A DNA stretch of 34,885 nucleotides. Origin: Polymyxa betae A26-41 (Eukaryota > Protista > Endomyxa: Phytomyxea). A program made the position numbers and the translations under genes. The stretch is from contig RBZT01000934.1 of the NCBI GenBank assembly GCA_003693705.1, positions 1 to 34,885 on the forward strand, written 5' to 3'. Of this stretch, positions 1-34,885 are shown in pieces. The notes below the pieces were generated by a model. It did not search any database. It was not told the origin of the DNA and was given only the letters and a program-made list of their open reading frames with translations. Numbering within the stretch: position 1 is the first letter of the stretch; every line of letters starts with the position of its first letter.

Positions 1-660
1 CAGATTCTGGACGTCTCTAGTTGTCCATGTTTTTGCAAGGCTTGGAAAATGCTCTTTTTCGATTAAAGTCATTATTTGGGCGCAAGTGAGAACACCGAGA
101 CCGTTTAATTCAAGCATTTTAGCCTGAACTTCTTCTGGAATGAACCTTTTCTGAGCGAGTGCTGCCAACTCTTCGTCATCTAGAATTTCATGGTTGTGTT
201 CATTGCGGATCTCATACACTTCATATCCATCATCAGTACGCTGTCGAAGTTTGATTGCGAAAAGACAATCGCATTTGTTTGTCGCCCTTTTTCTTTGAAA
301 CTCTTTTGTTACTTTTGATTCCTTTTTTTGATGTGTTCCAGAGCGAAAGCAACAGAAGTTGACAAATTTCAATTTCTTGGTACTCGTCTGAAATAAGGGC
401 GAACAAGCGAATTGCTCGCAGATTTTCTTTGCTGCAGATAGGGATTCGAACACAGTTCCAATTGACATTTCCCCAGCACAAATCACTTTAACTGGAGATA
501 TGGTTTTTTCAGGGAGGGGATCAGCGGAGCATTCCGTTACATCGCGATCTTCAGGCATGGATCCGAGATCAGGCGAGAGCGGTCCATCACTAAAGTCGAC
601 TTCTACGCTCCTCACATCCGTGCTGGAAAAGCTAAAGAGGTTAGCGACACGAGAGAACAT
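1..660 (-). CDS. Mutator-like (MULE) transposase / FAR1-type DNA-binding N-terminus, runs off the left edge
   Basis: Manual translation, open from ATG 660 to position 1 (missing from the ORF track because no stop is in the window): ...IGTVFESLSAAKKICEQFA...FCCFRSG...RKRATNKCDCLFAIKL...YEVYEIRNEHNHEI...TWTTRDVQNL. This is the C-R-G / K-C-x-C / HNH pattern of FAR1/MULE proteins. Confidence 0.75.
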   Translation of the reverse strand, partial: MFSRVANLFSFSSTDVRSVEVDFSDGPLSPDLGSMPEDRDVTECSADPLPEKTISPVKVICAGEMSIGTVFESLSAAKKICEQFACSPLFQTSTKKLKFVNFCCFRSGTHQKKESKVTKEFQRKRATNKCDCLFAIKLRQRTDDGYEVYEIRNEHNHEILDDEELAALAQKRFIPEEVQAKMLELNGLGVLTCAQIMTLIEKEHFPSLAKTWTTRDVQNL

Positions 661-727
661 GACTTCAGACGGGATCGGGGGCAGAAATGTCACGAGTGGG
701 GAACGTGGTCGTAGATCTAAGACGTAT

Positions 728-781
728 GCGACCGCCTATATAGGAGGTCGCGCACGCAGTTAAAACTGCGACCGGTCGCAG
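728..781. repeat. Cluster of palindromes upstream of the MULE transposase (probable terminal region)
   Basis: gcgaccgcctatataggaggtcgc (728-751, near-perfect palindrome centred on TATATA), cgcagt-taaa-actgcg (755-770), ctgcgaccggtcgcag (766-781, perfect 16-bp palindrome). Confidence 0.6.
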
Positions 782-2415
782 ACGTAGCAGGGTCGTTTAA
801 TGCCGGGATGATGGATGTGTATGATCGGCGTAGATTGGTCCGTAGCGCTACTTCCTTGAAAAGGCACATTCGTGTTGTGCTCTGCCACGAAACGTCGTAC
901 TGGCTCGTTTTGCGCTGTGAAAGCTCCATAAATGGGTTTTAGTAAGGCATCCGGTATGTTGGCGATAATTCGTCATGGACAACACAGCAACAGCATGACG
1001 ACGCTGCGGCTGGAGGATGGAGAGCGCTCTTGATAGCGAACAGAGATTCAGGTTGATGGCGTTCGTGGCTTCGCAGGAAAGACGTTTGGCCACAGTAGTA
1101 GTCGAACAAACTACAGAAGTGGTCGTAGGAAGTCGCGCTGGCCCATTGGATTCGGCGCCTCGTTTCAGAGCATACAGCTGGGCGAACAATGCCACAGGTT
1201 GATGATGAACACAGTTACTATGGTAAATTGACTTTGGGAGGGAGACGACGAGAAAGGCAAAGAGAGTGGAGGCAGAAGATGTCATGGAGGCTGTATTCGG
1301 TATTGTCAAAAGCGTGCTGGAGGCAAATAGAATGAGAAATGAATATCTGATTGAAACGGGGAAACAAGCGTAGATACTCCATATACGGTGATGGATGGCT
1401 TTCTATCAGACCGAAAATGTTGCCCATCGAAGACAAAGACGTTTGCTGATTCTCAGGTGGAATCTTGAATTCAGATCGCTCTATTCAGATTGGTGCAAGG
1501 AAGCCTGTCTGAGCGCGTTTCAGAGCGAATGGTGTAAGAGATGCCTGCGATATAGCTTCATCAGCCAATCTACCAATATTGGATGGAACAGCACCGATCC
1601 GTGATTTTCGATTGCAAGGTGAAAACGGGCTGACGTTCACGATTGTGATATTGAATAAGAAGCAAGGTCTGCGGGGTTTCGAATGCCATCCATGGACGTT
1701 CAGGAAGCACCGTGAGGGTTTAGGGTTTCGGACTGGATGACGAGAAAACCGACAAATAGTTTTGTTTGATGAAGTTGTTGACGTTTTTATGGGAATTGAC
1801 AGAGTGCATCTAGAGAATGTGCTCAGATATAGGAATCAGCCGCACTATAGACAGAGCCGCTGGATACCGACGGAAACGTCATCTTAATTGGTGACAGCCA
1901 GATCGACACCGATTTGCGATTTCATGACGAATAAACTGATATATGACATACAGACAATGGCGAATGACGATGTATGAGTGATTATATGCAGATTCAGTAT
2001 CAGACAGATAGCCAAGGCAATTGAGCTGAGCGGATATTTTGAAAGTACCATCAGCTGGTGGTTATTGGCCAGCCGTTCTACGAACACCATTAGGGTTTAG
2101 GGTTGACCCTCTAAATATAAAACGGACCAAGAAAAGCGGGTGACGTGACCGCTTGCTGTAAGCACAAATCTGTCGACGTATCGGTGCCAGTCGCTACGGC
2201 ATAGATTATCACCAGGATGACGGCCACGACAGACGACGTCCTCATCGATGAGATGCGGACCTCGAGTCAGTCGGTAACCCGTAACGTGTTGCAAGTCTCG
2301 CAAGTGCCGCAACACGAGGCGCAGCCCCGGTTACCTTGCCAAGATTCAACTGACTAATCCGAGTGGTGCTTTTTTTAAAAATGATCAAAAAATTCCAACA
2401 TTGAGTGAGCGTATG

Positions 2416-2934
2416 TTAGCAAAGTTGGATGAACTTTTGGGCCCTCGTGAGAGCCATTCCGATGATAGAAGTTACTAGAAGGAGATACAGCAGCATAACG
2501 ATGAATAGCTTGACGTCGAAGCACACCCGAGAACGAACGGATCGATTTCGAAGGATGGCAGGCCGTTCTTCGAAATATGGTTTTGCTAGCAGCGTGAGAA
2601 GGAAAATGATTGAGAGCGTTCGGGTGAGCAGATACGATTTGCTTATCGCCGTAAGAATGAGGATGGTGACCGTATCCGAGCTGGCCAGCATGCAAAGTCT
2701 CCCAATAAGAATGCTCTCATACGAAATCTCAATTGGATGAAGATCCGACATAGTATCTACAAGGCAGATTCAGCCTGATCTTCCGGTCGTCCAATGAGAA
2801 GAGAAGAGACCCATAAAGGCAGGAGCATTCCGATCTGGTCGGATAATGAGAGAATCAACAGCCGGCATGCTGGTCACGAAAGACCCCACCCAGATTATGA
2901 TGAGAGCGAAGATCACGATGCCCCGCGCCAGCAT
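2416..2934 (-). CDS. Small multi-pass membrane protein, 2 exons (2934-2811, 2756-2416); paralogue of 4430-4954
   Basis: Hydrophobic N-terminus MLARGIVIFALIIIW; a 54-nt GT-AG intron (2810-2757) joins in frame to ORF 2416..2751; gapless similarity and same intron position as the gene at 4430. Confidence 0.65.
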
Positions 2935-3162
2935 ATTCGCGCGTCGCGATCAAAGTGAAGGCAACAAATAGGACTGGCACCGCGCATCAAAACGGCCATA
3001 GCATTCGGTAATCTCGAAACCTTCACAAAAAGATGCGCATTGAAAAACACGAAACGACCCTGTCATCGGCTAAACAGTGCGTACGTGACGCACTTTGTTG
3101 TCATCGAGAGATTCATTACGGTATTCTTAGAAGAATGGAATTTTGCCTGCTCCGTGACTCGC

Positions 3163-4274
3163 TTTTCGTGTTTGGAATGACCTAAAGATGGCCTAATGGG
3201 CCTAAAGCCCTAAATGGCCTATACTTGCCTGATACCAGATCGTCGTTGCAGAGTTGAGATTGATTGAATCATCCATTGTCGTCATTGTCAAACGTGTCTG
3301 TAAACAGCAATATCTATGACATCTTCCATTGGTTTGCAAATGTTTCTGAATCCTCAACGTTCGGCCAGTTAAAAAATCCAATGATTGTGTTGAAATATTG
3401 CTCAGATGTCGCCCCAACGCGTCGCACCACATTTCCTGCACTTTTCGATTTACCGATTTCGGAATATGACCACTCTTGATGTTTGGATTACGCTTCCGGT
3501 TTTTATTAACAGCGCTTTGCTTCTGTGACCAAATTCGCTACTGTATACTGACTGTGCGGTTAAAAAGGGGAAAATTTATGTGGATTTGAGGAAGACCTGT
3601 TTTATGGCATTTTCCGAAAGTATATTATGAAATCAACTTGCCTGTCACAACACCAATCTTAAGTTTCTGGAACAATGGAGAGTTTGTCGTTGATCCGTCT
3701 TAAAACGCTGATGATCTACGCTCGTGCGTAGGGCATACACAGGTGACAGTCTCCCTCGACGGTTTCCGATACAGTCTCAGTCTCATCTGAAGTGAAAAAA
3801 CAGTAATGTTTTTGTGCATGGTATTTGGCGAGTGCGCAGAATTGAGCAGATATGAGCACGCGTCAATTCGTTTTCGGATACTTTAGTCATAACAATAGAA
3901 CATCTAACAGTTTCGCCCTTCAGATACGCTTTCATCTAGGCAAAATGCTGCCAAATAGATTTGCCACCGCACCCATAATAATTGACTAAGCTGGAATCTT
4001 GTTAAAAGATGGTTGGTTGCTGAAAATTTCAGAAAGATGACAGAAACAGCAGAACTGTTTGGCGTGAAGTTTTGAATCTATACGGTTGCAAAGCGTACTC
4101 CCAGGTGGACCTGTGATGCATTCCGCCTGCCAACTCGAGAGCCACTAAAGATTGTTCTGGAATTGACCACAGTCATGCGTGGATTAGGGTTCTTGACACG
4201 GACTGAACATTAGGCTAGTTTTTAAGCCATTTTTTCCCGATCACACCATTTTGAGGCCATTCCAAACATGAAAA
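3163..4274. mobile_element. Degenerate DNA-transposon relic with imperfect inverted repeats
   Basis: 3163-3191 matches the reverse complement of 4246-4274 at 25/29 nt; TAGGCCAT/ATGGCCTA-like motifs cluster at both ends; interior has no intact ORF, only a GATRWG fragment (minus strand, ~3410-3430) reminiscent of the hAT TRW motif. Confidence 0.45.
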
Positions 4275-4429
4275 TTTCGCTCATGGAGATTAGGCCATTT
4301 TTAGCATTAAACAACGCCTGAAAACCTGCGCGCATGGACACTTCGTAGGGCGAAGGTCAATCGAATGTCAACTTTAGCCGAAATTTTGTTTCTCCAGCGG
4401 CGTCGTAAGCCAATTCGCCTTCTCCACCG

Positions 4430-4954
4430 ATGATGCCAGCGACCAGGGCTTTCGAGCTCGTGGTGGTCCCAGCCCTGACCCTAATACTTTCCGCGGCTAC
4501 AACTGCTGTCGCTGGCTCTTTAATGAGGATCCAATCAGCTGATATCGCTCCCGCCTTTCTCGGTATGCCTTTCGTTATCGAATAGTTTAATCTGCAATGA
4601 TTTGCGGTAGAGAAATTGTCGGATGGTCCAGGATTTCTTGAATATATTCACTTGCTACAGAATCGTCTTTATCCCAATTTATTCGAATTCTCTATTCTGT
4701 TCACGGTTTCGGATCTCTTTCGGGCATCCCCTCGAGCCCGCCTGCTTTCTATCTCCATCTTCTATTTGATATTCGCTAGACCCGTCGTTGATCGAATTCT
4801 GGCGCGTTTCTCGCCAAACTTTCGCTGCCTTCGTTTCTGTCTGTATATTATCCTGTTTTGCTCCATGCTCGCATACACTGGCATGTTGATTATGCTCTCT
4901 GACACTCTCGTCTCGGATCCAAACAACATCACGTCGTGTCAAGCTCTAACATGA
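4430..4954 (+). CDS. Small multi-pass membrane protein, 2 exons (4430-4562, 4611-4954); paralogue of 2416-2934
   Basis: ATG 4430; a 48-nt GT-AG intron (4563-4610) joins in frame to ORF 4616..4954; APAFL before a phase-1 intron (APAFM in the paralogue); 14/46 gapless identities in the core. Confidence 0.65.
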
Positions 4955-4989
4955 TTGTGTCATGTTAATAAACCCCAGCTTTGGATTTT

Positions 4990-5920
4990 CATACGATTCA
5001 CAAGTTGTGATTGCCGTCCATTCATCTTTGCTACGACGGATCGCCTGAACTCCATTGCCGAAGGTGTGCTCAACAATGAGGCGCTATCAGACCTTCATTG
5101 ACCGCTTGCAACAAGACCTATCACGTCCATGAAGAAACGCTGACGTCCATCAGCCCTATGACTGCTGGTATGCCCAATCGGCCAGAAAGGGTACAATCCA
5201 TTTTCTTTGTTGTTCTATCCCGGTTCGACGTTACTCTCTTGCAGAACTTTTAACAAACATTTTTTGTTTTTTTCTGCTTCAATGTGATTTTTTTATTCTG
5301 AAACCTGAAAGCCTTGGGAAGATGGTAATAAAAGCCGCTCAGATGAGGAAATTTGACGCGAATTCTGCTATCCCATCACAGCTGACCGGAACGTGGTGAA
5401 CCTCGAATATGGTTCTTACCTGTCTATGGCTGGTATATGGGCTCCAGGACGGCTGTGCCGGCATCAAGGAGGCGTTTGATGTGGCAGCTCTCTTACCCTA
5501 CTTGATAAGCAGCCTAATCAAGTACCTCTGCAATACCTATCAGGCGATCATGGAAAGCGTTCTCTACGCAAAATAGTCTCAATGCTTTCAGGCAAGCTAT
5601 ACTGTCCGCCGAAGGTTGCACTGAGCCTTGTTCGCCCCCGAAAATCGCTTGTACAAGGTTGAGGAGAACGATTTCCGCGAGCTGGTCGAATTCATCAAAG
5701 GCGATGTCGTGACGGTTATGATTTGAAAAGCATCGTGGTCGTATAGTTGCATCGCAAAGCGCTGGCTCAAGCACCGTATCCGGGCCGTGCTCAATGCGAC
5801 ACGTTTGATTGAATGGGACTCTTGGCTGGAATCGGGCACCAAAGAATCTCAAACCCTAATGACGATTGTTGCCGAACGCTCTCTGCTGTTACCGGAACGC
5901 ATCTGTCACCAAACGAAATC
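4990..5920 (+). pseudogene. Degenerate copy 1 of a tandem, intron-containing gene family of unknown function
   Basis: Fragments HEETLTSISP/YDCWYAQ, ENDFRELVEFIKGDVVT, EWDSWLESGTKESQTLMTIVAER match copies 2 and 3; stops, frameshifts and an internal deletion. Boundaries approximate. Confidence 0.6.
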
Positions 5921-6039
5921 TGTTATCACTTGTTCTTCTTGGGCACTTTTGCTGTTTGGGACATCCCTTCAAACAAGTTTTTTTTCCTAAGGGTTACGTT
6001 CGTCTGACTCGTGCTGACTCTACCTCTCACATCTATGCC

Positions 6040-6530
6040 TGAAGCATCTTCTCTAATTCGTCATCTTTGAGCGATTTCGTTAATGTTTGTAATATCCCCC
6101 TCAATGCTTGCACGTTGCCAAGCTTTATGACCTGCAAAGCTGCAGTTCAACCTTACTTGGGCAGAGAGTTACTTCGGTCGGCTTCGATAAACGCATCTAC
6201 GAGAACGACGACAGCGAGTTCCGCGAGCTGGTCGACCATCGCAGCTGCCATCTCGTGAACGACGTCGTGCCGGTCATAAACCATGCACCAAGTCTGCCAG
6301 AATCGCTGAGGTTGCTGGTTGATCAGACAGTTGCGGTTCGGGAGGCGTCCTGGGCCCGTTTGCTACGCGATACGTACCATGTTCTGGCGTTGAAATGGCT
6401 AAGGTTTCTGATTGGGAGGATACTCAAGGGACTCGTTCGGTGCAGTGGGATCCCGGCATCAGTTTGGGCGTCGGAGAGTCCCAAAGCCTGATGCCAACTA
6501 TTGCAAGATCGTGCCCGTTAATGCCCTTAC
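6040..6530 (+). pseudogene. Degenerate partial copy 2 of the same family
   Basis: DSEFRELVD, ASWARLLRDTYHVL, then frameshifted QWDPGISLGVGESQSLM; collinear with copies 1 and 3. Boundaries approximate. Confidence 0.6.
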
Positions 6531-6869
6531 GATTACGTACACTGAGGGTCCAGGCTGCGCCGCTGGCCGCGCTATGCCGCTAACAAATGTTTCCTATAAA
6601 TGCAAGGGTGAGATTTATAGGGCGATTCTGTCGTCTTCTCCCATTGCAGCAAATGGTTTAGGGATCCTGGCAGATCAATGAACTTGATCTGAACGCAAAA
6701 TTATCGCAGGGGCAAACCAACTCCGGTCAATGCTATTCAGTAGACGATTCTGTTCTCAATGAATCTTTTAAACCCATTATCGTATGCTCACCTGTTTCCC
6801 TGAGGCAGAACAACTGGTTGTTTCTTTCCGACTTTAATTATGCCAAGTCCAGAAGTACTTTTCGTTTTG

Positions 6870-7820
6870 CGTATTGTGCTGCTGAGAAACGATCCGGAAG
6901 CCAGTCAGCAGATTTCATTGTCCAGCAGACGTTCATCGAACTTGATGATCGGGCTGCGATGACAGACGCCAGAGGCTTGTTCGCCGAAGAGGTATCTATT
7001 AATGAGTGACCACCGGCAGCAAAATCTATCTCGTCCATCAAGAAACATTGGCGGTCATGAGCCCTTATGATCGCCAATATGCTGAATTGACCAAAGAAGG
7101 TAAACCGACCATTTGTGATGTTGTTTTTTGTGATTTAAAGAAGCGATCTGACTTATGTTTGATTTGTGTAGTGATGTGAAAGCCAAGAAACAATTAAAAT
7201 GAAAACGCACGTCTGGCTCTATGTTCCGAAAGGCAACTACGACCTGGACTAGTACGGATCTGTTTCACACCAACCTAAACCTGGCTATGCGCTTTAGAAA
7301 GACTGTGCTGACAGCGACGAGGCGTTTCATGTGGCTGTCTTCTCACACTTCGTGATGAGCGATGCGATTAAGGAGGCTTGTGTCAATTATCGGCAGTGCA
7401 AGGTTTACCGACCTGTACGCGTATTGGCCTCAACGCTTGTAGGTCGCCAAGCTATACGGGCTCGCTACAAACGTTTGTGAAAGATCGACATGGACGATTT
7501 CCGCCCAATGCTTGACAACCTGAGTGGCGATATCGTGACCGGCGTCATCATGGTCATCAAGTATGCAGAGCGACTGTTAGAATATCTGATTACGCTGGAC
7601 GATCAGAAAGTCGTTGTTCGGAATGCATCTCGTGCTCGCTTGTTACGCGCTGCGTATTGGGTGCTGTCGTCGTCGCGCTGGAAGAAAACTGACATCAGGC
7701 CGTACTCGATGCCACTTTCTATTTGAATGCAACTACGGGATCGAGTCGGGCACCGATGAGGCTCAAAACCTGATGTCGATCGTCGCCGAGCGCGTGCTGG
7801 AGGTATCACGCTGTTCGTAA
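6870..7820 (+). pseudogene. Degenerate copy 3 of the same family
   Basis: HQETLAVMSPYDRQYAELTKE, DDFRPMLDNLSGDIVT, ASRARLLRAAYWVL, frameshifted ECNYGIESGTDEAQNLMSIVAER; internal stops. Left boundary approximate. Confidence 0.6.
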
Positions 7821-8520
7821 CTTGGAACGAGTCCTTTGCGGAGGCAGATGTCTTAGAAAGTATTGATGTTTGATGTTCTGGCGTTTCTCAGTCAAAAGAT
7901 TATGCATGCTGCACATTTGTGGAACCGTTTGTCTTCTCCTCGTCTTCTGGTAGAAACAATTTCTATCGTTCTCTCAGAACGCTCTGTCTGTTGTAATGCG
8001 TTATGTTCTTTTATTGTCTTCTTAGATGTATATATAACTATGCAAAGCTCAGTTTGGATAAAATTGTTTCTTGTTAGACTCCAGGCCCTATAGGCTTCGT
8101 TTGTTGCATTCATTACTTGTGTTTGTAAAGCTCATGGTATAGTATGGAAAATCGGATGTCATGGTTTGAGAAATCGTCGCAACTGGTTGGATTAGCCCAA
8201 GTAATCGCATTCGAGGTCTCACTATGAAAACCTTTGAAAGTGGGAATGGGTTCCGTTCGACTGTAAAGAAGGCCTTGCGCTGCATCTTTGTAATGTGATA
8301 TCTCATCCTAGAATATCAGTACCACCAAGGATCACTTTCAAAGGGTGTCGGGTCGGCGCTGTCGCCTTCAGTTCCAAGCGTCTGCGATAGGGTCATTACC
8401 CTTCGTCCAAGACGCCATCAGCTGGGGTCGAGTCGGTCGAGCCGGTCGCCACCCGACCGACAATTCGACTCCATAAGCTCCGGTCGAGGCTGATTCGGTC
8501 GGAATCTGTCACATCTTAAG

Positions 8521-11500
8521 ATGGACTCGAACGGAACGACATCGCGCTGCCAGCCGATTCCGGCGCCGACATCCGCCTTCGTGCGACCGCTGCTCACCGA
8601 TATGTATCAGATTTCAATGGCCTTTGCCTATTGGAAAGCTGGACGTCATAATGACCCGGCTGTCTTCGATCTATTCTTTAGGAATAACCCATTCCAAGGG
8701 TATAAGCAAACAATTGTTTTGATGTTTTCGATTTCTTTCGATTTTTATCTGCTTCGCGTTCGTGCTTGCTAAGATCACGATCATATCTTAGCTTTTTTAG
8801 GAGATGTTCTGCTTTTTATTTGCTTTTATGCCAACATTTATAGATTTCTGTTTTGGATTGAAAGCTCATATTCATTGGCTTTATATAAAATCGACATCGA
8901 ATCTGCTAAGTAGTTGGTTAGGGAATACACCGTGTTCGCCGGGCTCGACGAGGTGATTCGCTTTGTTGCCAACTACAAGCTGAGCGACGATGAGATCTCA
9001 TTCCTTCGTCAAACGTTCCCGCATCTTGGCGAAGAATTCCTGTCTTGGCTCGCGAAGCTTGACGGGTCTAAACTCAAGATCTATGCTGTAGATGAAGGTT
9101 TGTCGCTGTTAAAGACAAATCTTTGCTCCATGACGCGATTTTGCCCATAAAATTCGTCGTTTTGTTATTTTTATGCTTCTTTCAATCCTGTTAATCATGC
9201 GCGTTGATGTTCAGCCTCGCACTCTGAAAGAAAGTAATGTTTTCATTGGTTGAAGCTTTCCAACTTTACAATCATGGTGTTTTCTGAATGATTTTACTTG
9301 ATCGTTTAGCGTATAGCTCGAATTTGCGTTATGCTGATTGCTTTCGCGTTCAGGCTCGGTAGTATTCCCACGAGTTCCCATCATTCGTGTCGAAGGTCGA
9401 TGCTCTGACTCCGAGCTAGATGATATGCTAAGGATTTCGGTTCAGGACCGTTGGCGTTGGCTCAGCTTATGGAAACAACGTTCCTTGTCCTGGTTAACTA
9501 CGCATCTCTGGTTGCTACGAATGCTGCACGCCATCGTGTTGCTGTCGGTGATGACACCTTGTTGTTGGAGTTTGGTCTGCGACGAGCACAAGGTCCGTCT
9601 TCATGCTTCTGAGTTCACTAACACCTTCTCACGATTTAATCGTATTTTGTATTTTGCTTGTTGATGAAATTTTGCACTTTGTTGCTTGTAATTCTAGCAT
9701 CTCCTGATTAAAAAATAGGTCCTGATGGCGGAATGTCGGCGTCTAGATATTCTTTCGTTGGCGGTGTAAGTTTGCTTGTTCTCGCTTTTGGCATTTCGCT
9801 TTTCCTATTTATCTTTATCGTTAGATTTTTGTTAAAGTTTAAAGCTTTTTGATGCTCGTTGTTACTCCATTCATGAACATTCTAATTTCTTCTTTGCAGT
9901 TCGATGCAACAAGTAATGTCGCCGCCGGTCACATGTTCGGCATTGATGTACGAGGAACGCACGCTCATTCGTTCGTCACCAGCTTCACCTCGATATCCGA
10001 AATACGCGACCCCACTCTGATCGACGCACATGGCGAAAGTGTAGATATTCCTTAGTTCGTGCTTTTAGCAGACGCTGACGATCTTTCAGGTTGATTTCCT
10101 GGGCCGGTGCCTCGGATATCGGAAGAAACTCGGCGTTCGTACTTTGTGGAATTTGGAGTTTCTGTTTCTGCTTTCTTTATAACTTCACTGACTGATGTGT
10201 TTGTACTTTCAGTTCTTGAGTTTCGACAGGTTTTTGCTCTGACAGCTACTCCTCGCTTTCTCTCCATTCTCGCTTTCGAATTGTCTACTTTATCTGATTG
10301 AGATTTCCACTCTCCAACTTGAAATACATCTGCTATTATGACCTTGTTACTGATCTTCGCTACCATAGGCGAACACAAACGACTCCGAGCTGGCAGCCTT
10401 CGTCTCGTTCGCGCAGGCATTTCCGCGTCAATTCTTGGCATTGATCGACACTTACAATACCTTGACCAGCGGCTTGTATAACTTCCTGGCGGTAGCTTTG
10501 GCTCTCTATAAATCTGGTACGTCTTTGAAGAAGTCGGGGACTCTTGATATGGCCTGAGCCTTGTTAGGCTATCAACCGGTCGGAATCCGTCTTGATTCAG
10601 GCGACCTCGCCTATTTTTCCAACAGATGTCGAGCAGCATTCAAAGAAGTCTCAACAAGGTACTGCGTAATGCATGTTTTCTGATGGAAAAATATTCTTTT
10701 GAATGTTTACCTTTGTTGCTTCTTTGCAGAGTTTATGATTAGTTTCTGTCTAGCCAGGGCTTTTGGCTGCAAATATATCATATTTTCACAATTGCATTAG
10801 GTTCGGCGTGCCATTCGATAATCTGATGATCGCTGCTAGTAGTGATATCAACGAAGACGTTCTTCAAGCTTTGAAACTTCAAGGGCACTCGATCGGTAAA
10901 GTCCCTTCATCTTCCCTGTCCGTCTCTTATTGGCTGCTTCCAGATTGTTTCGGCGTTGGGACCCATCTAGTCACTTGTCAGAAACAACCGGTTGGTGAAT
11001 TTTCTGAACTGCTTCGAATGTGCATTTTGCTGTTATTGGCGTTGTAATAGTTCTTTTTTCTTCTGATATTTCACATACTTCGACCGTTTATCTCTCATCC
11101 TACTTTCAAACTGCTTTGTTTATGTCCTGTGTACGTATGACGTCTGGCTTAGCATTGAATCTTGTCGCATAGGCTCTCGGTTGCGTATATAAGCTGGTGG
11201 AGATCAATGGCAAGCCGCGTATCAAGGTCTCAGCGGATCTGGAGAAAATGACCATTCCGGGACGTAAAGACGCCTATCGGCTCTATAATAGCCAGGGCAT
11301 CCCGATCATCGACCTTCTAACAAACGCCACTGATCCAATACCGGAGCCCGGAGCTCGTATTCGATGTCACCATCCGACTGGTAATGTTTCTGTCACCGTT
11401 TCGAATCTGTTTCTGTCGCTGACTGGTGTTTTAGAACCACAAAAACGTTGCGATGTGATCCCAGCCCGAGTCGAGCCGCTAATTCGGCTGCAGTTCAATG

Positions 11501-11867
11501 AAGGGCAAGATATCGGGCCACGTTTCTCACTTCCCGATTTGCGTGTTCGTGTTCGTGAACAGGTGGGCGCTGTCGGCTTACGAATGTTTGATGCAGCAGC
11601 TAACAGTTGATTATAGGTCCGCATGCTACGTCCCGATCACTTACGTTATTTGAATCCGACGCCATACAAGGTATTTTTGCCAACGAAAGTTTTTGCTTGT
11701 AATTCTCCCATCGCAGTTTATCGAAATTTGCATTCGCTAGATTTATATTGACGCTCCTAGAATCGTTGCCGGGTTCTAACATTCCTTAGGTTTCATTAAC
11801 AGCAGGTCTTTTCTCCTTCATGCAGTCGCTATGGGACCAAGAGACACCGGTCGAAATTGTCGACTGA
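8521..11867 (+). CDS. NAPRT: Nicotinate phosphoribosyltransferase (Preiss-Handler NAD salvage), about 15 exons
   Basis: Ordered motifs across GT-AG-bounded exons: [105 protein letters not shown]; last exon [25 protein letters not shown] ends TGA 11865-11867. Confidence 0.95.
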
Positions 11868-12007
11868 TTGAATCGCTCTCAAGCCATCGCATGGTTTCCG
11901 GTTTTGGGTCTTGGTATTCGCCGCTATTACCTATAGCTGAATTGTACTGCTCGTCATCGAAGATGGACTTTCAATTTTGTTATTATATACGACGTCCAAA
12001 GACGTGT

Positions 12008-12634
12008 TCACCAATTCCAGCAACGTCGATTGTTGCATCGGTGGTATCCGGTCTGATTATTGCACACGACCTGACAGTACAGGGCATCGACCACCTGTCG
12101 AGTTTGCCACTTTGTGGATTGCGGTTTCGATCGTAGAAGCGCTTCCAACGAAGCGCGTCCCTTCAGCGCCCAGTACAGCTTGTCAAACATGGCGCTCCGG
12201 TCGAGCTGGTCTTGACGCCATGCTTCGAGATCCAGCTTGCATTGAACGCTTCGGCAACCGTTATACCGCCGGGAATATTCCATTTCGATCTGGGTCGGAC
12301 ATCGGTAGTCCCAGCGCGCCCATTCGTCCAACGTTTTCTGATGTCGGGGAAGGGCTTCCAGTAGATCCTTTTCCCGCGCATCGTATCGTTCCGCGATGAA
12401 TCCGAGCGTCATGATGCATGCAGCGACTGCGATACCAATACTCAGCCCGATCACCACGTCACTCGGCGGAGAAGGGAATCGACGAGGCGTCGGGTGCGCC
12501 ACAGGCTGCGGACCAGGCGCCACAGGACTCGGGCCGACATCGTGTCCGTCACGTCGTTCGCCTCGAACAGCCTCCGTCGTCTCGGATGGAATCGGCTCAT
12601 CTTTAACCCGTGCTTGTCTACGGTGAAGGACCAT
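12008..12634 (-). CDS. Hypothetical single-pass membrane protein with Cys-rich C-terminal domain (208 aa)
   Basis: ATG-initiated intronless ORF; Pro-rich N-terminus, one hydrophobic span (VVIGLSIGIAVAACIMTLGFIA), 7 Cys after the span; fits between NAPRT and the AAA gene without overlap. Confidence 0.65.
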   Translation of the reverse strand: MVLHRRQARVKDEPIPSETTEAVRGERRDGHDVGPSPVAPGPQPVAHPTPRRFPSPPSDVVIGLSIGIAVAACIMTLGFIAERYDAREKDLLEALPRHQKTLDEWARWDYRCPTQIEMEYSRRYNGCRSVQCKLDLEAWRQDQLDRSAMFDKLYWALKGRASLEALLRSKPQSTKWQTRQVVDALYCQVVCNNQTGYHRCNNRRCWNW

Positions 12635-12944
12635 GGAGATCGGCTTCCGTTAACAAATGGCAAGTTGTCTCTCGCCGTCCTCCAACACGCTGTCCCAACG
12701 AAAAATTCACCGACGCCGTGCGCCGCTCCACCGTTCATTTCGACAGACATAGATAGCAACCAAACCCTAGACTCTGAAAACCCTCATCGCACCCAGCCTC
12801 GAAACCTGCCTTCAGCATTCGCAGGTCGCTTCCGTCTCGATTCCTAGCCGAAGCCGCGGCGGTCGTTTCAGGGTGCGATGTCGCCGGAGAGCCAGCACGG
12901 GTTGGTAGCGTTTGTGCCACGGCAATTCATCGGACTCCATAGAT

Positions 12945-14951
12945 ATGTGTGTGATGTTGTTGCGGTGTTGGCGTCGACAGCTGATGGTGGGCGCCGCGGC
13001 TCGGGAGATGCAGCGCCGCGGCCGGCTTCTGGCCGGCGAATCGCGGTTCCGGGAACTGCGCGAGTCGGGCGCCACCTATATCGACAAGACCGCCTTGATC
13101 GATGATATGATCGCTACCGATCATCGATTCGTTCTGTGTCGGCCGCCGTTGTTCGGCAAGACGACGACCGTCACGTTGCTGAAGGAGCTGTTCTCCGGCC
13201 ATAAATACTTGTTCGATGGAAGCGTCGGTGGCTCACGTCTGCATATCTGCGATACGCCCTGGGATTGGGCCCGCGACGTTCATGAGGTTCCGTTCGTTCC
13301 GTTTCGTTTGTGCGTTATTCACATTTGCGGATGTCTTCTCGGATCGTCTAATCCTGTGGTGACCCGCATCAAGGGTTCAGGCGACGGATTCTCCCACGTT
13401 TCGAACCAAGGCTCATCTTAGTTTTTGAACGCTTTGCGACAGCGCTCTTTTTGACACATTGTTATTCGTTGACGTTTTGGAAACGCACTTTTGTGTTGTG
13501 GCTTTTATGACTGTGATCTGTTTCTGTGTTTTCTTCGCAGTTTTCTTTCAGCTCTTTTACGTGATCAAACATGTCGAAATTTTGCGAGATTGTTTTCTCT
13601 TTCTTTTTAAATCCTTTCTGCAACTTTCTCGTTGTCTACGTTATTTTGTTAACGGGGTGCTGTTACTAAGGTGTTGCATATCGACCTGAAAACGATGTCC
13701 GAGAACCCGGCCACATTCCGTCAGACCTTGCTCGACTGGATGGCAACAAAGACCGCGGCCCTCGGCGGCGCCGTCTCCAATCGGGACTCGCTCAAGACCG
13801 CGGTCCGCGACCTCATCCGAGCGGCGGCCGACGCGTCGCCCAGCGGCCGCTGCGTCGTACTCGTCGACAACTACGACGTAGGTGCTGGGTTGCCCCGAAC
13901 GTCCGCCGCGCGAATCTGAACCCCGGGTGGTCGTACAGGCCCCCATCCGTCAAGGCGACCCATTGAGGATGTCGAAGCCCGCGGGCTTTTATCTGTTGGA
14001 GAACGCCCAGGTCCTGTCCGATTGGATTTCCGGAATGCGGGCGGAGTCCGTCTTGATTCGATTTCAGGTAGGCGAGCGCGTGAACCCTAAAACCCTAACC
14101 CCAACGTCGTCTTCGTAGTTCTTCGCCGGCGTCTACAAAGTCCGCCTGAACGTGTTCGACACGGCCGTCGATCTGTCGGTCTCGAATCGGTTCTCGCCGC
14201 TGTGCGGGTTCACACGCCGCGACCTGATCGGCCATTTCGGCGACGCCCTCGACGACCTCTGCGATCGCCTCGACTATCGCGGCGGCCAGCCCGAGGCGCT
14301 CGACGCCCTCGACGTCTGGTTCGGCGGATATCGCTGGGGCGACGTCCCCGACGCCGACCAAGTCCATAACCCGTACGCCGTCGTACGGGCGCTCATCGCC
14401 GGCGAACTCCGACCGTACTGGTCCGATAACATCATCCTGCCCGAATGGGTCCGAAATCAACTTCAAGGTAACATTACCACACTCTCGGATTCGCTTTCGA
14501 TCGTACCGGCCCCCTTCACTCAACGGTTCGGTGTCTGTGTAGATGGTGCGCGGAAAGTCGTTCGGGACGCGCTGTCGTCCGACGATCGCATGCAGCTGCC
14601 GGAGTCGTACGACGCCGCCTCCCGATTCGATAAGCGCGGGACGCTGCTCCGGGATCAGGTTCGCCTGCAGTTCCTGCAGCTGGGCCTCCTCACCGTACGG
14701 CATGTCGATTACGATCCGGAGAGCCTCCTGCGCATCGCCCGGTAATAATATCATCGCCCTCGAAATCTTGTCGGTTTTTTTCTGCGTTTTCTCCGCGGGT
14801 TTCGCTCTGCGTTTTTGTTCGACGTGTGGCGTGGGCTGGTATGACCGTCCGTAGGCTGGAGACGCCGAATCGGGATGTGCGCAGCCTCATGGATCGTCTG
14901 TTATCGGAGCCATCGGTGACGTCGGCGGCTCAGCTCCGTACTAACCCGTAA
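12945..14951 (+). CDS. Bacterial-type AAA-ATPase-like protein (PF09820-like), 5 exons
   Basis: GESRFRELRESGATYIDKTALI, RPPLFGKTT (Walker A), VVLVDNYD (Walker B variant), FFAGVYK, LCGFTRRDL, WFGGYRW, VHNPYAV, PYW, LQLGLLT, LETPNRDV in family order. GT-AG introns at about 13287-13670, 13878-13938, 14068-14118 and 14742-14854; TAA 14949-14951. Start at ATG 12945 or 12954. Confidence 0.85.
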
Positions 14952-15521
14952 CTCGATTGCTGCTTGATATTATCAAAAAAATTTATTCTATTATTCATGA
15001 GTTTAAGAAGTACGATTATTCGTATCAATTAGTGTTATTATCATTTAGTATTATATTAAACCATCTGGCGATTGTTACCGAATGGCTCGTCATACTACTT
15101 GTGTTGCTGATCACCGGGTTAATGGCCGCTCTAGTTCGGCATTCTCAGTACTAAATCTCAGCTAGCCAACCGGATATAAAGGGGACACCGAGAAATCGAA
15201 ATAGTACTGGCGACTAACCGGAATCGCTGCGAAGATGGTCTTTTCTAAACCATTGACGATGATTGCTGCCTTAAGAGGGAAGACAGATGCCGTCTGTTAT
15301 ATTGGCATCAACACACGTCTAATAAATAGCCTGACAGAGTAAAACCAGCTCTCCTACGACAACGAATTCGAACGTCGTGAGCCTATTTTGGTTTGTAATT
15401 GTTACGCAGATCACCAAATTCATTGTATATTAAGGGGAAGGCTGCAGGATCAAGATCTTTTAGGTGTTATATTCGGACATATTCAGGTCCGAGCTCGTTG
15501 TATAAAGGGCAGCAGTTCATT

Positions 15522-17189
15522 CTACAGATATTCAGTCAGGACAGCAACTACGGCCTTCGCACAGGGCAGCTTCTCTTTCGAGCGCCGCGACAGAAGTCGC
15601 TTCAAGCGGCCAGTACCACCACCACTGCTGCTGCTACAAAGACTACTGGGGACATCTCGGGCCGTGGACGCCGTCACGGCCTCCGCCGCCGACCCGCGAA
15701 TCACGGCATCCAACCAGCGCGAGACGATCTCGGTTCCGGACAGGCCATCCGCATCTTTCGGCATCCGCATGCGGAGCGGCGCCTGAGTCAGTATGACCAG
15801 TCCGGCGACGCATCGCTTCGCAATCCGCCCCGCATTCGTCCCGTCCTCGCTCAGATGATAGGCCAGGGCCAGCACGAACGCGTCCGGGTCGGCGGCCGGC
15901 ACCACCTCGTAGCGCAGGTGTTCGACGTACTGGGCGAGTACGGCGGTGCGCGCGTCCAGGTCGAGGCCCGGGAGCCGGTACAGGATCGCGACCAGGAACA
16001 GGGTCGCGCGCAGATCAAAGTCGCCGGGCTGTGCCGCCTGGGCCAGGGCCAGGACGGCGTCGGCCGCTCGGCGTCCGTGGTCGCAAACCTGGTCGCCGAA
16101 CGCCATCGCCCGCATGTACAGCTGGACCTGGATATGGAGCGGCATGAACAGCGTGCTCGTACAACGGGTCCGTCGGTACGGGTCCAGTACGACCAGCGCC
16201 GAGATCAGCTGAAACACCGCTCTCAGCAATCAGAAAAAGGGTCAAATCTTGCGAACCTGGTCGAGATCGGCGGGGTCGTACCGGACCGGTCCATCGGGAG
16301 CGAGAATGATCTTATAGGCGATGAGAAGGATGGCGGACGTGGACGGAACGCCGTGAATGCGCTCAATCTCCGGGACGGCCATGTTCAGGAACGTGATGGA
16401 CCAGAGAAAGTCCGGGTCGGACAGAGCGCGCTCCTCGAACGGAACCACGGCCAGTTCGGCCAACGCCGCCAACTGTTCGCACCGAGTCATGGTCCGCAGG
16501 CTGCCCTCGACCGCGCTCAGAACCGGGCCGAGATCGACGGCCGGCACGGACTCCGCCCAGGACTTCTTCAACGCCTCGGCACCGAGGCTGATCCGGTTAC
16601 AATCTTCACGCAACATCTTCCCGAGCGCCTTCATATTCCGTGACAGATCCGCCGCACCCAACTCCGCCTGCGGGAACAGCTGCCGACGAAGGGCGACGGC
16701 GTGCTGGTCCAGCACGCGGTCCAGTACGGCCACGCCCTGGTCGTACTCGAGGCCGGACGCCGATCGGAGCGTCCAGACCGCTGTGAAATGCGCCGCGAAT
16801 CGCGCCACGTCATCGCCGCGCGCCTGGTCGCCGTTCCGACCGACGACGTACTGGCCCAGGACTCGGACCGCGGCCCGCAACCGAATCCAATGGTCGATGA
16901 CGACGCCGCGGTGGGCGAACGCGCCCTCGCTCACGGGCCGATGCGCGGCCGCCGTGAACACCGATCTGCAGCCCGCTCGCTGCAGCTGTTTCACTGTGAA
17001 ACGCAACAAAGGCCGGGGGTCAGTACGACGCCGAGACAGAGGACAGGGTGCGCGCGCAGCCCTACCGAATTCGTCGACGACGTGGTCCTCGGTGACCGCG
17101 AAGTACGAGATGTTGTAGCTGGAGGCGGCGCTGTGTCCGGCGCCGACCAGCACGACCGCGATGCAGACGACGACGACGAATGGATTCAT
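15522..17189 (-). CDS. Secreted hypothetical protein (effector candidate), at least 2-3 exons
   Basis: Signal-peptide-like MNPFVVVVCIAVVLVGAGHSAAS; a 48-nt GT-AG intron (16256-16209) fuses ORFs 16242..17189 and 15522..16229 in frame; probable 72-nt in-frame intron 17065-16994; strong GC3 bias. Confidence 0.75.
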
Positions 17190-17303
17190 GTTGTGAGGGG
17201 GAGGCGGCGGCTGGATGGAAATGGCAGACGGCGTCGTCGCGCATAGTCAAGGATGGGGGGGGGGGGGTGTAGTGCACGCCGTCCGCATTGTCCGCCCCGG
17301 CCT

Positions 17304-17790
17304 TGTCACAGCTGGGGACGTTACAAGATGAGCACTGGGCTGGTGTGTGTCACTCAGCGTGTCAGTGCGCCCCCCTCTCTGTCAATTGACTTGAGGGTTG
17401 TAGACTCCGCGCCGCCCTGCGCTAGACAGGTCGTCGCAATTTGCTGCCAAAAGCAAGCCCCTTGATATCGAAGGATGCGATCACACCCAGATGGTGACGA
17501 TGGCGACCTTCAAAGGATCTGTCTGGTTTGGATTGTATGGTCAACAGGCGGCGCTCTTTCCAAATGCATGGCTGGAAAGTTTAGGCAAATTGCCCAAATA
17601 GATTCCAGAACCCCTATCAACGATTTCGGGGCGTTACAGTAATTCACCCGTTTGAATAATTGTTGATCGTAGGCGGCCTTATCAGCAGGACCTAAGAGAG
17701 CCTCGATAAGGTAAGGTAGGCACCCGCCCAATACAACAGGGACTCGATCCCATGTACCCTATCCTTATCTAATACTCCCCTACTGGTTTC
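17304..17790 (-). mobile_element. Possible LTR-retrotransposon remnant (3' LTR plus decayed upstream coding)
   Basis: Minus-strand segment 17638-17304 begins TGTAACGCCCC and ends CTGTGACA, preceded by a weak purine-rich tract and a fragment GVLDKDRVHGIESLLYWAG loosely like a chromodomain. No second LTR or TSD seen. Confidence 0.25.
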
Positions 17791-18242
17791 CCAGCTTTCA
17801 TCATTCGTCGCTAAATGTAACAGCCGATAGAATATGCTGCAGCTAGAAGCTTTGCCATGAGTTTGGCGTTTGTATATAGTGCGTCGTTGAAGTTTGCAAG
17901 TTTATTTTGTTTGTATTTGTTTCGATATTTTTTCAGTTGATCTTTAAATTTCCTGCATTAGCAGTTAATGTTCAATAGCTGCACTCTCTTTATTGCAGTG
18001 TCGACATACATCTGGTAGTCTGTATTACAATCTCTACTGTGTTCGAGAATAACCTTCTATTAGAGGAGTTCGTTTCGGATAGTTTACAGATCGGTCTGGT
18101 TTAACAACGATCTGATAGATGACCACCATAGCTGTCAAACTGCTAAATGGAACAGATGGTACAAGAATATCACAGTCTGGCAATTGTCTATTAGGGTTTC
18201 GTATACTCGCATCCCGAAAATAATTGAAACGTTTCAATAATT

Positions 18243-18315
18243 GCTTCTGTGGCCCAATGGTCAAGGCGCGTGCCTACGGAGCACGAGATTCCGGGTTCGA
18301 ATCCCGGCAGAGGCT
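18243..18315 (+). tRNA. tRNA-Arg(ACG)
   Basis: Acceptor stem GCTTCTG/CAGAGGC, D-arm GGCCCAATGGTCAAGGCG, anticodon arm CGTGC-CTACGGA-GCACG, T-arm CCGGG-TTCGAAT-CCCGG; no encoded CCA; T-run Pol III terminator immediately downstream. Confidence 0.96.
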
Positions 18316-18389
18316 TTATTTTTTTTCGATCGAATCGTGCATTGACTTGTGTATAACAGATTGCTTTTGATTATTTTATATTTTAAGGT

Positions 18390-19799
18390 CTAGGCCAGAT
18401 CTGAGACCGACTCGAGTTCACCCTCTTGAACACCGTTGGTGACTTTCAGCCCAACAATCTTCAGGTCAGGATACTCGTCTCCGCCATCTTCATCATCGAC
18501 GGCGACTTCGTATTCGTAATCGGCCTGTCTGTCTCCAAACAGGTCATCGGCGTCATCAGCGAACTCATCGCCAACACTTTCTCCTTGACGAGCGTTGCGA
18601 AGCATATCGTCAAACGCTTCCGCACGTCGCATCTCATCAGCTTCGCGAGCCTTATCACAACACTCAGCCAAATAGCAAAGATAAATCCAACCAAACAATA
18701 CGAAATAACTTCAAGTCTGTCGTAACTATTTAAAAGCATAAAAAGACAAAAAAATGACAACAGGAACAACTGATTCACAAAATCGTATTCAAAATAATGT
18801 AAAAATAGAAGAAAGTTTGCAAAAGGAAACGGCGATCACCTGGCGTAAAGCGGTGCGTTCAGCGATTTCAGCATCGCGACCGCCGCGAGCCCAGGCCTCG
18901 GCACACGACCTCTCGTCGGGGAAGACGGGCCGATCATCCAGATACTTGATGGACGGCAGCGACGCAATCAGCGTCTTCCGGTACGACGGCGTCTGGGCGA
19001 CGAACGGGTTGCCTTTCAGATACAGGACGCGCAGGTTCGGGAGCTGAGCGAGCGTCGCGATTACATCGTCCCCATCACCGAGAAGGTTCTGGGAGAGATC
19101 CAGAACGGAGAGATTCGGTGCCAATTGCAGCAATTCGGCGATATCTTCCGCCGATTTCAGCTTGTTGTTTGCCAGCAGCAGCGCTGACAAAGAGCGGAGA
19201 TTGCCGAGTCCTGAACAACGCGTTTAGTCTATCTGAGAAGATAAAGCTAAAAATCAACAGTTCATTCAGGTGAAGAGAGAAAAGCATTCAACAAAATTTC
19301 ATGGAAATGAGTTTGAAAAAGCTCCAAAAAAACGAAGAAAAATGCCATCGATAGAACAATATGAATTAGTTTCTGCCAAATTGCATGAAGCCTCGAAGCA
19401 ATCGTTTGACGCTTTGATGGCGTTCTCTTCCGACCTTCAATTCTGGTGATCATATTGTTGGACAGATTCAGGGTATCGAGATGAACGAGCGCGTCGAGAT
19501 TCTCGATTCGGCCGATGCAGTTCTCGTGCAGATAGAGCGATCGCAGGTCGACGAGATGGTCGAGACCCTGAATCGCAGCGAGGCCATTCCCCTCCAGATA
19601 CAGAACCCGTAAACCGACGTATTCGTCGAGGTTCTCGATGGCACGAAACCCTAAACCCTACCATCAATAGAGAGACCAGGCCCAGCCGTCAGTTCGCTCT
19701 GCCTTTATAATGCAGATAGAGCTTATCGTTGACCTCCGGGGTCATATACAGGTTCAGATCGCGGCAGATCTTGCGCAGGGCGTCTCGGGACATCTCCAT
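18390..19799 (-). CDS. DNAAF1: Dynein axonemal assembly factor 1 homologue (LRRC50/ODA7), multi-exon LRR protein
   Basis: [43 protein letters not shown]...LYLEGNGL...[14 protein letters not shown]...[12 protein letters not shown], then [47 protein letters not shown] and an acidic tail; matches my recall of the DNAAF1/ODA7 signature. Confidence 0.9.
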
Positions 19800-21058
19800 G
19801 GCGCCAGGCTCGATAATCGACGACGTCCAATGACGACTGCATCAGATGCAGCAACAGGCAGAGGCGCTGTGACCGCCTGCACCACGAGAATGTCGTTCTC
19901 GATGGTGAACACAAAATGACGGGCGACACGATCGCTGGAATTTTTTTTTTTTTGAAAAAAAAGGATTTAATCTGCCCTGGTTACGGTAACGTTTAATGTG
20001 GCGATTATCAGTGATCGGAACAGGTTTAGGTCTGTTACGATACACAGACGTGTGAGATCATCTCCGTGATGATAGTCTGGCGTTCGGGTTTCCACACGCA
20101 AGGAAACGTGGCTCTGTGGCGTGAAAGCGATTCAGTAACACCAACTATGATCCCCCCCGTTATCATTTCAGGATAATAAACCTTTTGGAAAATTCGATGA
20201 AAAAAACCTGTTGGTTTTCGATCTGTAACAATAACGGAATCTGTTCCTGGCACAACACGATACCAAGAGACGGCCAGAATTGTTTATTGACTTGAGCATG
20301 ACCAGCGACCGTAACTGCAATCTGCAGAGATGGTCCCCCATGTCAACATTCACTGACTCAAAACCCTGTCTTGCGATGGTCTAAAACCGCATTAGACCGA
20401 GTCCATCAGCGTGATCCACCGCCGCATCCCTGAACGGTTTCGAGTTCGTTCACGAACGTCGTCGGCCAAATCTCTGGAAATCAACATTGGCTCTCTCCTG
20501 TTCTATAGTATATTGTGCAGCCATGCAATCGTGGTCTGGTTTGGTCGTACCCAGTCACTGACAGGACCACTGAGACATACTGGTCCAAAGGTCTTCGTCC
20601 TCAACTGACAGCTCGGCCGATCATCAGACCACGATACATTTCTAACACGAACGAAAAGGACCATCAACAGAGAGTCGAAATTCGTTCACATTTTTTAACA
20701 GATTTTTTACTAAAACTATCAGAGACCCATCAAACTCAATACAGATCGCTCTGGACTTTTTGATCGCCCATCAGACAGCACGACCGGCCCTTTTGGGTGG
20801 TGGGCCAGCACGGCCGGGCAGCAGCAGCAGCAGCAATCATTATCATCCGACCCCGCGGCGTCCTGCGTCTGAGTACAGTCAATCCGGCCGTACCCGACGA
20901 TTCCATGCCGATCTATCCGTCCTCCCTGCGGAGAAATGCAGCTCGCGATCGCCCCCTACCTAGACCTTCGAGTACGGTCCGTTTTTATTTTCTCTCGCGG
21001 TTCGCTGTTCGGGTGACGATTGACGCTGGGCGGAAATTCATCTCGATAACGTTCGGGG

Positions 21059-22894
21059 ATGTCTCGAATCAGCTGGCTGACCGCGGCCGCCTTCGTCGGC
21101 GTCGCCGCCGCCCGTCGTCATCAGGCCCCGGACGAGAAGGCGATCCTGTCGCGATCGATGTCGGAGTCGTTGGCTGAGATCGCGGCCCCGTTCCTGGACA
21201 AGGCCGAGATCGACGCCCTCGTCGACCTGACCGCCCCCAAAGACCAGCTGATCGCCCAGATCGACGGCATGCAGAAGCAGATCATCGCCGAATGCAACCA
21301 GGAGCAGGCCAACTTCGACGCCTGGCTGTCGGCCAAACAGGCCGAACTCTACAACGATCAGCAGCAGGTCACGACGCTGAAGACGCAACAAACGCAGCTG
21401 CAGAATCGCGTCGATCAGATCAAGGGACAGATCACAGGCCTCGGACAGACCCAGACCGATCTCCAGACGAAGCTGGTCTCGGCCAAAGACCTGCTCACGA
21501 CCTTCCAGAAACAGCTGCAGGATGCGACCGATCTGCGCACGAAGACCCGCAACCAGAACCTGGCCACGATCCAGCAGCATCGCGACTCGCTCCAGACGCT
21601 CGCCGATCTCCGCGCTCTGGTCGTCGCCCTTAAGACCGACTCCAACACGGTCCTCGCCAAGTTGAAAGAAGTCCCGACCGGCAACGCCAAGGTCGACGCT
21701 CTTGTCGACACCGTCAAGGCCGAGCTGGCCCGCGCCAAGAACCAGGACCCGCAGATCAAGGCGGACTTGAAGAGCAAGCTGCTGGGTCTGATCGATCAGA
21801 TCTCGTCCGGCGTTCAGGAGTCGCTGAATCTGTACATTCAGCAGGAGACGTTGCAGCAGCAGAAGTTCGAGAACGAGATCCGCCCAGGTCTGGTGCAGAT
21901 GATCGCCCAGGCTCAGACGCAGATCGATTCGTTGCAGGCGCAGCTGGCGCAGGTCCTCGGCCAGATCGGGACGCTGACGACGACGCTGAAACAGGCGCAG
22001 ACCGATCTGGATCAGGCGACGAATCAGCTCCAGACCCTGCTCGGTCTGATCGAATCGCTTCAGGTCCAGATTCAGACCGCCAAGGACGCCCACGCCGTCA
22101 AACAGCAGCGCTGCAAGACCGACCTGGACGCTCTCGAAGTCGTCCGCCAGTTCATCGTCGCCAACATAAACGGTCTCACGCCCGGCAACAACTGCAATCC
22201 GCAGAGTCCGAACTGCGCTCGTTGTCTGTACAACGATCACTGCCAGAACGGCCTCGTCTGTACCGATCAAGGGACGTGCGGAACGCCGCCGACCACGGCG
22301 CCGCCGAAACAGCCCTACTACCAGCTGCTGCCGAAATCGCCGCCCACGGGATGGTCGCAAGGCCGTCGAGTCGACGTCGGCGTCGTCCCTCAATCGTCGT
22401 TCCAGCTCAACGACTTCACGTATATCTTCAAGTATCAGCAGCTGCAGCCGGCCAATGGATGGGCGAATCTGTTCAACGTTCTGAACGTCGGCGATGGATG
22501 GCCGTTCCCGAATCAGGCGGCGCTGTTCCTGTTGAACAACATGTTCGAGATCGACGTCTGCCAGGATGGCGTCGCGTGGCCGAATTCGTATTGGTATCGG
22601 AACTTCTATCTGGATAAGGTCGAGCTGAACACGTGGACGGCCGTCGCCTTCATCGTGTCGGGATCGACGAAGACCGTGACGTTGGCGTACCGTGACGGCG
22701 CCGGCAAGGTCCGCACGCAGGCGTACCCCGACTTCCATGGAAAGCCGCAGAAATGGGGCCCGGGCGCGATCGGCGCCTACGTCAACGGCCGTGGTTATAA
22801 CTCGCTGGTCGCGAACTTCGCCGATTTCCGCAGATACGATCAGGCTCTGGGACCCAACGATGTTCAGGCCGTCTTTAACGAGTTCTTCGCCTAA
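21059..22894 (+). CDS. Secreted 611-aa protein: bipartite coiled coil (trichocyst-matrix/granule-lattice-like) + 6-Cys module + beta-rich (ConA/LamG-like) C-terminal domain
   Basis: Intronless ORF with strong codon bias; signal peptide MSRISWLTAAAFVGVAAA; Q/L-rich heptads to ~aa 370; CNPQSPNCARCLYNDHCQNGLVCTDQGTC; Pro/Thr linker; aromatic beta-type domain ending ANFADFRRYDQALGPNDVQAVF, like the LamG3 'D+R+Y.RAL...EI' end. The CDS is secure; the family call is inference. Confidence 0.85.
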   Translation: MSRISWLTAAAFVGVAAARRHQAPDEKAILSRSMSESLAEIAAPFLDKAEIDALVDLTAPKDQLIAQIDGMQKQIIAECNQEQANFDAWLSAKQAELYNDQQQVTTLKTQQTQLQNRVDQIKGQITGLGQTQTDLQTKLVSAKDLLTTFQKQLQDATDLRTKTRNQNLATIQQHRDSLQTLADLRALVVALKTDSNTVLAKLKEVPTGNAKVDALVDTVKAELARAKNQDPQIKADLKSKLLGLIDQISSGVQESLNLYIQQETLQQQKFENEIRPGLVQMIAQAQTQIDSLQAQLAQVLGQIGTLTTTLKQAQTDLDQATNQLQTLLGLIESLQVQIQTAKDAHAVKQQRCKTDLDALEVVRQFIVANINGLTPGNNCNPQSPNCARCLYNDHCQNGLVCTDQGTCGTPPTTAPPKQPYYQLLPKSPPTGWSQGRRVDVGVVPQSSFQLNDFTYIFKYQQLQPANGWANLFNVLNVGDGWPFPNQAALFLLNNMFEIDVCQDGVAWPNSYWYRNFYLDKVELNTWTAVAFIVSGSTKTVTLAYRDGAGKVRTQAYPDFHGKPQKWGPGAIGAYVNGRGYNSLVANFADFRRYDQALGPNDVQAVFNEFFA

Positions 22895-23335
22895 TTCGGA
22901 CGGCTCTGCATTTACTTGAAATAAATTTAGCTTTTTGATCTTCGATGTGTCATCCAAAGGAAGAGGAGTTTTGTATAGTTAGCAACCTGTATGAAGTTTA
23001 CCAGACCCAATTCCGAGAAATCGCTAATTCAATCTGAAATGGAGCGAAGTATTAACAAAAGTCACTAAAGGGATATTTACTATTTAGGAACCATTCAATT
23101 GGAGCATTCAATAACTGAAATAAACCCTATCTGAGCGGTATTTCTTCTTCAAGCAATTAGTGAATTACAAACTCAAATCTATTAGAGACATGGAAACTGT
23201 TGGAATCCCTTGCTTGGATGAAGGATGTCCATTGCCTTTGCAGCAGTGAGTCCTAATCGAAAGGTCTCCTAAGAAGCGATCACGAAACAGGGATGGCCTT
23301 CCAAAGGTGGGTGTCTTGTCGCATTTATTTGGAAT

Positions 23336-23416
23336 GAGCGCAGCCCCGCTATCGTCAGAGCAGAGCGCGGCCTCCCTATCATTAGAGCAGAGCGCGGCCT
23401 CGCTATCATTTGAACG
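23336..23416. repeat. 27-bp tandem repeat, 3 imperfect copies
   Basis: Units start at 23336, 23363 and 23390 (gagcgcRgccYcSctatcRtY...); on the minus strand they read NDSEAALCS/NDREAALCS/DDSGAALIP. Confidence 0.85.
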
Positions 23417-23935
23417 CAGCCCACTCTCCTCTGAATATGGAAGCTTCTCCCCAACCATCGCGTTCATTGCAATACAGCTCAAGACACCTTAAAAGGACAG
23501 TGTTTCAATTTGATTTCGAAAAAGCCCGTAATTTTAGTAATAAAATTTCGTGTTTTTTCAGAAATCCTCATTTATTCCAATTTATTCACAGCCCGCATTG
23601 GGAATCGACGATGGCTCTTGTATTTTTTGACAGCAACTTCAATTTGCTGTGGAGTCAAAGAATTACCTCTGTCATCCCTTAAGCGGTAAGCGTCCATATA
23701 ACGGTAGCATTTTCATCATCATCGCTAAGAGGGTAAACTTCCGGACAGTCGATTTTCAATGACCGCCTCTCTATGGGTTTCTTAGAGCCGATAACTTCTC
23801 GCGCTGCTTCCAGCTGCCTCCATCTGCGGTTTCTTGGAGCCATGTATCCGCACATGTTATTGCAAGGAGGCTGCGCACACAATTGCGCGAGACTAAATAA
23901 AAGTGCGACAGTCTCGCGGAAAAATATGCGGTCGC

Positions 23936-26917
23936 CAGTGGCGGAGCCAGAAATGTTTCTCTGAGGGGGTCCATCGCAGAAAACCCAGTTGTAATAGTGT
24001 GTATTTAAAAAAATTAAAGTGGACTTCTCACAGGCGTCTGGATTTCATATCGCGAAACAGAGATATCACTTCATCTATAACAACTCCTCGGGAAATGCCC
24101 TTTTCGATGTATAGTAAGAGTAAATCAACCATCCAGGCGTCACCCATCGAAGAGCGGAGGCGCGTCTTAACAATTTTCATTGCAGAGAATGATCGCTCAG
24201 TTGAAGCAGTGGAAACTGGCAATGTTAGAATCAGCCGCATTAAGCGACAGTAGATTGGGAAGGTTTGATCCAGCCCTGTCGATATCAAAGCAGCTAAGAG
24301 ATCGCTAATGGTTTCAATGTTGCTCTGAAAGTCCGGATGAAACGAAACAATTCCTCTGAAGTTGTGAAGCTCTGCCTCAAGAACGGAACGATCCGTGTCA
24401 GGGAAGTCACTTTCGTATACAGCAGCTAATTTCATAATCTTTGCTGGATCGAAACGACGAAAATCGAAGCTCGGTTGTAAGCATGATGCGAGCTCCATAA
24501 TCCGAGAAAGCTCGTCATTAAAGCGATGATCAAGCTCACATTCGATTTTGTCGATCACAGGAAGGAAAACCTCAAGCTTATAAAATTCTTGGAATGTACG
24601 GTCATTACTCTCCACAGGCCGGCCACGAGCTCTTAGTTGTTGCCACTCATCATCAAGCTCTGGAACACAGATGTCGTTTTTTTGGCAGAAATCAATGGTC
24701 GCATCCAGAATTTTCTGGAAATTGTCTCGCAACTATTGCAGATCATGCTTTGCCGCAGCGATCATCTCACAGGCGTTACCATAATCCTGGGTCTTTTTCT
24801 GCAATGCAGTGGACAAGACGTTAGTAATGCCGAGAACTTCAGTCATCAGCGACAGACAAAATGCGAACTCAAATGTCGACACCCATTCTAAGGTCACGCT
24901 TGCCTCCACACGTTTAGAAGGATTCGCGGCATCTTCCACAACCATTACCAAAACCTCACAAATTGCAGGATACATATTGATGATGCCCTTCAAAGCAGAA
25001 AAACGACAATTCCATCGAGTATTCGACAGAGTGCCAATGTTCATAGGTTGATTCTGTCCGCGCCCTGATGTTAGGGACCCTGGCATCCAAAACTTTTGCT
25101 GCGTGTGATTCTCGTAATGCGTCACTCCGCTTACAAGAAGCTCCACAAACACTGAAAATCTCTTGGACAAAATGGAAAAACTTCGCGATGGGCTGGATGT
25201 CTGCTGCAACGGCCACAATAACCAAGTTTAGCCGGTGAGCGAAACAATGAACATAAAATGCAGACGGAGCCTCTGATCGAATTAAAGCCTGAAGTCCGTT
25301 AAATTCCCCCCTCATATTAGAAGCTCCATCGAAAGCTTGACCTCGGAGTTTCCCAATCTCTAATCCAAACTGCTCAACGAAGCTCAGCAATTCCCGAAAT
25401 TCGTGTCCCTGACATGAACTGCACCAACGAATCTTTCCACAATTTTTCCTGAATTGTCCACAAAGCGAATAACGATGCTCATCCACTCCTTCTTGGCTGA
25501 ACATCCTGCTTCATCAACAATAACGCTATAAAATTGTTCGCCCAGCTCTTTACGAATCTGCTTACGAACGATAACTGCTGCTGCTTTCACCAACTCCTTC
25601 TGTACGTCCGGAGATGTGTACTTGGCATTTTAAGGCAAACTTCTAACAGCCTTTTGCAATTGTGGATCAAGCTGGATAAGGAAATCTAGAGTTTCAAGAA
25701 CGTTTTCCCCCTATTCAAGGAGTCAGCAGTCTCGTCGTGTCCACGAAACGCCAAGCCCTGTCTTGCAAGATGCAGTACAGTTTTGGTAACTGCCACTATG
25801 TGCTTTGACTGAGCATTCTTCTGATTTTGGTCAAGAGTTGAAAGAATTGTTGGCAGGACTTTGGACTTCCGTAAATTCATCGCCGTCACCGCAGCATTAT
25901 GATCGCGGGAATTTTCGTGTTTCACAAGGCCTTTCCCTTTTTCCAGAGCATGTTTCCAGTTTCTGAAACCTGAAGAAACAAACGTTCCATTGGAGCCACT
26001 CTGGGCATGTGTTGGTGTGAAAAGGAAGCATGTGAAACAGAACGCACTCTTGTCAAACGGAGAGTACTCCAACCACCAATACTTTTTGTACCAAGACACT
26101 TGGAACTTTTTTCCTTTCTCGGATGGTCCTGAACCCAAGTTGTGTGGTTGAAAGGGACCAAGTTCAAAATATTTGTCAATCAAAACCTCTTTTGATAGGA
26201 ACTCCGAGCGACAAAAGACACACGCAGAAAGGGATCCCTCTCCAGCTTGTCATGAAATGATTGGATACCAATTGACGGACCAACCTGAGCATCAATCCCA
26301 GCATGCTCTGAGGAAGGCTCTCTCAGGTGAGGTAATTGTTGAGCCAAATTTTCAGCCTGCTCAGGTACAATTTTGGGGCGCTTGGAGAAGAAGCTGCTCA
26401 ACGTCTGTTGGGTTCGAGGAATAGCAGACATTTTTTTGTTGAGATGTTTTTCAAGATTTAAATGGTTTTTATAAAGTAAACCAATTGAGCAGTCGTTTCC
26501 AGATACGAAAATATCAGGCTGGTTGCTTTTTCTCGGACATCTTGACTGCAATCGGAGAAAGAAGATGGCCTATTGCGATCAAGGCCCAGAACGTCTAGCT
26601 CTCGCTTAAGTTCAATCAAATGGTCCTCCTGTGAGCGTTGGAGAGACATTTCGAAAGTCAAGATTGCAGTGACAGATTGATAGCGAAGGAATAACGTTTG
26701 TCGACTGTCTCGCCTCTACGACCGTGTGCGAGGGAGTCATGAGTCCGCAGACCGCGCATTTTTTGTTGTAACATTGTTTTTAATGCCTAAATCAGCTTTT
26801 TATTCAATTTTACGAAGTATACAGTTTGAAAAATCTCTGGATTCCTATCTTACTGCAATAGACCCTTTTTTGTGAGGGGGGGTCAGGCCCCCCAATCCCC
26901 CCGTCCCTCCGCCACTG
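23936..26917 (-). mobile_element. hAT DNA transposon (Tip100/ZMYM1-like transposase type), 2982 bp
   Basis: 11-bp TIRs CAGTGGCGGAG (23936-23946) / CTCCGCCACTG (26907-26917); perfect 8-bp TSD GCGGTCGC (23928-23935, 26918-26925). Confidence 0.97.
24028..26431 (-). pseudogene. Disrupted hAT transposase (TTF zinc finger, DUF4371, C-terminal dimerisation domain)
   Basis: LERDP, GPFQP, WLEYS..CFTCFLF, GFRNWK, QGLAFRGHDE, IVDE, DGASNMRGEFNGLQ, HCFAHRLNL, TRW, LPVSTASTERSFSAMK spread over six ORFs; about 4 frameshifts plus in-frame stops (TAA ~25630, TAG 24733-24735). Confidence 0.93.
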
Positions 26918-27479
26918 GCGGTCGCAAAAATGTGAAGTTTCAAAAACCTTTCCACCTATATAACTTCGGACGGTAACAGGGGCCGCAGTTTTTATTTTTT
27001 TTTTATTTCTGATTCTGTAATTTTGTTTATCTCCTCGAGATCTATCGATTGACAATGAGAAACCCATGAACAGCCAAATTGGGCCTTCCCATATACAAAT
27101 CTCCGTGGCTCCTAACAAATTGTCTCTTTAAGGTGTCTTGAGCTGTATGTGGCGAATTCGTGGTTTCAGCTCTCGATACCATCCGCGCACGTATTTGTTG
27201 ACAAAAGGCCGATCGGGTGATCAGTACGACCTCTGTCGATATGCCGGCACTCCACCTGCGCGACGTCCAGCGTTCGCTGCTCTCACTCTGTCGTGAGTTT
27301 AGGATTATCTAATCTGTTGTTGAGAAATTTGGGACGTCATTGTCGTCTCAATCATGAATTACTGCTGGGTCTGTACGCCCTTCGACACAGTGAGGACCGA
27401 AAAACATCACTTTATTAATTTCATAAACGTGGCCATTGCGTGAGTTTTATCTGTTATAATCGACTTTGTAATCGACTTT

Positions 27480-28960
27480 GTACACAATAAACCGGCCATA
27501 TATTGATGTTTCGCCCTTCATTGTGCATTCCAACATTTTCAGTCGGGCGTCGCCCTCTTTCAACGCTTCTCATCCTGCATAGTTCAAGCAGTTGGCCTGT
27601 TGCTGCTCATGCTGCTCTCAGAGTGGCGCTCCTATCCAATGACTACCTCCCCAGCTCGAATCAGTGAATAATGTATTTGGAAAACCATAAATGGATGTTT
27701 AGAAGTGACCCCATGGATACCCCATGGGGTGGAATGTACGGTCCGATTGGATCATGCACCGACTTAATGGTACACTTGATTCTCTACCTGACCATGATCA
27801 AGTTTCATCAGCTGGCTGAACCCGTCGCTGGCCCGTTTCCGGTCGCTGTACAGGCGAATGTTTCAGTGTCGCGGACGCCTGAGCTCGGGTTGGTGACTGG
27901 AAAGGAGTATTGCTCTGGAAGCAATCCAGAGAAATCAGAAGAACTAAGGTATATAGCCGACGATGGATCAACATTTTGATTGAGTCCATGTCCGGGTTTA
28001 TATCTTTTGATTTTCCAGGCTGGAAACGGACTATTTGCTCACTTATTATGCCAATAAGTCTGCTAATTTCATTGTATAGACCTTATAAACGGTTACGATC
28101 CATCATGTAAAAATGGAGGATAGCCGCTTCTGTCATGGTCACTGATCTAACATCGGTCTTGGTGTTGATAGGCGACGATGATTTGCTGCTGCAGTTGCAA
28201 GCGACCAGAAGGGTGATCTGGCTGATGTTCGTTCAAGTGGCCATTACAGAGGCTGTTGTAGTGGGATGAATTTTAACAAATCAAAACCTACTCGAATCTG
28301 TTGCTTCGGATGTCATTTGTGCCGTTACCGAGTGGTACATCGTTTGCGAGCCTTCACATGTTCTGATTGCATATCATGGAGGCCTCTTCAATTGAAATCG
28401 TCCGATTTCTGTATTGAAGGTAGCTCCTATGGCTGTATCGTTCATAATTCTCTTCGGTTTAACCAACTTCTCGATCGCTCGTCTCAGTTTTGTCTATTTT
28501 CTTGTCCGCCAATCTGAAGTGCGTGGAACGACTGACATGCAACGGATAGGACGATGCCAATGGCTTACAAATGAACAAGACATTTGTGCTGACAATAACG
28601 CCCTCCATCTGGATTAAGCTATCTATAACCCCAAACCCTAAACCCTAACTCCAGTATCATGATCAGCGGCACACCATACTCTGCGTCTGTTGTTCCATTC
28701 TGTCGTGGTGATGGGGCGGTGCTGCCCCCACCAATGTTATTGCGTACTTGGTTCGTGGACGGTCGCACATTGTCGTGTTGTCGGCGTTGTCGTGCTGGGA
28801 TGGATTGCCGCGGCGTCGTTTTATTTTGGAATTCCGGCGAGCACGGTGCAATCGCTATCCGGACGATGATGTCGTGAGACGTGAGCAAGTAACGGCAGAT
28901 GATAGCGATAGGCAGCGATACAGATATCTTTCCTGTTGAAGATGTGTCTGGACATCTCCA
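27480..28960 (+). pseudogene. Decayed tandem paralogue of the downstream 4-TM sensor-like gene
   Basis: Collinear fragments: FPVAVQAN vs FPSAVELD; WRIAASVMVTD vs WQVLVKVMITE; ISGTPYSASVVPFCRGD vs ISGKPYTASIVPFGRPD; LPRRRF vs LPLRRF; many stops and frameshifts. Boundaries approximate. Confidence 0.7.
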
Positions 28961-29236
28961 CTCCAATATCGTCGTTCGAGATCTGCACTTTTTTTTCCAA
29001 ATTCAAAATTTTGCAACTTTAGCGAACTCCGCAACACGATTTCCGCAATTAGCAGCAGCGAACAGTATTGTGAATATCGCCCTGGTTCGCTGTACAATGC
29101 TCCCGTTCGGTCGTGGATTGCTCTGCGAAATAGTCAACGAGATCACTCGGGTAGGCCGTCGATCGCCAGGGGGGAGGGGCGTTATTGACCGGATCGATCG
29201 TACTGGTGGAGTTGCGATCACCATCCTCCTTCGACG

Positions 29237-32200
29237 ATGAAGTCGTCGACCGGTGACGTGCCCAGTATCATGCCCACCACGACCCATACTGGCCCTGCAT
29301 TCGGGTCAATGTCCGGGGCGGGGACCTCGGCCACGTCCGGCAAGAACTCCAGCTCCACTAACCAATTCAAAGTAGGTCCGAGGGCGGCGCCCTGCCCCCG
29401 ACCGTACCGGCCCCTTCTCTCCCTCCTCCCCCCGGTTCTGACTCCGCCTGTAGAAGAAACAGATCGATAAGCTGCAGCAGGTGAAGCGGAGGACCATTGG
29501 GGCCGCCATCATCGTCGACCTGATCTTGGTCGGCGCCCTCATCTACCAGCTGGTGTCGCTGAATCAGTCGTTGACGGGATTCCTGCGCACGAAGACCACG
29601 AACACGCTCGCCTTCTACGACTTCCAGTACAACGAACTGTTTGATGTCGCGGTAACGTCTGTTCGCGATCTTCGTTTCTCATTCACCGTTTTTCGATAAC
29701 CCTAACCCTAACGTTCTTTTTTGGCATCGGTTCTCCTATGGCTAAAATCTGTCAGGAACTGGGACAGACCGTCTATCTGAACAATAGCGGAGCGTGTAGA
29801 GCTCTGATCCACTCCGATACAGCCGCAGCTGCGGATTTACGTCGTCGTTTCCTGTACGATAGAATCTGGCGGACGAATGAGATTCTGGCGATGGTCGATA
29901 ACAATGCCGCTGTGGTCAGCAGCTCCGGGCCGGAGTCCGCACGCGGCCTCAACTTCGACGTGGGCGGTCTCGTTTCGCTCTATATGCAGCATTATGCCGT
30001 GTCCGGGAAATCGCTCCGAGCCTCGGTCATGGTCGATCAGGCCTATTACACGATGTTTCAGGCGCCCATCTTGGATGCCGTGGGCGATTACCGACCCGAT
30101 CTTGTGTCGTGGGATAAACAGGCCCAGACACTGGCCCGTGTAACGTTAACCCCGGTCTATTGCGACCAAGCGCAGCCCCAGGGGTTCCTGATCAACGGTT
30201 TGCACGCAGTTTCTGTTCAGATTGTGTCGTTGTTTCGCAATGTTTCACTTCTAGGGTTTAGGGTTTAGGGTTCACCATCTCTGACCCTCACTGCGTAGTG
30301 GATTCGATCACGCCTCGCCAGTACGATTATTTCGGGACGATGCTGCTCAGTGCGAAATCCGCGATGGGCGGCGTACTGGCCCAGAACACGGACACCGCCG
30401 TCTGGCAGACGGCGTTCAGCTACAACCAGCCGGGGCCGTACGGGGCGACGACCCGGTTTCCGGACATGGCCAAGGACATCTTTCCGTCGGCGGTCGAACT
30501 GGACGCCGCGATCGCTGCCGGTTCGGAGTCCGTCGTCACGGGGACCTTCACTTACGGTACGACTCGAGTGTGTGCTGGTTGCGATGCGCCATCCGTGACG
30601 GCATCGCCAGAGAACGTCCGGTACCAGTACGCGATGAAGGCCGTTCGGCCACTGGCGCTGGGCGGCGACGACCTCCAGTACGACCAGACCGCGACCAAGG
30701 TCGTGTATCTGTATGCGGAGCCGCAGTCGCCGATCCGTTCGGCCGTACATACGGCAATGACGTGGCAGATCCCGTGGATCGTCATACTGCTCATCTGGAG
30801 TACGATCTCGTCCCGGTTTGTCCGTAGGTGCCACGGAGTTTCGGTGCTGGGAATCTGAACTCCGTGCCCAGTTCGGAAATTCGTGTATCCGATGCAGAAA
30901 CTGATCGAATCTGTGAAGAAGAAGAAGTGGGTTGCTTCCGATTGATGATGCCCCCCCTTAATATTACGCGAATGTAGGATGAAAGAGTTCAATGATCTGC
31001 TGCGGCAAATGAAAGCGAACCGATCTGCGCTATGGCAGGTACTGGTCAAGGTCATGATCACGGAGGCCGTACTGGTCGGCCTGATCTTCGCCAACAACAA
31101 CCTGCTCGATACGGTCGCGCCGGACTTTACGTCGGCCGCCACGGAGGTCCGCGCCTCAGCTGGGACTGAAACGTGACTTGGATGTAACATGATCTGCTCA
31201 GGGCCGCGTCCTGACTTACGTTATCACGAGTCGCTCGATCAATCTGCTGTACTATCTGGCGGCCTGGTCCACGCAGTCCGCGGTGGTCGCCGCTACATTC
31301 CTGAGGACGGATGCGGCCGCGCTCCTCTCCGATACACTCACCTCACAAGCTCAATCGCTATCAGTCGACGCGATCTGCGTCATCGGCCTGTACGACCGTC
31401 ACGGACTCCGCGAATGCCGTCTGATTCCGTCATAGCGATTCCCAGATCATAGCGAGCTCGTACGCACCCGCCGTCGGCAACGCCTTTCCGGAGTCCGGTC
31501 TGATCGAGTATTTGGCCAGTCAGCCGCGCGGCCTCGCTCAAGCTCCGTTCACGACACACGCTGCATGGAGTCCGGCGGCCCTCAATGCTACAAGCTCCGG
31601 AGCTCTACACGGCCCCGCTGGTGCGCCGGGTCTCGTTCGGATGAATGTCGCCCCGATTCGCAACGTTACCTATGATAGTCCGTGCGAGTGTTACGGACTT
31701 GCGAATGGTACTGAATAGATGCGAGCAGGCTCCACGGATGCGCTTGTGTATGGTGACCTGCTGGGCGCCGTCGTTATCGTCCGATTCATAAACGGCGCCG
31801 ATTCTATCTGGATCGTGGACTACTTCACACCCGGATATTTTGGTCCGTACGCAGGAATTACGGACATACTGAAGGTTACTGACAGTCCGTGGTGACATAG
31901 GACTGCACCTCTGGGATCGATATCATCAGAAATTCGTCGCTCTGACATCCGTCATGAAGGTTGGAGTCGAACGAGGGTTTTAGGGTTTAGGGTTTCAGGG
32001 TTTGCTCACAGGAATCCTCCGGCCGCATGCGATGGGGTTACGACATCAGCACCGAAAACCCTGATCTGTTACCGTCCGGACTTATCGCTATGTATAACAC
32101 GGACCATCTCAGCATCCAGAACGGGGTCACGATCTCCGGCAAGCCGTACACGGCCTCGATCGTGCCGTTCGGCCGCCCCGACGAGGTCGTACTGTCCCCG

Positions 32201-32518
32201 TCCGTGGTCAACGCCTACGTGGTGCGCGGCCTGTCGAAGACCGCCTGGAACGTGGTCCGCTACGAACAGCTCGGCCTCGAAATCATCAACATGGTCCTGG
32301 TCGTCCTGATCGCCGTCGTCAAGGTCGTACTGGCCTGGCTGCCGCTGCGGCGATTTCTGAACGCGTTGGAGCGCGCCTTCACGGTGTCGTCGGTGTCCGA
32401 GGATCGGGCCGCCAAACGTGACCAGGCGATCGCGAGCCTGATGGAGGTCGGACAGGCGCACGCGACTCCGTCACGCATGTCCATTCCTCCAGCTTATGCG
32501 GTCAATAAACCGATCTGA
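29237..32518 (+). CDS. Multi-exon 4-TM protein with two extracytoplasmic Cache-like sensor domains
   Basis: Chain of GC-rich exons with GT-AG introns from MKSSTG (29237) to TGA 32516-32518. TM spans IGAAIIVDLILVGALIYQLV, WQIPWIVILLIWSTIS, VLVKVMITEAVLVGLIFA, IINMVLVVLIAVVKVVLAW. Internal duplication (LARVTLTPV..GFLING vs LVRMNVAPI..GAVVIVRFING). Confidence 0.8.
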
Positions 32519-33883
32519 GCAACTCTCCGATTGTCCGTGAAGATAGTAGACCGGGTTTCTCGAATGGCCGCAGCGGTGTCCGTTGAGTAAGGCGTTTCGT
32601 TCGTTGGAGAGCGCCGCTGCTGACCATCGTCGGTTTCGTTGCCGGAAGCGCGGCAGTGTCACCAGCGGACAGATCTGACAGAATCAGCTAAGTAGTTTGC
32701 AATGGTGTCGAGGGTTAGGGTTTTCATGTTCCGAGTCTCCTACTTCGGAGATGAGCGGATGCAAGACATGCGCGCTTTCATTGCTGGAAAAGAGGACTGC
32801 CACGGCCGCATAGACCAGATCTCAGAGGCCTTCTTCAGGTCATACTGACATCGAGTTTAGTTTCTGCGCGTCTGGAAACCAGGTTTGTGGTCTCGCAGAG
32901 ATCGGACTGTTTTAAACTTCTGATCGCCCGCGCTCTCGCCATACTGTACAATCATAGAGAGGTTTGTTTCAAATCACCCACCGAAGCTGAATCATTTTCT
33001 CCTCTTGAATCAACTTTTCAAAGTCGTTTTTCTCTTTGCTGAAATCAAATCTGCGTTCATCGGCGCATTTAATGACGTTGTGAAAGTTGAAAAAAGTTGA
33101 ACTGTTTTTCTATGATTGAATGACTCCCCTCATTGGGGTTCTGTTATGTTCTGATCCGAATAATTCAATGTTCCTGTTGCCTTCATTCTGCCTCTTTCAC
33201 AGCCCACCAACCTTGCCAATAATCGCTCTCGATCCGAATCGATCTACTCGCTTCTATTCCGTATTGATCGTGATTTCGTGGCCATCACCGTGACATTGCC
33301 CTCTGTGTGCTCTATCAAATATTCACCTGAACACATCAATCTGCCTGGTCCGCGAACATTCCACATTCTCGGACCCATCGCTCGCATCTTTCACCATCTC
33401 ATTCGGCAGCGGCTCCAGAAAATTCACCCGACTTTGCCACATTCTCGAAATCGTCCGTTTTGACGCACTCCGTCCTGCGGATACTCGCTCGCCATGATCG
33501 CGGGCCGTACGTCCGAAGCCGTGCTGTGAGCAATTCCATGATTTAGGTTTGTCGATGAAGTCGTGACGCTTCAGGCGCTGTTGCGGATCATCAATGGGCA
33601 GCTGTCGTCTCGACGGCGAAGCCATCGTAACAGGTCGAGTAACGACCGTTTTGGTTGCAGAGACACAGCCCTATCAAAAACCCTAACCCTAGCTCTTATT
33701 GAGCTATAATTCAATCTCGCGTTATAATTCTCAATTGATCACAACAGATTATAGAGGCTGACGATTAATCGGGACGTCCTGACGAGTCTTCGGAAAGCCC
33801 GTGCTCGTCTTTCGAAAAAAACTGCGCCACGGTTTTTTAGGTGACCGAGATTGATTCTCGATCACTTCTGGAAATCTCTCGTC

Positions 33884-34885
33884 ATGCTGACACCGATGAT
33901 GAACGCGTCCTTCATCGGAGTCCTGGTCCTGGTGTCATTCTCGATATTGTCCCATGACGTCTCCGGGGCCAGTACGTCATCGGCCTCCGACGACCTCTCC
34001 GAGCAGATGTCGTCGCTGATGGTGTCCGCGATCCAGTCGTACGATCCCTTTGACGTTACCTCACCTCGGACGCGGGTCACTGATTCGTTACAAGACGACG
34101 CAACCGTCGATCGAGTCCGAATGCCGCGAACGTCTCTCGGAGATCCGCAGTCGGGTTTGTGAAGGCCGCCCCCAATCCAAGCATTTCTGGGTCTGTAACA
34201 TGAACCCGTCCCCGCCTGTTTTTGTTAACGTTACCTGTAACAGCATCGGAAAGACGCGCTCCAGGACACGTGCTGGATCTATCACCTGCTGATTGGGAAG
34301 ATAACCCTAAACCCTAACTCCCGCAAACCTGTTGCCGACCTCGGCCTGATCGCCATCTACCTCCTTCCGAAATCATCATTGAACTACGTCCACTCCAGTA
34401 TCGGCAGTGGCTCTATACTGCTCGCCTGGTTACGTCTCTCTCAATGGAGTCCGTCTGCGGACTCCGCGTCCTTGCTCGAATCCATCATCTCGCGAATGTC
34501 GCCGTCCGCCCTACAAGCAGGCAACCCAGACGCGCTTTCCTTCTTCTACGACACCGCTTTCGGCCTTGAAAACGAATCTCCGGAATACGTCGCCGTACGG
34601 GACCGAGTCTGGCGCCTTCTGCTACTGAACAGCTCCAAGAGCGGTATTGAGGCCGTCTCTCGTCGAATCTCGGGCCGCGTATCTCCTGTAATCTGGTCGA
34701 AGATGATTCGTTCCGGAGTGGAGACCATTCTGATCCAAAATCAGCCCAGAAATTTGTCGTTTCTGAGCCAATTAGTCCGTGACGGAAGCGATAACGTCCT
34801 GGATGTCTCCGTGGCCATTCTGATGGCCCAGGCACCAATCGCCGAAATCATTGATGCGGCCCCTTTGCAATGGCTACTGAGCTAA
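33884..34885 (+). CDS. Secreted hypothetical protein, probably 3 exons
   Basis: Signal-peptide-like MMNASFIGVLVLVSFSILSHDVSGA; phase-0 GT-AG introns at ~34022-34094 and 34191-34243 join three open frames; last frame open from 34244 to TAA 34883-34885 at the window edge. Confidence 0.55.

What the first reader, a model, noticed from the sequence alone, without database searches (positions are those of the whole stretch)
21059..22894. Trichocyst-matrix/granule-lattice-like secreted protein with a beta-rich tip: candidate building block of a host-penetration extrusome
Seen: signal peptide, then two similar long amphipathic units (QLIAQIDGMQKQII...TDLRTKTRNQNLATIQQHRDSLQTLADLRALVVAL; LLGLIDQISSGVQESL...QETLQQQKF...QQRCKTDLDALEVVRQFI) separated by a short spacer, then a 6-Cys module and a ConA/LamG-like domain. 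Known: Paramecium trichocyst matrix proteins and Tetrahymena Grl proteins are secreted precursors with two coiled-coil units that form expandable lattices, and phytomyxid cysts pierce plant walls with the Rohr/Stachel apparatus, whose proteins are poorly characterised. Inference: this may be a lattice protein of such an extrusome carrying a carbohydrate-binding end. The resemblance is from recall, and coiled coils can converge.
Basis: partly seen in the sequence, partly recalled or inferred. Interest (0 to 1): 0.8.

Follow-up and report, generated by a model that had tools for sequence, protein, structure and literature searches.

The report
Trichocyst-matrix-like secreted protein with lectin tip
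A root parasite of sugar beet (almost certainly Polymyxa betae) encodes a secreted protein whose long two-helix body looks related to the spring-like trichocyst matrix proteins of ciliates and ends in a sugar-binding-type domain, giving a first testable candidate for its attachment or penetration machinery, whose role remains unproven.

Summary
The ORF at 21059-22894 (+) is real, intact, single-exon and under protein-level constraint.

The recalled resemblance to trichocyst matrix proteins held up in three tests.
- Language-model searches with two paralogues only 25% identical both returned ciliate TMP clusters (Pfam PF27870 T1-F).
- A profile of the helical domain found one significant hit among the 8000 candidates scored from a 5.8-billion-protein collection, a PF27870 protein.
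- Profile-profile alignment to PF27870 proteins is collinear over 277 columns. It scores 42, against 24 or less for reversed and heptad-shuffled controls.

The genome holds five paralogues with swappable ends: none, Cys knot only, Cys knot plus SUEL lectin, and Cys knot plus ConA-like domain (two genes).

Not shown: direct alignment to ciliate TMP or Grl sequences, expression, processing, localisation, or any link to the Rohr/Stachel. Similarity between the two helical units is barely above coiled-coil background.

Verdict: a new variant of a known family, the first in a phytomyxid in what I could search. The extrusome role is speculative. Another first-reader note (s1-674219) flagged a similar gene elsewhere in this genome.

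The parts
21059..22894 (+). Complete single-exon gene, 611 codons plus stop
   Evidence: ORF list. Codon-position pattern against paralogue C256. Domain hits occur only in this frame.
21059..21115 (+). Probable signal peptide, aa 1 to about 19
   Evidence: Hydrophobic core at aa 4-18, with the maximum Kyte-Doolittle 11-residue mean at 2.08. All five paralogues have the same feature. The cleavage site was not predicted with a dedicated tool.
21143..22174 (+). TMP-like (PF27870 T1-F-like) helical domain, aa 29-372, conserved in all five paralogues
   Evidence: Alignments A1, A2 and A6. Atlas feature hits. HMM and hhalign tests with controls.
21239..21634 (+). Long helix 1, aa 61-192, preceded by an invariant Pro60
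   Evidence: AlphaFold2 DSSP with pLDDT 78-97. Pro60 is invariant in A6 and aligns with the invariant Pro32 of the PF27870 set.
21635..21748 (+). Spacer or turn between the helices, aa 193-230. It is variable and carries indels among paralogues. If the protein matures like a ciliate TMP, this would be the processing region (inference).
   Evidence: Lower pLDDT (63-81) and short helices only. Indels in A1 and A6.
21749..22165 (+). Long helix 2, aa 231-369
   Evidence: AlphaFold2 DSSP with pLDDT 82-97.
21293..21295 (+). Cys79, candidate partner of Cys352
   Evidence: The two cysteines are present together in C45, C256 and C966. Both are absent in C675 and C263. In an antiparallel hairpin of helices 61-192 and 231-369, residue 79 lies opposite about residue 351. 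This is inference from the helix boundaries.
22112..22114 (+). Cys352, candidate partner of Cys79
   Evidence: Same evidence as for Cys79.
22193..22279 (+). 6-Cys module, aa 379-407, with spacing C-x6-C-x2-C-x5-C-x5-C-x5-C
   Evidence: Cys positions. Conserved in four of the five paralogues. No family assignment: the only matches are weak ones to bacterial Cys-rich repeats.
22280..22366 (+). Pro/Thr-rich basic linker, aa 408-436
   Evidence: Read from the sequence; pI 10.0. pLDDT is below 50.
22367..22891 (+). ConA-like (Laminin_G_3-type) C-terminal domain, aa 437-611, with one conserved unpaired Cys501
   Evidence: Laminin_G_3 at E 1.2e-4, below the cut-off. phmmer hit to the LamG_3 protein P0004. 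Shared motifs in A5. In this genome the domain occurs only here and in C256. The AlphaFold2 model is poor, with pLDDT 46.

Best explanation
The gene encodes a secreted, mildly acidic structural protein.

Its first roughly 345 mature residues belong to, or are a divergent offshoot of, the trichocyst-matrix-protein family (Pfam PF27870 T1-F). They form two helices of about 135 residues each that fold back on each other as a long antiparallel hairpin. The hairpin is probably stapled near its open end by a Cys79-Cys352 disulfide.

This scaffold is joined through a small six-cysteine knot and a flexible Pro/Thr linker to a ConA-like (LamG_3-type) domain that most likely binds a glycan.

The gene is one of at least five paralogues in what is almost certainly the Polymyxa betae genome. 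All share the same scaffold but carry different ends: none, Cys knot only, Cys knot plus SUEL galactose/rhamnose-type lectin, and Cys knot plus ConA-like domain (two genes).

Most likely mode of action, by inference and by analogy with ciliate TMP/Grl proteins:
- The proteins are packed together in a regulated secretory vesicle of the zoospore or cyst stage.
- On discharge they assemble or expand into a fibrous or lattice matrix.
- The lectin-type tips anchor that matrix to carbohydrates of the host root wall or of the parasite's own cyst wall.

Shown here: the gene, its architecture, the paralogue family, and sequence-level kinship with PF27870 proteins.
Inferred: the hairpin disulfide, co-assembly, glycan binding, the life-cycle stage and the organelle.
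For: Gene and constraint.

Architecture.

Family of five with modular ends: (SUEL_Lectin at 54.6 bits against a 31.4-bit cut-off).

TMP kinship:
- Atlas feature search gave 0.93 with 208/256 shared features and 26 of 30 hits in PF27870.
- With the 25%-identical paralogue it gave 0.95, 220/256 and 29 of 30.
- A profile of the helical domains had a single hit at E<=0.01 among the 8000 most word-similar proteins. That hit carries PF27870 (E 9e-4 for 5.8e9 sequences, 37 bits).
- The same profile hits 120 of 120 PF27870 proteins (17-51 bits) and 0 of 120 reversed decoys.
- hhalign scored 42.3 over 277 collinear columns. Reversed controls scored 18.6-20.3 and heptad-block shuffles at most 24.3.
- The alignment pairs the invariant Pro before helix 1 and an F-N motif early in helix 2.

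Coiled-coil background:
- Against 177,635 PDB sequences the profile reaches only 22.3 bits, in short stretches.
- No other coiled-coil gene of the genome matches at E<=0.1.

Acidity: pI 4.4-6.05 in all five members.

Organism: the genome has 1001 contigs and 27,085,814 b. The published P. betae draft has 1,001 contigs and 27,085,946 bp (PMC6328671).
Against: - The Pfam model PF27870 itself could not be run, and no ciliate TMP or Grl sequence could be aligned directly.
- The PF27870 proteins used come from one narrow marine-protist subfamily.
- The reciprocal profile search is weak. It gives 12 bits for this protein and finds nothing in the six-frame genome search.
- Generic coiled-coil models can score this protein well. 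NCBIfam SMC_prok_B gives 32 bits over aa 74-350.
- Structure searches return only generic long helical hairpins (MCP, Rad50) with TM below 0.4.
- The C-terminal fold is modelled poorly and the Pfam hit is below threshold.
- No shared upstream motif suggests co-regulation.
Confidence: 0.55

Rival explanations
1. Convergent coiled-coil lectin. The helical region would be a generic oligomerising coiled coil with no common descent from TMPs. It would serve only to multimerise the lectin-type domains, as the necks of collectins or tetranectin do. The protein would then be a soluble multivalent lectin, adhesin or effector.
For: - Coiled-coil models such as SMC score 32 bits on this protein.
- The reciprocal PF27870-subset profile is weak.
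- Similarity between the two internal units is at background level.
- Fold searches are generic.
- Lectin-type ends are present.
Against: - Two divergent paralogues each return almost only TMP clusters and no other coiled-coil family.
- The match to PF27870 proteins is collinear across the domain and well above reversed, shuffled and PDB coiled-coil controls.
- Two paralogues keep the scaffold without any lectin, so the scaffold has a role of its own.
Confidence: 0.18
2. One reading: the family is the building material of the Rohr/Stachel (or adhesorium) of the encysted zoospore. The phytomyxid penetration apparatus would then be a derived extrusome built from TMP-type lattice proteins, with tips that bind the host wall.
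For: - TMP kinship.
- Phytomyxids have a projectile-like Stachel inside a Rohr whose proteins are uncharacterised (PMC4815078; PMC9944879).
- SUEL-type and ConA-type ends could bind pectic or other wall glycans (the glycan targets are inference).
Against: - There is no stage-specific expression, proteomic or localisation evidence.
- Penetration is described as driven by enlargement of the cyst vacuole (PMC4815078). No lattice expansion is described.
- With only five genes, the family could equally serve a cyst coat or an adhesive.
Confidence: 0.15
3. Wall or coat protein. The proteins would be discharged at encystment, or laid down in resting spores, as a structural layer. The lectin ends would bind the parasite's own wall polysaccharides such as chitin or glucans.
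For: - The protein is secreted, acidic and built to self-associate.
- There is an odd number of cysteines, with a conserved unpaired Cys in the ConA-like domain that could cross-link.
- In a scuticociliate, exposure to immune serum leads to a mucoid capsule, and the study examined the role of extrusomes in it (abstract of bioRxiv 10.1101/607622).
Against: No evidence on stage or ligand. Nothing distinguishes this reading from the adhesive-matrix reading.
Confidence: 0.1
4. Not a real gene: a chance ORF, or the antisense ORF (21038-22957, minus strand, 639 aa) is the true product.
For: A codon-aligned antisense ORF spans the whole gene.
Against: - GC3 is 0.83 in the + frame.
- Third-position differences dominate against the paralogue.
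- 194 of 324 conserved residues use different codons.
- The signal peptide and the domain hits are all in the + frame.
- The antisense ORF is what a CAG-rich (67 CAG codons), high-GC3 gene would be expected to give.
Confidence: 0.02

Closest known systems
Ciliate trichocyst matrix proteins (Paramecium TMPs; Pfam PF27870 T1-F)
   Same: - It is a secretory precursor with a signal peptide, about 350-370 aa of helical, heptad-rich and acidic sequence in two long segments separated by a spacer, and belongs to a multigene family.
- The nearest Atlas clusters are ciliate TMPs of 359-368 aa.
- There is profile-level similarity to PF27870 proteins above coiled-coil controls.
   Different: - It comes from a rhizarian plant parasite, not an alveolate.
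- There are only five genes. From my own knowledge, Paramecium has a very large family.
- Three of the five carry lectin-type C-terminal domains, which I did not see in any PF27870 protein retrieved.
- Processing, crystallinity and calcium-triggered expansion are unknown.
- No direct alignment to ciliate sequences was possible.
Marine-protist PF27870 proteins (P0005 family; 3872 hits at E<=0.001)
   Same: They have a signal peptide, a collinear helical domain, an invariant Pro before helix 1, an F-N motif in helix 2, and cysteines near both ends of the domain.
   Different: - Sequence identity is about 17-24%.
- Many are about 670 aa with a second helical half rather than a lectin.
- Their organisms and functions are unknown to me.
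Tetrahymena mucocyst cargo: Grl lattice proteins together with Grt1/Igr1 tip proteins (own knowledge; Grl1p abstract in PMC2133959)
   Same: The design has the same logic: acidic lattice-forming proteins together with beta-rich, possibly glycan-binding proteins in one secretory granule.
   Different: In Tetrahymena the lattice function and the beta-rich function sit on separate proteins, and the beta-rich domains are beta/gamma-crystallin type. Here the scaffold and a ConA-like or SUEL domain are fused in one chain. Kinship to Grl was not tested.
Collectin- or tetranectin-type oligomeric lectins
   Same: A helical oligomerising region followed by a carbohydrate-recognition domain, which would give multivalent glycan binding. 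This is a functional analogy only.
   Different: There is no collagen region and no C-type lectin domain. The helical part is ten times longer and folds back as a hairpin. It is not a member.

Membership tests
Trichocyst matrix protein family (Pfam PF27870 T1-F) | Hit of the curated PF27870 HMM above its gathering score | not testable with these tools
   PF27870 is absent from the local Pfam copy. It appears only as precomputed labels on database proteins and Atlas clusters.
Trichocyst matrix protein family (Pfam PF27870 T1-F) | Profile-level, collinear sequence similarity to proteins that carry PF27870, above coiled-coil background | tested here: met
   - HMM hit at E 9e-4 against 5.8e9 sequences.
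- 120 of 120 real proteins hit, against 0 of 120 reversed.
- hhalign 42.3 over 277 columns, against 24.3 or less in controls.
- PDB coiled coils reach at most 22.3 bits.
- Caveat: the reciprocal profile is weak.
Trichocyst matrix protein family (Pfam PF27870 T1-F) | Similarity to ciliate TMPs themselves | tested here: inconclusive
   Only language-model feature similarity is available: 0.93 and 0.95, with 208 and 220 of 256 features, and 26 and 29 of the 30 nearest clusters. No ciliate sequence could be fetched for alignment.
Trichocyst matrix protein family (Pfam PF27870 T1-F) | Secretory precursor with an N-terminal signal peptide | tested here: met
   A hydrophobic N-terminus is present in all five paralogues. 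No dedicated predictor was available.
Trichocyst matrix protein family (Pfam PF27870 T1-F) | Two long helical, heptad-rich segments separated by a spacer; acidic | tested here: met
   Helices at 61-192 and 231-369. The helical domain has pI 5.27 and the family ranges from 4.4 to 6.05. Homology between the two units is not demonstrated.
Trichocyst matrix protein family (Pfam PF27870 T1-F) | Proteolytic maturation into small polypeptides that crystallise in a dense-core extrusive organelle and expand on discharge | not testable with these tools
   This needs biochemistry and microscopy. The feature is described in the abstract of PMC2119969.
Tetrahymena granule lattice (Grl) proteins | Sequence kinship to Grl1-8 | not tested
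Concanavalin A-like / Laminin_G_3 (PF13385) | Pfam hit above the gathering score | tested here: not met
   The scores are 21.5-22.7 bits against a 27.6-bit cut-off, at E 1.2e-4 to 2.8e-4, covering only profile positions 72-151.
Concanavalin A-like / Laminin_G_3 (PF13385) | Independent similarity to a bona fide member, and shared motifs | tested here: met
   - Exhaustive phmmer gives E 3.9e-4 against P0004.
- P0004 is a Laminin_G_3 protein at E 9.4e-53.
- Both share an L-N-T-W-T motif followed within a few residues by S-G, and the terminal D-x-R-x-Y-x-x-A-L motif.
Concanavalin A-like / Laminin_G_3 (PF13385) | Beta-sandwich jelly-roll fold | tested here: inconclusive
   AlphaFold2 gives pLDDT 46 and pTM 0.49. 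Foldseek finds no hit at E<=0.001. The weak list is dominated by ConA-like lectin folds.
SUEL / rhamnose-binding lectin (PF02140), paralogue on contig C675 only | Pfam hit above the gathering score | tested here: met
   54.6 bits against a 31.4-bit cut-off, E 1.5e-14, covering the full profile 1-80.

The most novel reading that the evidence does not exclude
The five TMP-like proteins would be the stored matrix of the phytomyxid infection apparatus (Stachel, Rohr or adhesorium). The organelle that shoots the parasite into a root hair would then be a derived extrusome sharing ancestry with alveolate trichocysts, and its lectin tips would decide which host wall it grips.
Probability: 0.15. Interest if true: 0.85.

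Novelty: new variant of a known kind. Interest (0 to 1): 0.6.

Why it matters
The proteins of the plasmodiophorid attachment and penetration apparatus are unknown. This matters because these parasites cause clubroot and powdery scab and carry rhizomania virus.

A small, clearly defined family of secreted TMP-type scaffolds with interchangeable lectin-type tips gives concrete candidates for antibodies, stage-specific expression studies and glycan-binding assays.

The finding also bears on an old question in protistology: whether extrusive organelles of distant eukaryotes share components. A TMP-family protein in Rhizaria would extend the family's range beyond alveolates. In the held literature, no paper connects trichocyst matrix proteins with phytomyxids.

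Tried and rejected
- Whole-protein word-index search: no hit.
- Exhaustive search with the C-terminal 242 aa. It returned only a 55-aa fragment at 65% identity (P0002, whose DNA was not retrievable), a LamG_3 protein, a bacterial Cys-rich repeat protein, and a spurious Ig-repeat hit.
- Two metagenome scans: empty.
- PF27870 as a family query: not in the library.
- PF27870-subset profile against the own genome: nothing.
- Structure searches. The Atlas by-structure search and my own model both gave generic helical hairpins with TM below 0.4. The C-terminal model was too poor for Foldseek.
- Homodimer prediction of the helical domain: no verdict, neither for nor against.
- Shared upstream k-mers among the five genes: none beyond shuffles.
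No read evidence was obtained, read laying was not used, and I did not seek that evidence with any other tool.
- Assignment of the Cys module. Only a weak resemblance to the Cys-rich repeats of myxobacterial TraA (E 0.014) was found, so it is left unassigned.
- True internal duplication of the two helical units: not supported beyond coiled-coil background.
- A ciliate contaminant as the source of the AT-rich paralogue C966: rejected. The ORF is intact under the standard code, with 51 CAA/CAG Gln codons and no in-frame TAA or TAG.
Full report
**What is there**

The window holds an uninterrupted 611-codon ORF at 21059-22894 on the + strand. It is the longest ORF in the window and sits between AT-richer non-coding flanks. 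A codon-aligned antisense ORF of 639 aa covers it, but the + frame is the coding one:
- GC3 is 0.83.
- Against the 54%-identical paralogue on contig C256, differences by codon position are 0.37/0.28/0.66.
- 194 of 324 identical residues are encoded by different codons.

The antisense ORF is what a gene with 67 CAG codons would be expected to give.

**Organism**

The assembly has 1001 contigs and 27,085,814 bases. I take the genome to be that plasmodiophorid, an obligate root endoparasite of beet.

**Anatomy**

- The N-terminus is a typical hydrophobic signal sequence.
- AlphaFold2, run with the four-paralogue alignment, predicts two very long helices at aa 61-192 and 231-369 with pLDDT 80-97.
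- A less confident spacer at aa 193-230 joins the helices, and it carries indels among paralogues.
- The Atlas structure neighbours are long antiparallel hairpins (MCP signalling domains, Rad50 arms) with low TM. That is compatible with a fold-back hairpin but not diagnostic.
- Cys79 and Cys352 occur together in three paralogues, and both are missing in the other two. With the predicted helix boundaries, residue 79 would face about residue 351 in an antiparallel hairpin. A stapling disulfide is therefore a reasonable inference.
- After helix 2 come six cysteines at 379-407, conserved in four of the five paralogues.
- A basic Pro/Thr linker follows, and then 175 residues of beta-rich sequence.

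**The C-terminal domain**

Pfam Laminin_G_3 matches below threshold (22.7 bits against 27.6). Independent support comes from an exhaustive phmmer search of 1.84 billion representatives. It found a bacterial protein (E 3.9e-4) that is itself a clear Laminin_G_3 protein (E 9.4e-53). The alignment shows the family's characteristic C-terminal motifs.

The fold could not be confirmed. The AlphaFold2 model has pLDDT 46, and Foldseek found nothing at E<=0.001, although the weak list is dominated by ConA-like lectin folds. I accept "ConA-like/LamG_3-type" as likely. Glycan binding is inferred.

**A family with interchangeable ends**

Six-frame searches of the genome found five members:

| Contig | Length | Ends with |
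|---|---|---|
| C45 (this gene) | 611 aa | Cys knot + ConA-like domain |
| C256 | 616 aa | Cys knot + ConA-like domain |
| C675 | about 496 aa | Cys knot + SUEL lectin domain (54.6 bits against a 31.4-bit cut-off) |
| C263 | 382 aa | Cys knot only |
| C966 | 370 aa | Nothing after the helical domain |

The ConA-like domain occurs nowhere else in the genome. All five are acidic, with pI 4.4-6.05. The constant part is the helical scaffold, and the variable part is a lectin-type tip. That argues the scaffold has a function of its own and that the tips provide binding specificity.

**Is the scaffold related to trichocyst matrix proteins?**

1. *Language-model features.* A search with aa 25-378 returned ciliate "Trichocyst matrix protein" clusters carrying Pfam PF27870 (T1-F) as 26 of the 30 nearest clusters. 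The best score was 0.93, with 208 of 256 shared features. Repeating it with the helical domain of C675, only 25% identical and less Gln-rich, gave 0.95, 220 of 256, and 29 of 30.

2. *Profile search.* A profile of the four helical domains, scored against the 8000 most word-similar proteins of a 5.8-billion-sequence collection, gave exactly one hit at E<=0.01. It is a 388-aa secreted protein labelled PF27870 (E 9e-4, 37 bits). That protein heads a large marine-protist family, with 3872 hits.

3. *Decoys.* Offline, the same profile hit all 120 retrieved PF27870 proteins (17-51 bits) and none of their 120 reversed copies.

4. *Profile-profile alignment.* Aligning my family to 20 of these proteins runs collinearly over 277 columns, from the invariant Pro before helix 1 to the cysteine near the end of helix 2. 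It scores 42.3. Reversed alignments score 18.6-20.3, and 60 heptad-block shuffles score at most 24.3.

As further background checks, the profile reaches only 22.3 bits on short stretches of PDB coiled coils. It also matches no other coiled-coil gene in the parasite's genome at E<=0.1.

**Cautions**

- The Pfam model itself is not in the local library.
- No ciliate TMP or Tetrahymena Grl sequence could be fetched for alignment.
- The reciprocal profile, built from a narrow subfamily, gives this protein only 12 bits and finds nothing in the genome search.
- A generic SMC model scores the protein at 32 bits, which shows how far coiled-coil similarity alone can go.
- The two helical units are not demonstrably duplicates of each other: the score is 50 against 40-43 for reversed controls.

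Weighing all this, I put common descent with the PF27870 family at about 0.8.

**How it probably works**

In ciliates, TMP precursors are sorted to trichocysts and cleaved into small acidic polypeptides. These crystallise and expand explosively on discharge (abstract of PMC2119969; bioRxiv 10.1101/2024.08.22.609204).

By analogy, I propose that the five P. betae proteins are co-packaged in a regulated secretory vesicle. On release they would form a fibrous or lattice matrix, and the ConA-like and SUEL tips would anchor it to carbohydrates.

The target could be the root-hair wall. Zoospore attachment is the critical and mechanistically unknown first step in plasmodiophorid infection (PMC9944879). 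The target could also be the parasite's own cyst wall.

That remains possible, but nothing here supports it. Published descriptions attribute firing to enlargement of the cyst vacuole (PMC4815078). I give it about 0.15.

**Known or new**

The scaffold belongs to a known kind, the TMP/PF27870 family. Three things appear new:
- The lineage: a rhizarian plant parasite.
- The small family size.
- The fusion to lectin-type tips through a disulfide knot.

No paper in the held library links trichocyst matrix proteins with Plasmodiophora or Phytomyxea. No close homologue was found in the protein and metagenome collections beyond one 55-aa fragment.

Another first-reader note of this scan (s1-674219) flagged a similar secreted coiled-coil protein with a Cys-rich tip on another piece of this genome. 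It probably corresponds to one of the paralogues I found independently.

**Limits**

No spliced model was needed, because the gene is a single exon. The homodimer prediction returned no verdict and is not used as evidence.

Noticed in passing
window 21038-22957 (-): A 639-aa antisense ORF, exactly codon-aligned with the gene, gives an Arg/Leu-rich product. It looks like a by-product of the CAG-rich, high-GC3 coding strand rather than a gene.
   Followed up: partly
window 21059-22891; L002 1477-3324; L003 1219-2709; L009 799-1944; L004 1375-2484: GC3 of the five paralogues ranges from 0.83 (C45) through 0.62, 0.44 and 0.44 to 0.26 (C966). It follows the GC of the flanking DNA, which runs from about 0.50 down to 0.34. 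The genome therefore has strong regional compositional heterogeneity. The assembly was binned from a mixed sample, so stray contigs cannot be fully excluded.
   Followed up: partly
L003 (G000:C675) 1219-2709 (-): This paralogue ends in a bona fide SUEL (galactose/rhamnose-type) lectin domain instead of the ConA-like domain. The Y-G and D-P-C-x-G-T-x-K motif positions are visible.
   Followed up: partly
L009 (G000:C263) 799-1947 (+): This is the fifth and most divergent family member. It is Asp/Glu-rich rather than Gln-rich and ends right after the 6-Cys knot.
   Followed up: partly
window 22559-22561 (Cys501) and the equivalent Cys508 of L002: Both ConA-like paralogues have nine cysteines. That leaves one conserved unpaired Cys inside the ConA-like domain, a possible site for intermolecular cross-linking.
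   Followed up: no
L002 4072-4731 (-): The ORF next to the C256 paralogue looks by eye like the C-terminal part of a eukaryotic phosphomannomutase. This was not tested.
   Followed up: no
proteins P0005-P0124 (no window coordinates): A very large family of PF27870-labelled secreted proteins comes from marine eukaryote catalogues and JGI contigs of about 2.1 kb. There were 3872 hits at E<=0.001. Many are about 670 aa with two helical halves, each ending in a cysteine-containing motif. Their organisms and functions are unknown to me.
   Followed up: partly

Follow-up and report, generated by a model that had tools for sequence, protein, structure and literature searches.

The window, by which we mean the whole stretch of 34,885 nucleotides analyzed from a contig of Polymyxa betae, carries one expressed gene at positions 29237-32518 of the forward strand. 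It consists of 12 exons and runs from an ATG at 29237 to a stop codon at 32516-32518 (Table 1). All 11 introns are of the GT..AG type, measure 46 to 104 nt, and are spliced out in transcript contigs from two studies (runs X1 and X5), in agreement with the initial annotation, which had described an intronized eukaryotic gene and had suggested a spliced model from RNA as a check. That model gives a product of 2580 nt and 859 aa with a single stop. Both the first ATG and the stop are present on the spliced transcript, and 29237 is the first ATG in the spliced contigs of X1 and X5, which begin at 29203 and 29218. The introns contain telomere-type repeats of the host genome, and an AATAAA lies at 32504-32509, within exon 12. 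A decayed fragment of the same gene family is found directly upstream.

Table 1. Exons of the gene and transmembrane (TM) segments predicted on its spliced product
Feature	Residues (aa)	Positions	Strand	Content and basis
Exon 1	1-45	29237..29371	+	Start codon and Ser/Thr/Gly-rich cytoplasmic N-tail; joint 29371/29454
Exon 2	46-111	29454..29651	+	Basic stretch, TM1, start of ectodomain 1; joint 29651/29756, hydropathy
TM1	60-80	29496-29558	+	Hydropathy
Exon 3	112-259	29756..30197	+	Predicted first PAS-like module of ectodomain 1; joint 30197/30299
Exon 4	259-345	30299..30556	+	First half of predicted second PAS-like module of ectodomain 1; joint 30556/30611
Exon 5	345-416	30611..30823	+	Remainder of second module of ectodomain 1, then TM2
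TM2	397-415	30766-30822	+	Hydropathy
Exon 6	416-434	30872..30926	+	Cytoplasmic juxtamembrane helix, VYPMQKLIES at 30886-30912; spliced joints
Exon 7	434-490	30978..31146	+	Remaining basic linker, TM3, start of ectodomain 2; joints, hydropathy
TM3	453-473	31033-31095	+	Hydropathy
Exon 8	491-553	31202..31389	+	Ectodomain 2, N-terminal helices plus strand 1 (DAICVIG); spliced joints
Exon 9	553-634	31436..31677	+	IIASS..GNAFPESGLIEY..LVRMNVAPI, ectodomain 2; joint 31677/31729
Exon 10	634-672	31729..31842	+	GAVVIVRFING..PGYFG, ectodomain 2; joints 31677/31729, 31842/31901
Exon 11	672-691	31901..31959	+	59 nt, opens second module of ectodomain 2; joints 31842/31901, 31959/32012, both runs
Exon 12	692-859 + stop	32012..32518	+	Remainder of ectodomain 2, TM4, LPLRRFLNA at 32339-32365, 56-aa tail
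TM4	780-803	32276-32347	+	Hydropathy

Hydropathy analysis of the spliced product placed four TM segments, in the order N-tail, TM1, ectodomain 1 (∼316 aa), TM2, linker, TM3, ectodomain 2 (∼306 aa), TM4, and tail. The TM-domain-TM unit is accordingly present twice, and the cytoplasmic parts are as short as had been claimed (N-tail, 59 aa; linker, 37 aa; C-tail, 56 aa). Net charge is +7 for the N-tail, +8 for the linker (11 Lys/Arg versus 3 Asp/Glu), and +3 for the C-tail, while both ectodomains are negative and have two N-x-S/T sites each. The hydrophobic segments, this positive-inside pattern, and the sequons predict that the ectodomains are extracytoplasmic between their TM helices.

The motifs on which the initial annotation was built all occur in the spliced protein, apart from the last G of GFLING, which came from reading through the exon 3 donor (the protein has GFLINV). 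Repeat 1 contains EILAMVD (aa 153-159), VVSS (164-167), GLNFDVGGLVS (175-185), LRASVMV (198-204), QAPIL (213-217), LARVTLTPV (237-245), GFLIN (254-258), and YPMQKLIES (421-429), and repeat 2 contains GNAFPESGLIE (567-577), LVRMNVAPI (619-627), GAVVIVRFING (646-656), GKPYTAS (734-740), AYVVRG (759-764), and LPLRRFLNA (801-809). Compared directly without their TM segments, the two halves show no significant likeness: their pairwise alignment does not score above shuffles, and their profile comparison gives 85.9% with the TM segments and 16 to 21% without them.

A profile of exon 3, the part of the gene most like a cyanobacterial receptor sensor, was searched with HMMER in 301 cyanobacterial genomes and found matches in 27 of them (best E value per genome, 1.7e-6; 11 matches at ≤1e-4). 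The strong matches all lie in frames of 867 to 1164 aa, within the periplasmic domain of chemoreceptors, and the seven frames tested with Pfam all have the architecture TM-sensor-TM-HAMP-(GAF)-MCPsignal, from which we take them to be receptors of the PixJ, TaxD1, and PilJ types. A control search of 653 genomes from three other bacterial phyla (four phyla in all) returned matches in 1/301, 2/201, and 1/151 genomes. Of the two Bacillota matches, the one scanned proved to be a xanthine-dehydrogenase-type protein; the second is a 790-aa open reading frame (ORF) with a near-identical start. The Pseudomonadota match (a 66-aa ORF with a stop) and the Myxococcota match (a 104-aa ORF) were judged to be chance from size and score. 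With no true match judged among the 653 genomes, these searches indicate that the exon 3 profile matches are specific to cyanobacteria.

Profile-profile comparison (hhalign) extends the likeness to both ectodomains. Against seven cyanobacterial sensor domains, ectodomain 1 aligned over its full length (98.2%, E value of 4e-14, 264 columns), and ectodomain 2 aligned over 224 columns (96.9%, E value of 1.7e-10), a significance that belongs to the model of joined exons, single exons being weak. Decoys (reversed and 20 column-shuffled) reached no more than 1.4%. Among profiles of separate exons, exon 3 scored 98.0% and exon 9 scored 60% (E value of 8.6e-5, expected register); exon 12 and exon 4-5 scored 7%, weak but in the correct register, the match of exon 12 to the domain end being colinear. 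In the aligned cyanobacterial domain, the counterpart of exon 8 is the region around IEYATLVG and that of exon 10 is GVLVSGDIVNGK..GYSAVY. The exon 9 profile returned noise and no gene from the 301 cyanobacterial genomes with HMMER, and the reciprocal search of the P. betae genome with the cyanobacterial profile gave two matches at an E value of ∼0.04, both of them family members. The motif order that the initial annotation gave for cyanobacterial receptors can be read in the consensus of the seven sensor domains (EYATLVG, Ge.FDP.GLV, LIRYTVTPV, GVLVSGDIVNGK, GYSAVY, YT.AA, AILVRG). The proposed resemblance to the periplasmic domain of cyanobacterial methyl-accepting chemotaxis proteins (MCPs) is far beyond chance by hhalign and its decoys, and these comparisons identify both ectodomains as homologs of the periplasmic sensor domain of PixJ/PilJ-type chemoreceptors, at ∼22% identity.

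Searches for other relatives were largely empty. Pfam (E value up to 10) gave noise only on eight exon translations, and PDB sequence profiles gave nothing for exons 3 and 12 at E values up to 10. A phmmer search of 1.84 billion representative proteins with exon 3 returned three matches, none a named relative: a 3212-aa repetitive Bacteroidota protein, rejected as a spurious summed score, and two exon-sized environmental fragments. A word search with exon 12, confined to proteins of 92 to 294 aa, found nothing, a feature search of the ESM Atlas reached scores of ≤0.83 and provides a lead only, and pattern scans of metagenome contigs (two scans) and of bacterial genome contigs found no relative.

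The initial annotation had further called the protein a tandem Cache-type sensor. Homology to a Cache-clan cyanobacterial domain upholds this description, but a direct match to a curated Cache model was not obtained: no model of Pfam clan CL0165 matches the exons at E values up to 10, the dCache_1 model finds nothing at the gene (its one match in the P. betae genome, of 13.9 bits, is on another contig), and hhalign against 13 dCache_1 domains gives a nonsignificant 0.2 to 17%. For the cyanobacterial homologs, dCache_3 matches one with 42.1 bits, CHASE4, dCache_3, and sCache_3_3 match others below threshold, and the comparison of their domain with dCache_1 by hhalign reaches 63.6% (E value of 6.7e-5). 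On these scores the cyanobacterial domain classifies as a divergent Cache-clan double domain, and Cache membership of the P. betae protein would follow transitively, through these homologs. Two low-confidence AF2 exon models of ectodomain 1 (that of the exon 4-5 region taken from the open frame 30301-30822) have a PAS-like strand order and predict two consecutive modules. Their best structural matches are PAS, CHASE4, and dCache chains, with the dCache sensors 3lid, 3lif, 4xmq, and 4jgo and the CHASE4 structure 8wct as neighbors. No curated model covers the cyanobacterial PixJ/PilJ periplasmic domain as a family.

In hhalign, half 1 stays aligned with the cyanobacterial homologs across TM2 and on to the opening residues of their HAMP domains. 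The P-x-x-x-hydrophobic motif that follows TM2, earlier described as HAMP-start-like, does line up with the start of true HAMP domains, and the alignment identifies this proline-led first turn as all that is left of HAMP after TM2. Position and motif suggest a similar remnant after TM4. The HAMP domain itself (PF00672; ∼50 aa, two amphipathic helices and a connector) has no match in the gene or in the whole genome, and the MCP signaling domain (PF00015) has no Pfam match on any exon, its single genome-wide match, of 21.4 bits and below the cutoff, being on another contig. The transcript is complete, spanning first ATG to stop, and Pfam finds nothing on the exons, neither an output domain, as the initial annotation had stated, nor the conventional kinase or cyclase that further exons might have supplied. 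Of the outcomes that the initial annotation had named as contradicting its reading, none was observed.

The gene belongs to a family of paralogs, 7 to 9 of which share the two-unit layout. They share 30 to 55% identity, with the TM segments and juxtamembrane motifs conserved, including the HAMP-start proline. Exon 12 is the most conserved exon across the paralogs, exon 2 is conserved in five of them, and the cytoplasmic tails share the motif Y.PM.RFL..LEKAF.VPSMS. A frame of 259 to 284 aa (L018) was rejected as intron-free because it reads through two in-frame introns.

Taken as a whole, these data are probably best explained by a four-pass protein with two tandem sensors of the cyanobacterial type that has lost the bacterial output and been re-coupled to other signaling. 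The protein comprises two tandem TM-sensor-TM units, each sensor homologous to a ∼280-aa, probably double-PAS-like (Cache-clan) periplasmic domain, and the bacterial output chain (HAMP, GAF, and MCP signaling domain) is absent. By homology with chemoreceptors we infer a sensor function, in which both ectodomains would face outward and bind small ligands or cues from the host or the soil. Together, the units may pack like the subunits of a bacterial receptor dimer, forming one four-helix TM bundle from a single chain. Ligand-induced helix movement would then reach the conserved short cytoplasmic segments, namely, the basic linker and the tail motif, which would act on a putative partner. Such pseudo-dimer action through a partner could serve zoospore chemotaxis or host sensing. 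A bolder scenario is that a plasmodiophorid lineage acquired the sensing portion of a phototaxis or chemotaxis receptor from cyanobacteria, fused two copies as a covalent "dimer," and rewired it through the short motifs to a eukaryotic effector (ion channel or kinase), creating a new class of surface receptor that steers zoospores to host roots; we regard this as speculative and unlikely.

The locus could be an artefact, whether bacterial contamination, a pseudogene, or chance open frames, a suspicion to which the binning of the assembly out of a root metagenome (PMC6328671) and the decayed fragment just upstream lend something. This reading is refuted because the introns are spliced in transcripts of two studies, and its probability is negligible: the 859-codon frame is intact across 11 canonical introns, host telomere-type repeats sit inside introns, and paralogs occur on at least seven other contigs. 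A somewhat more serious, if still rather doubtful, competitor accepts the sensor fold but assigns the protein no transduction of its own, making it a binding or auxiliary subunit (e.g., an ion channel accessory, the role that Cache-bearing alpha2delta subunits have in calcium channels), an adhesin, or a membrane organizer at the surface of the zoospore or plasmodium. The short cytoplasmic parts and the lack of an output domain, with no HAMP in gene or genome, are in its favor, as is the fact that eukaryotic Cache proteins have to date been described as subunits of channels or relatives of these (PMC8915833). Conservation of the TM and juxtamembrane motifs at 30 to 55% identity is nevertheless easier to reconcile with coupling across the membrane than with passive anchoring, and contigs with ion-transport domains receive no match to the family profile.

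As to origin, the most economical history would begin with an ancient acquisition of the sensor portion from a cyanobacterium-like donor, the direction of transfer and the donor being presumed; the gene would then have gained introns, been duplicated in tandem, and expanded into a family. The sensor could instead be an old eukaryotic domain or another bacterial Cache-clan domain, with the cyanobacterial receptors just the best-sampled relatives. In the phylogenetic tree, both eukaryotic halves sit on very long stems (3.7 to 4.0 changes per column), the backbone lacks resolution, and monophyly of the eukaryotic sequences is neither established nor rejected (p-AU 0.41); together with the low identity to the cyanobacterial domains, a sampling of four bacterial phyla, and the existence of the two environmental fragments, this leaves such an origin some room. 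We nevertheless consider it improbable, for the matches are confined to the 27 cyanobacterial genomes as judged against the 653 others, and the comparison with the cyanobacterial family is significant while that with ordinary dCache_1 domains is not. Moreover, the alignment carries on through TM2 into the HAMP start, which points to descent from the whole N terminus of a receptor of the cyanobacterial type.

Polymyxa, a root-parasitic protist, is the vector of the sugar-beet rhizomania virus, and to our knowledge no receptors are known for zoospore host finding in Polymyxa and its relatives; the 7 to 9 expressed surface sensor candidates would provide an experimental entry point to this process. 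Bacteria rely chiefly on Cache-type domains for extracellular sensing. Eukaryotic examples have been described almost solely in VWA-carrying alpha2delta-like calcium-channel proteins (PMC8915833). The present family would represent a second, independent eukaryotic use of a Cache-type domain, one related specifically to the chemoreceptors of cyanobacteria, doubled in tandem, and lacking the bacterial output, and a case for how a bacterial transmembrane sensor can re-couple to eukaryotic signaling. The cyanobacterial PixJ/PilJ periplasmic domain deserves a curated family model.

Among known systems, the closest likeness is with the sensors of cyanobacterial PixJ/TaxD1- and PilJ-type MCPs, with which both ectodomains align over nearly the whole of the cyanobacterial domain, likewise between two TM helices (∼280 aa versus 306 to 316 aa in P. 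betae). Shared motifs include IEYATLVG/EILAMVD, Ge.FDP.GLV/GLNFDVGGLV, and LIRYTVTPV/LARVTLTPV, as well as the HAMP-opening proline. Unlike these MCPs, the P. betae protein has no HAMP past the first turn, no GAF, and no MCP signaling domain, and its unit is repeated in tandem in one chain encoded by a eukaryotic gene with 11 introns. The Cache double domains (CL0165: dCache_1, dCache_3, and CHASE4) are similar in being extracytoplasmic (predicted here), flanked by TM helices, and composed of two PAS-like modules (predicted for half 1), but dCache_3 is reached by the cyanobacterial homologs, and no curated model matches the P. betae protein itself. Alpha2delta subunits and CACHD1 are also eukaryotic membrane proteins with extracellular Cache-type domains and no enzymatic output. 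According to PMC8915833, however, every eukaryotic dCache_1 protein has a VWA insertion within one Cache domain, whereas the P. betae exons have no Pfam match to VWA or dCache_1, and the protein has four TM helices, two separate ectodomains, and cyanobacterial chemoreceptors as its nearest relatives. The homodimer of a bacterial chemoreceptor or sensor kinase likewise brings together two sensors and four TM helices, with a proline-led helix after each second TM; in P. betae the two strongly diverged units are joined in one polypeptide by a 37-aa basic linker and may pack in the same dimer-like manner.

The gene at 29237-32518 (+ strand) is laid out as a chain of short open frames. Contigs of runs X1 and X5, from two studies, aligned to the window across 11 joints, all of them GT..AG and skipping 46 to 104 nt; since these contigs are spliced, they represent transcript assemblies. 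The 12 joined exons comprise 2580 nt, corresponding to 859 codons and one stop. The transcript contigs start at 29203 and 29218, with the first ATG inside them at 29237, and end at 32492. Given these starts, the stop codon at 32516 and the AATAAA at 32504-32509, a further coding exon is not expected. The X1 contigs are identical to the window, and the X5 contigs show seven single-base differences (29819, 30451, 30452, 30486, 30673, 31351, and 31554), which are probably strain variation. Two raw RNA runs contained no reads from this organism.

Exons of the gene (window positions) and transmembrane (TM) segments of the encoded protein (residues)
Feature	Position	Strand	Basis
Exon 1	29237-29371	+	transcript-contig joints
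Exon 2	29454-29651	+	transcript-contig joints
Exon 3	29756-30197	+	transcript-contig joints
Exon 4	30299-30556	+	transcript-contig joints
Exon 5	30611-30823	+	transcript-contig joints
Exon 6	30872-30926	+	transcript-contig joints
Exon 7	30978-31146	+	transcript-contig joints
Exon 8	31202-31389	+	transcript-contig joints
Exon 9	31436-31677	+	transcript-contig joints
Exon 10	31729-31842	+	transcript-contig joints
Exon 11	31901-31959	+	transcript-contig joints
Exon 12	32012-32518	+	transcript-contig joints
TM1	aa 60-80		hydropathy
TM2	aa 397-415		hydropathy
TM3	aa 453-473		hydropathy
TM4	aa 780-803		hydropathy

Intron 4 (30557-30610) is 54 nt long, in frame and free of stops; its retention would insert 18 residues (GTTRVCAGCDAPSVTASP) as a second-module loop. 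It is spliced out in both transcript assemblies, and the paralog on contig C204 is likewise open across this position. Introns 2, 3, and 11 contain short telomere repeats of the plant type (TTTAGGG units, read as CCCTAA on the opposite strand) at 29700-29712, 30254-30272, and 31976-32005, and the same repeats occur elsewhere in the window (1716, 2093, 14083-14102, 19647, 28627-28645, and 34303). The sequence GGGTTTAGGGTT, allowing at most 1 mismatch, has 12 matches in the window versus 0.08 expected.

Database searches took each exon separately; the joined model was the basis of the hydropathy plot, of hhalign and hmmsearch comparisons, and of tblastn on retrieved loci. Net charge is positive in the N-tail (59 aa, +7), in the linker between the two units (37 aa, +8), and in the C-tail (56 aa, +3). 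It is negative in the long loops of 316 and 306 aa, each of which has two N-x-S/T sites. This pattern fits a cytoplasmic N-terminus with both long loops outside. No named relative was found by these searches: Pfam on the exons, PDB sequence profiles, and a word search returned no match, and phmmer with exon 3 against 1.84 billion representatives gave nothing beyond one spurious match to a repeat and two environmental fragments of exon size. In the literature searched, no plasmodiophorid protein of this type is described.

The exon 3 profile, at a threshold of E 0.05 per genome, matched 27 of 301 cyanobacterial genomes (best E 1.7e-6; 11 matches at ≤1e-4). Apart from three weak matches, these lie in open frames of 867 to 1164 aa, and all seven frames that were fetched encode TM1, ∼280 periplasmic residues, TM2, HAMP, then GAF (5/7), and then MCPsignal. 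The same profile matched 1 of 301 Pseudomonadota, 2 of 201 Bacillota, and 1 of 151 Myxococcota genomes. The Pseudomonadota and Myxococcota matches are short frames, the one Bacillota match scanned is a xanthine-dehydrogenase-type protein, and all four are taken as chance. Profile-profile comparison with the seven cyanobacterial periplasmic domains recovered both halves of the protein, and where single exons matched only weakly, they did so in colinear register. Every motif that the initial annotation had quoted from the gene is present in the spliced protein, and those it had given for cyanobacterial receptors recur in the cyanobacterial domain consensus.

Comparison with the periplasmic domain of seven cyanobacterial receptors
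Query	Probability (%)	E	Columns
Ectodomain 1	98.2	4e-14	264
Ectodomain 2	96.9	1.7e-10	224
Half 1 with TM segments	98.9	1.6e-17	292
Half 2 with TM segments	97.6	2.6e-12	238
Window ectodomain 1, single sequence	68	4.6e-05	
Window ectodomain 2, single sequence	91	1.2e-06	
Exon 3 alone (hhalign)	98.0	2.7e-13	114
Exon 9	60	8.6e-05	68
Exon 12	7	0.005	49
Exons 4-5	7	0.005	62
Reversed or column-shuffled decoys	≤1.4	≥0.036	

Assignment to the Cache clan is well founded by transitivity, because one of the seven cyanobacterial members matches dCache_3 at 42.1 bits (cut-off, 25.7), others have sub-threshold CHASE4, dCache_3, or sCache_3_3 matches, and the cyanobacterial alignment matches 13 dCache_1 domains from four genomes (63.6%, E 6.7e-5, 169 columns). 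The protist protein did not itself fall directly within a curated Cache model: dCache_1 has no match at 29237-32518, and comparison of the protist ectodomains with dCache_1 was not significant. AF2 models of exon 3 (pLDDT 53.6) and of the exons 4-5 open frame (pLDDT 62.6, with 18 residues from the retained in-frame intron forming a low-confidence loop) show two PAS-like element orders, consistent with this assignment. In the whole genome, dCache_1 matches a single place, C822:3705-3803 on another contig (13.9 bits, E 0.44). The open frame there is 205 aa long, and the match may reflect either noise or a Cache-type protein that is unrelated. No Pfam model except dCache_3 (1/7) exceeds its cut-off on the ∼280-aa periplasmic domain of these PixJ/PilJ-type receptors, which seems to be a family without a curated model.

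The alignment of half 1 passes TM2 and ends at RKFVYPMQKLI, opposite the proline-led start of true HAMP domains, and LPLRRFLNA occupies the equivalent place after TM4. Nothing of HAMP follows this start in the protein, and neither HAMP nor MCPsignal has a match anywhere in the genome, which bears out the proposed lack of an output domain. By bacterial standards, then, the protein is not a chemoreceptor.

Searches of the genome (27,085,814 bases, 1001 contigs) with exons 3 and 12 and with the profiles built on them identified 7 to 9 further loci, on contigs C935, C204, C968, C663 (twice), C566, C31, and C288. In tblastn, the joined model aligns in order across both of its halves on C935, C204, C663, and C968, and the two-unit layout therefore predates the family expansion. 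The best-conserved short motif of the family is the cytoplasmic stretch after TM4 (Y.PM.RFL..LEKAF.VPSMS). Two copies look damaged or partial: C31:19043-19477 has a TGA within its exon 12 equivalent, and C288:26167-26346 matches only parts of that exon. Just upstream of the gene lies a decayed, lower-GC family fragment (28177-28374 and 28605-28823, +) with a stop inside, whose pieces align with residues 439-508 of the protein at 44% identity and with residues 712-787 at 34%.

Transfer from a cyanobacterium-like donor is the economical reading of the distribution among the four bacterial phyla sampled. A tree built from 12 cyanobacterial domains and 7 eukaryotic half-domains recovers each half as monophyletic (100/100), with stems of 3.7 to 4.0 changes per column and an open backbone. 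Constraining both halves together costs 0.47 log-likelihood units (p-AU, 0.41), so the tree allows, without demonstrating, a single acquisition and a later tandem duplication; long-branch attraction would favor the same tree picture.

By analogy with bacterial receptor dimers, we infer that the two units could form one four-helix TM bundle within a single chain, in which ligand binding outside would shift the TM helices, a movement that would reach a putative partner through the conserved basic linker and C-tail. The main rival to such a signaling role is an auxiliary-subunit or adhesion role for the protein; against it, the family profiles match no contig with an ion-transport domain. Eukaryotic dCache_1 proteins are reported always to carry a VWA insertion (PMC8915833), whereas the Polymyxa betae family is without VWA. 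The gene is real and expressed, and its product adds a new architecture to a known sensor superfamily.
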